Source: Chloroflexota bacterium (GTDB lineage Bacteria > Chloroflexota > Dehalococcoidia > Lucifugimonadales > UBA3495). Taken from it: 64,000 nt of DNA. The position numbers were made by a program, and so were the translations under genes. The notes below the pieces were generated by a model. That model was not told where the DNA came from and made no database searches. It saw only the letters and a program-made list of their open reading frames with translations. Where the stretch lies: positions 74,236-138,235 of the forward strand of contig JAQBVF010000005.1 in the NCBI GenBank assembly GCA_027623675.1, in the 5' to 3' direction. Numbering within the stretch: the stretch's first letter is position 1; every line of letters begins with the position of its first letter. Positions 1-64,000 of the stretch are shown piece by piece.

Positions 1-55
1 AATCCCCACCCGGCGGGGCCTGCATCGTGCTTCAGTCATTCATCGGGAGAGAGCT

Positions 56-979
56 ATGAAACTGGTATTCTTCGACGACTTCAAACTGGGCGTGGTCAAA
101 GATGAAACGGTGGTCGATGTCTCGGGGGCGGTCAGCCGGATCACCCACACCTCGCCTCAGGACCTGATCAACCAGGTGATCGAGAACTTCTCCCGGCACC
201 GTTCCGCCCTGCAAAAGGCGGCGGACAGCGGACCGGGCAAACCGATCGACCAGGTGCGGCTGCGCTCCCCTCTGCCCAAGCCCCCGAACATCATCTGCAT
301 GGCGGTTAACTACATGGAGGACGGCACCCGGGAAGAGCCGGCGCCCATCAACGCTTTCCAGAAATCGCCCAACGCGGTGATCGGCGATGGCGACACCATG
401 ATTCTGCCGGACATCCCGGCCTCCATCTTCGAGGGCGAGGCCGAGATAGCCTTGGTCATCGGCAAGAAGGCAAAGAATGTTAAACCCGAAGACGCCTACG
501 ACTACATATTCGGCTATATGAATTTCATCGACGGTTCGGCCCGTGGCTTGCAGGCCGGCGGCAACACGTTCTACCAGATGAAGTCCCGGGACACCTTCGC
601 GCCCATGGGCCCCTATCTGGTCACCGCCGATGAGATTGAGGACCCGCAGAATCTAGCCATCAATCTCTGGGTCAATGAAGACCTGAAACAGTCGTTCAAC
701 ACCGACGACATGGCCCACAAGATACCCAGGATCATGGAGTGGGTTACCTCGATCCACGAGCTCGAACCCGGCGATGTCATTGCCACCGGGACCAATCACC
801 GTGGCCTGAGCGCGCTGCAGGACGGAGACAAGATCGAGCTGGAGGTGCAGGGCCTGGGCGTTTTGCATTTCAGCACTCGAGACGACCTGAAGCGCACCTG
901 GGCCAGGACCACCCGCCTGGAGATGGCCGAGCAGGGCAAAGAGGGCACCACGCCCCAGTTGACCGGCAAGTACTCCTAA
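56..979 (+). CDS. fumarylacetoacetate hydrolase family protein
   Basis: FAH-family motifs ICMAVNY, FEGEAEIALVIGK, KSRDTFAPMGP, LEPGDVIATGT; GGGAG upstream of the ATG. Confidence 0.92.
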   Translation: MKLVFFDDFKLGVVKDETVVDVSGAVSRITHTSPQDLINQVIENFSRHRSALQKAADSGPGKPIDQVRLRSPLPKPPNIICMAVNYMEDGTREEPAPINAFQKSPNAVIGDGDTMILPDIPASIFEGEAEIALVIGKKAKNVKPEDAYDYIFGYMNFIDGSARGLQAGGNTFYQMKSRDTFAPMGPYLVTADEIEDPQNLAINLWVNEDLKQSFNTDDMAHKIPRIMEWVTSIHELEPGDVIATGTNHRGLSALQDGDKIELEVQGLGVLHFSTRDDLKRTWARTTRLEMAEQGKEGTTPQLTGKYS

Positions 980-1001
980 GCAGACCCGCAACAAGGCGAA
1001 T

Positions 1002-1027
1002 AACCCTGCCACTAGGCGGGGTTTTTC
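1002..1027 (+). terminator. probable intrinsic terminator
   Basis: ACCCTGCC-ACTA-GGCGGGGT hairpin followed by a T-tract, after the FAH gene. Confidence 0.65.
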
Positions 1028-1117
1028 TATTTCTGGACTTCGAATAAAAAACCCGGTGGCGGCGATGTATAATCACCTTTCTTTTCCGGGCCACAGACAA
1101 CCAACAGGAGCGGTCTC

Positions 1118-1360
1118 ATGGCTGAAGACAACAGGCCCCCGATATCCCCCGCGATATCCCCCACGATATCCCCCACGATATCCCCCCCGATATCCATGGA
1201 AGAGTTCAGGTTCATGGCCGGCCGGGCTGGGCTTGGCATGGACCAGGCTGAACTGGACCACCTGAAACCCATCTATGAACTGTACCTGCAATACACCGCT
1301 CAGATGCACTCCATCGAGTTCGGACCCGAGGAGATGGTGGTGGAGTTTCATCCCGACTGA
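1118..1360 (+). CDS. small protein upstream of amidase, possible GatC/AtzG-like accessory subunit
   Basis: AGGAG RBS; 80 aa, helical/acidic, A-x-x-A-G-L pattern; directly precedes the amidase-signature gene. Confidence 0.6.
   Translation: MAEDNRPPISPAISPTISPTISPPISMEEFRFMAGRAGLGMDQAELDHLKPIYELYLQYTAQMHSIEFGPEEMVVEFHPD
1137..1195. repeat. 12-bp tandem repeat (CGATATCCCCC[A/G/C]) x5, in-frame
   Basis: encodes PISP/AISP/TISP repeats in the small ORF. Confidence 0.9.
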
Positions 1361-1415
1361 TGCCGGACCGGCGGCAATTTGGTCCTAACTTATTATCGAT
1401 AATGGCGGTGGAGAA

Positions 1416-2822
1416 ATGGCGACGGTAGACAAGAACCTGCACCACCTGACGATCCATGAGGCTGGGAAGCTGTTGAAGAACGGCGAGCTGTCCCCGGTGG
1501 AGTTGACCCAGGCATTCTTCAACCGGATCGCGGACACCGAAGACCGGCTGCATTCGTTCATCACCCTGCTCCCGGACCAAGCTATGGCCGATGCCAGGAA
1601 CGCCGAGGCGGAGATTCGCAGCGGCCGTTACAAAGGGCCCCTCCACGGCATCCCCATCGCGCTGAAAGACCTTTACGATACGGCGGGTGTCCGGACCACA
1701 TCCGGTTCGCGAGTCGACTTCGACCGCGTCCCCACCGCCGACTCCACGCCAACGGCCCGGCTGAAAGAGGCCGGGGCCATACTGCTGGGCAAGCTGACCA
1801 TGCACGAATTCGCCTTGGGCGGCCCCGACTGGACCACTCCATTCGAGCCGGCCAGGAACCCCTGGAACCTGGACCACATCACCGGCGGCTCTAGCAGCGG
1901 GTCAGCCTCCGCCGTCTCCTCCGGACAGGCCATGGGCGCGCTGGGGTCTTGCACCGGCGGGTCCATCCGCGGCCCGGCATCTCTCTGCGGCATCGTCGGG
2001 TTGAAGCCCACCTACGGCCGGGTCAGCCGCTCGGGCGTGGTTACCCTTAGTTGGTCCCAGGACCACGTAGGCCCCATGACCTGGACAGTGGAAGACAGCG
2101 CCTACATGCTGCAGGCCATCGCCGGTCACGACCCCAAAGACCCCACCAGCAGCCGCGCGCCGGTGCCTGATTATTCGGCCTCGCTGCGTGAGGGGCTAAA
2201 GGGCAAGATCATCGGACTGCCCCGTCACTATTTCTTCGACGCCGACCCTAGCGTGAACCCGGAGGTGGTGGCGGTTGTCGAAAAGGCGGTGGCCGAACTG
2301 GAGTCACTGGGCGCCAGGATCGAGGAAGTGGAACTGCCCAGTCTGGACTACGTCCGCGCCGCCAACACCATAATCATGGTCAGCGAGGCCTACGCCTTTC
2401 ACGAGCCAAACTTGAAAACGCGGCCCCAGGACTTCGGCGAGATCGTGCGGGCCCGGTTCCGGATCGGCGGCATGCTCAGCGCCGCCGACTACCTGCAGGC
2501 CCAGCGCTGCCGCCAATGGAGCAAGCGCGAGTTCGCGGCGGCCCTGCGCAAGGTGGACCTGTTCGTGACCCCGACCATGACCCAGCCAGCCGCTGCTTTC
2601 GAGGGCTACGACCCAATCGACACCATCCGTGGCCGAAGTTTCACCGCGCCGTTCAACGTTACCGGTCTGCCGGCCATATCAGTGCCCTGCGGCTTTACCG
2701 AGGCGGGGCTGCCGGTGGGCATGCAGATCGCCGGTAAACCCTTCGACGAACCCAGCGTCATCCAGGCGGCCTTTGCTTATCAGCAGCACGCCCGCTGGTA
2801 CGAGCAGCGCCCGAATATCTAA
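1416..2822 (+). CDS. amidase signature family protein (GatA/AtzE-like)
   Basis: GPLHGIPIALKD, GGSSSGSA and GSCTGGSIRGPA motifs (Ser-cisSer-Lys triad). Confidence 0.95.
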   Translation: MATVDKNLHHLTIHEAGKLLKNGELSPVELTQAFFNRIADTEDRLHSFITLLPDQAMADARNAEAEIRSGRYKGPLHGIPIALKDLYDTAGVRTTSGSRVDFDRVPTADSTPTARLKEAGAILLGKLTMHEFALGGPDWTTPFEPARNPWNLDHITGGSSSGSASAVSSGQAMGALGSCTGGSIRGPASLCGIVGLKPTYGRVSRSGVVTLSWSQDHVGPMTWTVEDSAYMLQAIAGHDPKDPTSSRAPVPDYSASLREGLKGKIIGLPRHYFFDADPSVNPEVVAVVEKAVAELESLGARIEEVELPSLDYVRAANTIIMVSEAYAFHEPNLKTRPQDFGEIVRARFRIGGMLSAADYLQAQRCRQWSKREFAAALRKVDLFVTPTMTQPAAAFEGYDPIDTIRGRSFTAPFNVTGLPAISVPCGFTEAGLPVGMQIAGKPFDEPSVIQAAFAYQQHARWYEQRPNI

Positions 2823-2981
2823 CCCCGGAGTTGGTCTGGCAAAAGCTGCTGGACATCCAGAGATTACATAACGTGGAAGAGATCATCGTTGTCACGGCGA
2901 TTAACGACTTTCAGAAGCGGCTCCGGTCGTATGAACTGTTGAGCCAGGTCGCAGCCAAAGCACAGAAAGGCGGAAAGCAAC

Positions 2982-4331
2982 ATGAGTGAGCGCAAGATGC
3001 GGTTGGGCGCATTTCTTTCGGGCAGCGGCGGGAACATGGCTTCCTGGCGGCACCCGACTTCGGTGCCCGACGGCGCGGTGAATCTGGAATACTATAAGAC
3101 CATGACCCTGAAGGCCGAGGACGCCAAGTTGGACTTTGTCTTCTTCGGCGACGGGCTCTACATCAGCGAGAAGTCTCACCCCAACTTCCTGAACCGCTTC
3201 GAGCCGCTGACCCTGCTGGCCGCGCTGTCCCAGGTCACCACCAAGATCGGACTCGCCGCCACGCTTTCCACTACCTACAGCGACCCCTACACCGTGGCCC
3301 GGCAGTTCTCGTCCATCGACCATCTGAGCAACGGGCGGGCCGGCTGGAACATCGTGACGTCGCCCCTCGAGGGTTCCGCGGCCAACTACAGCAAGCCCGA
3401 GCATCCCCAGCACGACCTGCGTTACCGCATGGCGGGTGAGTTCGTGGAGATCACCAAGGGCTTATGGGACTCCTGGGAGGATGACGCCTTCATCCGCGAT
3501 AAAAAGTCAGGGGTTTTCATCGACCCTAAGAAGCTGCACCGGTTGGACCATGTGGGAGAGTTCTATTCCGTGCAGGGCCCGTTGAACATATCCCGCTCCA
3601 AACAGGGCCGGCCCATATTGATACAAGCCGGTTCGTCGGAATCGGGGCGGGGTTTCGCGGCCACCGTCGCCGATGCCATCTTCACCGGCCAGGCGACCAG
3701 CGCCGATGCCACCGGGTTCTACCAAGACATCAAGCAGCGGGCGGCCAACGCGGGACGTGATCCCGGAGAAGTGCTGATCCTGCCCGGGTGCTCGCCCATC
3801 GTCGGCGCCACGCCGGAGGAGGCTGAGGCCAAGTACCAGGAGATCGCCAACCTGGTGGTCATCGAGGATGCCCTCAACTACCTGGGCCGGTACTTCAACG
3901 ACATGGACTTCTCGCCCTACGAGTTGGACGGCCCATTCCCCGACCTGGGCGACTTCGGACGAAACGGCTGGGAGAGCACCACGGACCGGATCAAGCAGTT
4001 GGCCAAGGACGAGAACCTGACCCTGCGGGAGATGGCCATCCGCTCCACCACTCCCAGGAACGAGTTCATCGGCACGCCGGCCCAGGTGGCCGACACGATG
4101 CAAGCCTGGTTCGAGGGAGGCTCGGCTGACGGCTTCATGCTGGTCCCCAGCGTGTTGCCCCAGGGCCTCAACGATTTCGTGGACCAGGTGCTGCCCATCC
4201 TGAAGGACCGGGGCCTGTTCCGCACCGAGTACGAGGCCGACACCCTGCGCGGCAACCTGGGTCTGCCCAAGCCGGAGAACCGGTATGCCAAGAAAGCCAA
4301 CGCGCGGGATGCCGGGGTAAGAAGCTCCTGA
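2982..4331 (+). CDS. LLM-class flavin-dependent monooxygenase, NtaA/DmoA family
   Basis: [38 protein letters not shown] motifs. Confidence 0.93.
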
Positions 4332-4354
4332 AGATATTGCACTTCGGCCTGGGT

Positions 4355-4422
4355 GGTCCCTCGACAGGCTCAGGATGAGCGGATGGAGGAGGACGGTCCC
4401 TCGACGGGCTCAAGATGAGCGG
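4355..4422. repeat. two REP-like 28-bp direct repeats (GGTCCCTCGACRGGCTCARGATGAGCGG)
   Basis: copies at 4355-4382 and 4395-4422; related inverted pair at 14521-14624. Confidence 0.75.
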
Positions 4423-4514
4423 GACGAGTGGACGACGAAAGCGAAACGTTCGTGGTGTCCTTCCGCGGAAGGACGTTGGGTCAACGGGCACGAGTAAAAC
4501 GAGGAGACATAACC

Positions 4515-5093
4515 TTGCCAACGTTATTGGGGATCCACGGCACGGTGACCAGCCCGGGCCGTTTGCACCAGGCCCTGGAGATGGCCTTGGCTGCCGCGTC
4601 GGCCAGCGACCCTTCGGTGACGGCCGGGTTGCTCCATCTGGGCGGCCACCAGATATCCTTCGCCGATGGACGCCCGCCGGAGGCCTACGGTGACGACACC
4701 CAGAAGGTGTTGGAGCAGGTGATGGCCGCAGACATGTACCTGATCGCCACTCCCATCTTCCGTGCATCTTTCACCGGCGCGCTGAAGAACCTGCTGGACC
4801 ATGTCCCCGTTGAGGGGCTGATGGGCAAGGCGTGCGGACTCATTGGCATGGGCGCCACCGACCATCACTACCTGACTGTGGACACCCAACTCAGGCCGGT
4901 GTTGGCCTGGTTCGGGGCGCACCTGGTGCCCGGTGGTGTCTACCTCCAATCGCAGCACTTCCAAGACGGCAAGCTGGCCGACCCCAAAGCTATCGCTGCG
5001 CTGGAGTCCCTGGGACGCGCAGTTGTGTCGTTGCACAAAGCTGCGTCGTCCAACAGCGAATCAGCCGGCCCTTCGCCCTTGGCAGCCGGATAG
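4515..5093 (+). CDS. NAD(P)H-dependent FMN reductase (SsuE/MsuE-like)
   Basis: ATPIFRASFTGALKNLLD flavodoxin-fold motif; TTG start chosen from the GAGGAG RBS at 4501. Confidence 0.88.
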   Translation: MPTLLGIHGTVTSPGRLHQALEMALAAASASDPSVTAGLLHLGGHQISFADGRPPEAYGDDTQKVLEQVMAADMYLIATPIFRASFTGALKNLLDHVPVEGLMGKACGLIGMGATDHHYLTVDTQLRPVLAWFGAHLVPGGVYLQSQHFQDGKLADPKAIAALESLGRAVVSLHKAASSNSESAGPSPLAAG

Positions 5094-5105
5094 CCGGAAG
5101 CCGTT

Positions 5106-5837
5106 TTGAAGTCCATCGACACCACCCTATTCCTGGAGACCCAGGCCGAGTCGGGAGAGCTTGTACCCTACGGGGTCCCAATCACCGCCTACCCCACAAG
5201 CTCGGGAGCTATCTTGGTCAACACTCCCGGATCGGGGGAGCTGAAGGACGGTCGCGAAGACCGTTGGCGGAACCTGGGCCTGCACCTACAGGAGCGGGGC
5301 TTGGCGTCCCTGGTGACCTACAACGCGCCCCGACCGGATTTCCAGGTCCAGTTGGAATGGGAGCCGTACTCGTATCGGGGCGCCAGTTGGAATAAGCTGC
5401 TCATCGAGAGTCTGTGCCACACCATAGACTGGTCATTGGAGAATGCGGTCCGATTGAGCGGGACTGAGTCCCCGGAGATATTCCTGATGGGATTCTCCTC
5501 CGGCGGCTCGGCGGTCGGGGCCGTGGCCCACCGGTATCCCAGCGTCCGGCGGATACTATTGCTCTCCACCTACGACAGCGTGGGAGAGCCGTTCTATGAA
5601 GGGGTCTCGGCCTTCACCGGAGACATCTACCTGGTCTACGGCGACGAAGACCCCATGGCCGGCTGGTTGGCCCGCATATTGCGCACTGGGAAGTTGGCCG
5701 CCCGGTCTTTCTTGATCAGGGAGGCTCCCCAATGCGGCCACCGCTTCGACGGCGAGGCAAACACCCAACTGCTCACCCAGGCCGTTCACTGGGCCTTCGA
5801 AGGCGATAATAGTCAGCCCATAAATGCGAATCACTAG
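5106..5837 (+). CDS. alpha/beta hydrolase fold protein
   Basis: GFSSGG nucleophile elbow, VYGDED acid, GHRF His. Confidence 0.75.
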   Translation: MKSIDTTLFLETQAESGELVPYGVPITAYPTSSGAILVNTPGSGELKDGREDRWRNLGLHLQERGLASLVTYNAPRPDFQVQLEWEPYSYRGASWNKLLIESLCHTIDWSLENAVRLSGTESPEIFLMGFSSGGSAVGAVAHRYPSVRRILLLSTYDSVGEPFYEGVSAFTGDIYLVYGDEDPMAGWLARILRTGKLAARSFLIREAPQCGHRFDGEANTQLLTQAVHWAFEGDNSQPINANH

Positions 5838-5867
5838 CCGCTAGATCACAAAACGAGGAGAGAAACG

Positions 5868-6407
5868 ATGCCAAGAGCGACAGTTTATCTGGGAGACCCC
5901 GCCGGCCAGGCGCTGGTCAAGGGGACCTGGAAGTACGCCCGGGGTTACGTGCCCGGCCAGCCCAACGAGGGTCTGGTGGAGCAGACTGAAGGCAGCCCGG
6001 CCCGGCTGGCCGATTACGACGACTCAGGTTGGGAGGTCTGCCACGACCTGGCCGAGCGCATGTCCCACGGGTTCAGCTTCATGTGGTACCGGATCAAGAT
6101 CACCCTCCCCGACGAGGTGGACGGAAACCCCGTGGCGGGAGTGCGGGTGCAGTTCGAGACCTGCATCGACGATTACGGCGAGATCTGGATCAACGGCGAA
6201 TGCAACCGGGACCGGGGCGTCATTCAGGGATTCAATGTCCCCCAACGGGTGCTGCTCAGCGACAGCGCCGTGCCCGGCTCCCAGCACACCATCGCGCTAC
6301 TCGCGGCCAACGGCCCGCTGGCCGCCCCCGGCGGCACGGTCTTCTGCCGCTACGCCAACCTTGGATTCGAGTGGACGGGGAGCAAGAGCAGGCCGAACGG
6401 CCCTTAA
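5868..6407 (+). CDS. hypothetical protein with galactose-binding/jelly-roll-like domain
   Basis: YDDSGW...WYRIKITLP...IDDYGEIWING pattern, like GH2 sugar-binding domains; GAGGAG RBS. Confidence 0.7.
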   Translation: MPRATVYLGDPAGQALVKGTWKYARGYVPGQPNEGLVEQTEGSPARLADYDDSGWEVCHDLAERMSHGFSFMWYRIKITLPDEVDGNPVAGVRVQFETCIDDYGEIWINGECNRDRGVIQGFNVPQRVLLSDSAVPGSQHTIALLAANGPLAAPGGTVFCRYANLGFEWTGSKSRPNGP

Positions 6408-6712
6408 CCCATAAATGGAGGAGAACATGAAAAACGCCGAATTCTGGATGAGCTGTGCCGAGGCTCCCATTGTATTGTTCTTTGTTGCCATGACCATAGT
6501 GGGTCTTTCCGAGACGCTGGCAGGTCGAGGAATAAACCCAATCACAATCCAGATCGCGGGGCTTTTTCTCATGCTGATTGTGGCCGCGAGATCCATTCAT
6601 AAGGTTATAGACTATTGGCGTGGCAAAAACATAGATTCGGAATCTGCCCTCTAGAGGCCCCCGGCGGCACGGTCTTCTGCCGCTACGCCAACCTGGGGTT
6701 CGAGTGGACGGG
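6324..6712. repeat. 56-bp direct repeat pair (6324-6379 and 6657-6712) duplicating the 3' part of the preceding gene
   Basis: GCCCCCGGCGGCACGGTCTTCTGCCGCTACGCCAACCTKGGRTTCGAGTGGACGGG, two mismatches. Confidence 0.92.
6415..6654 (+). CDS. small two-TM hypothetical membrane protein
   Basis: two hydrophobic stretches; lower GC than flanks; GGAGGAG before an alternative ATG at 6427. Confidence 0.6.
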   Translation: MEENMKNAEFWMSCAEAPIVLFFVAMTIVGLSETLAGRGINPITIQIAGLFLMLIVAARSIHKVIDYWRGKNIDSESAL

Positions 6713-7055
6713 TGTTTAGCTTTCTGGAGTTGGGCAAAGCCTCCTTATGGACAATTAGCCTCTGGCCCCAAACGTTTCTGGTAGAGCCGTAAAGCCCCCA
6801 AAGATATGCGAAGGACGGCTCGTCCAGACCATGCGCTGGCAGAGACCGGGCCACGAGTTCAGACACTATCAATCAGGTGCGGGTTTACCCCGAATCTGCG
6901 TTCTTTCTGGAAAGGGGTGGCCAAGCGGCACAAACGGCGTTTCGTCTATGGTAAAATTCTGCGCAAACGCGCACCTGACGAGCCCGCTCTGAGGCTAAAC
7001 TCACCGGGCTGCCCGTTAGATGTACCGGGCAGACCCTTGGAAAGCGAACCACCAG

Positions 7056-7853
7056 ATGGCGACCATTCGGTTCACGATAAAAAGATATCCCCTCTTAGGT
7101 GTCTGGCTGTCCCATTTCTTTGAGCTAGGCATCGTGGCGGGCGGGTATTTCGCCTATATGTACACGAAGTCGTTGGTGTTTTCCGACTTCCAGACAACCG
7201 CATTCAACAACGCCTGGCGGGTGATTAAATTCGAGAGCGATTTGGGGATATTCTGGGAACCGGTGATGCAGGCTTGGGCCATAGATAGCGCCAAAGCCAT
7301 GGTGGTGTTCTTCAACTGGGCCTACATCGTCACCTTCTGGCCGATAATCCTCACCACGGCCGTGATCCTATATTTCACCAACCGGACCAAGTACCGGTAC
7401 TACAGAAACGTGGTGTTGGTTAGCTTCGCGATCGCCGTGGTCGCCTTCATGGTCTTCCCGCTGGCCCCGCCGCGGATGATGGCCCTGTATTTCATCGACA
7501 CCATCCAGGTCTTCGGCCCCTCCGAGTATGCCAGCCGCGAGATGGTCAACTACTTCAACGCCTTCGCCGCGATGCCCAGTCTCCACTTTGCCTGGACGGT
7601 CATGTTCGGACTGCTTTTCTTGAAGACGCCGTACCTCTGGCTCAAGATATTGGGCGTCATCTACCCGACGATGACGTTTTTCGCCATCACGATCACCGCC
7701 AACCATTACATGACCGATGCCTTGGGCGGCGGACTGGTTATCTTGAGCTCCTACCTGATCGTGGAAATCGGGTTCAAACGGCGCTTCTTCATCCCGCAGA
7801 TCGCCAACCGGGTGAGGCGGCGGAACGGCTCCGGCACCTCCTTGCCCGTCTAG
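7056..7853 (+). CDS. PAP2/AUR1-like (IPC synthase-like) membrane phosphoesterase
   Basis: FPLAPPR, FAAMPSLH and TANHY..D motifs; multiple TM segments; start uncertain. Confidence 0.85.
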   Translation: MATIRFTIKRYPLLGVWLSHFFELGIVAGGYFAYMYTKSLVFSDFQTTAFNNAWRVIKFESDLGIFWEPVMQAWAIDSAKAMVVFFNWAYIVTFWPIILTTAVILYFTNRTKYRYYRNVVLVSFAIAVVAFMVFPLAPPRMMALYFIDTIQVFGPSEYASREMVNYFNAFAAMPSLHFAWTVMFGLLFLKTPYLWLKILGVIYPTMTFFAITITANHYMTDALGGGLVILSSYLIVEIGFKRRFFIPQIANRVRRRNGSGTSLPV

Positions 7854-7977
7854 GTCCCGGCGTTCCGGCCTCACAGCACCTACGTGGGCGGAGCTTGGGT
7901 TGCTTTAGAGCACCCGTTTATTCGGCCAACCATCCGGCGTGATTCCGGCTCGTTTGGTCCGATTGCCGGCCAGTCAA

Positions 7978-8014
7978 TTTTCATCGAGTGCTTCATCGAG
8001 TGCTTCATCGAGTG
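7978..8014. repeat. 12-bp tandem repeat TTCATCGAGTGC x3
   Basis: seen directly, upstream of the cyanophycinase-like gene. Confidence 0.85.
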
Positions 8015-8037
8015 AACGAAGGACGCCTGCATCCACC

Positions 8038-8784
8038 ATGACCACCACAGGGCCGAGAAATGGCAGTTTGCTGGTGCACGGCGGCAGCTCTTCAGGGCAG
8101 CTAGACCGAGAAACCATCGCCAGATTCGTCGCCCTCGCCGGCGGCCCGGGGAGTGACGTTGTCTACATCCCGACCGCCGAGGAAGAGACAAAGCTTTCGC
8201 AGAAGAATGGCGACACCGGCCGGTTCCACGGCCTGAACTCCACCGTGCTCCACACCCGCGACCAGGGCCAAGCCAACTCGGACTCTTTCGTAGAACCCAT
8301 ACGGAAAGCCAGGGCTGTTTTCATCGAAGGCGGCCGGCAGCCAAGGCTTGCCGAGTCGTACTTGAACACCAAGACACATCAGGAGCTTGAGAGCCTTCTG
8401 GAGCGCGGCGGCGTGGTCGCGGGAACGTCGGCGGGGGCCACCATGATAGGCTCGTTCCTCATCAGGAACCAAGGCGCTCCCGGCTATGACCCCGACGTGG
8501 TGTTGGACCCGGACCACCCCTCAGAAGGATTTGGCTTCTTGAGGAACGTGGCCATCGACCAGCATATCTCGGCGAGGGGCCGCGAGCACGACCTGGTACC
8601 GGTGATCGAATCTCACCCTGGATTGCTGGGCATCGGGATCGACGAATACACCGCCATCCACGTCCGGGGCGGCGAGTTTGAAGTTATCGGCGAGGGCCAG
8701 GTTTACATCCACGACGGCGTTGTTCCCTGGTATATGCTTACCCGCGGGGCCAGGTTTGACCTGAGGGCCATGCGCGCCATCTGA
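8038..8784 (+). CDS. cyanophycinase-like peptidase (S51 family)
   Basis: IPTA, FIEGGRQ, GTSAGA (catalytic Ser), IDQH, GIGIDE motifs. Confidence 0.88.
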   Translation: MTTTGPRNGSLLVHGGSSSGQLDRETIARFVALAGGPGSDVVYIPTAEEETKLSQKNGDTGRFHGLNSTVLHTRDQGQANSDSFVEPIRKARAVFIEGGRQPRLAESYLNTKTHQELESLLERGGVVAGTSAGATMIGSFLIRNQGAPGYDPDVVLDPDHPSEGFGFLRNVAIDQHISARGREHDLVPVIESHPGLLGIGIDEYTAIHVRGGEFEVIGEGQVYIHDGVVPWYMLTRGARFDLRAMRAI

Positions 8785-8878
8785 CCGGGATTCCCGCTCG
8801 CTACCGACCGGTTCGGCCCGCCGTGCTACGCCGCCGTATGCTAAAATTTCTGGTGGACCGGTCTTTCGGCCCGAACGT

Positions 8879-8953
8879 GGGGGTGTAGCTCAGCGGGAGA
8901 GCACCTGCTTTGCATGCAGGGGGCCAGGGGTTCGATCCCCCTCACCTCCACCA
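8879..8953 (+). tRNA. tRNA-Ala(TGC)
   Basis: cloverleaf, G3:U70 pair, CCTGC-TTTGCAT-GCAGG anticodon arm, encoded CCA. Confidence 0.97.
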
Positions 8954-9041
8954 ATCTTCACTTTTTCTCCATTAACTAATAACTAACTTAACGTCCGTTC
9001 ACGGTTTCACATTCCGGCGATCATAGGCGCGAGGTGCGGTG

Positions 9042-10733
9042 ATGCCTGGCGAACTCGACCTTCGGACCACCATCGGCGACTTGCTCGACTCCCAAGCGGC
9101 GCGGTAGGGAGACCGGGAAGCGTTGGTCCACGTCGAAGCTGGGACGCGGTTCACCTACACCGGGTTCAAGGCAGAGTGCGACCGGGTGGCCCGCGGGCTG
9201 ATGGCTCTGGGCATCGAAAAAGGCCAGCACGTGGGCATCTGGGTCACCAACTACTCCGAATGGGTGGTCGCCCAATTCGCCACCGCCAAGATCGGCGCGG
9301 TGTTGGTCACCGTCAATCCCTCCTACCGGACCCACGAACTCCAGTACGTCCTAGAGCAATCAGAGGCCGATGCGCTGATACTCATCGGCCGGTTCCGGTC
9401 CTCCGATTACGTGGAGATGGCCAACGAGGTCATAACCGAGCTGAAAGACTCCGCACCCGGCGAACTGCACTGCGCCAAGCTGCCCCATCTGCGAAACGTC
9501 ATATTCATCCCGCCGCCATCAGATCCCCAGGTCAAGACGCCCAACGGCATGTGGTCCTGGGAAGACGTGCGCCGGAAGTCGTCGGAGGTCGGTGAGCCGG
9601 CGCTGGCGCAGCGTCAGGCGGCCTGCGACCCCGGCGACACCATCAACATCCAGTACACGTCGGGAACCACCGGCAACCCCAAGGGCGCCATGCTCACTCA
9701 CCACAACCTGGTGGCCAACGGGTATTACACCGGCGAGGGCATGAGATTCACCGAGGAAGACCGCCTCTGCATCCCGGTGCCCTTCTACCATTGTTTCGGC
9801 TGCGTGCTCGGCAACCTGGCCTGCGTGACCCACGGCTCCACCATGGTCATCCCATCGGAATATTTCGAGCCGCTCAAGGTCCTGCAAGCGGTGCAGCAAG
9901 AGAGGTGCACCGCCCTCCACGGCGTGCCCACCATGTTCATCGCCCAGTTGGGCCACGAACGGTTCGCCGATTTCGACCTCAGTTCCCTGCGCACCGGCAT
10001 GATGGCCGGTTCCCCCTGTCCCATCGAGGTGATGCGCCAGGTGGTGGACCGGATGGGCGCCAGGGAGATTACCATCGGCTATGGCCAGACGGAGGCGTCT
10101 CCGGTGATTACCCTCACCCGCACCGAGGACACCCTGGAACGCCGGGTCAGCACCGTCGGCACTGTCCTGCCCAACGTGGAGGTCAAGCTGGTGGACCCGG
10201 AGACTGGCGTCGAAACTCCAACCGGAGAGCAGGGCGAACTGCTGACCCGCAGCTTCATGGTGATGAAGGGTTACTACAACCTGCCCGAGGCCACCGCCGC
10301 CGCCATCGATGGGGACGGCTGGCTCCACACCGGGGACCTGGCTACCGTGGACGAAGCCGGCTACTACCGCATCACCGGCCGGCTGAAAGACATGATTATC
10401 CGGGGCGGCGAGAACGTTTATCCTCGGGAGGTCGAGGAGTTCCTCTACACCCACCCCAAGATCGCCGATGTCCAGGTGATCGGCGTGCCCGACGAACGGT
10501 TCGTGGAGGAGGTCATGGCCTGGGTGATGCCCAAGCCGGGAGAGACCATCGACGCCGAAGAGATCAGGGATTTCTGCCGGGGTAAGATCGCCCACTACAA
10601 GATCCCCCGCTACATCAAGACAGCCACGGAATTCCCTATGACGGTGACCGGAAAGATACAGAAGTTCCGCATGCGCGAGATGGCGATAGACGAACTGGGT
10701 TTACATAAAGCGGCCGGGATGGAAACGGCCTGA
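9042..10733 (+). CDS. AMP-binding acyl-CoA synthetase; in-frame TAG at 9105-9107 (pseudogene, sequencing error or shorter start at 9123)
   Basis: YTSGTTGNPKG, GYGQTE, WLHTGD and TVTGKIQK motifs; GAGGTG RBS before ATG 9042, in frame with 9123. Confidence 0.85.
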
Positions 10734-10833
10734 CCGCGGCGCCGCGCCAGCCTTTCGCCGCCCATTATCACTTCTCCTACAACCCGCCCCAGGCGGTGTA
10801 AGATAGCCCGGACTCCGGCGAAAGGAATGACCC

Positions 10834-11967
10834 ATGCCCAGCGAACTTGACCCGTCTGGTAGCCACGCGAAGTCCAGAAAACAACTTGACCGCAACAAAC
10901 TGAGCCTCGGCCTGTTCGGCGCCAATTGCTCCGGCGGCCTGGCAGTCACCACCGTTCCCGAGCGATGGGAAGCGAGTTGGGAGAACAACCAGAAACTTGC
11001 CCGTATGGCCGATGACGCCGGCCTGGATTTCATGCTGCCGCTGGGCCGTTGGAAGGGATACGGCGGTGTTACCGAACATAACGCATCCAACTTTGAGAGC
11101 CTGACCTGGGCGACCGGCATCCTGGCCAGCACCAGCAACATCATGGCTTTCGGCACGGTCCACGTCTCGGTATTCAACCCGGTGGTTGCCGCCAAGCAGA
11201 TGGTCACGGCCGACCATGTGGGCCAGGGGCGGTTCGGACTCAACATCGTCTGCGGCTGGAATTTCGATGAGTTCGACATGCTGGGCGTCAATCTCGCCCA
11301 GCACGACGACCGGTACGATCAGGGGCAAGAATGGATCGACGTCATCACCAGGGCGTGGTCTTGCGACGAGCCCTTTGACTACGAAGGCAGGTTCTATCAG
11401 GTCCGCCAGACCGACATCAACCCCAAGCCCTACGGCCATGAGCGGCCGCTGATCGTCTGCGCCGGAAACTCGCCCAGGGGCAGGGAGTTCGCGGCCCGCA
11501 ACGCCGACATGATGTTCACCAACCTGCGGAGCGAACTGGACGAGGTGCCCGCCAACACCGCGGCGCTCAAGAAGATGGCTGCGGGATACCACCGGGAGAT
11601 CGGGGTGTTTTCCAACGTCGCCGTGATCTGCCGCCCGACCCGGAAAGAGGCGGAGGAGTATTTCCGGTATTACGCGGTGGAGAACGCCGACCACGATGCG
11701 GTTGAGAACATGATAATTGGAAGAGGGCTGAAGAAGCCGGGCGTGCCGGAGGACGTTATACAGGCGGCAAGGCTCCGCGCGGCCGGCGGCAACGGTGCGA
11801 TGCCGATCATCGGCGGACCGGACGAGGTGGTGGCAACGATGAAACGCCTATCCGAGTCGGGGGTGACGGCCCTGGCCATCGGACTGACCAACTACCTGGA
11901 GCATTTCCCCTACTTCCGAGATGAGGTGCTGCCACGGCTGGTCCGCCAAGGGCTGCGCGCCGAGTAA
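10834..11967 (+). CDS. LLM-class flavin-dependent oxidoreductase (RutA-like clade)
   Basis: RWKGYGG, AAKQMVTADHVGQGRFGLNIVCGWN, AGNSPRG motifs. Confidence 0.9.
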   Translation: MPSELDPSGSHAKSRKQLDRNKLSLGLFGANCSGGLAVTTVPERWEASWENNQKLARMADDAGLDFMLPLGRWKGYGGVTEHNASNFESLTWATGILASTSNIMAFGTVHVSVFNPVVAAKQMVTADHVGQGRFGLNIVCGWNFDEFDMLGVNLAQHDDRYDQGQEWIDVITRAWSCDEPFDYEGRFYQVRQTDINPKPYGHERPLIVCAGNSPRGREFAARNADMMFTNLRSELDEVPANTAALKKMAAGYHREIGVFSNVAVICRPTRKEAEEYFRYYAVENADHDAVENMIIGRGLKKPGVPEDVIQAARLRAAGGNGAMPIIGGPDEVVATMKRLSESGVTALAIGLTNYLEHFPYFRDEVLPRLVRQGLRAE

Positions 11968-11986
11968 CTGACTGCTAGGCCTTCTG

Positions 11987-13141
11987 CTAGATACGTCCGT
12001 TCGGCTCCAACCCCAGAGCAACTCGGCCATACTGCAGCCCGCCCAACTCCATGATGAAGCCGTCGCGGCGGACCGCGGCCTGTATGTCCCGGTGGTGGCG
12101 CTGGAAGGCCGACGAATCGAATATGGCGTGGCCTCCGCTGAGTTCGAAAAGCCGGTTGACGGAGCTAAGGCAGGACTGGGCGACGAACGCCTTGTCCCGG
12201 CGAAAACGTGCCCGCTCCAGCGTGCTGAACGCCTCACCGTTGCGGGCCTTCTTAAACGTCTCCCGGATGTCGGCCCGCATCAGGGCGCGCGCCGCATCAA
12301 GCTCGGCCGATGACTGGGAGAGCCGCACCTGAACACCCTCAGAGTCCGCGGTGCGGCCCGGTCCCGATGTGCCGGTGAGCCGCTGGGTGAACTCGTCAAT
12401 CATGGCCATGGTGATGCCGATCATCGGGGCAACCAGGTCCCATCCCAACAAGACCAGAGCCGGCATGCGGTAGCGGTCGTCCTGGTGGATATCCCAACCG
12501 GTCCAGTCCCCGTCTCCGGCTTTCCTGCTTTCCGTGACCCGGTGACCGGGAACAAAGACGTCCTCCACGACGATGTCTTTGCTTCCGGTGCCCTTGAGGC
12601 CGGAGACGAACCAGGTGTCTATGATTTCATAATCGGAGCGTGGCAGCAGCATCCACACCAGACCGCCGGGTGTGTTTCCGCCCAGCATCACCCAGGCGGC
12701 GGCATCGCTCCCGCTGGAGAACTTCCAATGCCCGGAGAGCCGGTACCCTCCGGTCACCTTCTCCAACGTCGAAACGCCCGGGTTCAGGGAACTGGAGCAG
12801 AGGACATCGGGGCCGTCCCCGAAAACTTCCTGCTGTGCTTCGAGCGGCCAGAATCCAATCAGCCACGAGTGGGCCGACCAGATGCTGTAGCACCAACCGG
12901 TGGAGGCGCAGCCGCTGGACAGCACTGCACCGGCCTCAAGCATGGATCCGTATTCGACGTCCAGCCCGCCGAACCTCCGAGGAACTCCGATCCGGTGCAG
13001 ACCAGACGCCAATATGTCCTGGACCGATTCATCCGGGACCCGGCGCAGCAACTCAGTGTGGGCCGCCCGTTCTTTGAGGCCTGGTACCATGGCCGACGCT
13101 CTTTTAAGGAGTTCGTCCAGAGTCAGGGCTTGGTCAGCCAT
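11987..13141 (-). CDS. acyl-CoA dehydrogenase-fold flavin monooxygenase (HsaA/C2-like)
   Basis: LSGHWKFSSG, DTWFVSGLKGTGSKD, FQRHHRD motifs. Confidence 0.88.
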   Translation of the reverse strand: MADQALTLDELLKRASAMVPGLKERAAHTELLRRVPDESVQDILASGLHRIGVPRRFGGLDVEYGSMLEAGAVLSSGCASTGWCYSIWSAHSWLIGFWPLEAQQEVFGDGPDVLCSSSLNPGVSTLEKVTGGYRLSGHWKFSSGSDAAAWVMLGGNTPGGLVWMLLPRSDYEIIDTWFVSGLKGTGSKDIVVEDVFVPGHRVTESRKAGDGDWTGWDIHQDDRYRMPALVLLGWDLVAPMIGITMAMIDEFTQRLTGTSGPGRTADSEGVQVRLSQSSAELDAARALMRADIRETFKKARNGEAFSTLERARFRRDKAFVAQSCLSSVNRLFELSGGHAIFDSSAFQRHHRDIQAAVRRDGFIMELGGLQYGRVALGLEPNGRI

Positions 13142-13173
13142 TGGTCCCCTCAGTCACGGTTGGCTCCAGCCTC

Positions 13174-13611
13174 CTAGCTGGCGGGCTCTGCGATGAAGAC
13201 CGGGATCACGCGGTCGGTCTTGTCTTGGTATTCCTGGTACGGCGGGTAGGCTTCGACGGCTATGTCCCACAGCCGCTTCCGCTCGGACGCGTCTACCACC
13301 TCTCTCACCCGCATGGAATGGACCGCCGTCTTGTCGCGAATCTCAACGTTGGGGTCCGCCTTCAGGTTGTAATACCACACCGGGTGTTTGGGCGAGCCGC
13401 CCTGGGACGCCACCAGGATATAGTTGCCGCCGTCCACCGCCCGCATCAGGGGGGTCTTTCGGATGGCGCCCGTCTTGTTGCCTTGGTTGGTTACGATGAT
13501 GACCGGCAGCCCGGTGTCTCTAAGGGTCAGGCCCTGGGTGCCCTGGCTGCCTTCATATAATTCCACCTGATCTCTGACCCACTCGCGGGCGCTGGGTATG
13601 TATTCAGCCAT
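13174..13611 (-). CDS. deazaflavin (F420)-dependent nitroreductase family protein (Ddn-like)
   Basis: RKTPLM, VASQGGSPKHPVWYYNLKADP and YQEYQDKTDRVIPV motifs; GAGGTG RBS. Confidence 0.92.
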   Translation of the reverse strand: MAEYIPSAREWVRDQVELYEGSQGTQGLTLRDTGLPVIIVTNQGNKTGAIRKTPLMRAVDGGNYILVASQGGSPKHPVWYYNLKADPNVEIRDKTAVHSMRVREVVDASERKRLWDIAVEAYPPYQEYQDKTDRVIPVFIAEPAS

Positions 13612-13641
13612 CGTGATCACCTCTTCGATCTTCGGAACGGT

Positions 13642-14352
13642 CTAGTGTTCGGCGGCGTCCGACGCCACGGGGTTGAACGTCACCCGAAGCACGGGTGCGT
13701 TGGACTCGTTGCGCCATTGGTGCAGGGTATCCGGCGGGACCAGTATGGCGTCGCCCTCGGTTACGGCGTAGTCAATGCCGCCGCAGGCCAGGACGCCCGT
13801 GCCTTCCAGCACATAGACCACATGCTCCCACGCGTGGGTGTGGCCGCCGGTCTCGGGATGGCTCACCGCGCCCGGGGCCATGGCGCCGTTATACAGCATC
13901 ACGTAGGTGGGCACGCCGTCGTTCAAGCCAAGGATGCGGCTGCCGGTTTGGGCGTTCAGGTCGGCGAAGTTGCGGATGACCGGGGCTTCGCCTGTGCCGG
14001 CGCCGCCGTTGTTGCCGGCGCCTCCGCTCTGGGCCGCGATCAGCGGGTTGATCTCGACGCGGCGGATGTTACCCTTGCCGCCGTCATTCAGGGTGTAGTG
14101 GTCCACATTGCCGGGGATATACATGGCATCGCCGGCTTTCACCGGGTACTCCTTGCCGTCGCAGTGGAGAGTGCCAACGCCCTCCATGATGTAGACCTCG
14201 TGCTCCCACTTGTGGATGTGGTGAGAGCTGGTCTTGCCCGGCTCGATCACCGAGTAGCTCATGGTGCAGGTGGGCGGGTTGTCGTCCAGGGAGATGAGAC
14301 GGGCCGGCTGGCCTGGCTCGAAGGTTCTGAAATTTCTGATCACTGGTTCCAT
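13642..14352 (-). CDS. bicupin protein
   Basis: two HxHxWEH cupin metal-binding motifs; internal PVIRNF repeat. Confidence 0.88.
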   Translation of the reverse strand: MEPVIRNFRTFEPGQPARLISLDDNPPTCTMSYSVIEPGKTSSHHIHKWEHEVYIMEGVGTLHCDGKEYPVKAGDAMYIPGNVDHYTLNDGGKGNIRRVEINPLIAAQSGGAGNNGGAGTGEAPVIRNFADLNAQTGSRILGLNDGVPTYVMLYNGAMAPGAVSHPETGGHTHAWEHVVYVLEGTGVLACGGIDYAVTEGDAILVPPDTLHQWRNESNAPVLRVTFNPVASDAAEH

Positions 14353-14520
14353 GGTGGCGGCTCCTTGTTCGGATATTCGTTACTAGTATAGCGGCAGAAT
14401 CTTGCCGCAACGGAAGGCGCTCTCGCGGTCCAGTCAAGATTAATCGGACTGCCACTGGATATCAACAGGGCGGGGTTAACGCGCCAGGGTTTTTCCAATA
14501 TGACTTAATCGTCGATCTCG

Positions 14521-14624
14521 CCGCTCAGCCTGAGGCTCTCGAAGGGACGGCGCCGGTCTAGGTGCTGGTCAAGAGAAACAGGGTCCAACCCCAAAGGGTG
14601 GTTCGTTAGGCTCACCATGAGCGG
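14521..14624. repeat. REP-like inverted pair
   Basis: CCGCTCAGCCTGAGGCTCTCGAAGG ... GTGGTTCGTTAGGCTCACCATGAGCGG; related to the 4355-4422 repeats. Confidence 0.6.
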
Positions 14625-14662
14625 CCATGTTACCTAAATGTTCTCGATGACAAAAACCCTGG

Positions 14663-15958
14663 TTAATGGGCTGGGGCCATGCCGGCGCCCGAGGGCCTTC
14701 GCTCCCTGATGGTGAATACCGTCACAGTGGCGATGATCAAGAGGATGATGTTGCTCCAGATGGCGATGTCGTAGGTGCCTCGGGAGTCGTAGAGCAGCCC
14801 GCCCAGGTAAGCGCCTAAGCCCGAACCCAGGGGCATCACGGCGAACATGGCACCGTAGATGGTGCCAAGTTTGGTGGTCCCGAACCGGTCTGAGGCATAG
14901 GCCGCGGTGATGGAAACCACGGCATTCCAGGAGAACCCCACCAGCAGCACCCCGGCGAGCAACACGCCGATGCCAAGAGATGGAACATTGAGGAACGGTA
15001 TCCCCATGGAGAGCAACACGAGGATGAAACCCAATGCCCTGAGATTGTAGGAAAAGCTCAGGTAGATCCGCCGGCCGTGTCCGTCCGAAAGGTGTCCCAA
15101 TACCAGCGCCCCGGCGATGGCGGCGGCGCCGATCAAGCTGAACGCTCCGGCGGCCACCATCTTGTGGTAGCCCAGGTCCTGCACGTAGGTGACGAAATGA
15201 GCGTTCACGAAGCTCATGGAATAGCCTCAAACGAAGTATCCCAAGGTTAGCCGGTAGAACAGAGGGGTATGGAACGCTTCCCGGACAGTTGCGTCCCGCC
15301 CCAGTAATTTCTCCCCATCAGACCTGGCTTGATGGCCGGCGGTTGTGCCGGCCCCAAACGGTTCCAACCCCATGTCCTGAGGCTTGTTTCGAATCAGCAG
15401 GAGCCCGGCGGGCAGCACCAGCACCAACAGCAACAAGCCTAAGAACCAGTAGGCATCTTTCCAGTCGAAGAGCACGAGGAAGAGCGAAGCTGCCGGTACC
15501 AGGATCATCGCCCCGAACGAACCCGCGCCGCTGACCAGCCCCATGGTCAGACCCCTGCGGGTGTGGAACCAGCTGCCGACCACTTTCGTCAGAATAGGGC
15601 CGGTGCCGAGGGTGATGCCGATGCTCATGATGGCGAACAGGGCGTAGAGCTGGCCCAAGCTCTCGATGAACGGTATGAACAACAGTATCGTTCCCATCAC
15701 CGCCACGCCGGAGAGCATGGCCGTCTTGGCGCTGTAGCGGTCGGCCAGATACCCCGCCAACGGACGCAGCAGGCCAGAGATCATGAAGGTCAGGGCGAAG
15801 GCCAGCGAGAGGGAGCCGCGGCTCCAGCCGAACTCCTCGGTCATCGGCTTGAGAAAGACGCCGAACGAGAACTGGCCGCCGGCAACCCCGAACGACACCA
15901 GCACGCATCCCGCCACCACGAACCAGCCGTAGAAATACTTCCGGCCGAATAATCTCAT
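14663..15958 (-). CDS. MFS transporter (OFA/MCT-like), 431 aa if the in-frame UGA at 15227-15229 is read as selenocysteine
   Basis: ORFs 15227..15958 and 14663..15217 share one frame; the join reads LGYFV*GYSMSFVNAHF; MFS motif A occurs in both halves (GYLADRYS, GHLSDGHGRR). Confidence 0.85.
15197..15217 (-). promoter_or_regulatory. candidate bacterial SECIS element
   Basis: mRNA reads UGA-GGCUAUUCC-AUGAGC-UU-CGUG-AA-C-GCUCAU: perfect 6-bp stem plus upper pairs, GU in the apical loop about 17 nt after the UGA. Confidence 0.65.
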
Positions 15959-16030
15959 TCTTGGCTCTCCGCGGTTATACAGCTGGACCGGTCCGGGATT
16001 CCTCGTTTGTTTCGGGAAACTACCTGTTGC

Positions 16031-16060
16031 AAGCCGGGAATCACAAATGATTCCCGGCTT
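16031..16060. terminator. 13-bp perfect hairpin between rhodanese and MFS genes
   Basis: AAGCCGGGAATCA-CAAA-TGATTCCCGGCTT; weak T-tract. Confidence 0.55.
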
Positions 16061-16113
16061 CGCTTAAACCTTAGCGAAACATTAGTGATCTTGGTTGAGG
16101 TCTGGCCGCCCCG

Positions 16114-16983
16114 CTAGCCGGTCTGCATGGGCAATGACGGGTCTGACGCCCATTCTGACATCGAAGCGTCGTACACCGCCACATTCTCGTATCCCAGCAA
16201 CGTCAAGATGAAGGCGTCGTTGCTGGCCGCGATCCCCCCGCCGCAGTAGGTGATAACCCGCTCTGCGGGGTCCGCGCCGACCTGGGCGAACCGTTCCGCC
16301 AGTTGCTCGGCTGGGAGATAGGCGTGGGTGACCGGGTCCATCAGGTCGCCCGCCGGTACGTTGACGCTGCCGGCGATGCGCCCGGCGCGCCCGTAGTTGG
16401 CGCCGCCGCTGCCCAGGTGCTGTTCCTGGCTTAACGCATTCAGCACGCAGGCGGCGCCCTGTTCCAACGCCGCCAGCACCTCGCTCTTATCAGCCATGAG
16501 CCCGGTCCTGGGTCTGGCGTGGAATATGGTGGGGGGATAGTCCCGTTGTTCCGTCGTTACCGGCCGGCCCTCCAGCTTCCATTTTTGAAGGCCGCCGTTC
16601 AGGACAAAGGCGTTGTCGAATCCGAAAGCCCGGAGCATCCACCAGATACGGGTCGCCCAGGAACCGGACGTTGAGTCGTACAGCACCGCCCGGGCGCCCA
16701 CGCCCACCCCGTATCCGGACATGGCCCTGGCGAACTGTTCAACCGGCGGGAGCATGTATCGGAAGGCGGCAGACCGGTCCGAGAGGTCGTTTACGAGGTC
16801 GGCATGGCCGGCGCCGGGGATGTGTTCCGCTGCCCAAGACTCGCGCCCGCTCGCCGCCCGGATGCCGCCGCTGCCATCGGGCAGGTTAAATGCGGTGCAG
16901 TCCAGAACGCGTATGTCACTGTCGTTCAGATGCTCGGCGAGCCAATCCGTCTCCACCAAGAATTGTGGATACTTAAATGGCAT
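16114..16983 (-). CDS. tandem-domain sulfurtransferase (rhodanese/SseA family)
   Basis: HIPGA, ATRIWWML, GRIAGS, active-site YCGGGIAA, VYDASMSEW; GGAGG RBS. Confidence 0.93.
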   Translation of the reverse strand: MPFKYPQFLVETDWLAEHLNDSDIRVLDCTAFNLPDGSGGIRAASGRESWAAEHIPGAGHADLVNDLSDRSAAFRYMLPPVEQFARAMSGYGVGVGARAVLYDSTSGSWATRIWWMLRAFGFDNAFVLNGGLQKWKLEGRPVTTEQRDYPPTIFHARPRTGLMADKSEVLAALEQGAACVLNALSQEQHLGSGGANYGRAGRIAGSVNVPAGDLMDPVTHAYLPAEQLAERFAQVGADPAERVITYCGGGIAASNDAFILTLLGYENVAVYDASMSEWASDPSLPMQTG

Positions 16984-17316
16984 CTTGGACCCTCCATTGA
17001 TTTTTCCGGACCAGGTTATTCTGCCGGACCTGGGAAGTTTCGCCAGACTTGGGCTGGAGACCATGATAGGTTACCTAATCTGGTCAATAATATCGCGGCC
17101 GGTGCTCGACATAACAGAGGGCAGTATTATCATTTTTATGATGGATCCCGTAAAGGGATATCGGTTGACGCTGGCATCGCGGCCCAACCATAATCCGGTG
17201 GGTAAGCACAACGGGAAGAGATGCCGGATAGGCTCGCGAAAACCGGTCTCCCGTCAGCAAGTTAGTCTGATTCTAGCCCAGGCTTCGGCCTGTGCCACCA
17301 ACACTAGGAGGCTAAG

Positions 17317-18390
17317 ATGCCGGACCCAGCGTTGAATTCGTATAAAGACCTTAACGTTCTTTCCGCGGACCCGGTCTGTGCCGGGGTATTCCTGCGCGAC
17401 ATGGAAGCGCCCGTGTCTTCCACGGAGGGCCACTTCATCCGCAGTCACTTTCCGGCGCCTCAGGTGGAGGCTGCCGATTGGTCGCTGCCGGTCACCGGCG
17501 ACGTGGACAACTCCCTTGACCTCAGTTACTACGACCTGCTCAATATGCCCAGCCACGAGGTCGTGAGCATCATGGAATGTGCCGGCAACAGCCGGTCGAC
17601 CATGCAGCCCCCGGCTGAGGGCGTCCAGTGGGACAATGGGGGACTGGGCGTTTCACGGTGGAAGGGTGTTCCGGTCAAGACCGTGCTGGAACGGGCATCC
17701 CTCAAGGGCGTCGCCACCGACGTTTTGTTCGAGGGCCTGGATTCGGGCACCGAGCCGCACTCGGGTGGCGAACTGGTCTATGCCATGAGCGTGCCGCTGG
17801 CGAAATTGCTGGACCCCGACACCATCTTGGCCTATGAGATGAACGGCGAGACCATCCCCAAGGACCACGGCTTCCCCGTCCGCCTGCTGGTTCCCGGCTG
17901 GTACGGCATGGCCTCGGTCAAATGGCTGGCCAAGATCACGGTTATGGACCACCCAAACTGCGGCTTCCATGAGATGGACTACCGCATATATCCGGCCACC
18001 GACGGCAAGAGCGACGCAAAAGCCAAGCGCGTCACCAAGCTGAAGGTTAAGTCGCTGATCAGCTCTCCGGTAAAAGGAGACGTCCTTTGCCCCGGCTCCC
18101 ATACTATCAAGGGCGTGGCTTGGTCGGGCGACGGGCACATCACCAAGGTTGAGGTTAGCACCGACGACAACCGCACCTGGCGCGAGGCCAAGCTGGAGGC
18201 GCCGGTCGGCAACTACTCGTGGCAGCACTGGGAGATTGACTGGGACGCAGCGGCTACGGGGCACTCGCTGCTCCGTTCCAGGGCCACCGACAGCCAGGGC
18301 AACGTTCAGCCCATGCTGGCGCCATGGAATTTCCGGGGCTACCAGGTGAACTCGATACATTCCGTGCCCGTCACGGTACGCAAGCCCTAG
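17317..18390 (+). CDS. sulfite oxidase family molybdoenzyme (no evident signal peptide)
   Basis: FIRSH, MECAGN (Mo-ligand Cys), DHGFPVRLLVPGWYGMASVKWL, C-terminal dimerisation domain. Confidence 0.93.
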   Translation: MPDPALNSYKDLNVLSADPVCAGVFLRDMEAPVSSTEGHFIRSHFPAPQVEAADWSLPVTGDVDNSLDLSYYDLLNMPSHEVVSIMECAGNSRSTMQPPAEGVQWDNGGLGVSRWKGVPVKTVLERASLKGVATDVLFEGLDSGTEPHSGGELVYAMSVPLAKLLDPDTILAYEMNGETIPKDHGFPVRLLVPGWYGMASVKWLAKITVMDHPNCGFHEMDYRIYPATDGKSDAKAKRVTKLKVKSLISSPVKGDVLCPGSHTIKGVAWSGDGHITKVEVSTDDNRTWREAKLEAPVGNYSWQHWEIDWDAAATGHSLLRSRATDSQGNVQPMLAPWNFRGYQVNSIHSVPVTVRKP

Positions 18391-18419
18391 CTGCGGACTG
18401 GAATACGCCTGAACCTGGG

Positions 18420-18471
18420 AAACGTAAAAAGCCCTGGCGGGTTGATCAACCCGCCAGGGCTTTTTACGTTT
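18420..18471. terminator. bidirectional terminator, 52-bp perfect palindrome
   Basis: AAACGTAAAAAGCCCTGGCGGGTTGA|TCAACCCGCCAGGGCTTTTTACGTTT between convergent genes. Confidence 0.85.
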
Positions 18472-18505
18472 GAACCAGGCCTTAATCTTCGACGGACTCG
18501 GGAGT

Positions 18506-19501
18506 TTAGCCTGCCGCCAGCGCGCGGACCTCTTTGGCCTTGGCCGGAAGGTCGTAGGTGGTCCAGGTAGCGCCATCGTCCAGCGAGCCAAAGACCTGCC
18601 CGTCGCGGGAGTTGCAGAACACGTGGCCAGGGGCGCGAGGGTCCACGGCCACCGTCATCATGGTCGAGTTGGGGGCGATGCCGCGGTCCACCCGCTCGAA
18701 TGTTTTGAACAGGTCACGGCTCCGGTAGAGCGCGCCCTGTTCGCTGCGGGCGGCGGCCCCGATGGAAACGTAGAGCATGTTGGGGTCGTGGGGCGCCGAT
18801 TTCAGGTCGCGGGTGTAGGTGATCTCCGAGAAGTTCCCGAAATCCACCGGTATCCACTCGCTGCCCCGGTCTGGGCCGATGAACGGACCTTGGCGGGTGG
18901 TGATGAAAACCGTGTGCGGCATGGCGGCCGAGCACTGGGCGCCGTGCAGGTCCAGGGTGTCTTCACTGGGGGCCAACGTTCCGGATATCTCGTCCCAGGT
19001 GTCGCCGCCGTCGGCGCTGCGGATCACTCCCGCCACCTCTAGGGCGGCGTACATCTCATCGGGGTGGTTGGGGTCGGCGCACAGGGCGACAACCCGGGTC
19101 GGGAAGGCCATGCTGATCTCCGCCGAACCCATGGACTTGGTGAGCAACTGCCAGGAGTCGCCGCTGTTGGTGCTGCGGTAGATCTCGCCGGGAGCCGTGC
19201 CCAGGTACATGACGGTCGGGTCGCCGGGCCGGAACATGAAGGTCCAGACTGGAGCGCCGGTCCTGGGGTAATCCAGCCGCTCCCAACTGGTGCCCCGGTT
19301 GGCGCTGCGGTAGGGGCCGTCTTGGGTCCCGGCGTAGACGACCTCGGGATCGTCGGGATGGATGATTATGCCGGGCACCATGGTGTCGGCCGGCAGTCCT
19401 TTAGTCAGTTCCTCCCACTGGCTTGCGCCGGGAGACAGCCGGTAGAGGCCGCTGGTCTCGGCCCCGGCATAGACGTAGGTGTTATTGCTTGACGTGGTCA
19501 T
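18506..19501 (-). CDS. BNR/Asp-box repeat beta-propeller protein
   Basis: repeated YRSxN/DxGxSW Asp-box motifs. Confidence 0.85.
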   Translation of the reverse strand: MTTSSNNTYVYAGAETSGLYRLSPGASQWEELTKGLPADTMVPGIIIHPDDPEVVYAGTQDGPYRSANRGTSWERLDYPRTGAPVWTFMFRPGDPTVMYLGTAPGEIYRSTNSGDSWQLLTKSMGSAEISMAFPTRVVALCADPNHPDEMYAALEVAGVIRSADGGDTWDEISGTLAPSEDTLDLHGAQCSAAMPHTVFITTRQGPFIGPDRGSEWIPVDFGNFSEITYTRDLKSAPHDPNMLYVSIGAAARSEQGALYRSRDLFKTFERVDRGIAPNSTMMTVAVDPRAPGHVFCNSRDGQVFGSLDDGATWTTYDLPAKAKEVRALAAG

Positions 19502-19550
19502 GTCTTTCCCCCAATAGATTAAGAAGCGCGGATGTGCGCCGAAGTATAGC

Positions 19551-19820
19551 TCAAGAAGCTGGGCTGGACTCCTTAACCTCTTCCAACTCGAAATTAAAGT
19601 CCTCGATGACGGGGTTGGCCAGCAGCTTCTGGCACATCTCGGTCACCGCCTGCTCGGCGGCGGCACGGTCGGCCTCGTCGACTTTCACAAGCAGATACTT
19701 GCCCACACGCATATCTCCGGCATTGCCGAACCCCAGGCGGCGCAGGCTGGCCAGCACCGTTAGACCTTGGGGGTCGTTCACCGTGGGCTTGAGTGTGACG
19801 TGTATTCGGGCTTGGTACAT
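19551..19820 (-). CDS. purS: phosphoribosylformylglycinamidine synthase subunit PurS
   Basis: VTLKPTVNDPQG, RVGK, MCQKLLANPVIEDF. Confidence 0.95.
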   Translation of the reverse strand: MYQARIHVTLKPTVNDPQGLTVLASLRRLGFGNAGDMRVGKYLLVKVDEADRAAAEQAVTEMCQKLLANPVIEDFNFELEEVKESSPAS

Positions 19821-19882
19821 ATAGATGCGAAACCTCAGGTGATTCGTGGCCAATGGCGGACGGGTCGTCGGGCTTTTCCTGC

Positions 19883-20515
19883 TCAGCAAGGAACGCGTTC
19901 CGGTCCCAGACCGCCGGCGTAGGCCTCGAAGAACCTGGCGATGCGCTCCTGATTGACACCTTGGAACGAATCCAAGACACCCCAGGTGCTGAGGGCTATC
20001 TGTCCCTCCGGTATCGCATCGTAAGCGCGGGCAACGCCCCAGACGTTGTACAGGCCGATGTTGCTCAAAGCGTTGCGGAGCGAGTCAATCTCGGCCGGGT
20101 CGGTCAGGTTATAGCTGATCACGATGTTGCCGTGCTCCATGTTATGGACCACCCGTTCATCGGGCAGCTGGTCGGTGTAAAATCCGCAACGGGCCGGCGT
20201 GGGCCAATGATTCCCCGAGGTTGGAGGCACGCTATTATAGGTGGCCCGGGTCCCATCGGCTATGTGGTCGGCGGACAAAATTTCTTGTTGGATGCCGATT
20301 CCCTCAACATACTGCTGGGCATCCCCTGTCTGAGCGCTGCCGCCACCGCCGCTGAAGCTGGCGAAGGCGAAACTGGCGATCACCAGGACCGCGATGATGA
20401 CGGACGCGGCCAGGTAAAGCTTATTGGTCTTCTTTCGACGGGGCGTGGAAATCATGTTGCCGGAGCGGGCCGCCCTGTTGGCCGCCCTGCCGCGGCGGCG
20501 TCTTGAAACTGGCAA
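19883..20515 (-). CDS. DUF3105-type membrane-anchored protein
   Basis: N-terminal TM; YNSVPPTSGNHW and VHNMEHG motifs. Confidence 0.82.
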   Translation of the reverse strand: MPVSRRRRGRAANRAARSGNMISTPRRKKTNKLYLAASVIIAVLVIASFAFASFSGGGGSAQTGDAQQYVEGIGIQQEILSADHIADGTRATYNSVPPTSGNHWPTPARCGFYTDQLPDERVVHNMEHGNIVISYNLTDPAEIDSLRNALSNIGLYNVWGVARAYDAIPEGQIALSTWGVLDSFQGVNQERIARFFEAYAGGLGPERVPC

Positions 20516-20575
20516 TGTATCGTCCTCCGATTTGGGCCGTGGTCTGCTTATTGGAAGCCAGCCGAAACTGAGCTT

Positions 20576-21472
20576 TTAGAGCCGCGTTCCGGTCAATTTG
20601 TAATACGCCTCCCGATACCGTTCGGACGTCTTTGCCACCACGTCGTCGGGTAGTTCAGGGGCGGGCGGCTCGTGGTCCCAGCCCTGGGCATCCAGCCAGT
20701 CCCGTACGAATTGCTTGTCGTAGTTGGGCTGAGACTTGCCGGGAGCGTATCCTGCGGCGTCCCAGAACCGGCTGGAATCGGGGGTCAGCAGCTCGTCGAT
20801 CAGGGTGAGTTCTCCGTCGATGATGCCGAACTCCATCTTGGTGTCGGCCAGCACGATGCCCCGTTGCTTGGCGAAGTCGTGGGCCACCTTGAAGACCGCT
20901 TTGCTCACGTCCTCCAATCGACGGGCCATGTCTGCCCCGACCATGTCGATGACCTCTTCATCGGTCATGTTCTCGTCGTGGCCCTCTTCGGCCTTGGTGG
21001 TGGGGGTGAAGATGGGCTCGGGAAAGGCCTGGCCTTCCACCATGCCCTCCTCCACTTTCTTGCCGGAGACGGTGCCCTGGCGGCGGTATTCGCCCCAAGC
21101 CGACCCGGTGATGTAACCCCGCACGATGCACTCTAGATCCAGGCGTTCGGCCCGTTTCACCACCATGGACTGCCGGGCGATCTCAGGCGTAAGGGCGTCG
21201 GCGATACTGCTGCCCTTCAGATACTGGGCGGCTTCAGGGGAGTCGGCCAGGCAGATCAGGTGGTTGGGCACCACGTCTTTGGTGAGGTCGAACCAGAAGG
21301 CCGAGATGCGGTTTAGCACCAGGCCCTTGTCGGTGATGCCGGTGGGAAGTACCACGTCGAACGCCGAGATGCGGTCGGTGGCGACCATCAGCAGATGTCC
21401 GCCGCCCAGGCCGTAGGTATCCCGGACCTTGCCACGATGAAGAATCTCGGGCATCTGGGTTTCCAATATCAT
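20576..21472 (-). CDS. purC: SAICAR synthetase
   Basis: GKVRD, ATDRISAFD, DTKMEFG, DELLTPDSSRFW. Confidence 0.97.
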   Translation of the reverse strand: MILETQMPEILHRGKVRDTYGLGGGHLLMVATDRISAFDVVLPTGITDKGLVLNRISAFWFDLTKDVVPNHLICLADSPEAAQYLKGSSIADALTPEIARQSMVVKRAERLDLECIVRGYITGSAWGEYRRQGTVSGKKVEEGMVEGQAFPEPIFTPTTKAEEGHDENMTDEEVIDMVGADMARRLEDVSKAVFKVAHDFAKQRGIVLADTKMEFGIIDGELTLIDELLTPDSSRFWDAAGYAPGKSQPNYDKQFVRDWLDAQGWDHEPPAPELPDDVVAKTSERYREAYYKLTGTRL

Positions 21473-21524
21473 TTCGATCTCTATCCTTTAATTTGCGTTA
21501 GGTATCTCGCGTTAGGTAAGCAGC

Positions 21525-22823
21525 CTAGGCTTGGCCCAGACCCAGCCGGGCGAAAGTATCATTGACGTACCGGGTGAAGTACCCGTAGTCGAACAACTCG
21601 TCGAATTCCGCCGGCGTCAGCTTTTCGCCGGCCTTGGCGTCGGCGCGCAGCAGGTCCCTAAAGTCTTTGGCTTCGTCCCAACTGCGGCCCGCGTTGGTCT
21701 GGACGATCTTGTAGGCCTCTTCGCGGGCCAGCCCTTTGTCCACCAGCGCCAGGAGGACGCGTTGGCTGAATATCAGTCCCCGGCTGCTTTCGATGTTCTC
21801 CATCATTCGGTCGGGGAAGACCCGCAGGCCCTCGATGATGCCGCTGAAGATGCTGAGGATGTAGTCCAAGGCCAGGCATGAGTCAGGGAGGATGATGCGT
21901 TCGGCCGACGAGTGGCTGATGTCCCGCTCGCCCCAGAGGGCCACGTTCTCCAGCGCCGTGTTGGCATTGCCGCGGATCAGCCGCGCCAGACCGCAGATGC
22001 GCTCAGCCAGTTCGGGATTGCGCTTATGGGGCATGGAAGACGACCCGGTCTGCCCGTGGCCGAAGGGTTCTTCCACCTCGTGAATCTCGGTGCGCTGCAG
22101 AGCGCGAATCTCGGTGGCGAACTTCTCCATAGAGGCGGCGACCAGGGCCAGCGTGCTCATGAAATGGGCGTGCCGGTCCCGCTGGATGATCTGGTTGGTT
22201 ATCTTGGCGACCTTCAGTCCCAGTTCGCGGCAGACGGTTTCTTCCACCGATGGCGGGACGGTGGCGTGGGTGCCCACCGCGCCGGAGACCATGCCCACCC
22301 GCAGGCCCTCGATGGCGTCGGTCAGCCGAACCTTTTGGCGTTGCATCTCGTCCCACCACAGGGCTAGGCGCAGGCCCATGGTCATGGGTTCGGCGTGGAC
22401 CCCGTGGGTCCGGCCCATGGCCAGGGTGTCTTTGTGTTCCACTGCCCTCTGGGCCAGGGCGGCGATGGCCCGGTCCATCTCGATCTGCAGCAGACCGCCC
22501 GCCTCAACCAACTGAAGGTTCAGGCCGGTGTCCAGCATGTCGTTGGAGGTTAGACCCAGATGGAGCCAGCGGCCCTCCGGCCCCATCGACTCGGTGATGG
22601 AACTGAGGAATGCCGTGACGTCATGGCGGGTCGTCTCGAATATCTCCATCATGCGCGTGTGGTTGTATCGGGCCTTCCGCAATTTGACCATGTCGTCTTG
22701 GGGGATGACCCCTTCGACGGTCCAGGCTTCGCAGGCGGCCAATTCCACGGCCATCCACTTGAGGTATTTGTTTTCATCGGACCAAACCTGCTTCATGGCC
22801 GGCCTGGAATAGCGGTCAATCAC
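21525..22823 (-). CDS. purB: adenylosuccinate lyase
   Basis: MIDRY, GRTHGVHAEP, GSSSMPHKRNP. Confidence 0.97.
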   Translation of the reverse strand: MIDRYSRPAMKQVWSDENKYLKWMAVELAACEAWTVEGVIPQDDMVKLRKARYNHTRMMEIFETTRHDVTAFLSSITESMGPEGRWLHLGLTSNDMLDTGLNLQLVEAGGLLQIEMDRAIAALAQRAVEHKDTLAMGRTHGVHAEPMTMGLRLALWWDEMQRQKVRLTDAIEGLRVGMVSGAVGTHATVPPSVEETVCRELGLKVAKITNQIIQRDRHAHFMSTLALVAASMEKFATEIRALQRTEIHEVEEPFGHGQTGSSSMPHKRNPELAERICGLARLIRGNANTALENVALWGERDISHSSAERIILPDSCLALDYILSIFSGIIEGLRVFPDRMMENIESSRGLIFSQRVLLALVDKGLAREEAYKIVQTNAGRSWDEAKDFRDLLRADAKAGEKLTPAEFDELFDYGYFTRYVNDTFARLGLGQA

Positions 22824-23548
22824 GCCGTTGTCTCCTCGTAGCCCAGGTTGCTTCCCGACTCCTGGCCGGTCTGTGCATAGTCCCTGACCGACAGCAACAT
22901 GCCTTGGAAATCGCTGAACGCCCGGTAGGGGATCTTATGGTCGTCGCAGAGTTGGGCCAGGGTCCGGTGGGCGAAGGTCACGTCGGCCACGCGGGCAGCC
23001 TCCAGGTCGGAGAAGCCGTCGCCGGCGAAGAACACATGGCAACCGCGTTCTTGGAACGACCGCACCACGAAGCCCTTGGAGTTTCCCTGGCTCTCCTGGC
23101 CCGGATCCGTATGGTTGTAGTGGTAGGCTATCTGGCCGTTCTCGAAGCTGGTGTCGACGGCATAAACGGGCACATGACCAGCCCCGGCCCGCTCCAACAG
23201 GGCTTGGATGTAGAAGTCCAAGCCCTGGCTGACCACTGCCATGGGGAAGCCGTTGGCCCGGCAAAAGCCCAATAGCTCTTTGAAGTAGGGACGGAGGCTG
23301 GCGTGTTCTTTCACGTAGGACTGCATCGTGGCGCGGTCCGCCTTGATGTCCCGGAAGGTGATCTCCTGGTATTCCTTCAGGTTGATCTGGCCATCGCGGA
23401 ATCGTTGCCTCACGTCCTGCCAGCCCGGTCCGCCGAACTCGTTGAGCAGCATCTCCGCCACGTTTTGGACCGCGGCTGTATCGTCGAAATCGGTGAGGAC
23501 AGCGGGATGCGGTCTACCGCTCGCGGAGTTCGCGCCGGTAGTCTTCAT
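22820..23548 (-). CDS. HAD-IB family phosphatase, MtnX-like
   Basis: DFDDT motif I, VVSQG motif II, GDGFSD motif IV. Confidence 0.85.
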   Translation of the reverse strand: MKTTGANSASGRPHPAVLTDFDDTAAVQNVAEMLLNEFGGPGWQDVRQRFRDGQINLKEYQEITFRDIKADRATMQSYVKEHASLRPYFKELLGFCRANGFPMAVVSQGLDFYIQALLERAGAGHVPVYAVDTSFENGQIAYHYNHTDPGQESQGNSKGFVVRSFQERGCHVFFAGDGFSDLEAARVADVTFAHRTLAQLCDDHKIPYRAFSDFQGMLLSVRDYAQTGQESGSNLGYEETTA

Positions 23549-23972
23549 AAGCCTGCCTTATCTTGTCGTACTTCAGGCCCAAAATCTGGGCGGCGTAATA
23601 TCCGGCGTTCCGTGCGCCCCAGCTTCCCACGGCCATGCAGGCAACCGGGATGCCCGGCGGCATCTGGGCCGTTGACATCAGGGCGTCGATGCCCTTGAGT
23701 TCGCTGGAAGCTAGCGGAATGCCGATGACCGGCAACGTGGTCATGGACGCCAACGCTCCGGCCAAGGCCGCTGATCCGCCGGCGGCCGCGATCAGCACTT
23801 CGATGCCCCGGTCCCGTGCGGTTTGGGCGTATTCATGGACCCGTTCCGGGGTGCGGTGGGCCGACATGACCCGGGTCTCGAAATCGATGCCCATCTGTTC
23901 CAGAGTCTTGATGGTATCCTGCACCACGGGTTCATCCGAAGCGCTTCCCATAATAACACCTACGAGTGGCAA
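23514..23972 (-). CDS. purE: N5-CAIR mutase
   Basis: VIMGSASD, SAHRTP, QMPPGIPVA; AGGAGG RBS. Confidence 0.96.
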   Translation of the reverse strand: MPLVGVIMGSASDEPVVQDTIKTLEQMGIDFETRVMSAHRTPERVHEYAQTARDRGIEVLIAAAGGSAALAGALASMTTLPVIGIPLASSELKGIDALMSTAQMPPGIPVACMAVGSWGARNAGYYAAQILGLKYDKIRQAYEDYRRELRER

Positions 23973-24063
23973 AAGAACCTCCTATCCACGCTCAAATCAG
24001 CGGCCCACGGCCTCCGTTCTCGCACTGGATGAAATATAAAATTATGGCGTGATCTCTCGGTTT

Positions 24064-24540
24064 TTACAGTTCCAGTTCGTCCCGAAAAGCCTCGACCAAT
24101 CCCTGTTCGAGGGCATCTCGTTCGGGCCGAATCTCGATATCGTTTATCTGTAGATAGATCCCTTCGTCGGACAGCCCCAGGTCGACCGCAATCTCCATCT
24201 CACCGCCCTCTTCCCAGGTCAAGACGGTAGTGATGACGTCGGTGTCCTCGTCGTCCGGCTCACCTCCGTTCATGCTGATCCCGGCGTCCAACTCCGGGTC
24301 ATCCGCGTCTGCCCCGCCCGACTCCCAGCCGACGATCCTCTCGATCTCGCCCTTGCCTTCCAGCAACGTGGCGTTCATCTCAGCCAGCAATTCTTCCACG
24401 CCAAGGGTCTGGGCCATGCGGGAAAGGTCTTCTCGCTCCTTCCGCAGTTCGGCCTCCTCCTCGGCGACGCGGGCCTGGCGTTGGGCTCGGACATCCGTTA
24501 GTTCGCTCTTCAACCCTTCCAATGTATCGTGCCAGGTCAT
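24064..24540 (-). CDS. hypothetical acidic protein with N-terminal coiled coil
   Basis: intact ORF co-oriented within the pur cluster. Confidence 0.7.
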   Translation of the reverse strand: MTWHDTLEGLKSELTDVRAQRQARVAEEEAELRKEREDLSRMAQTLGVEELLAEMNATLLEGKGEIERIVGWESGGADADDPELDAGISMNGGEPDDEDTDVITTVLTWEEGGEMEIAVDLGLSDEGIYLQINDIEIRPERDALEQGLVEAFRDELEL

Positions 24541-24572
24541 GGGCCTTTCCTATCTGCGCTATTTCTTCTGGG

Positions 24573-25127
24573 TTATTTCTTCTGGGTAGCCTGGTAGGCC
24601 AACTCGTCAATCTCCCGGAAATCCCGCAGGCCGGTGCGGCCCCGTAACCGGTTCATGGCATCGAGAACATCTAGGTAACGGATGCCCATCGGCCCGCGCT
24701 TTATGGTGTCGGGAAGCAGCCCTGCCTGTTTGAGCAATCGTTCGGCTGGGGCGTTCCAAACGGCGAACAATCCGGGATCGGTCAGGCACAGTAGGTAAGA
24801 GGAGAACTCCTTCCCGGCGCCGGCCAAGAAATAAGCTCCCTCAGGCGCGGCGCACTCGTCGAACCGCCCTTCCAGCTTGATATTATCATAGAGCAGAAAG
24901 TCCACGCCGTCCCTTAATTCATCGATTTCGTTGGTCTTGAATAACGCGGTTTTCCTGCCGCCCGACGCACGGTAGAGTTGGAGAGCCCGGTCCATGTCCA
25001 GACCGGTCAGAGCGTCCTGTTGCAGCCACTCGTGAAACTCGGCCGACCTCTGCCATTTCTTCCGGCGGTAGGCCAGCAGGCGCGGGTCGTCAACATCCAG
25101 TGTGAGCAGATCGTGGAGCTTTTGCAT
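24573..25127 (-). CDS. hypothetical protein
   Basis: intact ORF starting 4 bp after the purD stop. Confidence 0.7.
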   Translation of the reverse strand: MQKLHDLLTLDVDDPRLLAYRRKKWQRSAEFHEWLQQDALTGLDMDRALQLYRASGGRKTALFKTNEIDELRDGVDFLLYDNIKLEGRFDECAAPEGAYFLAGAGKEFSSYLLCLTDPGLFAVWNAPAERLLKQAGLLPDTIKRGPMGIRYLDVLDAMNRLRGRTGLRDFREIDELAYQATQKK

Positions 25128-25131
25128 CGGC

Positions 25132-26448
25132 TTAACCGGCCCCCTGGCGTGCCGGGTTGGCCGCGCCCTGGTTCGCCGCCGAGGCGATATCCCGCCGCCA
25201 GTTGGCGCCCTGAAAGCTGATGCGCTCCAACCGGGCGTAGGCGCGCTGCCGGGCCTGCTCGATGCTGTCGCCGCCGCCGACCACGGTCAGCACCCGTCCG
25301 CCGGAGGTTAGCGGCGGCCCGGAGATGCCGTCCGGCCCCAACTTGGTCCCCGCATGAAAGACCATCGTTTCGCCGGAGTCGGCTTCGTCCAGGCCCGATA
25401 TCTCGAACCCGGTCTGGTATTCCTCGGGGTAGCCTCCGGAGACCATCGCCACGCCGACGTAACTCTTGGTATCCCACCGCACGGAGGCTGGATCCAGCTT
25501 GCCCTGGGCGCAGGCCAGCATCAGGTCCAAGGGGTCGGAGGCCAGCTTGGGCATGAGGACCTGGGTTTCGGGGTCGCCCAACCGGCAATTGAATTCCAGC
25601 ACTTTTGGCCCGGCGTCGGTCAGCATAAGCCCGGCATACAACACGCCTTTATACGGCGAGCCGCGCTCGGACATGGCCCGGACCACCGGCTGCATGATGG
25701 TCCTCTCGATCTGCGCGGCCAACTCCGGCGTCCAGAGATCGGGCTGGCTGTAGCTGCCCATGCCGCCGGTGTTGGGGCCTTGATTGCCATCGCCCAGCCG
25801 CTTGTAATCGCAGGCGGCGGCCAAGGGGGAGAGGCGTTCTCCGTCGCAAAAGGCGAAGACGCTGACCTCCGGCCCGGTTAGATACTCTTCTAGCACCACG
25901 GTGTCGCCGGCCTCGCCGAAGGCCCGGTCGGACATGCACAGCTTCACCGCGGCCTGGGCCTGCTGGGAGTCTTCGCAGATGAGAACGCCTTTACCAGCGG
26001 CCAGCCCGTCGGCCTTCACAACCAGGGGGCCGGGGTGACTGCTGATGTAGGTGCTGGCGGAAGCTTCGTCCCAGACGGCGGCGAAGTCCGGACAGGGAAC
26101 TCCGGCATCCCGCATCAGATCCAGGGCAAACGCCTTGCTGGCCTCTATCTGAGCGGCGGCTTGGCTGGGGCCGAACACGGGGATGCCAACCTCGTCCAAC
26201 CTGTCGGCCAGCCCCAGAGCCAACGGCCCCTCGGGTCCGACGACCACCAGGTCGGCGGCCACCTTTTGGGCGGCGGCGACCAGGGCGCCGACATCGCTGG
26301 AGCGAATCTCGATATTCTCAGCCAGGGCGGCGGTCCCGGCGTTGCCGGAGGCCACCCATAACCGGGTCAGGTTGGGGCTCTGCTTGATACGCCAAGCCAG
26401 GGCATGTTCCCTGGCGCCGGAGCCAACGATCAACACCTTCACGAGCAA
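25132..26448 (-). CDS. purD: phosphoribosylamine-glycine ligase
   Basis: GSGAREHAL, VVKADGLAAGKGV, GPNTGGMG, LEFNCRLGDPE. Confidence 0.97.
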   Translation of the reverse strand: MLVKVLIVGSGAREHALAWRIKQSPNLTRLWVASGNAGTAALAENIEIRSSDVGALVAAAQKVAADLVVVGPEGPLALGLADRLDEVGIPVFGPSQAAAQIEASKAFALDLMRDAGVPCPDFAAVWDEASASTYISSHPGPLVVKADGLAAGKGVLICEDSQQAQAAVKLCMSDRAFGEAGDTVVLEEYLTGPEVSVFAFCDGERLSPLAAACDYKRLGDGNQGPNTGGMGSYSQPDLWTPELAAQIERTIMQPVVRAMSERGSPYKGVLYAGLMLTDAGPKVLEFNCRLGDPETQVLMPKLASDPLDLMLACAQGKLDPASVRWDTKSYVGVAMVSGGYPEEYQTGFEISGLDEADSGETMVFHAGTKLGPDGISGPPLTSGGRVLTVVGGGDSIEQARQRAYARLERISFQGANWRRDIASAANQGAANPARQGAG

Positions 26449-26643
26449 CGCCTGTTTTTAAGGGGGCGCGGAATGTTGCTGGTCATGGCTGTTTCATCGC
26501 CTTGAGCGGAAGAATTCTCGGGAAAATTCCCGGCTCGTCCAAAGGGAACTTTAGGTCCTCCGATGCATCGGGGAGACTCCCGGCTAGATCGGAGATCAGG
26601 GCAGGACTCCGACCCGTCCGAGCGCTGGATCGATGGCCGCGGT

Positions 26644-28245
26644 CTATTCCCACTCGATGGTGCCAGGTGGTTTGCTGGTGATGTCGTAGACCACCCGGTT
26701 CACGCCGGGCACCTCGTTAACGATACGGTTGGACATGCGGGCCAGCACCTCGTAGGGCAGGCGCACCCAATCGGCGGTCATGGCGTCGTCGCTGGAGACG
26801 GCCCGGATGGCGCATACATAGCCGTAGGTGCGGTAATCTCCCTGAACACCAACGGTTCGGCTGTTGCTCAGAACCGCGAAGCTCTGCCACATCTGGTCAT
26901 AGAGATTGGCGGCTTTGATCTCGTCGATCACGATCCAGTCGCATTTCCGCAACATCTCCAGGCGTTCCGGGGTGACTTCGCCGATGATCCTGATGGCCAG
27001 GCCTGGGCCGGGGAATGGCTGGCGGTAGACCATGTCGTTGGGCAATCCCAGCGCCAATCCGACCTCGCGTACCTCGTCCTTGAACAGATAGCGGAGTGGC
27101 TCCACCAACTCCAGCTTCATGTTCTCCGGCAGTCCGCCGACGTTGTGGTGGGTCTTGATGCGTGCTGAGGTGCGGTTCTCCGGGGACTCGCTTTCAATCA
27201 CATCGGGGTAGAGGGTACCCTGGGCCAGGAAATCCGTGTGGCCCAGCCCCGATGCGGCGTCCTCGAAGACCCGGATGAACTCTTCGCCGATCACCTTACG
27301 CTTTAACTCGGGGTCGGTGACGTTCTTAAGCTTGTCCAAGAACCGGTCGGTTGCGTCCACGTAAGTCAGGTTCAGCCCAAGACCGCGTTTGAAGGTTGCT
27401 TGGACGCGCTCGGCTTCTTCCAGGCGCAGCAGACCGTTATTCACGAAGATACAGGTGAGTTGGTCGCCGATGGCCTGGTGCAGCAGCCCGGCGGTGACCG
27501 CCGAGTCCACTCCGCCGGAAAGGGCGCAAATCACTTTGCCGTCGCCGACCTGCTCCCGGATGTTCTTGATGGAGTCGTGGACCACGTTGCCGGGGGTCCA
27601 GTCGCCCTTGCAACCACAGGCCTTGAACAGGAAGTTGTTGAGGATGTCCTGCCCCAGCGGAGTGTGGTTCACCTCGGGATGGAACTGGATGCCGAACATG
27701 TTATCGCCGTTGCCGATGGCGGCCACTGGGGAGTTCTCGGTGTAGGCCATGCTGGTGAAGCCGGGGGGCAACGACTCAACCCGGTCGCCGTGGCTCATCC
27801 AAACCTGGAAGGACGGCGGCAGGTCGTCGAACAGAGCGGCGTCTCCGGCGTCGTCTTGGTGAAGGACGGCGTAACCGAATTCCTGCTTGTCGCCTGGGGC
27901 CACTTTGCCGCCCAGTTGGTGCACCAGAGCCTGCATGCCGTAGCAGATGCCAAGGACCGGGAGACCGCGCTCAAAGACCCAATCGGGGATCTGGGGGGCG
28001 CCTTCTTCGTAGACGCTGGCCGGTCCGCCGGAGAGGATGACGCCCTTGGGGTTGAGGTGCTTGATGGAATCCCAGGTGCTCTTGGACTGGGCAATCATCG
28101 AGTAGACATTCAACTCGCGGATGCGGCGGGCTATCAGGTGGCTGTACTGCGAGCCGAAGTCGATGACGACCACGCCCTCGCTGACAGATTGCTGGCCGTC
28201 GTCATCATCGGGGCCAACGCCCTCCAAGCCCTTGGCGATCTCCAA
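26644..28245 (-). CDS. guaA: GMP synthase (glutamine-hydrolysing); true start may lie upstream
   Basis: [39 protein letters not shown]. Confidence 0.97.
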
Positions 28246-28635
28246 GTAGGCCGATACCTCCAGGTCGTCACTGGTGGCGACCCGCCGTCCTTGTGGCAGC
28301 TTGCTTTCAGTCGTGGTGCAGCCTCCTGAGTGGCCTGATCAGTAGCCTAAGATCGGAATAGGTGCGGCCCTGACGGCCGCACGACATAGTTGGAACGATT
28401 ATACCGGCTGGGCACGGGCGAGTATACCGGTTGGGGTCGACATAAAGTCAACCGGTTGGCGGAGAAGAACTCCTTGGTTTTTGTTCAAATTTCCGGGCCT
28501 CTTGTTGGAGTTTTTAGGAAATTTCTTATAAAGGTTCTTTGGGGTATTCGCCTGGCAGGTCTCGGCTCTTTGAGGGTGGCCCTGTGATATACTCTGCCCG
28601 CCGCGGAAACTAGCATATCGAGGCGTGTACCACCA

Positions 28636-29268
28636 GTGGCGGAAACCCAGAGCTGCACCGGGCCAGGCGACTTGGTAACGGCTGTATCGCATCTAAGAGA
28701 AGGAGGGGTGGTGGCCATCCCCACTGACACCCTTTACGGACTGGCCGCCGACGTTTTCGACACCGCCGCCATCGACCGGGTCTTCGCCATCAAGGGCCGC
28801 AGCGAAAACATGGCCCTGCCGGTGTTGGTCAACGGCTGGGAGCAGGCCCAAACCATTCTTAAAGACGCACCGTCCCAAGCCAGGAGATTGACCGACCGGT
28901 TCTGGCCGGGCGGACTGACGTTGGTGGGCCGGAAGGCCAAGGCGGTGCCCGATCGCCTTACTGCGGGAGGCCCAACCGTGGCGGTCAGGATGCCCGATCA
29001 TCAGGTCCCCATCGCGCTGATCAACGGACTTGGCAGGCCCATCACCGGAACCAGCGCCAACATCAGCGGCGGCGCCGACATATCCAGCCTGGACGAATTG
29101 ATCGCCTTGATGGGCGGCCTGGTGGGCCACATCGTCAGGACCGGCCCGGCTCCCGCCGGGACCGCGTCAACTATAGTTGACATAACTTCCGGCCGGCCCA
29201 AGCTGCTGCGGGAAGGGGCCGTGGCCTTCGAATCGGTGCTGGAAACCTGGGACCAACAGGCTTATTAG
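28636..29268 (+). CDS. tsaC: L-threonylcarbamoyladenylate synthase (TsaC/YrdC)
   Basis: PTDTLYGL, IKGR, FWPG, TSANISG. Confidence 0.93.
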   Translation: MAETQSCTGPGDLVTAVSHLREGGVVAIPTDTLYGLAADVFDTAAIDRVFAIKGRSENMALPVLVNGWEQAQTILKDAPSQARRLTDRFWPGGLTLVGRKAKAVPDRLTAGGPTVAVRMPDHQVPIALINGLGRPITGTSANISGGADISSLDELIALMGGLVGHIVRTGPAPAGTASTIVDITSGRPKLLREGAVAFESVLETWDQQAY

Positions 29269-29278
29269 GAAACAAGAG

Positions 29279-30292
29279 ATGCCGCCTCCAGACAAATACC
29301 AGCCATATCAACAGGCCCTGGAACAAGAGCTCAAGGCAGTGTTTGAGTCCAGAGAGGGGTTCCTGTATGACGTGCTCCGCTATCACCTGGGCTGGGTGGA
29401 CCAGCAGGGGCAGCCAGCATCGGGCTCGGCGCCGCTGAATCTCCAGTCGGCGTTGGCCTTGGCTTCGTGCGACTCGTTGGGCGGCGGTTTCGCCAAGGCG
29501 CTGCCGGTGGCTGCCAGCGTGGAGTTGGTCTACAACTTCACCCTGGTGCACGGCGACGTACAAGCCGGCCGGACAGACCCTGGCGACCGTCCCAGCATCT
29601 GGTGGGTCTGGGGCCCCGCCCAGGCCATCAACGCCGGTGACGGTCTGCACGCCCTGGGCCGCACCACCATGATGCGCCTGGCCCAGAACGGGGTGCCCGC
29701 GGACAGGGTCTTGAGGGCGGTTAGGTCATTGGACCAAGCCTGCCTCAGCCTCTGCGAAGGCCAGTACATGGACCTGCAATTCCAAGACCAGATGATGGTC
29801 ACCACCGCCGATTACCTGGATATGATCGGCCGCAAGGCGGGTGCGCTGGCCTCTTGCGCCGCCGAGGCCGGGGCGCTGGCCGCGGGCGTCGGCGACCAAG
29901 CTTGCGCCAGTTTCGCCCAGATGGGCCGGGGCCTGGGCATGGCCTGGCAGATCGCCCGGGACATCGACGACCTATGGGGGGAGCACGGCGACGGCATGAC
30001 GCCCAGCAACGTCCTTAATAAGAAGAAGAGTCTGCCGCTGGTGCACACCCTGGAGAACGCCAGCGTCAGCGTGAAGCGGGAATTGGGCGCCATATATATG
30101 AAGCGTGTTCTGGAAGCAGCCGACATCGCCAAGATGGTGGAGGTGCTGGACGGCGCCGGTGCGCGGCAAGCGTCCCAGGAAAAGGCACAGGAACTGGTTG
30201 ACCAGGCGATCGCGGGCCTCACAGGGGTCGCGCCAGACGAGATTGATGATTTGGCCGCACTGGGACGATGGGCGGCTGCCGGAGGCCGGTGA
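29279..30292 (+). CDS. polyprenyl synthetase-fold protein with degenerate aspartate-rich motifs
   Basis: VELVYNFTLVH, QAINAGD, EGQYMD and KKKSLP are present, but the FARM reads HGDVQA and the SARM reads ARDIDD. Confidence 0.85.
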   Translation: MPPPDKYQPYQQALEQELKAVFESREGFLYDVLRYHLGWVDQQGQPASGSAPLNLQSALALASCDSLGGGFAKALPVAASVELVYNFTLVHGDVQAGRTDPGDRPSIWWVWGPAQAINAGDGLHALGRTTMMRLAQNGVPADRVLRAVRSLDQACLSLCEGQYMDLQFQDQMMVTTADYLDMIGRKAGALASCAAEAGALAAGVGDQACASFAQMGRGLGMAWQIARDIDDLWGEHGDGMTPSNVLNKKKSLPLVHTLENASVSVKRELGAIYMKRVLEAADIAKMVEVLDGAGARQASQEKAQELVDQAIAGLTGVAPDEIDDLAALGRWAAAGGR

Positions 30293-31488
30293 TGGCTAAA
30301 CGGAGACTGGACCAACTGAACGTGGCCGGAAAAAGAGTGCTGGTGCGCGTCGATTTCAACGTGCCCATCGACCAGGGCATAGAGGGCATATCCCTCTACG
30401 ACCAGCGCCTGCGGGCCACCCTGCCGACCATCCGCTATCTGATTGAAAAGGATTGCCGCGTGGTGCTTTGCTCTCACCTGGGCCGCCCCAACGGCGAGGT
30501 GGTGGAAGGGCTGCGCTTGGCTCCCGTTGGCGACCGGCTGGCCATACTGCTGGAGCGCCCGGTGAGAAGCATCCCGGAGGCCACCGGCCCGTCCGTCGCG
30601 GCAGCCATTTCCGAGATGTCCGCCGGCGACGTGCTCCTATTGGAGAACCTGCGGTTCCACCCCGGCGAGGAGAAGAACGACGGGGCTTTCGCCTGTGAGT
30701 TGGCCGACTCGGTGGACTGCTTCGTGATGGACGCCTTCGCCGTAGCCCACCGTGCCCACGCCTCCACCGTTGGCGTCACCAAGTTTTTGCCCTCGGCCAT
30801 GGGCCTGCTGGTCCAGAAAGAGGTCGAGTCCATGGGCCGAGCCTTGGAGTCTCCAGAGAAGCCTTTGGCGGCGCTGATGGGCGGGGCGAAGGTCAGCGAC
30901 AAGATACTTCTTTTGGACAACCTCCTGGAGAAGCTGGACTACCTGATCATCGGCGGCGGCATGTGCGTTACCTTCTTGAACGCCATGGGGTACTCCACCG
31001 GCGCGTCCAGGATCGAGGAGGACCGCCTGGACTTCGCTCGAGAAATCATGCAGCGGGCCGAAGCCGCCGGCGTCAAGCTATATCTGCCCGATTACGTGGT
31101 CATCGCCAACGAGTTCGCAGCCGATCCGGGTGACGTTGATGTCATGCACGTGGGCGATGTCCCCGACGGCTGGTACATCATGGACATCGACCCATCCTCG
31201 GCCCAGGAGTTCTCCAAGGCCCTGGGCAAGTGCAAGACCATCATCTGGAACGGCCCGATGGGCGTGTTCGAGATGCCCAGGTTCAGCGAGGGCACGCGCT
31301 CCGTGGCCAATGCCATCGCGGCGCTGAGCGGCGTAACCACCGTGGTGGGCGGCGGCTCGACCGCCGAGGCGGTGGAGGAACTGGGCCTGATGGACAAGAT
31401 GACTCACGTCTCCACCGGTGGCGGGGCGTCACTGGAATTCCTGGAAGGCAAAGAACTGCCGGGAATCGCTGCGCTGCCGGACGCGTGA
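30292..31488 (+). CDS. pgk: phosphoglycerate kinase
   Basis: RVDFNVP, SHLGRP, LENLRF, WNGPMGVFE, HVSTGGGASLEFLEG. Confidence 0.98.
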   Translation: MAKRRLDQLNVAGKRVLVRVDFNVPIDQGIEGISLYDQRLRATLPTIRYLIEKDCRVVLCSHLGRPNGEVVEGLRLAPVGDRLAILLERPVRSIPEATGPSVAAAISEMSAGDVLLLENLRFHPGEEKNDGAFACELADSVDCFVMDAFAVAHRAHASTVGVTKFLPSAMGLLVQKEVESMGRALESPEKPLAALMGGAKVSDKILLLDNLLEKLDYLIIGGGMCVTFLNAMGYSTGASRIEEDRLDFAREIMQRAEAAGVKLYLPDYVVIANEFAADPGDVDVMHVGDVPDGWYIMDIDPSSAQEFSKALGKCKTIIWNGPMGVFEMPRFSEGTRSVANAIAALSGVTTVVGGGSTAEAVEELGLMDKMTHVSTGGGASLEFLEGKELPGIAALPDA

Positions 31489-31659
31489 ACCCGGTCCGGT
31501 CATAAATCGAACTGCCGGGAATCGCTGCGCTGCCGGACGCATGAACCCGGTCGGTCCATAAATCGAACTGCCGGGAATCGCTGCGCTGCCGGACGCATGA
31601 ACCCGGTCGGTCCATAGACGAACTGCCCGGCATTGCGGTCTCGCCGGCCCCGTGAATCC
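31453..31659. repeat. ~56-bp tandem repeat (three near-identical units plus one diverged unit) containing the pgk 3' end
   Basis: units start at 31453, 31509, 31565 and 31620. Confidence 0.93.
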
Positions 31660-31699
31660 GGCGGATCGAGTGATAAGCTGTAGGGCGAGGGATTACATC

Positions 31700-32905
31700 A
31701 TGATTGACGTTGAAGAACTGAGAGATTGTTACACCAACACGCCGTCCAAGATGGTTCTGCTGGTTGCCGATGGTTTGGGCGGGCTGGCCCACCCGGACAC
31801 CGGAAAGTCGGAGCTGGAAACCGCCCACACCCCAAATCTTGACGCCCTAGCCCAGAAAAGCGCCTGCGGGTTGACCACTCCGGTCCTGCCAGGGGTGGCG
31901 CCCGGCAGCGGCCCCGGTCACCTGGCCCTGTTCGGCTACGACCCGCTGAAGCACCAGATCGGGCGCGGCGCATTGGAGGCACTGGGCATCGAGGTAGACT
32001 TGGCCCCAGGTGATGTGGCGGCCAGGGGAAACTTCTGTCTGGTCGACGGCGACGGCCTGCTGGTGGACCGGCGCGCCGGACGTATCCCCACCGAGTTCAG
32101 CGCCCCCATCTGCGAACGGCTGGACCAGATCGAGCTTCCCGGAGTGCAGGTAGATGTCTTCTCGGTGCAGGACTACCGGTTCGTGCTGCGGCTGCGCGGC
32201 GAAGGTCTTTCCGCCGCTGTCACCGAGACCGACCCACAGGTCACCGGCGCCAAGGCCCTGGCGGTTAGGCCGCTCAAACCCGAAGCGCAGAAGACTGCCG
32301 ACCTGGTCAACCAGTTCGTGGAGCAGGCAGCGCGGTTGATGTCCGAAGACGAGCGGGCCAACATGCTGCTGCTGCGGGGATTCGCCCAGATGCCGTCCCT
32401 CCCTCCCATGGGCGAAGTGTACCGGCTGAACCCGGCCGCCATCGCCGCTTACCCCATGTACCGGGGACTGGCCACCGTGGCCGGCATGAACGTCATCCCC
32501 ACCGGCCATACCTTCGCCGACGAGGTGGACACCCTCCGGAAGAACTGGCACAACCACGATTTCTTCTTCATCCACTACAAGCCCGCCGACGCAGCCGGGG
32601 AAGACGGCGACTTCGACGCCAAAGTGAAGCGCCTGGAGGAACTGGACCCGTTCATCCCCGAGATTCTCGACCTTGGGCCGGACGTGTTGATGGTGGCCGG
32701 AGACCATGCCACTCCCGCCGTGATGGCCGCCCATAGTTGGCATCCGGTGCCCTTCATGCTCCACTCCAAGCTGACGATGGGTCTGGGGATACCCACCTTC
32801 GACGAGAGGGCCTGCGCCCTGGGAGCCATCGGCAGCGTCCCGGCCACCAGCGTCATGCTGCTGGGCCTCTCACACGCCGGCAAGATGACCAAGTTTGGCC
32901 CCTAG
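31700..32905 (+). CDS. apgM: 2,3-bisphosphoglycerate-independent phosphoglycerate mutase, archaeal type
   Basis: ADGLGG, ETAHTPNLD, PGSGPGHLALFGYDP, DRRAGRI, AGDHATP. Confidence 0.92.
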   Translation: MIDVEELRDCYTNTPSKMVLLVADGLGGLAHPDTGKSELETAHTPNLDALAQKSACGLTTPVLPGVAPGSGPGHLALFGYDPLKHQIGRGALEALGIEVDLAPGDVAARGNFCLVDGDGLLVDRRAGRIPTEFSAPICERLDQIELPGVQVDVFSVQDYRFVLRLRGEGLSAAVTETDPQVTGAKALAVRPLKPEAQKTADLVNQFVEQAARLMSEDERANMLLLRGFAQMPSLPPMGEVYRLNPAAIAAYPMYRGLATVAGMNVIPTGHTFADEVDTLRKNWHNHDFFFIHYKPADAAGEDGDFDAKVKRLEELDPFIPEILDLGPDVLMVAGDHATPAVMAAHSWHPVPFMLHSKLTMGLGIPTFDERACALGAIGSVPATSVMLLGLSHAGKMTKFGP

Positions 32906-32960
32906 CCGGCACGCCCGATCACTGTTTGGATCCACCCATCTGTTCGTTGGAGATATGACC

Positions 32961-33719
32961 ATGCCCGATCTGGTCGTCGCCGGAAACTGGAAGATGAACA
33001 CCACCTTGGCCGAGGCCACGGCCCTTGCCGCCGGGGTCAGAGACGGCGCAGCTTCAGTTTCCGGGGTGAAATTGGTGCTCTGCCCGCCATTCATATCGCT
33101 GGCCGCGGTGAGTGACGCGGTTAAGGGTTCTGCGGTGAAGGTTGGCGCGCAGAACATGCACTTCCAGGACTCCGGCGCTTTCACCGGCGAGGTCTCGCCG
33201 CTCATGCTCCGGGGCCTGTGCGATTACGTCATAATCGGCCATTCGGAACGCCGTCAGATGTTCGGCGAGACCGACGGCTCGGTTAACAGCAAGGTCAAGG
33301 CGGCGCAGGCCGCCGGACTCAAGCCCATCCTCTGCGTCGGCGAGACATTGGAGCAGCGGGAACAGGGCCAGGCATCCGACATAATCAGCGGCCAGGTCCG
33401 CGCTGGGCTGGATGGAGTGAGCGACTCCGCCGACCTGATCGTCGCCTACGAGCCGATCTGGGCCATCGGGACCGGCCAGGCCGCGACCCCTGAGACCGCC
33501 GCCGAGATCATGGGCGGGGCAATCTTGGAGACCCTGCGCAGCCTGTTCGCCACCGCCGCCGAAAACATCCCCCTGCTCTACGGCGGCAGCATGAACGGCG
33601 GCAACGCCGGCGATTTCGCCGCCCAGTCCTGCATCCACGGCGGACTGGTGGGCGGCGCCGCGCTGCAAGCCGACCAGTTCATCCAGGTGGCCGCCGCGGT
33701 AGCCGGGGCCAAGAGCTAG
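32961..33719 (+). CDS. tpiA: triosephosphate isomerase
   Basis: AGNWKMN, GHSERR, AYEPIWAIGTG, LYGGS. Confidence 0.97.
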   Translation: MPDLVVAGNWKMNTTLAEATALAAGVRDGAASVSGVKLVLCPPFISLAAVSDAVKGSAVKVGAQNMHFQDSGAFTGEVSPLMLRGLCDYVIIGHSERRQMFGETDGSVNSKVKAAQAAGLKPILCVGETLEQREQGQASDIISGQVRAGLDGVSDSADLIVAYEPIWAIGTGQAATPETAAEIMGGAILETLRSLFATAAENIPLLYGGSMNGGNAGDFAAQSCIHGGLVGGAALQADQFIQVAAAVAGAKS

Positions 33720-33753
33720 CCGACGGCCTGGCCTAGCAGCGTAGGTTCATACC

Positions 33754-34686
33754 GTGGCTACCACACCGAGACCCCTCATCGCCGTCGTCGGCCCCACTGC
33801 CGTGGGCAAGACCCGCTTGGCCATTGAACTGTGCCAACGTTTCGGAGGCGAGGTCATCAACGCCGACAGCCGCCAGGTCTACCGGGGCATGGAGATCGGC
33901 ACCGCAAAGCCCACCCCGGAAGAACGCTTCCAGGCTCCCCACCACCTTCTGGACCTGCTCGACCCGCCTGAACCGTTTGGCATCGGGATGTTCCTGCCCC
34001 TAGCCGCCCAGGCTGCGTTTGATATCGCCGGCAGAGGCAGGCTACCCATCCTAGCCGGCGGGAGCGGCCAATATATCTGGGCCATGCTGGAGGGTCAGAC
34101 CGTGCCTTCCGTGCCGCCCGACCTGGAGCTTCGAGCGGAGTTGGAACGAGAGGCCGAGGAATCCGGGTCCCAGGCGCTGCATGACCGCCTGCGGCGGATA
34201 GACCCGGTTCGGGCGGACGCCATCGACCACCGGAACGTTCGCCGGGTGGTGCGCGCCCTGGAGATCTACCGCACCACCAACCGGAAGCCGTCGGAGTTTG
34301 TTCCCGACACGTCCATCTCCAGTCATCACCTGGTGATCGGACTGACCATGGACCGCCAGGCCCTGTACCAGCGCATCGACGAACGGGTGGACGCCATGAT
34401 GGCCGCGGGTTTCCTGGCCGAGGTGGAGCGCTTGGCGCAGGCCGGTTTTCCCATGGGGCGGGGGGCGCTGGACTGCCCCGGCTACCGGGAGTTGGGTCAG
34501 CACTTGGAGGGCAAGTTGCCGCTGGAGGACGCCGTCTCCCGGACCAAGACGCAAACCCATCGTCTGGTGCGGCGTCAGTACACCTGGTTTAAGGCAGCCG
34601 ACCCCCGGATCCGGTGGTTGGACGCCTCCGCCCCTGACGCCGCCAGTCAGGCACGGGAACTGGTGTCAGCGCACCTGTCTTCGTAG
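33754..34686 (+). CDS. miaA: tRNA dimethylallyltransferase
   Basis: GPTAVGKT, ADSRQVYRGMEIGTAKP, RRQYTWF. Confidence 0.97.
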   Translation: MATTPRPLIAVVGPTAVGKTRLAIELCQRFGGEVINADSRQVYRGMEIGTAKPTPEERFQAPHHLLDLLDPPEPFGIGMFLPLAAQAAFDIAGRGRLPILAGGSGQYIWAMLEGQTVPSVPPDLELRAELEREAEESGSQALHDRLRRIDPVRADAIDHRNVRRVVRALEIYRTTNRKPSEFVPDTSISSHHLVIGLTMDRQALYQRIDERVDAMMAAGFLAEVERLAQAGFPMGRGALDCPGYRELGQHLEGKLPLEDAVSRTKTQTHRLVRRQYTWFKAADPRIRWLDASAPDAASQARELVSAHLSS

Positions 34687-34756
34687 CTGATTTCGGGGTC
34701 GATCACACGTGGCCCTGTGTTACAATTGGCCTTCCTGTTCCACTAGGAGTCCAGAC

Positions 34757-35608
34757 ATGAGATTCACTAAGATGCACGGCGCCGGCAACGACTATGTTTA
34801 CGTTGATGCCCGGTCCGAGCAGCGTGACTGGCCGGAGCTCGCCCGCCGGATGAGCGATCGCCATTTCGGTGTGGGCGGTGACGGCCTCATCTTGATCAAA
34901 AACTCGGATGTGGCCGACCTGAAGATGAGCATGTTCAACGCCGACGGATCAGAGGCCGAGATGTGTGGCAACGGCATCCGCTGTTTCGTGAAGTATTCCA
35001 TCGACCATGGCATCGTTGCGGCGACGTCCGAGTCGGTGAGCGTCGAGACCCTTGCCGGGATCCGGCACATCGTGCCCCTGCTTGAAGATGGACAGGTCAT
35101 CGGCGCCCGGGTTTCCATGGGGCTGCCAATACTTACGCCTGATGATGTACCGGTGAAGCTGGAATCTGCTGGGGAATACGGCTCAGGCCCGGTGCTGGGC
35201 TACCCTTTCCAGATGGACGGACACGACCTGCCCCTCAGTTTTGTCTCCATGGGCAATCCCCATGCGGTGACCTTCATCGACACGCCGGTGGCCGATTTTC
35301 CGCTGCATGCCGTGGGCCCCAAGGTGGAGAACCACTCGATCTTCCCCCGGCGGGTCAACTTCGAGATCGTGAACGTGGACAGTCCCACCCATCTGACGGC
35401 CCGCGTTTGGGAACGTGGGTCCGGGGAAACACTGGCCTGCGGCACCGGGGCCTGCGGAATCGCGGTGGCATCCATACTTGGCGGACATAGCGGCAACTCG
35501 GTTGACATAACCCTTCCCGGCGGCACCCTTAAGGTCGACTGGGACGGCGCGGGAGAGGTCTTCTTAGAAGGCCCGGCACAGGAAGTTTTTAGCGGGGAAT
35601 GGACATAG
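34757..35608 (+). CDS. dapF: diaminopimelate epimerase
   Basis: KMHGAGNDY, MCGNGIRC, GNPH, WERGSGETLACGTGAC; AGGAG RBS. Confidence 0.97.
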   Translation: MRFTKMHGAGNDYVYVDARSEQRDWPELARRMSDRHFGVGGDGLILIKNSDVADLKMSMFNADGSEAEMCGNGIRCFVKYSIDHGIVAATSESVSVETLAGIRHIVPLLEDGQVIGARVSMGLPILTPDDVPVKLESAGEYGSGPVLGYPFQMDGHDLPLSFVSMGNPHAVTFIDTPVADFPLHAVGPKVENHSIFPRRVNFEIVNVDSPTHLTARVWERGSGETLACGTGACGIAVASILGGHSGNSVDITLPGGTLKVDWDGAGEVFLEGPAQEVFSGEWT

Positions 35609-35658
35609 ACTGCTCGGGAACAGGGCAACCTGAATCGTGGTAGCCTGAGGTCAAGACC

Positions 35659-35958
35659 ATGAAACTCTACAAATTGCCGCTTGTGATTCACCAGCCCAGC
35701 GAAGAGACGGAGGACAGACTCATGGCGGAAGTCCCGTCCATTCCGGGATGCCGGGCGTGGGGGGATACCCCAACCGAAGTCATGGAGAACCTCCAGAGTG
35801 TAGCCGCTGGCTTCATAGACTCTTACTCGGCGAGCGGCGACCCGCTGCCGGCAGGCGTTGAGGCAATATCGACAGGGGAATCCAGATCCCAGGAGAGTTC
35901 ACGGTTGCAGTTTGAACTACCGCGAATTAACCCGGCGATTGTGCCGAATGGGTTGTGA
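35659..35958 (+). CDS. hicB: HicB-family antitoxin
   Basis: AEVPSIPGCRAWGDTPTEVMENL HicB pattern; C-terminus possibly frameshifted. Confidence 0.82.
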   Translation: MKLYKLPLVIHQPSEETEDRLMAEVPSIPGCRAWGDTPTEVMENLQSVAAGFIDSYSASGDPLPAGVEAISTGESRSQESSRLQFELPRINPAIVPNGL

Positions 35959-36121
35959 ATTGGATAGGATGGCGCGGGGAGACCACGAAATCTGGATCAA
36001 TACAATGAATCACCAACGGACCTCGATACCTGATTGGAGAGGTCGCGATCTCAAACCAGGCACTATAAGTGCGATATTACGCGACCCGGGAATCTCCAGA
36101 GGTGACTTCGAACGGCCGTAG
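35912..36121 (+). CDS. hicA: HicA-family toxin
   Basis: YRELTRRL..G...R..RGDHEIW...IP...DLKPGTISAILRD. Confidence 0.82.
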   Translation: MNYRELTRRLCRMGCELDRMARGDHEIWINTMNHQRTSIPDWRGRDLKPGTISAILRDPGISRGDFERP

Positions 36122-36164
36122 GGAAATGCCCGTTATTATTCGCAGGGAGAACTAAAGTCGAATC

Positions 36165-37343
36165 ATGAAATTTTCGGACCGATTGGGGAAATTGTCCCCT
36201 TATCCTTTCGTCGAGATATCGCGGATCATCGCTGAGAAGCGTGCCGCCGGGGCCGACGTGGTCACCTTTGGCATCGGCGACCCCGACATTCCCACGCCGC
36301 AGCCCATCATCGACCGGCTGCTGACGGCGTCTCAGCACGCGCCCAACCACCGGTATCCGGAGACCGACGGCCTGCCCGAGATGCGCCGCGCCTTCGCCCA
36401 GTGGTACGACACCCGCTTCAACGTGAAGTTGGACCCGGACACCGAGGTACTACCCCTGATCGGCGCCAAAGAGGGCATCGGCCATGCCGCTTTCGCCTTC
36501 ATCGACCCCGGCGATATCGCCCTGATCCCCGATCCGGCCTACCCGGTGTACGGGGTGGGCACCATGTTCGCGGGCGGCGAGAGCCACATCATGCCGCTGT
36601 ACGAGAGCAATGGCTGGCTGCCCGAGCTGGACGCGATCCCCGCCGACGTGGCCCGCGCCGCCAAGTTGATGTGGTTGAATTACCCGAACAACCCCACCAG
36701 CGCCGTGGCCAGCGAAGAGGACTACGCATCGGCCATCGCTTTTTGCCGGGAGAACGACATCGCCCTGCTGCACGACGCCGCCTACAGCGAGGTCGGCTAC
36801 GACGGCTACAAGCCAATAAGCTACCTTCAAGTGGCGGGTTCCAAGGACGTTGGGCTGGAGTTCCATTCCCTGTCCAAGACCTACAACATGACCGGGTGGC
36901 GGATCGGCATGGCCGTGGGCAACGCCGACATGATTAAGGCGCTGTTCCAGATCAAGGCCAATCTGGATTCCGGGGTGCCTCAGGCCGTTCAGGAGATGGC
37001 CATGGAGGCCCTGACCGGTCCTCAAGATTGTGTGGCGGATAACCTGGACGCCTACACCCGCCGCCGCGACCGGGTGATCAAAGCGGTCAAGGCCATGGGC
37101 ATGAACGTGGCTGTTCCCCAGGCCAGCCTATACATCTGGGCCAGGGTGCCGGAGGGTTACACCTCCGCTGAGATGGCCCAATCGCTGCTGGAAGAACTGG
37201 ATGTTGTGGTAACGCCCGGTTCCAGTTATGGTAAATATGGTGAGGGTTACATCCGCCTGTCGCTGACCACTCCCGACGAACAGGTAGAGAAGGGCTGTCA
37301 GCGGATGGAAGCCTGGAACATTCCCCCGCCAAAAGGCGCATAG
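36165..37343 (+). CDS. dapL: LL-diaminopimelate aminotransferase (class I/II PLP enzyme)
   Basis: GIGDPD, GAKEG, NYPNNPT, SLSKTYNMTGWR; near dapF. Confidence 0.88.
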   Translation: MKFSDRLGKLSPYPFVEISRIIAEKRAAGADVVTFGIGDPDIPTPQPIIDRLLTASQHAPNHRYPETDGLPEMRRAFAQWYDTRFNVKLDPDTEVLPLIGAKEGIGHAAFAFIDPGDIALIPDPAYPVYGVGTMFAGGESHIMPLYESNGWLPELDAIPADVARAAKLMWLNYPNNPTSAVASEEDYASAIAFCRENDIALLHDAAYSEVGYDGYKPISYLQVAGSKDVGLEFHSLSKTYNMTGWRIGMAVGNADMIKALFQIKANLDSGVPQAVQEMAMEALTGPQDCVADNLDAYTRRRDRVIKAVKAMGMNVAVPQASLYIWARVPEGYTSAEMAQSLLEELDVVVTPGSSYGKYGEGYIRLSLTTPDEQVEKGCQRMEAWNIPPPKGA

Positions 37344-37409
37344 TCAAAAGCCGGATCCCATCGGGCCGCACCTGATTCTAACCGAAGGATAAGACCCATA
37401 AGTAAACGC

Positions 37410-38564
37410 TTGATAGCCACTGAGCCCGAACCCGAAAAGGCGGTGCTTGTCGCACTTGAGATGAACCGTCGCGACCACCCATGGTCATTGGACGAGACTC
37501 TCGCTGAGTTGGAGTACCTGGCCAACACTGCCGGTGCGGTGGTTGTGGGCGCGGTCACTCAGCGGGCTAACCGGCTTGGCCCCACCTACGTCGGCTCCGG
37601 CAAGGTGGATGAGATCCGGGAGATGGTCGCAGAGTTCGATGCCGATACCGTGATCTTCGATGACGAACTCAATCCGGCGCAGCAGCGTAACTTGGAGAAC
37701 GCGTTGGGCTGCAAGGTTATCGACCGCACCGCCCTGATTCTTGACGTTTTCGGCAAGCACGCTTCGACTTATGAAGGCAAATTACAGGTGGAACTAGCCC
37801 AACACGAATACCTCCTGCCTCGCCTGGCCGGACAGTGGTCCCACTTGGAACGTTTGGGCGGCGGGATCGGCACCCGAGGTCCGGGCGAGACTCAGATAGA
37901 GACCGACCGCCGGCTGGTCCGGAACCGTCTTCAGAAGATCAAGTCGGAGTTGGCCGGCGTGCGCCGGCGGCGTGCGATCCATATGGAACGCCGCAAGAAA
38001 TCGAGCATCCCCATGGCGACTCTGGTGGGCTATACCAACGCCGGCAAGAGCACGCTTTTCAACGCCCTCAGCAACGCCAAGGTGACCGCGGCCGACCAGC
38101 TGTTCTCGACCCTCGACCCGGTGACCCGGCGGATCAGGCTGCCGTCCGGCGCGCCCCTGCTGTTGAGTGACACTGTAGGATTCATCCAGAAGCTGTCCCC
38201 CAGCGTGGTGGCGGCCTTCCGGGCCACCCTGGAAGAACTGGACGAGTCGGACATCCTGCTCCATGTCATCGACGTCACCCATCCCAAGGCCGCGGAACAG
38301 ACCAGAGTGGTGGAGAAAACCCTGCGAGACCTGGGTCTGCTGGATCGGCCCAGGCTGCTGGTGATGAACAAGATGGACCTTGTTTCGGGCGGCTCGCCAG
38401 GCGACCGAACCCCCGGCGGGCTTCGGAGCGAAGAGGCGCAAGAGGGCATCTTGGTTTCGGCCGCCAAGGGCTGGAACCTGGACCACCTGCTTCGGGAGAT
38501 CGAGGAGTTGCTCATCTCCATCGATGGCCCGCTGACCGTGGTCAGCCCAGGTTCCTTCCGCTAA
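37410..38564 (+). CDS. hflX: GTPase HflX
   Basis: [31 protein letters not shown]. Confidence 0.97.
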
Positions 38565-38705
38565 CGGTTGCCGCCACGAACCTAGGCGGACCAACCCTGG
38601 CGGCGATTCAACCGCTACCGGCCAACTCCAAGCCACATGACATAATGATTTTCGGTTGTTTTTTCACGTGACCGGGCGGCCCCATGACCTGTTTGGTCTG
38701 GACCT

Positions 38706-38978
38706 TTATTCGTTGCCGATGAAATCGATCTGGTCGTTGTTGTTGGCGGCGTCGGCCCAGAACTGGGATGTCGATATGGCGTTCATCAACTCCAATTGGA
38801 TGGATTCGCCGGGGACCAACGACATGCCGTCGATGGATGAGACGTCGCTTCCACCCAGATAGCAGGTGCCGGTGTTGTCGTTGCGGGCCTTGAACACCAT
38901 GGACCTGGCGTTGCCCTTGCTGGCCGCCTGGACCGCGGTGCCGGCGGCGGTGATTTTGATGGTGCCTGAGATGGCCAT
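38706..38978 (-). CDS. small beta-rich hypothetical protein (90 aa)
   Basis: MAISGTIKITAAGTAVQ...KARNDNTGTCYLGGSDVSS..G.SL.PGES; AGGGG RBS. Confidence 0.7.
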   Translation of the reverse strand: MAISGTIKITAAGTAVQAASKGNARSMVFKARNDNTGTCYLGGSDVSSIDGMSLVPGESIQLELMNAISTSQFWADAANNNDQIDFIGNE

Positions 38979-39059
38979 ACTTCTTGCCCCCTGAAATTTT
39001 AGTGTGATCGACGACAAAGGCTGGAGGTCCACCGGGGAATGACCGGCAGATCTACCCCG

Positions 39060-39120
39060 AACTTCTCGCTAACTTCTCGCTAACTTCCCGTGAACCCCCG
39101 TGAACTTCCCGGTGAATTTC
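39060..39120. repeat. degenerate ~11-bp tandem repeat (AACTTCTCGCT / AACTTCCCGTG)
   Basis: seen directly, about 5 units. Confidence 0.7.
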
Positions 39121-39706
39121 TGTGTGCTACAGATTTTGGCTGCCGGTAATCCAGCCGGTCAACGGAGGATTTTCACCGGAAAGATGGTTCAGATTCAAAG
39201 ACAAGACGGCCACCGGGATGGAACAGGCGGCAAAAACCGCGCTACGGGGCTCTCAGCGAGTTTGTTCTGTAAGAGTGCTGCCTGCAGGCGTGAAAAGTGG
39301 GGAGAGCTGACCGAAGGACCAAAGATCGAGGAAACGAAAACACACGTTGGTTCGCACAAGATACGTTATGTAATATATCCAGGCTCGTAAAAGGGGTGGT
39401 TTACATAAACGATTCGGCCTTTCGGTCCGGCTGCTTTTTCGTCCCGTTGTCTTTGGTAGAGTACTGGTCTTCCGTTCTGCCTATGGCCGGCGGGATGGGC
39501 GTACCTGGGGCCGTTTGGTGGTATTCTGAGGTGCGGAAAATCCGGACGGGCCTGCTGAATCGCCAGGCGTTTCGGACCGGCCATCAACCGAGTTTTTGGG
39601 AACCGCGCCAGTGAACGCGAAGCCACTCTCAGGTACGGCAGGCCGACGGTCCATCTACAAAATCTTTTTACGAAATCTTTCCGAAATCTTCCAAGGAGTT
39701 ATTCCA

Positions 39707-40540
39707 ATGATCATCGACACACATACCCACGTGGTCAGCAGCGACAAGGTCAAACACCCCCTGGACCCAGGGGCCCGGGGATGGTCCACCGAGGTCAGCA
39801 ACGATGTGGAAGACCTGATCGCTGAGATGGATAGGGCCGGTGTGGCCTGCGCCACTCTGGTCCAGCCCAACGCCACCTATGCGCTGGATAATACCTACCA
39901 ATGCGACAGCGCCAAGTTGTTCGCCCCGCGCACGGTGTCCGTGGGGATACTTGATCCGGCGGCGTCCGTTGCCGCCGACATGCTCTCATACTGGGTGAAC
40001 GAGCACGGCATGAACGGCGTGCGCCTCCAGAGTCAGGCCGAGTCTGACGACCCGAGCTGCGACGCCATCTGGCAGCGTGCCGAGGAACTGGGCGTCCCCA
40101 TCTCCATCGGCGGCGGAGGCACGCCCGAGAAGGTCGACCGGATGCGGAAGGTGGGCGCGCGGCACCCCAACGTTATGTTCGCCCCGGACCATTTCGCCGG
40201 ATGGAGCGGCGCCGGGGACAAGGCCGCCATGACCGCCGCCCTGGAAGCGATGGCCAAGCTGCCCAACGCCCACCTGCGTATCTCCAGCACCAGCCTGGGC
40301 CCCTACGCCGGCCTACCTGACGCCGAGAAAGACCTTTTCCGGCGGGTGATCGAGGCCTTTACACCCCAGCGCGTCATGTGGGGCTCCAACTTCCCTTCGT
40401 CGCGCGACGGTGGGTACATCGGCCAGGTGGAACTTGGCCAGACAGCCCTGCCCTGGCTCGCCGCCGATGACCGCGAGTGGATCATGGGCAAGTCCGCCCA
40501 CAAGCTCTGGCCCATGCTGCAAGCGCCCGCCAAGGCGTAG
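39707..40540 (+). CDS. amidohydrolase family protein
   Basis: IIDTHTH, DHF, MWGSNFP; AAGGAG RBS. Confidence 0.9.
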   Translation: MIIDTHTHVVSSDKVKHPLDPGARGWSTEVSNDVEDLIAEMDRAGVACATLVQPNATYALDNTYQCDSAKLFAPRTVSVGILDPAASVAADMLSYWVNEHGMNGVRLQSQAESDDPSCDAIWQRAEELGVPISIGGGGTPEKVDRMRKVGARHPNVMFAPDHFAGWSGAGDKAAMTAALEAMAKLPNAHLRISSTSLGPYAGLPDAEKDLFRRVIEAFTPQRVMWGSNFPSSRDGGYIGQVELGQTALPWLAADDREWIMGKSAHKLWPMLQAPAKA

Positions 40541-40885
40541 GCCGCCTGCGGACCGTTGGGCGTGAACCAAAAAGCCATCGGCCGGTCCGGGTCGGGACAG
40601 CAGGTTATTCGACCCGCCCATCACCTCTTTCGCAGATCTCTTTTTGCCGGTCCAGGGTGGGCATCTTGTGCCGCGTGAGCTTGGCTAATAACCACAAAGG
40701 CAACTGCGATTCCGAAGAGATTCCTGTGCCGGGTGGCACGGGATCGCATGGGATCTGCCTGCGGTTCCTGGCCCTGCCCCGCGGGCGGCCGTGACTGGGC
40801 CACCGTCGAAACGCGGCTTTGCCGCCTATGCCACCTTGCGTATGAGCGTGGCTGTGCCTATAATTTAGGCTGTCCCAACGGCAAG

Positions 40886-40961
40886 GGGCGGTTAGCTCAG
40901 TGGTTAGAGCGCCTCGTTCACACCGAGGAGGTCGGAGGTTCGACCCCTCCATCGCCCACCA
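40886..40961 (+). tRNA. tRNA-Val(CAC)
   Basis: cloverleaf, CCTCG-TTCACAC-CGAGG anticodon arm, CCA; TATAAT upstream. Confidence 0.96.
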
Positions 40962-41007
40962 TGCAGTTGGACAGCACGAGTCTTGGCCGCAGGCCTGGCT
41001 CTCTCGT

Positions 41008-41093
41008 GCCGAGGTGGCGGAACGGCAGACGCGCTGCGTTCAGGGCGCAGTGTCCTTACGGATGTGTGGGTTCAAATCCCTCCCTCGGCACCA
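41008..41093 (+). tRNA. tRNA-Leu(CAG)
   Basis: long variable arm, CTGCG-TTCAGGG-CGCAG anticodon arm, CCA. Confidence 0.96.
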
Positions 41094-41183
41094 AACAAAG
41101 CTAGCAGCCAACAGCCCTCAGCAGGCGGCGCTCCCGCAGGCGCCCCCGCCAAAGCTGACCGCCGATGGCTGGCAGCGTCCCCA

Positions 41184-41259
41184 GCGCTTGTAGCTCAGCG
41201 GATAGAGCACTGGCTTGCGGAGCCAGGGGTCGTGGGTTCAAATCCCGCCAAGCGCACCA
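41184..41259 (+). tRNA. tRNA-Arg(GCG)
   Basis: GCGCTTG/CAAGCGC acceptor stem, CTGGC-TTGCGGA-GCCAG anticodon arm, CCA. Confidence 0.95.
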
Positions 41260-41303
41260 TTTCCCCTTTTCTCCTCCCCAGATTCACCGTGCATGGCGGC
41301 GCC

Positions 41304-41473
41304 ATGCCCGACACCTGGACTATGATATCGATCCTCTGGCTGGCCGTGCTCGTGTTTTCCTAGTGCGCGTAACTATCACCAACCGAGACATCTGGTCCGT
41401 GGTGGGCGTGGCCTGCCTGGGCATCTGGTTGTACGCGGCTCTGTGGGCGGCCCAATGGCGATGGTGGCCGTAG
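41304..41473 (+). pseudogene. small two-TM membrane protein, frameshifted in a T run
   Basis: MPDTWTMISILWLAVLVF continues in another frame as FLVRVTITNRDIWSVVGVACLGIWLYAALWAAQWRWWP. Confidence 0.5.
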
Positions 41474-41569
41474 TCCAAGATGCCGGGCGACCCGCCCCTG
41501 GCAGGCAACCGCCGGCGTTACACCTGTGGTAATATCTCGTTAATCCCAACCATCAGAGGAGATTACCCA

Positions 41570-42034
41570 ATGGCTACAATGATTGACGGCGAGTCGTATC
41601 TGGGGAAAGTATTGGTGCGGCCTTTGAACGAGGCCGGAGACGTCACGCTCTACCTATGGCCCGTTCGCTGCCTGAAGAGCAAAATGGGCGGCCCCACCTT
41701 TGGCGTGGACGTTAAGGGCGAAGAGGTCATCCGCTACGACCCCCACGGCCCCCGCGGCCACTGGCATAAGGGCGGTTATGACAAGCTGGGCGCCGGCGGT
41801 TCCCACGTCGAGTTCCCCGACGACGTTCGAGACATCGAAGGGCAGATCGCCTGGGGCCTGGCCCAGATCAAGGAGAACGGTTCGGACCTACTGGCCGAAG
41901 CCGGGTTCCCCGATGCCGCCAAGTCCCTGGACCAGAGCTTGATTGGGGCCGCTCAGGAGGCGATCAAAGAGCGCCTGGCCGAAGACCCCGGCCTGATCTC
42001 GAAGGCCGTTGATCAAGGCCTGATCAACGCCTAG
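41570..42034 (+). CDS. hypothetical protein
   Basis: GAGGAG RBS, GC3-rich coding pattern, followed by a strong hairpin. Confidence 0.8.
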   Translation: MATMIDGESYLGKVLVRPLNEAGDVTLYLWPVRCLKSKMGGPTFGVDVKGEEVIRYDPHGPRGHWHKGGYDKLGAGGSHVEFPDDVRDIEGQIAWGLAQIKENGSDLLAEAGFPDAAKSLDQSLIGAAQEAIKERLAEDPGLISKAVDQGLINA

Positions 42035-42094
42035 CACCCCTGCCTCCGGCCCACCCCGACTGGCCTGGCACGCCAGGTTATGTCGACCAACTTT

Positions 42095-42130
42095 GGCCGG
42101 CGTCCCGATCTGATTGGGACGCCGGCCTTA
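42095..42130 (+). terminator. GC-rich hairpin, possible terminator
   Basis: GGCCGGCGTCCCGAT-CTG-ATTGGGACGCCGGCC. Confidence 0.55.
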
Positions 42131-42164
42131 TGATTTACCGGCGATCTGATCTATGGGAGAAACT

Positions 42165-42503
42165 ATGGTGACGGACGAATGGCAGTCACGCATCGAGACG
42201 TTGGAAACCAAGGTCACCGACCTGGAATCCCAACTGGCCCTCAGGACCAAAGAGATGGCCTACCTGTACATCCACTCCAACTGGACCCTGATTCGCTGGC
42301 ACTTGGCCAGGGAGCAGGACCGGAGCGGCGAAGGCTCAGAGACCTACGCCCGCGCCAAGAACGCCGAGACCCTCATCGACCGCCAGCTAACCCGCAACCT
42401 GCGCGATGTTCACTTCGAGCCCCAAGCCATGGACGTAGCCTACCGCTGGCGCATAGAAGCCACCGTCATCCTCAAGGACAACGGGTATACGTTCTTTGAT
42501 TGA
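42165..42503 (+). CDS. hypothetical protein with N-terminal coiled coil
   Basis: GGGAG RBS, coding-like GC3. Confidence 0.72.
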   Translation: MVTDEWQSRIETLETKVTDLESQLALRTKEMAYLYIHSNWTLIRWHLAREQDRSGEGSETYARAKNAETLIDRQLTRNLRDVHFEPQAMDVAYRWRIEATVILKDNGYTFFD

Positions 42504-42629
42504 TGGGGTGCGTATGTATCGGTATTGGATAGATCGATAAACGAATTATCCAATCGGATCAGTTTCATGTACCTTGTTAAAGTCAATTTGCTCGCATTCG
42601 AGTCTGATCGGAATAACCTGAGGTGAATC

Positions 42630-42989
42630 ATGGCTGATCCAATCTTCGACAAACAAGACCAGTATGACCAGATACTGCCATGGATATCCGAGGGGGAAGT
42701 CCTATATTGCGTGTACGATTGCAAAGGCGCAGGGACCGGGTTCATCGCCATCACCGACAAGCGCCTGATGTTCTATGACAAGGCTTTCCTTCGCAAGAGG
42801 AAAGCCCTGACCAGCGTCCCGTTTAGTAAGGTCACGTCTGTTTCCGCCATAGACGAGGGCAGAGGTTTGTTTGGATCGACAAGCGAGTTGGTTGTGAAAT
42901 CGGGAACCGATGAGCATGAATTTGAATTCCGGGGCGGTGAAAAAGCTCAGTCGGCTTATCGATTCATCATGAAACACTTGTTGAGCTGA
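42630..42989 (+). CDS. bacterial PH-domain protein
   Basis: GE.VL...D...ITDKRLMFYD...SVPFSKVTSVS pattern; GAGGTG RBS. Confidence 0.8.
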   Translation: MADPIFDKQDQYDQILPWISEGEVLYCVYDCKGAGTGFIAITDKRLMFYDKAFLRKRKALTSVPFSKVTSVSAIDEGRGLFGSTSELVVKSGTDEHEFEFRGGEKAQSAYRFIMKHLLS

Positions 42990-43189
42990 TGTTCGGTCGA
43001 GTGGGCGAGTGGGCGAGTCGGCGGGTTGGTTCGGTAGTTAGATGAGTAATTCACCCACCTTTAACCCCCACCTGTGCTATATTAGCCGGGACTTCTTATC
43101 ATCCCCTCGACTTCAAGGCAGGCACCGATTGACCTACGTTATGACAACTCCTACCCCGGCTGGCATCTCCACCGTCCGCGGGCGCGCCC

Positions 43190-44521
43190 GTGGCTGAACA
43201 GGGCCGGATCGGCCGGACGGTAAACTCCGCGCTCCACGCCCACTACGCCTGGTACATCGTGGCCATGGGCACCACCCTGCAGCTCACCACCAACTTCGTC
43301 AGTCAGGCCTTCTCCATCCTGATGGTGGTTATGCGCGACAACTTTGGTTGGTCGCTCACGGCCATCGTCCTCGCCTACTCCCTGCGCAGCATCGTCGGCG
43401 CGCTGCTCTCGCCCTGGGCCGGCGTCATGGGAGACCGCTACGGGGCCAAGAGAGTCATGCTGGTGGGCGCCGGCTTCTTCATGGGCGGGCTGCTGCTGCT
43501 CAGCACCATCAACCACCTCTGGCAGCTATTCCTCTACTACAGCATCATCTTGGGGGTCGCCCAGGCCTTGTTCCGGGTGAACATACCCACCACCGTCGCC
43601 GCCTGGTTCAAGCAGAAGTTGGGCGTCGCCGTGGGCATCCAGCAGTCGGCGGGCGGCATGGGCGCATCGGTGCTGGCGCCGGGCCTGGCCGTGCTGTTGA
43701 CCCAGACCGACTGGCAAACGGCATTCCTGGCGATCGGACTCGGCGGAGGGGTTATCGTCTTCGCGCTGCTGGCCTTCTTCCACAGCGAGCCGGGCGACCG
43801 GGGCAAACTTCCTTACGGAACGGCCGAAAAGGACAGGTCATCGGCCAACCCGTTCACCGGCGCCGTCGCCAAGGTGCGAAGTAAGGTCTTCATGCAGCAT
43901 GCCAAGGGGACCAGGGCCTTCTGGTTCCTGCCCCTGATCCACCACCTGGGCTGCGTCGGCCATGCCATCGTCATCGTCCACGGCGTGTACTACGCCACCA
44001 CCAAGGGCGTCTCGCTTGAGGCCGCCACCTTCATCATCAGCATCTACTCGTTCACCAGCATCGCCAGCCGGTTCATGGCGCCCGTTTTGGCCGACCGGTT
44101 CGGCGGCCAGCGCGTCATGGCCATCTTCTACGTCCTGCAGGGATTGTCGGTGCTGATGCTGTTCTGGACACAGGAACCGTGGCAGTTCTTTCTATTCGCC
44201 GCGATATTCGGGATCGGCTTCGGCGGCGAGATGTCGGCGTTCTTGGTGGTTAACCGGCAGTACTTCGGCATGGGCCCGGTGCGGGCTGTCTTCGGGATAC
44301 AGAGCATGGGCGCCGGACTGGGTATGGCGCTTGGCGGCCTGCTGGGCAGCGTGGTCTACGACACGTTCGGTTCCTACGATATCGCTTGGATCGTGTCCAT
44401 CGCGGCCAGCATGGGCGGGATGGTTGCCATCCTGTCGATGGAGTCCACCAGCAGGGAACTGATCCCCGATTGGGAGCAGTCGCTGCCCCAAGACGCACAG
44501 ACGCCGGCCCCAGCGGACTAA
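43190..44521 (+). CDS. MFS transporter (OFA/MCT-like; distant paralog of 14663-15958)
   Basis: YAWYIV, FGWS, GVMGDRYG, AWF, LADRFG; about 12 TM segments. Confidence 0.92.
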   Translation: MAEQGRIGRTVNSALHAHYAWYIVAMGTTLQLTTNFVSQAFSILMVVMRDNFGWSLTAIVLAYSLRSIVGALLSPWAGVMGDRYGAKRVMLVGAGFFMGGLLLLSTINHLWQLFLYYSIILGVAQALFRVNIPTTVAAWFKQKLGVAVGIQQSAGGMGASVLAPGLAVLLTQTDWQTAFLAIGLGGGVIVFALLAFFHSEPGDRGKLPYGTAEKDRSSANPFTGAVAKVRSKVFMQHAKGTRAFWFLPLIHHLGCVGHAIVIVHGVYYATTKGVSLEAATFIISIYSFTSIASRFMAPVLADRFGGQRVMAIFYVLQGLSVLMLFWTQEPWQFFLFAAIFGIGFGGEMSAFLVVNRQYFGMGPVRAVFGIQSMGAGLGMALGGLLGSVVYDTFGSYDIAWIVSIAASMGGMVAILSMESTSRELIPDWEQSLPQDAQTPAPAD

Positions 44522-44541
44522 GCGCAAGCAGTCGCAATTAT

Positions 44542-44576
44542 AAAAAGCCCGGATTGTATCAGTCCGGGCTTTTTTC
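44542..44576. terminator. bidirectional intrinsic terminator
   Basis: AAAAAGCCCGGATTG-TAT-CAGTCCGGGCTTTTTT between convergent MFS genes. Confidence 0.88.
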
Positions 44577-44665
44577 TTTCGTGGTTTGCCGATCTAACCG
44601 GCTCCACGCAACAGGTTCTTTCTGGCCAATCCCCCTGCCATCCGGATCGGGCGTGGCGCGTCGGG

Positions 44666-46180
44666 CTAGTCACGGAACAAGAACGCCGGTACTTTGATCC
44701 AGCGCCGGCCGATCAACCCGTTCTGGATCGCGGCGACCAATGCCCCGATCGAGATCGTGAAGATGACGGCGGTTGCGGCGTACTGGAAGCCGGTGCGGTA
44801 GAACGGCTGCGCCTCCCCGGCGGTCATGAAGTTGATGGACGCCGGCAGCGCCAACCCCAGCATGGCGGCCGCGATGGTCGCGCCAATGGTGTGGCCCATC
44901 TGGCGGCTGGTTTCCATCACCCCCGAGGCGAAGCTCCGGTCCTCGGGCAGGCTGTTCATGATGGTGGCATTGCTGGGCGCGTTGAAGGTGTGCGTTCCGA
45001 TGAACGCGGGTATCAGCAGTATGGGCAGCACCCAGATCGGCACCTGCCCCGAGAACAGGGCCAGCAGCACGAATCCCGAAGCGATGGACAGCAACCCGGC
45101 CGGCCGGAGCCACGGCGGGTTGGATTTGTCGAAATAGTACCCGGCGATCAGCGGCAGGAAGATGCCCAGACCCTGGCCGGGGATCAGCACCCAGGACGCC
45201 ACGATGGGGTCGTACCCAAGCCCGTTCTCCACCAAGATGGGCACCAAAGTGACTACCGCCATCATGGACATGTGGAAGGTATGGTCGCTGAAGAGCGCCA
45301 TCGAGAATCCGCGGTTCTTAAAGTTAGAAAAGTTCAGGAATGGCGTTACGGACCGGCGCTGCACGAAGATGAACACGGCCGCCAGACCCAGGAACAGGCC
45401 GTGCACCGGCAGGTGGTACTCTAGGGCCTCGGCGCTGACGAAACTCTCCTCGCCTCCATGGACGTGCATTCCGGAGAGGACGAACACCCCCAACGCCGCC
45501 ATCATCAGCAGTGCGCTGGGCGCGCCGACCACGATCTTCTTGGCGGCTTCCGTTGGCTTGAGGAGTTCGAAGGTTAACAGCGGCCTGGCCATGACCAGGG
45601 CGAACAGGCCCACCGGCAGGGATGTTAGGAACACCAGCCGCCAACTGAAGAACTGCAGGAACACCCCGAACAGCGCCATGCCAAGCAGCGTCCCGACCCT
45701 GGCGGCGATGATGGGGATGGAAAAGGCCCGGCCCCGTTCTTTGTCGTTGAAAACCAGGGCCAAGATGGGATTGGAGTTGGAGGTAATCATCGACGCCCCA
45801 ACGCCGACGAACCCGCTCCAGACCACCGCCTGGTAGATGTTTCCGGACGTTGCGGCCATGCCGGAAGCAACCGCCATGACGGCGGCTCCCAGGAAGTATA
45901 ATCGCACGTGGCCCAGCTTCTCGCCCAAGCGGGCGAAGAAGAAGACGGTGCTGCCCAACACCAACAACCTGGCGATTACCGTCCAGGCCGCCTGGGACAC
46001 ATCAATGTCAAAGTCCTTGGCCATGGACGGCACGGAAAGGGCCAGCGGGATGGTCGAAAGCTGCACCAAAAGCTGGCTGGCGGCCAGGGACAGGAGGACC
46101 CGCTTACGGTTGTCGTCGGAACTAAGCTCCCGGAAAGAAGCGATCAAGTTCAGACTGCGAAATGCGTTTCTATCGATCAA
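44666..46180 (-). CDS. MFS transporter, DHA2/EmrB-like (14 TM)
   Basis: RLGEKLG, ERGRAF, SWRLVFL..PVG, ASG...RQMG. Confidence 0.88.
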   Translation of the reverse strand: MIDRNAFRSLNLIASFRELSSDDNRKRVLLSLAASQLLVQLSTIPLALSVPSMAKDFDIDVSQAAWTVIARLLVLGSTVFFFARLGEKLGHVRLYFLGAAVMAVASGMAATSGNIYQAVVWSGFVGVGASMITSNSNPILALVFNDKERGRAFSIPIIAARVGTLLGMALFGVFLQFFSWRLVFLTSLPVGLFALVMARPLLTFELLKPTEAAKKIVVGAPSALLMMAALGVFVLSGMHVHGGEESFVSAEALEYHLPVHGLFLGLAAVFIFVQRRSVTPFLNFSNFKNRGFSMALFSDHTFHMSMMAVVTLVPILVENGLGYDPIVASWVLIPGQGLGIFLPLIAGYYFDKSNPPWLRPAGLLSIASGFVLLALFSGQVPIWVLPILLIPAFIGTHTFNAPSNATIMNSLPEDRSFASGVMETSRQMGHTIGATIAAAMLGLALPASINFMTAGEAQPFYRTGFQYAATAVIFTISIGALVAAIQNGLIGRRWIKVPAFLFRD

Positions 46181-46464
46181 GAACCAGAATTACTCTGTGC
46201 TACAAATAAGGGCGCGCCGCGGACGAACCTAGCGGGAATCGGCCAGAATCGCTGGAACGCGGTATTTCATAATAGAATCAATGCTACATTATTTCAATGT
46301 GTGGGTATGGAATAATCATAATTCCAGGCATCGATTATCAAGATGTTACCTTGCGCGGTAGGTGATCTAGGTGAAGGGGCAATTCCCCCGATTCCCTATC
46401 GCATCGGGAGCGAGGTGGATCTCCGCCCGCCAGCCATCCAAACAAGAAGATATAGGAACGACGC

Positions 46465-47442
46465 ATGCTCATAGACATCCATAGCCACCTGGTGATGCCG
46501 GAGTACCTGGAGCACTTGGTGGGCCGAAGCAACCTGCCCAAGGCCGTCCAACGGGGCGGCGCCTACTTCATAAGCTGCAACGGCGGCTATACCCAGACCT
46601 CAGCCGCGGTCCATGCCGACGTGGAGCAGAAGCTGCGCGACATGGAGGAGATCGGGGTCGACATGGCGGTGATCAACCACGGCATCCCCGGCCCCGAGAT
46701 GCTTGGCGGCGCCGAGGCCGACTACTGGGCCGCCCGCATGAACGACTTCCAAGCCGGCATCATCAATCAATATCCGGGCAAGTTTTTAGGCTGGGCCAAT
46801 ATCGGGTTCGGCAGTCCTGAGCGGTCCATCGCCGAGATCGACCGCTGCATCAACGAGCTTGGCTACAAGGGCGTCCAGCTATTCTCCAATATCAACCAGA
46901 AGGTGGTGGATTCGCCCGAGTTCATGCCCGTCTACCGGCACATCGGCAAGCTGGGCGTGCCGGTCAACCTGCACCCCACGGCTCCCATGAACCTGAACGG
47001 CATGGACCTGCAGCCCCTGGTGCGTGGCATGTCTTTGATGTTCGACTCGAGCCTGGCCACCATGCGGCTGGTGATGAGCGGCATCTTCGAGGAGGAGCCC
47101 GGCTTCACCCTCATAGTGCCTCACACCGGTGGCTGGGTGCCCTACCTGCGCGGACGCGTCGAGCGCATGATCGACATCTACACCCCGCCCGAAGGCCAAC
47201 CCAAACTGTCCCAGCCGTCGGCCCTATCGGTGGACCGCATCTACGTGGATACAGTGGCCCACAGCCCCGAGACCATGGAGTACTGCTACAAGATGTTCGG
47301 TCCCGAGCGGATCATGTTCGGCACCGACCATCCCTTCATGCACTGGGAGATCTACCGGGAGATGATGGACGGCCTGGAGTGCACCGACGCCGAGCGGGAG
47401 TTGATCTACCACGGCAACGCGGAAAGACTGCTCGGCCTCTAG
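46465..47442 (+). CDS. amidohydrolase family protein (ACMSD/decarboxylase-like), copy 1
   Basis: IDIHSH, LHP, PHTGG..P, MFGTDHPF, GNAERLL. Confidence 0.9.
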   Translation: MLIDIHSHLVMPEYLEHLVGRSNLPKAVQRGGAYFISCNGGYTQTSAAVHADVEQKLRDMEEIGVDMAVINHGIPGPEMLGGAEADYWAARMNDFQAGIINQYPGKFLGWANIGFGSPERSIAEIDRCINELGYKGVQLFSNINQKVVDSPEFMPVYRHIGKLGVPVNLHPTAPMNLNGMDLQPLVRGMSLMFDSSLATMRLVMSGIFEEEPGFTLIVPHTGGWVPYLRGRVERMIDIYTPPEGQPKLSQPSALSVDRIYVDTVAHSPETMEYCYKMFGPERIMFGTDHPFMHWEIYREMMDGLECTDAERELIYHGNAERLLGL

Positions 47443-47754
47443 GGCAGGCTTACTCCGCACCCGGATATCTCCGGCGGTCAGACCGATCGTACAGGGACCG
47501 AGGGGGATTTCCGCCGTGCGGCAACCTAGTTCATCTACTGGAACCGTGTTCACCGCCCGCGTCCATCGTGTACCATGCGTACGGAGAAACTCAGGCTGGA
47601 TGAGAAGCTGCGGGAATTCACCGGATCCCATACGAAACGGGCGCTCATTCCAACCGAGATTATTCGGCAACTGAAGAAGCAACCTACTAACCAACCGCCC
47701 CGGTCCACGGGGCCAACTAACTTCCTCCTATGATGGGGAGGACAGAGGTGAATC

Positions 47755-48732
47755 ATGCGTATCGACGTTCACAGCCACCTGGTCTACCTGCCTTACCTGG
47801 AATACCTGGCGGGACGCAACGCCCTGCCCCAGGGCGTGCTGCGCGGCGGCACCTACTTCGTTAGCTGCACCGGCGGCTACCAGCATGCCTCGCCGTTGGT
47901 CCATGCCGACGTCGACCAGAAGCTCCGCGACATGGAGGACCTGGACATCGGAATGTCGGTCCTCAGCCACGGCATGCCTGGCCCAGAGCTCCTGGGCGGA
48001 CCCGAGGCCGACGACTGGGCGTCGCGCATCAACGACCACCTGGCCGAGGTCATGGCGGCCCATCCCGGCAAGTTCCAGGTCTGGGCCACCCTGGGCTGGG
48101 GCAGCGCCGAGCGCACCATCGCCGAGATTGACCGCTGCGTGGACCAGTTGGGATTCAAGGGCGTCTATCTATTCTCAAACATCAACCAGAAGACCCTGGA
48201 CAGCAAAGAGTTCTGGCCCGTGTACCAGCACATCGAAAGCCTGAATATCCCCATGGACATGCACCCCACCGCGCCGATCAACATGAACGGCATCGACCAA
48301 CGGCCCCTGGTGCCCGGCATGGCTTTCATGTTCGACACCACCCTGGCCACCGTGCGCATGGTGATGAGCGGGGTCTTCCAGGAGTACCCCAATCTGAAGC
48401 TGATCGTGCCCCACACCGGCGGTTTCGTGCCGTTCATCCGGGGCCGGGTTGGCCGGATGATCGACGCCTGGACCGCGCCCGACGACTGGGTCGGCCTGTC
48501 CGACTCGTCCCAGGTGTCCTTCGACAAGATCTACGTCGACACCGTCGCCCACAGTCCGGAGGCACTGGACTACTGCAACCGGGTCTACGGCTCCGACCGC
48601 CTGCTCTACGGCACGGACCATCCCTTCGCCCACTTCGAGATATTCAATGAGATGGTCGACAACCTGGACTGCTCGGACTCAGACCGCGAGTTGATCAACC
48701 ACGGCAACGCGGAACGGATACTGGGCCTCTAG
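47755..48732 (+). CDS. amidohydrolase family protein (ACMSD/decarboxylase-like), copy 2
   Basis: same motifs and same 325-aa length as copy 1. Confidence 0.9.
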   Translation: MRIDVHSHLVYLPYLEYLAGRNALPQGVLRGGTYFVSCTGGYQHASPLVHADVDQKLRDMEDLDIGMSVLSHGMPGPELLGGPEADDWASRINDHLAEVMAAHPGKFQVWATLGWGSAERTIAEIDRCVDQLGFKGVYLFSNINQKTLDSKEFWPVYQHIESLNIPMDMHPTAPINMNGIDQRPLVPGMAFMFDTTLATVRMVMSGVFQEYPNLKLIVPHTGGFVPFIRGRVGRMIDAWTAPDDWVGLSDSSQVSFDKIYVDTVAHSPEALDYCNRVYGSDRLLYGTDHPFAHFEIFNEMVDNLDCSDSDRELINHGNAERILGL

Positions 48733-48815
48733 ACGCCGGCCGGCGCGTCTTGGAAGGGCGGACCGCTGCGGTATAATCCGGCTGCGGACCGCCAAGCTGG
48801 AGTGTCCAAGGCGCG

Positions 48816-49223
48816 ATGAACGATACCAGCAGGAACAGCTCTCAGGTTTTCTATTACGACGCAGATTGCCGCCTCTGCACCCGGCTGGTTGGCTGGCTGG
48901 GCAAGGCCGATCTATTCAGGCGTATAACCTGGACTCCCTACCAATCATTGGAGGCCCCGCCCCCCGGCCTTTCATGGGATGACCTGCAGCGGGCCGCCTA
49001 CTTGGTTGACGGCGATACCGGGCGGTTGTACGAGGGGTTTTACGCCTTCCGCATGCTGACGGTCCGCCTTCCGGTATTGGCTCCCTTGGCGCCCATCTGC
49101 TGGTTTCCGGCCATGGGGCTGTTGGGCACGGCGGTCTACCGATGGGTGGCCAGAAACCGCCACCGGCTATCTGGCTGCACCGTCCCGGGCCTGGGACGCC
49201 GGGGCCGGAACAAAGGGCCGTAG
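48816..49223 (+). CDS. DCC-family thiol-disulfide oxidoreductase (DUF393)
   Basis: YDADCRLC motif and YRWVARNR. Confidence 0.88.
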   Translation: MNDTSRNSSQVFYYDADCRLCTRLVGWLGKADLFRRITWTPYQSLEAPPPGLSWDDLQRAAYLVDGDTGRLYEGFYAFRMLTVRLPVLAPLAPICWFPAMGLLGTAVYRWVARNRHRLSGCTVPGLGRRGRNKGP

Positions 49224-49392
49224 CACTTGGCATCATCCGGCGACCTACCGCGCCGCCGCCTTGCGGTTCGTTCTGGGCTTCACCCGCGACGCCGGCGGCA
49301 GGGAGAGCGGCGATCGTGGCCAAACATCAATCATTCAGCAGCCAACGGCCCCGATAGAACAAGGGCTGGCGGCTGCGCCCAAGGAGAAAACC

Positions 49393-50169
49393 ATGAACCT
49401 AAGAGATTCCGTGATCATCGTCACCGGCTCGGCCACCGGGCTGGGCTCCGCAGTGGTCAAGCAGGTCGCTGCCAAAGGAGCGCGGGTGGTGATCAACTAC
49501 ACCAAGAGCGAGAAAGAGGCGCATGAGACCGAGGCCGTCTGCGACTACCTGGGTGTTGAATCAATTTTATGTCAAGCTGATGTGTCGGTGTACGAGGACT
49601 GCCAGCGCATGGCCAGCCAGGCCCTGGAGAAGTGGGGGCGCATCGATGGGCTGGTCAACAACGCCGCCCGGTCCGTGTTCGCCAACTCCAAGGACCTGGA
49701 CGCGCTGACGGGCCAGCAGTTCATGGATGTCTTCGCGGTGAACGTGGTCGGCGCCTACCAGATGGCCCAGGCGGTGGCGCCCCACATGAAGGCCGGCGGC
49801 AACGGGTCCATCGTGAACGTCTCGTCCATATCCGCGCTAACCGGGGCTGGCAGCTCCATCGCCTATGCGGCTTCCAAGGGCGCGCTGAACACCATGACCC
49901 TGTCGTTGGCCCGGGCGCTGGCCCCCGAGATCAAGGTCAACGCCGTGCTGCCCAGCGCCTTCCCCTCCCGGTGGTGGGCCGACGGACTGGGCGAAGAGAA
50001 AGCCAAAGAGCTGTTCGTGAAATTCAACGAGCAGGTCCCGCTGAAGTCGGTGGCCACTCCCGATGCCGTGGCCAGCACCGTGGTCTGGCTGCTGGAAGAC
50101 GCCGGCTACATCACCGGCGAGATGATTAAGATCGACTCAGGCATGCACCTGCTGGGCTTCCAGCCGTAG
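49393..50169 (+). CDS. short-chain dehydrogenase/reductase
   Basis: TGSATGLG, NNA, YAASK; AAGGAG RBS. Confidence 0.93.
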   Translation: MNLRDSVIIVTGSATGLGSAVVKQVAAKGARVVINYTKSEKEAHETEAVCDYLGVESILCQADVSVYEDCQRMASQALEKWGRIDGLVNNAARSVFANSKDLDALTGQQFMDVFAVNVVGAYQMAQAVAPHMKAGGNGSIVNVSSISALTGAGSSIAYAASKGALNTMTLSLARALAPEIKVNAVLPSAFPSRWWADGLGEEKAKELFVKFNEQVPLKSVATPDAVASTVVWLLEDAGYITGEMIKIDSGMHLLGFQP

Positions 50170-50191
50170 GGGTAGGAAGATGAGCCAGCCG

Positions 50192-50512
50192 CTAACCGCG
50201 GCTGGAGTCCTTGGGCTTCAGAGCCTCCAGGTTCATTAGAGACTCGGCCCGCTGTTCCTCGCTCGCGCCAAGCTCGATACGGTTCTCCTGGGCAATCTGG
50301 TAGATATCCTGATGGGACCGGTCCAATAACTCGCAAGCCCGGCCGATGCTCAACTTGCCCTCGCTGACGAGAACGACAGTCGCTTTTTCTGCGGACTGCC
50401 ACAACCACTGGCGCAGCACCGTTGCCCGGTCTGTACGTTGCTCCCTGGTGTGCACGTCCAGCAATTCGACCAACTCTTCGGGGATCCTTAGGGGTACGGG
50501 TTTTGTCGCCAT
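50192..50512 (-). CDS. UPF0175/RHH-type putative antitoxin
   Basis: PLRIPEEL...DRATVLRQ...GKLSIGRACELL pattern. Confidence 0.75.
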   Translation of the reverse strand: MATKPVPLRIPEELVELLDVHTREQRTDRATVLRQWLWQSAEKATVVLVSEGKLSIGRACELLDRSHQDIYQIAQENRIELGASEEQRAESLMNLEALKPKDSSRG

Positions 50513-50514
50513 GG

Positions 50515-50830
50515 TTAATCTCCCAGTGATTCTAAAGCCTCGAGATAGTCTGATGCCCGTATGGTTGGACGCAGCGCATCGAGGGCATTCTTCGCGTCTG
50601 CAACCGAGAGTGATCCGTCCCTGGCCAAGCCCAAGACAACGTGCGAAGGCACCAGAAACGGGAGAGCCAGGTTCGACAACACTCCCAGAAAACTCCGATC
50701 GTCGCTGACAATCACCGGCGCTTCCTGCGATTGGACCGCGAGCTGCAGCGCTTGGGTTTCGCCGGCCCCGAGCCCCCAAGCTGATCGGTCCAACTCCGGC
50801 GTGGCATCACCAATCTCGGGACTTCGTATC
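50515..50830 (-). pseudogene. C-terminal part of a PIN-domain (DUF3368-like) toxin
   Basis: LGAGETQAL and IVSDDR motifs; no recognisable N-terminal PIN strand upstream. Confidence 0.6.
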
Positions 50831-50942
50831 TCCGCATCCGGTCGGTGACGTAGGCCGGGCCGGCGGTAGACGCCGGGGCGAATCCTTGCCAGAATACCTC
50901 CCATGATTCCGCCGCGCCGCTACGCGCTTTGAGGAGAACAGC

Positions 50943-51791
50943 ATGGGACCCAGACTTGTCGAATACCTGAAATACGAAGCTGAAGACACGGGTATCGCTT
51001 GGATCACATTCAACCGGCCCGAGCGCCGCAACGCCCTGATGGGCAACTCTCAGGAGAACGGCACCGTGGCCAAGGTGGGCGAGTACATGCGCGCCGCCGA
51101 CGACGATCCGGATGTCCGCGTGATCGTGCTCACCGGCGAGGGCCAGGGCTTCTGCTCGGGGGCCGACATGCGCCGGGACAATGACCCATCGGTGCTGGGT
51201 GAGAACTTTGTTGGCAACCGGGACCACACCGAGGGGCCGGACCTGATCCGCCAGCACTTCTTCCACGGGTTCACCCAACTGCACCGCGACATCTCGCTCA
51301 TCCGCAAGCCCACCATCGCCATGATCAACGGCGCCGCCGTGGGGTCGGGCATGGACATGGCGCTCCATTGCGACATACGCGTTGGCTGCGAGGCCACCCG
51401 CTTCGTCGGCTACCACCAACTGGGCCAGATCATTGAGAACGGCGGCAGCTACTACCTGCCCAAGATGGCCGGACTAGGCCGGGCCCTGGAGTTCGCCTAC
51501 ACCGGGCAGCTGGACGCCGAGCGGGCCTACCAGTGGGGCCTGCTCAATTACCTGGTGGACTCCAGCGAGTTGGAGCAGACCACTCGAGACCTGTGCACCC
51601 GCATCATGCGCGTGCCGCCAATGGTGCAGTGGGTGAGCAAGAAGATCATGCGCACGGCCGTGGACACCACCCTGGAGAACACGATGGTGCTCACGTCCAA
51701 CGCCGGCGGCATCCTGGGCGGGTCCGAAGACGCCGACGAAGCGCGCCTTGCCTTCCTGGAGAAGCGGGCGCCCAAATTCAAGGGTCGTTAA
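50943..51791 (+). CDS. enoyl-CoA hydratase/isomerase family protein
   Basis: FNRPERRNAL, FCSGAD, KPTIAMINGAAVG, FLEKRAPKF. Confidence 0.92.
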   Translation: MGPRLVEYLKYEAEDTGIAWITFNRPERRNALMGNSQENGTVAKVGEYMRAADDDPDVRVIVLTGEGQGFCSGADMRRDNDPSVLGENFVGNRDHTEGPDLIRQHFFHGFTQLHRDISLIRKPTIAMINGAAVGSGMDMALHCDIRVGCEATRFVGYHQLGQIIENGGSYYLPKMAGLGRALEFAYTGQLDAERAYQWGLLNYLVDSSELEQTTRDLCTRIMRVPPMVQWVSKKIMRTAVDTTLENTMVLTSNAGGILGGSEDADEARLAFLEKRAPKFKGR

Positions 51792-51845
51792 CGGACCAGG
51801 CGCCAACCCCCGAGAAGCAGACCAGTGCCCGTCGGCTATTCCGGC

Positions 51846-52298
51846 CTACAGGCCCATCGCCCGCAAGCCAACCTTGGCCAGCTCCTCGTCGGCGTTGTGG
51901 CCGCGTATCCCGCCGACGCCGATTCCGCCAATGATTGCCCCGTCTTTGAGGATGACCACTCCGCCCTGCTCATAAGTTACCATCGGGTCGCCGTTCTCGC
52001 TGACGCTCTGGCCGATGTTGGTCATGTGCTGACCCCAGTCGCCGCTGTTGATCCCGAGCACCGCCGCGGTGTAGGCCTTGCGGACGGCGTGCCTCCGGGT
52101 GAATAAGCGGGCGTTGTCCATCTTGGCGAATGCCTCAAGGTTCCCGGCGGCGTCCACTATAGCCATGCAGACCGGCGTCTCCGAGGTGTTTCTGACCTGG
52201 TCCATCATCGCCTTCATCGCCGCTTGCACCTGGTCCAAGGTAAGCTGCTGGTTGGCTGTGGCCATGGTGGGCCTGGGGCCGTCGTGTGCCGTTGTCAT
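51846..52298 (-). CDS. GlcG/HbpS family heme-binding protein
   Basis: AIVDAAG, KAYTA, GG......G.IIGGIGVGG....DE; AAGGAG RBS. Confidence 0.88.
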   Translation of the reverse strand: MTTAHDGPRPTMATANQQLTLDQVQAAMKAMMDQVRNTSETPVCMAIVDAAGNLEAFAKMDNARLFTRRHAVRKAYTAAVLGINSGDWGQHMTNIGQSVSENGDPMVTYEQGGVVILKDGAIIGGIGVGGIRGHNADEELAKVGLRAMGL

Positions 52299-52507
52299 CT
52301 GATCTGCTCCTTCTCGAGGTCTGAATCTAGGGGGTCTGATGGGACCGATGCGTTCCGCCGTGCATTGTAGCAATAGCGGACTCCGGCCCGGGCCGCTGTT
52401 GGGACACGGCAGTTTCGACGAGGGGCTTTGTTTCACCCTCAAGGTTATGTCGTCCTGCCCGCCTGACCTCCCGCCATCACGCCGCGCGCAGAACTTTTAG
52501 CGGGATC

Positions 52508-53605
52508 CTACGGGCCCATCACTCTGCGGAAGAACGCCAGGGCATTGTCGCCGGTGATCTTGATGATGTCGGCGTCGGAATACCCGCGGGTGATCAGCCC
52601 CCGGATGATATTCTTCCCCTCGGCAGGGGACTCTACCCCCCGGATAAAACCCGAGCTTCTGGCATCGATACTGGAATCCGTCCCGATGGCCACGTGGTCG
52701 ATGCCCAGCAGCTTCACCATGTAATCGTAATGGTCCAGCAAACGCTCGATGCTCAACTCAGACCCCCAGCTGCTGATCACCGACGGCTGCACGGTGACCC
52801 CGACGATGCCGCCTTTCCGCGCGCAGGCCACCAGCTCTTCGTCCCTCCGGAGCCGCCCCGCGGCGTACTCGCCACCACCCTGTTGCTGGCCCAGGGTGTA
52901 CGACCCGTCGTGGCTGAAGGCCACCGGGGCCTGGGAGAATTCGATGGCGTCCATCGCCGTCCGAAAGGATGCGTGGGACAGGTCGACCACCATGCCCAGT
53001 TCGTTCATCCTCCCCACGACCTCGATCCCGAACGTACTCAGCCCGCCGTCGTTCCGCTCCAGGTGGCCGTCCCCGATATAGTTCTTGCGCCGGTAGGTTA
53101 GCCCGGCCAGCCTGACGCCGGCGTTGTAGAGTACATCCACACGCCGCAACTCGCTGCCAATGGCCAGGTGCTCCACCGTAGGCAGGAAACCCACCTGGCC
53201 ATGCTGCTTCGCAGCCTCGATCTCACCGGCGTTGCCGACTTTGACGACACCTTCGTTTCGACTGACGTCCGACAGCATCAAGCTGATCTCGTCCAAAAGG
53301 TCCTCGAACCGGATGAAGGACATCTCGTCGGTGTTCACCATGCCGCGGTAGACGTTGGCCGTCCCAACGGCGGTGAAACCTCCGTGGCGCACTGCCTCAT
53401 AGCCCCACTCATGGGTATCACCACGCAGGTACTCCAGGAGTTGGCTCGGGTCTTCCGGCTTTACCATCGGGTGCTGATGGAGGTCAATCATCGTCGTCTG
53501 CTCCACCAGACGCAGAAATCTCTTCTCCTGCACGCCGTCGAGGGCGACGGCCTTAGACCGGCCCCGGATAACCTGTTTCACCAGTGGGATCGAGTTCGCC
53601 GCCAT
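52508..53605 (-). CDS. dipeptidase, peptidase M19 family
   Basis: GGLSTFG, MNELGMVVDLSH, FSH, GIDHVAIGTD. Confidence 0.88.
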   Translation of the reverse strand: MAANSIPLVKQVIRGRSKAVALDGVQEKRFLRLVEQTTMIDLHQHPMVKPEDPSQLLEYLRGDTHEWGYEAVRHGGFTAVGTANVYRGMVNTDEMSFIRFEDLLDEISLMLSDVSRNEGVVKVGNAGEIEAAKQHGQVGFLPTVEHLAIGSELRRVDVLYNAGVRLAGLTYRRKNYIGDGHLERNDGGLSTFGIEVVGRMNELGMVVDLSHASFRTAMDAIEFSQAPVAFSHDGSYTLGQQQGGGEYAAGRLRRDEELVACARKGGIVGVTVQPSVISSWGSELSIERLLDHYDYMVKLLGIDHVAIGTDSSIDARSSGFIRGVESPAEGKNIIRGLITRGYSDADIIKITGDNALAFFRRVMGP

Positions 53606-53914
53606 CTTAGCTTCTCCTTTTGCCGGGCCGGGAACCGCCGTTGGGTCCAGGCCCGCGGTGACCTGCCCCGGCGCCCCTCTGAAGATTGTACACAGGGGCA
53701 ACTTCTATCGGGAAGACGAAGGAGCGGGGAACTGGTGGGGAGACCACCAATCAGATATCATCTTGAACGCCAACGGGCGGCAGATGAACTCCGCGTCCGA
53801 ACCGGGGTATCATGCAAGGTGCAGCAGACCCCAGATGATAAGACGGTTGAGTCCATCCTGTTTCGTTCAGGCAATTGCAAGGAAACAGGATTGCTCTAAC
53901 ACCTAGGAGAGTGA

Positions 53915-54322
53915 ATGGCAGTACAACAATGGGAATCAAAAACCTCAGGGATCCTTTACAGTAAGTTTCAAGCTGGAGAATCGCTGGTCAATAGCCTTGA
54001 GACATTGGCGCTAGCCAATGGCATCAGGGAAGCGATCGTGACGTCCTGCATCGGAAGCTTGAGCGAACTGAAACTGCGCAACCTTTGTAACTACGACGCC
54101 GGCGTCCCTGATTTTCAGCGGCAAGTTATCACCGAGACTATGGAGTTAGTCAGCGCCGAGGGGTATATCCAGCCTTTGCCCGACGGCGGCGTCCGGGTCC
54201 ACATTCATGTTGCGGCGGCCCGTCCGTCGGGTGAGATGATTGGCGGTCACTGCGAAGAGGCCACTCTTTTGAGCGGCGCTTTTATGTACCTTCATGTGAT
54301 AGAACAGGAACCCGTGTCCTAG
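53915..54322 (+). CDS. PPC/DUF296 domain protein
   Basis: IGSL, ELVSAEG, HIH, GGH motifs. Confidence 0.85.
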   Translation: MAVQQWESKTSGILYSKFQAGESLVNSLETLALANGIREAIVTSCIGSLSELKLRNLCNYDAGVPDFQRQVITETMELVSAEGYIQPLPDGGVRVHIHVAAARPSGEMIGGHCEEATLLSGAFMYLHVIEQEPVS

Positions 54323-54613
54323 TCCAAGGGCCGGCGTTCACGAAGCGGCTGCCGGTGGTTTTGGGTGACGCGTTAGGCGCGCGCCAGTCAGGTTCCTGGT
54401 AGAGAAGGACTGGGTCTATCCCCGGCGGTGGTTCGGTGTTGTCACCATGAGCGGCCCTCCTAATCAATGCCCTGATGGAAAAACCCGAGGGCGGCATTTT
54501 CTTATTGCCCAATATTTGGCGCCGATGTAGTATCACCGGGACGGTTGCCCATCTGGGGAATCGGTTGCATCGGGACGATCCTGGTCCAGAAGATAAATCA
54601 ACGAGGGAAATCC

Positions 54614-56197
54614 ATGAAATACGACGTTGTGATAGTCGGCGGCGGGGCCGCGGGATCGGTGCTGGCCGCAAGACTGGCCGAAAACGCTGATACATCCATT
54701 CTGTTGCTGGAAGCCGGTAATGATTATCCCGATCCAGCCAACCTTCCGGACGAGATAAAGTTCGCCAATACAAGTTACGCGGAATCACCGGAGTCGGAGC
54801 ACAACTGGGCCCTGAGGGGAACGATCACCGAGGAGCAAGGGGAGATACACGTGGCCCAGGGGAAGGTGATTGGGGGAGGGTCGTCCATCAACGGAACGGC
54901 GATGCAGAGAGGGTTGCCCGAGGATTTCGACTCCTGGGCCGCCATGGGCAACGATGAATGGTCCTATGACAAGGTCCTCCCGTTTTTTAGGAAATGTGAG
55001 CGGGACCTGGACATTCGGGATGATTTCCATGGGACCGAAGGACCGATCCCGGTAAGGCGCCGCCAAACAGGTCCCTGGCCGGACATCCAAAAGGCTTTCC
55101 ACTCAGCCTGTTTGGACCACGGCTACGGAGCGGTTGAGGATACCAACGGCCCCAACCCCGCCGGCGTCGGCGTCTGGCCGTCGAACAACCTGGACGGCTG
55201 GAGGATGAGCGCCGCCATCACGCACCTGAATCCGATGCGCCACCGCCTTAACCTTACGGTGAGAGGCGGGGTTTTTGTCAGGAAGGTTTTGTTCGAGGAC
55301 CACAAGGCCATCGGCGTGGAGGTGGAAAGCGGCGGCGAAGTTTTCAACGTTGAAGCAGGCCGTGTTGTGTTGAGCGCGGGCGCCATCAAGTCGCCCCACC
55401 TGCTCATGCTTTCGGGCATCGGTCCCAAGGACCAACTTCAGGAATTCGGCATACCCGTCGTTCATGACCTCCCCGGAGTGGGGCAGAACCTGATGAACCA
55501 TCTGAGCGCCCAGGTGACCTTCAAAGTCAAAGACGGATTGTCTCTTCACGGCGACGCGGATGCGGTGCACTTTGGCCTGCACTACACTGCCGAAGGGTCC
55601 AGCGAAACCAACGACATGTTGCTGAGGACCACGCCGATGGTGGATGAGCGGCCGGAGCGCGTGCCCGGTTTGCGGACCAAGTTCCTAAATAACGATGTGC
55701 CAGCGGAGCGGGTGGCGAGACTCTCGGTCACGCTCGGGTTGCCCGACGGGTCGGGCTACGTCAAGCTCGCCTCTGCTGACCCAACGGTCCAGCCCAGCTT
55801 CAATTATCGTTATCTCCAGCATCCAAACGACAAGAGCCGGGTGCGGGAGGGGATCCGGAAGGCGGTTGGCTTCCTCGAATCCGACGCCTATAAAGACGTG
55901 TGCGATTACCGTCTTCACCCCACAGAGGACATCTTGGCCGACGACGAAGCTCTGGACCTGTATATCCGCCAAACCGTTGGAACAGCCAGGCACGTGTCCG
56001 GGACCTGCAAGATGGGGCCCGACTCAGACCCGATGGCGGTTGTTGACCAATATTGCAGCGTCAAGGGAGTGCAGGGGCTCTCGGTGGTCGATGCGTCGGT
56101 GAAGCCGCGAATCACCAGGTCGGGCGGCAGCCATGCGACGGTTCTGATGATGGCGGAACGCGCTGTCGAGTGGATAGCGCCGTCTGGGGGCGTCTAA
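54614..56197 (+). CDS. GMC oxidoreductase (MftG-like)
   Basis: GGGAAG, GKVIGGGSSING, HVSGTCKMG; His rather than Asn at the second active-site position (SHAT). Confidence 0.9.
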   Translation: MKYDVVIVGGGAAGSVLAARLAENADTSILLLEAGNDYPDPANLPDEIKFANTSYAESPESEHNWALRGTITEEQGEIHVAQGKVIGGGSSINGTAMQRGLPEDFDSWAAMGNDEWSYDKVLPFFRKCERDLDIRDDFHGTEGPIPVRRRQTGPWPDIQKAFHSACLDHGYGAVEDTNGPNPAGVGVWPSNNLDGWRMSAAITHLNPMRHRLNLTVRGGVFVRKVLFEDHKAIGVEVESGGEVFNVEAGRVVLSAGAIKSPHLLMLSGIGPKDQLQEFGIPVVHDLPGVGQNLMNHLSAQVTFKVKDGLSLHGDADAVHFGLHYTAEGSSETNDMLLRTTPMVDERPERVPGLRTKFLNNDVPAERVARLSVTLGLPDGSGYVKLASADPTVQPSFNYRYLQHPNDKSRVREGIRKAVGFLESDAYKDVCDYRLHPTEDILADDEALDLYIRQTVGTARHVSGTCKMGPDSDPMAVVDQYCSVKGVQGLSVVDASVKPRITRSGGSHATVLMMAERAVEWIAPSGGV

Positions 56198-56281
56198 ACC
56201 GCCTGCAGTTCCCGGTGGCTACTCTCTCAGCCGTGTGCGACAATGAAGTGCCTGTTTTCGGCCGTCGAACAGGCCTAAAAG

Positions 56282-56358
56282 GGGTGGTTAGCTCAGTTGG
56301 TTAGAGCACCTGCTTTACACGCAGGGGGTCAGAGGTTCGAGTCCTCTACCGCCCACCA
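56282..56358 (+). tRNA. tRNA-Val(TAC)
   Basis: cloverleaf, CCTGC-TTTACAC-GCAGG anticodon arm, CCA. Confidence 0.97.
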
Positions 56359-56420
56359 CTTCAGTCTCACGCATCAACATGAATCATCCCGGAGTTTCCT
56401 GGTTGGACGCCGCCGCCTGG

Positions 56421-56545
56421 GTCATTCCGAGCGCAGAGAGGAATCACGTTGCTGATTGGAGACCAACCGGCGGTCCGGAGGAACGGTCGCGACTTTGAAG
56501 TCAAGCACATAGATTTTTCTCCTTCCGCAGAAGGATCAGAATGAC
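56421..56545. repeat. REP-like palindromic element
   Basis: GTCATTCCGAGCGCAG..AGGAATC ... AGATT..TC...TCAGAATGAC inverted ends. Confidence 0.55.
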
Positions 56546-56767
56546 GGGTGGGGAGTGTGGTTGCGAGGCATGACCGTCAATTCGACTTTCGCCGAAATGA
56601 CGGCATCTGCCCAGTGACGAGCTGCCCATGATGAAACACTGGGATGAGTCGTGGTCCGGACATGATCCAGCTATCGGATCAATTCACTTAATCGTTTGAA
56701 TCCCTCTTTGGAGATCCCCCCTTGGCCTCCTGTTTTGTTGGGTCTAAGAAAGGCTTTGGTTTGGGGT

Positions 56768-57697
56768 TTATCCCTCGGTGTGTTCCCCCTGACGTGTGGG
56801 AACCAATAGGACCGGAAATTCAGAGTGACGCACGACTCTGTCGGCGACGCTGCCCAAGGCCCATCGGCTGATCCCCGATCTGCCATGGGAGGTCATCACA
56901 ACCAAGGAAGTTGGCATCTCTTTCGCCACTTCGATAATCTCCACCGCCGGATCGCCGTACAACAACTTTTTCTCGACTTCCGGGCCTCCGGGCTGGTCTA
57001 GGCTTTCCACGATTCCGTCTAGGTATTCATCCGCTTGTTTGTCCCGGTCCGATGAAAGGTGCTCGAACGCGCCAACGGAGTACTCAAAATAGCGCGAGAT
57101 GCTCTCCACCGACGGAACAGCCCGAGCCAAGGTCAGCCCAAGACCCAATTCCCGAGCCAGCGAAACACCGTGGGGCAGGGCCTGCTCCGCAAGGTCGGAA
57201 CCGTCCAAGGGGATGATGATATTCCCGATTACCGCCTCCGCCGTTTGGGTAGGGGCGCCGGCGGCCCTGGTCACCAGCGTTGGGACTGTAGCCGAGCGCA
57301 TGATTTTGTCCGTGACACTCCCGATCAACCAACGTCCGACCCCGGACCGCCCGTGGGTGCACATTGCGATCAGGGTTGCGGGCAATCGTTCCGCCTCCTC
57401 CAAGATGCCGGCTGCGGGCCCGACATCTTCATGGACGCTCGACGAAACCTCCAGGCCATCTTCGCTCAAAGTTTCTGCGATTCCGTCCAGGTAATCTTGG
57501 GCCTCTTTCCCTTGGTCAACCGGCACAAATTCACCGTACTCCTCGCTGGCCAATCCGGTCAGATACGCGACCCGCGAATCAGTCATCCGGAGAAGCTGGA
57601 CATGGGAATCAAACCGGCGCCCCAATAGGCGGACAAAGGGCAATATGCGTTCGGCCAACGGAGAGCCGTCCAAGGGAACCAGAATCCTGTCATACAT
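56768..57697 (-). CDS. tandem universal stress protein
   Basis: two ILVPLDGS...THGRSG..RW..GSV.D USP domains. Confidence 0.93.
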   Translation of the reverse strand: MYDRILVPLDGSPLAERILPFVRLLGRRFDSHVQLLRMTDSRVAYLTGLASEEYGEFVPVDQGKEAQDYLDGIAETLSEDGLEVSSSVHEDVGPAAGILEEAERLPATLIAMCTHGRSGVGRWLIGSVTDKIMRSATVPTLVTRAAGAPTQTAEAVIGNIIIPLDGSDLAEQALPHGVSLARELGLGLTLARAVPSVESISRYFEYSVGAFEHLSSDRDKQADEYLDGIVESLDQPGGPEVEKKLLYGDPAVEIIEVAKEMPTSLVVMTSHGRSGISRWALGSVADRVVRHSEFPVLLVPTRQGEHTEG

Positions 57698-58406
57698 AGT
57701 TGTTATTTCCTTCGTTGGTCGTCGTATCGCCGGTTCCTGGCGGCCGGCACAGATAGAAACAAACCGCCAGAAAAACGGTCAGGAGCGCCGCTGCCGTGGT
57801 CCATGCCCGCCCGCTTTCCAGGAAGAGTGACCCAATAGCACCAATGGTAGCGCACATAGCCAGAGGAGCATCGCCCTGCCCAACGGGACGAGGGTGTATC
57901 GGCTTTTGGTCTCAGGGTGTTTCATGCTTACCCATTCCTGCGAGTCGACCGGTGCGGCCCCGGCCGGCGCGACCCGCAACTATCTGCGTCAACGTTGCCC
58001 AGTGGATGCGCTTTCCAGTTCGACACCGGCTTGAGAGTCCACCTCATCCATGTCGAACAGTCCTACATACCGCGTCAACACCTGGCTGAACAGGCTTGGC
58101 CTACTCACTAGAGACAGTATTGCCTCTGGGAAAAATTGTAACACCCGGCTCCTTAACCCCCGCTAGGCCCATAAATGTTCGGAGGCATGGATCTAAAAGA
58201 AGCGTCCGCGCCCCACCGGCCCGCCGGACCCGGAATGACCTCCGGCGACGCCACCCCCGAATATTGGCCTGATAAACGATCGGTTGCGGAGCTTGTCAGG
58301 CCAGGTTCAGACGATCAGCTTAATCTAATCCCAGTTCTACTTTGAGCTTCCGCGAGGCATACCGACCGTGCTCTCCCAGTACAGGATGGAATCAGAATCT
58401 TTCATG

Positions 58407-58448
58407 TTGACACGTTGTGTTCCCTGTGGTTACATTTTGTATAAACCA
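58407..58448 (+). promoter_or_regulatory. sigma70-like promoter with overlapping imperfect palindrome (possible TetR operator)
   Basis: TTGACA-18 nt-TACATT; GGTTACA-TTT-TGTATAAACC. Confidence 0.5.
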
Positions 58449-58472
58449 TTAAACATAATGGAGATCCTATCC

Positions 58473-59102
58473 ATGACAACCCTCTGGCATGAATCCGTGG
58501 CTGGTCACAAGCGGCGGATCGAAGACCACATCATTGAGAACGCTCTCCAGCTGATCTCGGAAAAGGGCATGTCGGGCGTATCAATGTCATCACTCGCCGA
58601 CCGGGCTGGTGTTTCTCGTAAGACGCTGTACAACCATTTCCCTAACCTAGAGCAGGTGGTCCTCGCGTGGATGCAGGCCGAGATTGAGCAAGAATATGAA
58701 CAGATCAAGCAAGGGCTGGCGGGTCTAACAGACCCGGCCGATAAGCTGTGGTTTTATGTAACCAGTTCGCTCCAAGCGTGTGCTGACCGCCAACACCATG
58801 CGGGAGTTGAGGCGGCGCTGAGTTCCGAAGCGGCCATGAGCCATGAAGCCTGGGACCATATTTCACAGCGATTCGCCAAGACGGAAGCGTTACTGCGGGA
58901 GATCCTTCAAGAGGGTGTTGAGCAGGGAACGTTCCGGCGGGACATAGATCTGAATCTGCAGACTCAACTCATCTTCCATCTCACGGGCAGCCTCCATGAC
59001 GTGATGGCCGAACCGGACAGCGACCCCGGGCTGATGAGCCGGGCGATCATGGACCTGGTACTGAACGGAATCAGCGCGGGAAACAAGCAAGATGCATCGT
59101 GA
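58473..59102 (+). CDS. TetR/AcrR family regulator
   Basis: HTH SMSSLADRAGVSRKTLYNHFP; GVEQGTFR. Confidence 0.9.
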   Translation: MTTLWHESVAGHKRRIEDHIIENALQLISEKGMSGVSMSSLADRAGVSRKTLYNHFPNLEQVVLAWMQAEIEQEYEQIKQGLAGLTDPADKLWFYVTSSLQACADRQHHAGVEAALSSEAAMSHEAWDHISQRFAKTEALLREILQEGVEQGTFRRDIDLNLQTQLIFHLTGSLHDVMAEPDSDPGLMSRAIMDLVLNGISAGNKQDAS

Positions 59103-59142
59103 TCGAAGCGAAGAGAGCGAGAATCATTGGAGCGGAGGGGCC

Positions 59143-59814
59143 ATGAAACGTGAAGATTGGAACAGCGAGTATGTAGGCAGAGACGAAGCCTGGACTGCGG
59201 AGCCCGAGAGCGTGTTAGTTACCGAGGTCCAGGGGTTAAGGCTTGGACACGCTCTGGACCTAGGTTGCGGCGCTGGAATCAACGCCATCTGGCTCGCAAA
59301 GATGGGGTGGCAGGTCACCGGCGTCGACTGGGCCGAAGCCGCAGTTGAAATGGCGCGGATCACGGCAGATAAGGAAGGTCTGGCAGCTTCCTTCATCGCC
59401 GCCGATATCACCGAATGGAAGCCGCCTCGACAGTACGACCTGGTCGTCAGCACCTACGCGCTGCCGTCGGCTGGGAGGCAACGGAAGAAAGCCATCAACA
59501 CCGCGATAGCTTCGCTTGCCCCTGGGGGCACCCTGTTACTTCTTGAGTGGGACGTGTCGTCACCGGGACAGCGGGATTGGGACCCGAAGGACCTTGTCTC
59601 CGTGAATGAGTTGACCGGCTATCTCAGCGAGTTGACCATCGACAAAGCGACCACCCTCCCGGTGGACTTCGAGGCTCACGTGCTGCGCGACGGGCATGGC
59701 CACGGAGACACGGCAGACCGCGCCCATCAACCGGAACACCAGCATCATGAAGAAAAGAACTGGGTGGCCGCCCTCGTGCGCGCCCGCCGCTTCGTTGAAA
59801 CGCCGAAGTCTTGA
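59143..59814 (+). CDS. class I SAM-dependent methyltransferase
   Basis: ALDLGCGAG.NAIWLA..GWQVTGVD, LAPGGTL. Confidence 0.9.
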   Translation: MKREDWNSEYVGRDEAWTAEPESVLVTEVQGLRLGHALDLGCGAGINAIWLAKMGWQVTGVDWAEAAVEMARITADKEGLAASFIAADITEWKPPRQYDLVVSTYALPSAGRQRKKAINTAIASLAPGGTLLLLEWDVSSPGQRDWDPKDLVSVNELTGYLSELTIDKATTLPVDFEAHVLRDGHGHGDTADRAHQPEHQHHEEKNWVAALVRARRFVETPKS

Positions 59815-59838
59815 GCGTCGCGTTCTCAGCCCAAAAGG

Positions 59839-60054
59839 ATGAATGTGATCGTGAGCAATCAGAATAATATCTTCGACGTAGCGGTCATCGGCGGTGGCCT
59901 CGCAGGAATGCAGGCAACGCTGGTTCTGGCCCGCACCCGCAAGAAAATCGTGGTGTTCGATGATCCCCAGCCTCCCCGTAACGCCGCCTCTCACGGCGTG
60001 CACAACTTCCTGGGGCTTGATGGGCTATCGAATCGGCGAATGCGGGGGGCATGA
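59839..60054 (+). pseudogene. truncated thioredoxin-reductase-like NAD(P)/FAD oxidoreductase
   Basis: DVAVIGGGLAG, PRN...HNFLGLDG, then similarity stops at about 60030. Confidence 0.8.
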
Positions 60055-60237
60055 CGGCGTTCTATATCGTTCACGGATGGTATGGCGAGCCCAGATCAGA
60101 TCCACGAACCGCAGTCCGAGTTCGTTTACCGGAATCATAGTCTTGATCTTGGGGGTCACCTCAGGCCGAACGATCGCCATCCATTGCCGCGGCAACCTGC
60201 CCAGGTTCGAGCCCGTCTCCGAACACCATCGATCCCG

Positions 60238-61026
60238 TCAGTAAGTTGACTCTTCCGGGCAGGTTAACGCCTGCCGGAACTCCTCCCACAGGCCGCCGCT
60301 CGAGTCGGTTCCTGCGCCGTCAGGGGTATCCCCCCAGCCGTCAAAGTGGACCAGACTTTCCAGGTCGAGCCGGTCGCGCCAGCCGGCCGTCTGCAAGATC
60401 GGGTTGGGTGGGAACTCTACCGGGTATCCCAGGCACAGGTACGCCACCGGGACGACGTGGAGGGGAACGCCCAATATCTGCCGCAGTTGGGGCTGCTTCA
60501 AGATGCTGACCCAGCCCACGCCCACGCCCTCCGACCGGGCCGCCAGCCACAGGTTCTGCACCGCGCAACAGGTGGAATACAGGTCGGTTTCCTGAATCGA
60601 ATTGCGGCCCAGCACCACCTCGGCCCTGGTCGGGTCGCAGGTGACGCAGACGTTGACCGGCGATTCAAGAATCCCCTCCAGCTTTAGCGACAGGTAGTGG
60701 GACCGCCGCGGTTCGTCGAAGAAGCTGGACGCCGCCTGGCGCTCTCGGTCGAATAGGTCTTTGACCTTCCGGCGAATGGCGGTGTCTTGCACCATGATGA
60801 AATCCCACGGCTGCATGAACCCCACCGACGGCCCATGATGGGCGGCGCGGATGATTCTCGCTAATACCTCCGCCGGTATCGGGTCGCTCTTGAACGTCCT
60901 TATGTCTCGGCGGGAGTAGATCGCCCGGTATAACCCGCGCTGTTCTTCGGGGGTGAAAGCTCCGGATTGGCTGGCCGGAACAGACCGGACCGGGGCGCCT
61001 GATGGGACCGGCGAATCTGGTGACAT
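60238..61026 (-). CDS. bluB: 5,6-dimethylbenzimidazole synthase
   Basis: RRDIR.F, PSVGFMQPWDF, LKLEGI, CAVQNLWLAARSEGVGVGWVSI; cobalamin riboswitch upstream. Confidence 0.93.
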   Translation of the reverse strand: MSPDSPVPSGAPVRSVPASQSGAFTPEEQRGLYRAIYSRRDIRTFKSDPIPAEVLARIIRAAHHGPSVGFMQPWDFIMVQDTAIRRKVKDLFDRERQAASSFFDEPRRSHYLSLKLEGILESPVNVCVTCDPTRAEVVLGRNSIQETDLYSTCCAVQNLWLAARSEGVGVGWVSILKQPQLRQILGVPLHVVPVAYLCLGYPVEFPPNPILQTAGWRDRLDLESLVHFDGWGDTPDGAGTDSSGGLWEEFRQALTCPEESTY

Positions 61027-61070
61027 ATCTCTGTACTCCTATATATCCGGCTGCTAGGGATGTTGGGCCG

Positions 61071-61104
61071 AAAAAAAGCCCCCGTCCTCAAAGGACGGGG
61101 GCTT
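61071..61104 (-). terminator. riboswitch expression-platform terminator
   Basis: AAGCCCCCGTCCT-TTG-AGGACGGGGGCTTTTTTT on the minus strand. Confidence 0.88.
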
Positions 61105-61147
61105 ATGCATGCACATCTGCCCGCTCAATCCACGAAGCGGCGAGTCA

Positions 61148-61320
61148 TGTGCGGCAGGTCTCCTGACTTGTGGATCGTAACCATCCGGCGCCTTCCCGCC
61201 CCATTTCCCGGGACAGTGACTGGCCATGGCCCTGCCGGAAGGCTCCCCACTCACAGTGGCGGGCCCGTGCCGGAATCTCACCGGCTTTCCTATTCTTCCC
61301 GATGCAATCTCCACCTGATG
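61148..61320 (-). promoter_or_regulatory. cobalamin (B12) riboswitch
   Basis: minus strand AGGT...AATAGGAAAGCCGGTGAGATTCCGGCACGGGCCCGCCACTGTGA...GTCACTG...GGGAAGG...AGTCAGGAGACCTGCC (B12 box). Confidence 0.95.
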
Positions 61321-62078
61321 GTGAAAGATATCATCGAGACACCGCACGCTATTCTGTTTCCGTTGGCAACGTTAGGCTATGGCCGCCTGAAAGTCAACGG
61401 CCACGACTGGTTTAACGCCTCAGGAATCGTTGCAGACCCGGCATCCAGGACTGGAGCCGTTCGAGTTATAAGCTCGAGTCATAAGATGGTGGGTAACTTA
61501 TCGATCAACCGGGCAACAGGTGTGTGGGTATCCCCATGCGCTCATGCGAATACCCGCCAGACTCCCTCCGATTATGTCAAGCCTCGATCCTCCGTATCCA
61601 GGCATGAAGTAGTCCTTTAGGGCCACTGGACCTGCCCCCTTGGGCCAATGGTGCGGGACCGTTAGCCCTAAGCCATTGGACCACCCGGAGCTTGGAGCTG
61701 TTACGGCAAATTGGAACAATGTAGCAACTCGGAAGGCTCCGTGGACGGACCGTACGAAGCGCTAGATTCATATTCATCAACGGTCAGCCAACGCGGGGCG
61801 GCGCCGGGTAGATCTGATGACGGCCCTTGATGGGCAGGGACCCGCGATAGCAGTTTCGGCGCCTTGTGTTTGGTCCTGATGTGGCCGAGTCTTGCGGCTC
61901 GGCGTGGAAATACGATGATGGCTATTGCCGAGCAAGATTGAAAAGGCGGTTCATGCCATTTCAACCTGCGGGTGGGTCGACCAAACCGGGCCCCAGATCG
62001 CGGACCGGGAAGCTAAGGGTGGCGCCGGTAAGATTGTTAAGCTTGCCAGGGTCTTTAGGGTGCATGTTGTCCTTGGTT

Positions 62079-63038
62079 CTACTTGGTTGTTGTCGCCTTC
62101 TTGCGCTTGGTCGTCCTCTTGAGGGTGGCGGGCTTCCGGTCTTCGGCCAGGGCAGCGTCCACCGCCTTGGAGGCGGCTTCCTGCATGCTCCGTAGTTCTT
62201 CCAAAGCTCCCAACGCTTTCGCGGAGTCGCGGGACTCTTGGGCCGGCTCCGTGCCTAGCCCGCCCGTGACGGTGGCCCGGTCGGTCTGACCTTGGTCTTC
62301 TGACGGAACGTTCCCCTGGCCGGTCACCGGGGCCGCCGGCACCCGCTCTGACGTTTGATTATTGTTCTTCACCGGCTGGGTGTACGGGGCCGGCGCTTCA
62401 GGTTCCTTATACGGCGCGGGCTTCAACAAAGCCGAGGTGCGGGCGTCGCCCAGCCGGTTCCGGGCCTGGTCGAGTGTGTCCTGAGAGGCCGCTTTGAACC
62501 TGGCTGCTTCGGCGTAGATCTTCTGGGCTTCAAGTTCTTCCAAGGCCGCGGCGCGCATCAATTGGGCCTGGGCCATCAGCTTCTCAGCTTCGATGGAAGC
62601 ACGTTTCTTCAACTCCGCGCATTCCCGTTCGGCCGATGCGCGGGCACGCTCTATGTGCTCGGCGGACTGCCGCTTGGAATCCTCGATCAAAGCCTCGCGG
62701 TATTCTTCGGCTTCCAGGCGAATCTCAGCGGCGCGCTCCCGCTCTTCGTGAGCCTCAACGTGCTTGCGGTCCGCTTCCGATTCCAGGTACCGGGCTTTTT
62801 CCAGGGTGCGCTCGGTGTCGGCGATAAGCTCTCCGCACACCGTTTTCGCCGCCTCTAGAATCTCGTTCGCGATGTTCTGGCGGGCGTATTCAGCCTCACT
62901 CTTGGTCAGCTTCGCCGCTTCCAGGCTGTCGTTGCCGTCCTTCGCGTCGGGCCGGGATTGCTCCCAGGGGTCCAGGGTCATGGAATGAGCGGCGGACCCG
63001 CTCGGTGAGGCGCCATTTTTTTCGTTCGTGGAAGTCAA
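62079..63038 (-). CDS. coiled-coil hypothetical protein (DivIVA/Scy-like composition) with basic tail
   Basis: long A/E/R-rich heptad region; GGGGGAG RBS before TTG. Confidence 0.75.
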   Translation of the reverse strand: MTSTNEKNGASPSGSAAHSMTLDPWEQSRPDAKDGNDSLEAAKLTKSEAEYARQNIANEILEAAKTVCGELIADTERTLEKARYLESEADRKHVEAHEERERAAEIRLEAEEYREALIEDSKRQSAEHIERARASAERECAELKKRASIEAEKLMAQAQLMRAAALEELEAQKIYAEAARFKAASQDTLDQARNRLGDARTSALLKPAPYKEPEAPAPYTQPVKNNNQTSERVPAAPVTGQGNVPSEDQGQTDRATVTGGLGTEPAQESRDSAKALGALEELRSMQEAASKAVDAALAEDRKPATLKRTTKRKKATTTK

Positions 63039-63521
63039 TTTCTCCCCCCTTTGGGCTTTGCTTACGGTGGGTCTAACCACATGGATCGAATCGCAACTTG
63101 GTCAGGAACTCATTCTGGCAATCGCAGGCATAAAAGCTAAGCTCTAAGCGGTCCGGATAAGCCGGGGCGAAAGGGCCGTGCACGGGCACTGCGAAGGGCA
63201 GGCGGATGGACCTGGAAGTCCCCGGAAATGGGCCAATAGGGCCAGACAGATATGTGCTGATCCCAGTCGGTACGGCTGTGCAGATAGGATCCAAAAAGAG
63301 GAAGAGATTCATCAGACGCAAAAAGCCCCCGATAGCCCTTGGGTAGGGGATCGGAGGGAGTGTTCTGCATTCACGCCTCTGGAGGGGGCGGATCACCCGT
63401 TCAGCGCACGGCCACAGCCGGGTCACGCTGGATGAGACACCAGAATCGTTACATTGCTTTTAACCCGGGTTTAGGGTTTAACATAGCTAGTAACCAGATT
63501 GGTTTAGGGGCCAGCGGCCGA

Positions 63522-63710
63522 ATGAAAACACGATTACTCACGATAATTTCGATCGGCATCACCATCGGCTTCCTCTTGGGGATGGGAGTCGTGGCCATGC
63601 TGCGGGCGGCGCTGGTGGGGGATACCCCGGAACTGGAGATTGCCTTCACGTTGATGGTCGTGATGATGGGTGGATCGCTGGTGGTCTACGTTTTCAAAAC
63701 TGCCAGATAA
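63522..63710 (+). CDS. small two-TM membrane protein
   Basis: MKTRLLTIISIGITIGFLLG...FTLMVVMMGGSLVVYVF. Confidence 0.55.
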   Translation: MKTRLLTIISIGITIGFLLGMGVVAMLRAALVGDTPELEIAFTLMVVMMGGSLVVYVFKTAR

Positions 63711-64000
63711 GCCGGACCCAACGCCCCGGCAAGCCGGTTTTTCTCACCAGGTCCTGCTCTTAATCCCTATTCGCTTGCAAGCGGCGATCTCGGCGGTTTG
63801 ATGGCGCGCGTAGATCTATTCGGCCTGGAATCATGCCTGTATCAAACGTGCGGCCAATGTAGAGACTAAGCTAGTGGTGGGTTCCGGCGAGGCGGGTTGG
63901 TACTGGAGAACAAGGACAACTCGACCACCTTAGCCGGTTTCCGTGATCAATGAAGGACATCGGTCAAAAGTAGAGGGAGCCGTGGGGTTGCCGGAGAAAC

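Follow-up and report, generated by a model that had tools for sequence, protein, structure and literature searches.

Conserved in-frame UGA codon points to a selenocysteine-containing major facilitator superfamily transporter in Chloroflexota

Most selenoproteins known so far are soluble enzymes with redox functions, and the major facilitator superfamily (MFS) constitutes the largest family of secondary transporters. Selenocysteine (Sec) is on record in several membrane transport proteins: the sections of a 2026 review consulted here (PMC13188914) catalog YeeE/YedE, SaoP, a MerT-like protein, an E1-E2 (P-type) ATPase and SO_0444, labeling YeeE/YedE as a thiosulfate transporter family (GUxSG), SaoP as an ABC permease and SO_0444 as a Cu/Zn efflux protein. 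No MFS selenoprotein appears in the text of that review or of the other selenoprotein papers searched, and Sec in an MFS carrier is absent from the selenoprotein catalogs examined. The same sections set out rules for the bacterial SECIS element (bSECIS): a loop of 3-9 nt on an upper stem of 4-16 bp (i), a G at loop position 1 or 2 (ii), an apical loop 16-37 nt away from the UGA (iii) and a minimum free energy <= -7.5 kcal/mol (iv) (PMC13188914); in the bSECIS consensus this loop G usually precedes G or U (PMC13188914, Fig. 2 legend). On the transporter side, SfMCT of Syntrophobacter fumaroxidans (PDB 6g9x/6hcl) is an MFS protein that transports L-lactate with H+, and in it H250 and D257 are the proton-site residues of transmembrane helix 7 (TM7) and R280 of TM8 binds the substrate carboxylate together with N276 (PMC6573034).

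In this work we analyze one gene in a 64,000-nucleotide stretch of Chloroflexota DNA (hereafter, the window), for which an earlier note had proposed a selenoprotein secondary transporter with Sec inside a transmembrane helix. That proposal is supported by a conserved TGA, by the pairing of this codon with Cys in relatives and by the Sec machinery of the genome. From the sequence evidence, we consider it very probable that the gene product is one 431-residue, 12-helix MFS secondary transporter in which UGA codon 244 is Sec.

The gene is complete and lies on the minus strand at 14663..15958, with its ATG at 15958..15956 and its TAA at 14665..14663. As the earlier note had described, it constitutes a single frame interrupted by one TGA alone: 431 sense codons and the TAA, with the sole internal stop at 15229..15227 (minus strand), the proposed Sec codon 244, around which the minus strand reads ...LTLGYFV-TGA-GYSMSFVNAHF... 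Gene callers split the locus into an ORF at 15227..15958 (243 aa) and an ORF at 14663..15217 (184 aa, from M248), leaving out codons G245, Y246 and S247 (15218..15226, minus strand), which separate the TGA from the following ATG. Codon 244 falls within TM7, which spans residues 232-261 in the structural model. The gene's host is a marine SAR202-type bacterium.

Both profile and fold place the product in the MFS. The Pfam MFS_1 profile (PF07690) matches residues 20-374 above its gathering score (181.8 bits, cut-off 33.4; E 2.2e-53), and the AlphaFold2 model is all-helical with the two-times-six-helix fold (mean pLDDT 91.3, pTM 0.89). At E <= 0.001 Foldseek returned 479 matches in the PDB, of which the best 50 are MFS carriers by their entry titles. 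The carrier is nearest to SfMCT and OxlT: the best fold match is SfMCT 6zgs (E 5e-16, TM-scores 0.73/0.78), OxlT 8hpk aligns with TM-scores of 0.78/0.86, and the best sequence match of solved structure is SfMCT 6g9x (HMMER, E 5e-31), at a constant offset of +4. Identity as an SfMCT-type L-lactate or SLC16-like transporter was nevertheless rejected, since the best NCBIfam match, NF049980 (SfMCT L-lactate), reaches 154.7 bits, below its cut-off of 320, and the TM8 Arg is absent. An oxalate/formate antiporter identity was rejected as well, because both profiles fall below their curated cut-offs (TIGR00890, 111.7 against 374.85 bits; TIGR04259, 90.9 against 335 bits).

An internal TGA occupies the identical alignment column in 22/22 orthologs, which are 38.6-100% identical to the window protein and comprise 20 from 20 genomes (62-100% identity) and the loci L076 and L075, the latter a divergent TGA-bearing ortholog at 38.6%. 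By taxon, the first 20 come from 13/20 genomes of the genus, 6/17 other genera of the family and 1/24 other families of the order. Neither TAA nor TAG occurs at the internal position; the terminal stops of the orthologs are TAG (14), TAA (3) and TGA (2). Contigs of samples X1 and X2, one of them possibly the source of the window DNA, show no difference from the window, so the check for TGC or TGG in sequence data came back as TGA in both; across the contigs of X1, X2 and X3 the TGA has no variant, and the X3 relatives differ only at hairpin loop position 15203. Purifying selection is similar on the two sides of the codon (in eight of nine pairs, dN/dS of 0.12-0.28 upstream of it and 0.10-0.30 downstream, the ninth pair being saturated). 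One ortholog, L035 (G002), has a second TGA, at codon 18, and changes frame close to its 3' end. Two further TGA-bearing MFS paralogs were set aside: the TGA of G008:C109 aligns at query position 259 and is unrelated, and the aligned part of G012:C97 has no stop at all.

Homologs lacking the stop carry Cys in the TGA column in 10/10 cases among the relatives and in 4/4 from a 301-genome sample of the phylum (L087-L090), as do 85/134 full-length representatives, the best 20 included. That the UGA stands in for a Cys, as the earlier note had supposed, is upheld by these counts, and the FFVCGF-type motif it mentioned is present in Cys-form representatives as GFFVCGFT. Its remark on the MFS paralog within the window (43190-44521, plus strand) is likewise confirmed by alignment: the paralog is 29% identical, its Cys falls one alignment position beyond codon 244, and the downstream His is in register. 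Among 1.84e9 representative proteins there is no full-length Cys form more than 42% identical; the database matches above 60% identity are fragments ending at residue 243 or beginning at M248, and the best 120 database clusters consist of halves, 238-259 aa long. In the tree, the 21 Sec rows group together in a single clade (SH-aLRT 99) whose sister is the Cys form P0122 (96) and which is nested within Cys forms; this indicates a single origin of the Sec forms among Cys forms. Searches for more distant Sec clades were negative within their scope: P0267, a fragment that breaks off one residue short of the column, found 0/301 phylum genomes at E <= 1e-60, its DNA has no relative among the genome contigs searched, and a metagenome scan with P0170 returned distant relatives only. 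The locus combines a conserved in-frame TGA, coding conservation on either side of it and a Cys/Sec pair.

The Sec machinery that the earlier note had advised looking for is present in full: the genome carries tRNA-Sec (selC), selB (348 bits), selA (555 bits) and a Sec-type selD, all above curated cut-offs, and this selD has an in-frame TGA of its own. Since selB is above cut-off in 55/61 relatives, co-occurrence of the gene with the Sec machinery is uninformative; 2/20 gene-bearing genomes, of 84% and 86% completeness, have no selB above cut-off.

A different reading would make the TGA a true stop, with two six-helix halves (243 aa and 184 aa) produced by termination and re-initiation and assembled in the membrane. 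An ATG lies 9 nt past the TGA, and the sequence TGAGG, 7 nt upstream of that ATG, resembles a Shine-Dalgarno core; this likeness to a ribosome-binding site and start makes re-initiation conceivable. Two halves are also what gene callers annotate everywhere, and MFS proteins consist of two structurally repeated halves with a long loop connecting them (PMC6573034). The break at this locus, however, lies 12 residues into TM7, outside the inter-domain loop, so the N-half would bear a third of the helix and the C-half would miss that third. Codons 245-247 would be skipped by translation, yet nearly all their variation is synonymous (codon 245: GGC 9, GGG 7, GGT 3; codon 246: TAC 16, TAT 3; codon 247: TCC 11, TCG 7, ACC 1, with S>T the sole non-synonymous change), a pattern that points to their in-frame translation. 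Moreover, G245 is unchanged across 60 rows of alignment A3, in which H254 is conserved at 90% or more, and the GG in TGAGG is simply the start of this Gly codon and so dictated by it, a codon which also follows Cys in relatives. With TGA kept in every ortholog while the real stops drift, and with Cys in the same column of uninterrupted relatives, we consider a split transporter very unlikely.

Less likely still is readthrough of the UGA without selenium, by near-cognate Trp or Cys insertion or by a suppressor, in which the hairpin would merely slow termination. The weakness of that hairpin by published SECIS rules speaks in its favor, but the genome possesses a complete dedicated Sec machinery, TGA also ends genes of this family in the ordinary way (2/19 terminal stops), and Cys pairing is the standard Sec signature under the criteria in the consulted sections of PMC13188914; furthermore, a single base change would yield the Cys codons TGC or TGT, yet these are absent in the 22 orthologs. 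Finally, the TGA might be a recent inactivating mutation or a sequencing or assembly artefact, and the state of L035 (G002) demonstrates that decayed copies or assembly errors do occur. As far as sequence conservation can decide, the pseudogene or error reading is effectively refuted by the same-column TGA in 22 independent assemblies, by the identical contigs of two samples and by equal purifying selection on both sides (dN/dS about 0.1-0.3).

With Sec at codon 244 as the preferred reading, the adjacent RNA is of interest as a candidate bacterial SECIS core. The hairpin that the earlier note placed 9 nt after the UGA was found as a 21-nt element at 15217..15197 (minus strand), encoding M248-H254, with arms of 6 nt at 15217..15212 and 15202..15197 and a 9-nt loop at 15211..15203. 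Its inverted repeat is real, but the extra U-A pairs and the CGUG loop with which it had been drawn do not belong to the minimum-energy fold: ViennaRNA gives a plain 6-bp stem with a 9-nt loop at -5.6 kcal/mol, against -4.4 kcal/mol for the CGUG-tetraloop fold (two extra U-A pairs and a bulged C; pair probabilities 0.11-0.15). Under rule (i) both folds conform, with a 5-6 bp stem and a loop of 9 nt (minimum-energy fold) or 4 nt (alternative). The first loop G is at position 4 of the minimum-energy fold and within the first two positions only in the CGUG-tetraloop fold, and the spacing from UGA to loop is 15 nt in the former and 17 nt in the latter. In the minimum-energy fold these values lie slightly beyond the published limits, and it takes a somewhat suboptimal fold, 1.2 kcal/mol worse, to bring the hairpin within the bacterial SECIS rules. 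Over the 42 nt after the UGA, the free energy is -7.0 kcal/mol in the window and <= -7.5 kcal/mol in 14/22 orthologs (range -5.8 to -16.5), and the 72-nt region folds no better than its shuffles (z -0.12). The hairpin of the same genome's selD has a G-U-containing loop and begins 20 nt after its TGA.

The element differs very little among the 22 orthologs. The 5-bp core stem is present in 22/22 Sec forms, where one C>U change yields G.U, and the core energy stays between -5.1 and -5.8 kcal/mol across orthologs. Only 3/128 degenerate columns with an invariant residue lack synonymous change, namely F250, V251 and A253, all of them in the hairpin, and the 8-column windows with the lowest synonymous change all fall at residues 238-264. 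Among the four closest Cys forms (L087-L090), the hairpin is missing from three and L090 has a similar, weaker one, and the synonymous sites of these forms vary; ten more distant Cys forms have no conserved structure at the site. The M-S-F part of the downstream peptide is also found in Cys forms, so protein constraint accounts for some of the conservation in the hairpin region. In the covariation test that the earlier note had advised, RNAalifold finds no compensatory double changes in the core stem among the orthologs, because the stem is invariant. The description of a SECIS-like hairpin with GU in its loop consequently stands as regards conservation in all 22 Sec forms, but the match is less clean than implied there, the placement of the G requiring the suboptimal fold.

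Two neighboring genes provide context. Upstream, at 16114..17064 (minus strand), lies a two-domain rhodanese, nearest to 3-mercaptopyruvate sulfurtransferase (two stretches of Pfam Rhodanese; 155 bits against NF008557, cut-off 250). The divergent neighbor at 17317..18390 (plus strand) is a SorA/SoxC-type sulfite dehydrogenase-like molybdoenzyme (Oxidored_molyb and Mo-co_dimer; 259 bits against the SorA profile, cut-off 600). Rhodanese proteins flank the ortholog in 8/12 loci of the genus, the window included, and in 0/7 loci outside it; a SorA-like homolog lies within a few kb in 3/18 ortholog loci, a Lactamase_B_3 gene is immediately upstream in 7/18, all within the genus, and the seven loci outside the genus have other neighbors. 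A conserved operon was consequently rejected as a clue to the substrate: the window's pair of rhodanese and SorA-like neighbors is not conserved, rhodanese neighbors recur within the genus alone, and the genus loci are non-independent kin. That the substrate might be a small sulfur-containing anion or mercapto-acid, a suggestion prompted by these neighbors within one genus, is doubtful.

In the mechanism we propose, UGA codon 244 would be read as Sec by the host's SelA, SelB, tRNA-Sec and SelD, with SelB recruited by the small in-CDS hairpin beginning 9 nt downstream. Residue 244 would lie near mid-membrane in TM7, 17 residues from the periplasmic end of the helix. Its predicted depth would match that of R280 in TM8, by which SfMCT holds its substrate and whose counterpart here is Ala284, 18 residues along TM8. 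Because H254 and D261 are kept and the Arg/Asn pair is lost (A284, A280), the protein may be a proton-coupled carrier with the TM7 Cys/Sec in the substrate site or gate; by this analogy we advance such a role tentatively, as a possible rather than a probable arrangement. Compared with a thiol, a selenolate would be the softer ligand and the more acidic one. A more specific version, in which Sec244 touches a chalcogen substrate (thiosulfate, a persulfide, a mercapto-acid or a selenium species) that is relayed through a transient Se-S or Se-Se interaction in a proton-coupled carrier, is more doubtful again; if true, it would introduce a covalent or near-covalent relay step within an MFS translocation path.

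If the Sec reading is true, selenium resides inside a transmembrane helix and its use reaches the largest family of secondary transporters, which raises the question of whether a selenolate in the translocation path serves as ligand, gate, proton relay or redox switch. Sec has been kept without reversion to Cys in all sampled members, down to 38.6% identity, which argues for a real functional advantage of selenium, and the Cys/Sec pair of the Sec clade provides a natural experiment. The database entries encountered for the Sec family are half-proteins, those with a name being called 'MFS transporter', 'sugar phosphate permease' or 'hypothetical protein', implying that transporter inventories of SAR202/Dehalococcoidia and selenoproteome counts are wrong at this locus.

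Compared with known systems, the locus is placed correctly by the earlier note outside the classic redox families, although Sec in membrane transport proteins has precedent in the consulted sections of PMC13188914. Like the transport proteins cataloged there, for which sulfur compounds or soft metals are the presumed cargo, the carrier would use Sec in place of a functional Cys and is predicted from a Cys/Sec pair; the folds and superfamilies of those proteins differ from that of the locus, with no MFS carrier among those the sections list. The hairpin resembles the in-ORF bacterial SECIS of the bSECISearch consensus, as given in the same sections (PMC13188914), in being a small stem-loop 3' of the UGA with GU in its loop, but it is weaker and, with its loop 15-17 nt away, unusually near the UGA. 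Relative to SfMCT, the proton-site residues H250 and D257 are retained as H254 and D261 at the periplasmic end of TM7 (codons 254 to 261, 15176..15199, minus strand), whereas R280 is replaced by A284 and N276 by A280; SfMCT contains no Sec, with Gly in the Sec column and a Cys one position earlier. The closest counterparts are the Cys relatives from Chloroflexota (P0122, 42% identical; L087-L090, 38-40%), for which no characterized function was found: they belong to the same subfamily, share its length and carry Cys in the Sec column, encoded by TGC or TGT in place of TGA.

The gene lies on the minus strand at 15958..14663 and forms one frame of 431 sense codons with a terminal TAA, interrupted solely by an in-frame TGA at codon 244 (15229..15227, minus strand; context LTLGYFV-TGA-GYSMSFVNAHF); a 21-nt inverted repeat (15217..15197, minus strand) begins 9 nt 3′ of this TGA. 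An earlier note had proposed a single frame broken only by the TGA and followed by a hairpin, and both frame reading and the ORF list bear this out. The mechanical ORF list splits the gene into products of 243 aa and 184 aa (the second from M248), as a gene caller would, and Pfam MFS_1 matches residues 20-374 of the read-through protein (E 2.2e-53). Contigs of two samples from one study, one of them possibly the source of the window DNA, cover the gene without difference; in a run from another study, related contigs stack on the TGA-hairpin segment, where the sole variant falls at loop position 15203. Depth peaks at 15807-15894 are unrelated to copy number, because contigs of many other organisms match this conserved TM1/TM2 MFS motif region in all three runs.

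We searched the read-through protein against 61 genomes (the window's genome and 60 relatives). All 20 loci of 62-100% identity carry an in-frame TGA, in one and the same alignment column; they are found in 13/20 genomes of the genus, 6/17 from other genera of the family and 1/24 from the order's other families. One of these loci, L035 (G002:C5), may be decaying or misassembled: codon 18 is another in-frame TGA, and the frame changes close to the 3′ end. We excluded it from codon statistics and from the tree. Two database fragments of about 40% identity, P0170 and P0267, stop one residue short of the Sec column. The DNA behind P0170 (L075, a Dehalococcoidia MAG) reads ...AGIFA-TGA-CYTMSFVNAHY in a frame of 435 codons; its protein is 38.6% identical to that of the window, and its hairpin sequence is identical, 9 nt after the TGA. 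With L075 and a further TGA-bearing ortholog, L076, tabulation of TGA against Cys codons among homologs gives TGA in 22/22 orthologs. At L075:3224-3229, in this divergent Sec clade, the Sec codon is followed directly by a Cys codon, where the main clade has U-G, and the resulting U-C dipeptide could form a selenenylsulfide. For P0267 (248 aa, 43% identical) no DNA was found, and it may represent one more Sec clade, beyond the genomes sampled; a phylum-wide sample of 301 genomes yielded no additional TGA form at E ≤ 1e-70.

The codons around the TGA evolve as parts of one coding sequence. Across nine orthologs compared with the window's gene, dN/dS is 0.12-0.28 in the N-terminal half and 0.10-0.30 in the C-terminal half, with one pair saturated at synonymous sites. 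Between the TGA and the following ATG lie three codons that change almost only synonymously (GGC/GGG/GGT, TAC/TAT, and TCC/TCG with one ACC), and are therefore translated in frame. At the internal stop, 19/19 rows counted have TGA, whereas the true terminal stops of the gene are TAG in 14, TAA in 3 and TGA in 2.

The earlier note's proposal that the UGA replaces a Cys is upheld by stop-free homologs. Cys occupies the TGA column in the ten best of these from the 61-genome search (10/10, 31-36% identical), in homologs of 38-40% identity from four genomes of one family in the 301-genome sample (4/4), and in the 20 best full-length matches among 1.84 billion representative proteins searched exhaustively with HMMER (20/20, motif F-x-C-G-[FY]-[ST]). 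Among 149 further HMMER matches fetched, 134 are full-length, with Cys at the column in 85 and other residues in 49. In a maximum-likelihood tree of 102 rows, the 21 Sec rows form one clade (SH-aLRT 99), nested within Cys forms and with the Cys form P0122 as its sister (96). The simplest history compatible with this topology would be one Cys-to-Sec change, without reversion in the sampled genomes.

The best full-length relative in the HMMER search is only 42% identical, and all matches above 60% identity are fragments that end at residue 243 or start at M248. The 120 top clusters listed by a word-indexed search of 5.8 billion proteins are likewise halves of 238-259 aa; where a name is given, it is 'MFS transporter', 'sugar phosphate permease' or 'hypothetical protein', from Dehalococcoidia, Chloroflexi or SAR202. 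The family is thus mis-annotated as two half-genes in all database entries found.

The components of the Sec system, selA, selB, selC and selD, were sought in the window's genome and all four are encoded there: a tRNA-Sec (ARAGORN anticodon TCA; Rfam 70.4 bits), selB (347.7 bits), selA (554.8 bits) and selD (L018, G000:C3:53424-54344). We regard the latter as a Sec-type SelD because it has an in-frame TGA and, 20 nt on, a 7-bp hairpin whose loop contains G-U. The presence of selB is non-discriminating, since it scores above cut-off in 55/61 relatives; it is found in 18/20 gene-carrying genomes, the other two being 84% and 86% complete. Two genes from the Sec-MFS ortholog in one genome (G033), L065:5698-6747 matches Pfam GRDB, the glycine/sarcosine/betaine reductase selenoprotein B family (E 7e-119), its ORF as taken being without an internal stop.

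The hairpin 3′ of the TGA retains a 5-bp core stem in 22/22 Sec forms, with a single C>U change that preserves a G.U pair; variation is common at just two positions, the final base of the loop (C or U) and the base immediately 3′ of the stem. We assessed synonymous constraint over 128 alignment columns in which 19 orthologs share one degenerate amino acid. The minor-codon count averages 6.3 and is zero in only three columns (F250, V251 and A253), all in the hairpin, and the lowest 8-column windows of synonymous change all lie at residues 238-264. Codon usage in the alignment indicates that the hairpin is constrained at the RNA level, beyond the protein level. No conserved structure is present at the site in 10 distant Cys forms; three of the four closest have no such fold, and synonymous sites vary among the four. 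The fourth, L090 (G227:C57; 38% identical), carries a weaker look-alike at the corresponding site (6-bp stem, 9-nt loop, -3.9 kcal/mol) that could resemble a pre-SECIS state.

Judged by the bacterial SECIS rules in the Fig. 2 legend of PMC13188914, the stem and loop sizes of the hairpin are within range. Its minimum-energy fold, with a 9-nt loop, the first G at position 4 and 15 nt spacing, falls just outside the rules; the CGUG-tetraloop fold of the earlier note fits them (G at position 2, 17 nt spacing), but is less stable by 1.2 kcal/mol. For the 42 nt that follow the UGA, the folding energy is -7.0 kcal/mol in the window's gene and reaches the published limit of -7.5 or lower in 14/22 orthologs, and folding stability of the region is not above that of shuffles (z -0.12). 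Covariation, by which the earlier note would have had the hairpin judged, gave no backing, there being no compensatory double changes among orthologs because the stem is invariant. A subset of accepted selenoprotein genes likewise fails the bacterial SECIS model, according to the portion of PMC13188914 available. The hairpin is likely to be a SECIS.

We conclude with high confidence that this MFS transporter gene has, at the TGA, a real and conserved site of Sec recoding. The available portion of PMC13188914, a 2026 review that claims to be the most comprehensive inventory, names several transport proteins with Sec and has no mention of MFS, major facilitator, antiporter, symporter, lactate, oxalate or PF07690. 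MFS and major facilitator are also absent from the main texts of PMC9312934, PMC12013277 and PMC2398784, and none of the five uses of 'transporter' in PMC9312934 concerns a Sec-containing transporter. Literature searches returned nothing on the subject for selenoprotein and MFS transporter, by title or abstract start, and nothing relevant by title for SAR202 and selenocysteine. By the usual comparative criteria, Sec-MFS qualifies as a new selenoprotein family.

Any assignment of the role of the Sec residue and of the substrate is held with low confidence. In the window, the upstream same-strand neighbour encodes a two-domain rhodanese (nearest 3-mercaptopyruvate sulfurtransferase) and the divergent neighbour is a SorA-type sulfite dehydrogenase-like gene; both score below curated cut-offs. 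A four-domain rhodanese protein adjoins the ortholog in 7 more loci of the genus (rhodanese in 8/12 loci with the window), a co-oriented Lactamase_B_3 hydrolase gene immediately precedes it in 7, and a SorA-like gene is nearby in 3. In the 7 loci from outside the genus, these neighbours give way to Zn-dependent dehydrogenases, CoA-transferases, luciferase-like monooxygenases and others, so the sulfur link of the substrate is a lead from related genomes and not independent evidence. Downstream of the transporter, window 10834-13620 encodes a luciferase-like monooxygenase, an acyl-CoA dehydrogenase-like gene and an F420H2-dependent quinone reductase family gene; luciferase-like monooxygenases flank 5 ortholog loci too. 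Two genomes of the genus carry, immediately 3′ of Sec-MFS, another MFS gene that is also SfMCT-like but stop-free, at 24-27% identity (L058:8935-10281 and L060:4862-6205).

The best NCBIfam matches, all under cut-off, are the L-lactate transporter SfMCT (154.7 bits, cut-off 320) and the oxalate/formate antiporter family, and the best solved relatives are SfMCT (E 5e-31), MCT1 and OxlT. An AlphaFold2 model from a 60-row alignment (pLDDT 91.3, pTM 0.89), in which column-244 invariance is by construction, the non-Sec rows having been picked for Cys there, places residue 244 in helix 232-261, or TM7; Foldseek ranks SfMCT, OxlT, G6PT and MCTs at the top. According to the part of PMC6573034 available, the tested proton site of SfMCT lies at the periplasmic end of its TM7 and is made up of H250 and D257; the carboxylate is bound by R280 and N276 of TM8. 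At a constant alignment offset of +4, the former pair is kept in Sec-MFS as H254/D261, whereas the latter is lost, R280/N276 corresponding to A284/A280. Counted from the periplasmic side, residue 244 lies 17 residues from the end of TM7 and A284 lies 18 from the start of TM8, a helix geometry that would put Sec roughly level with the SLC16-type substrate site.
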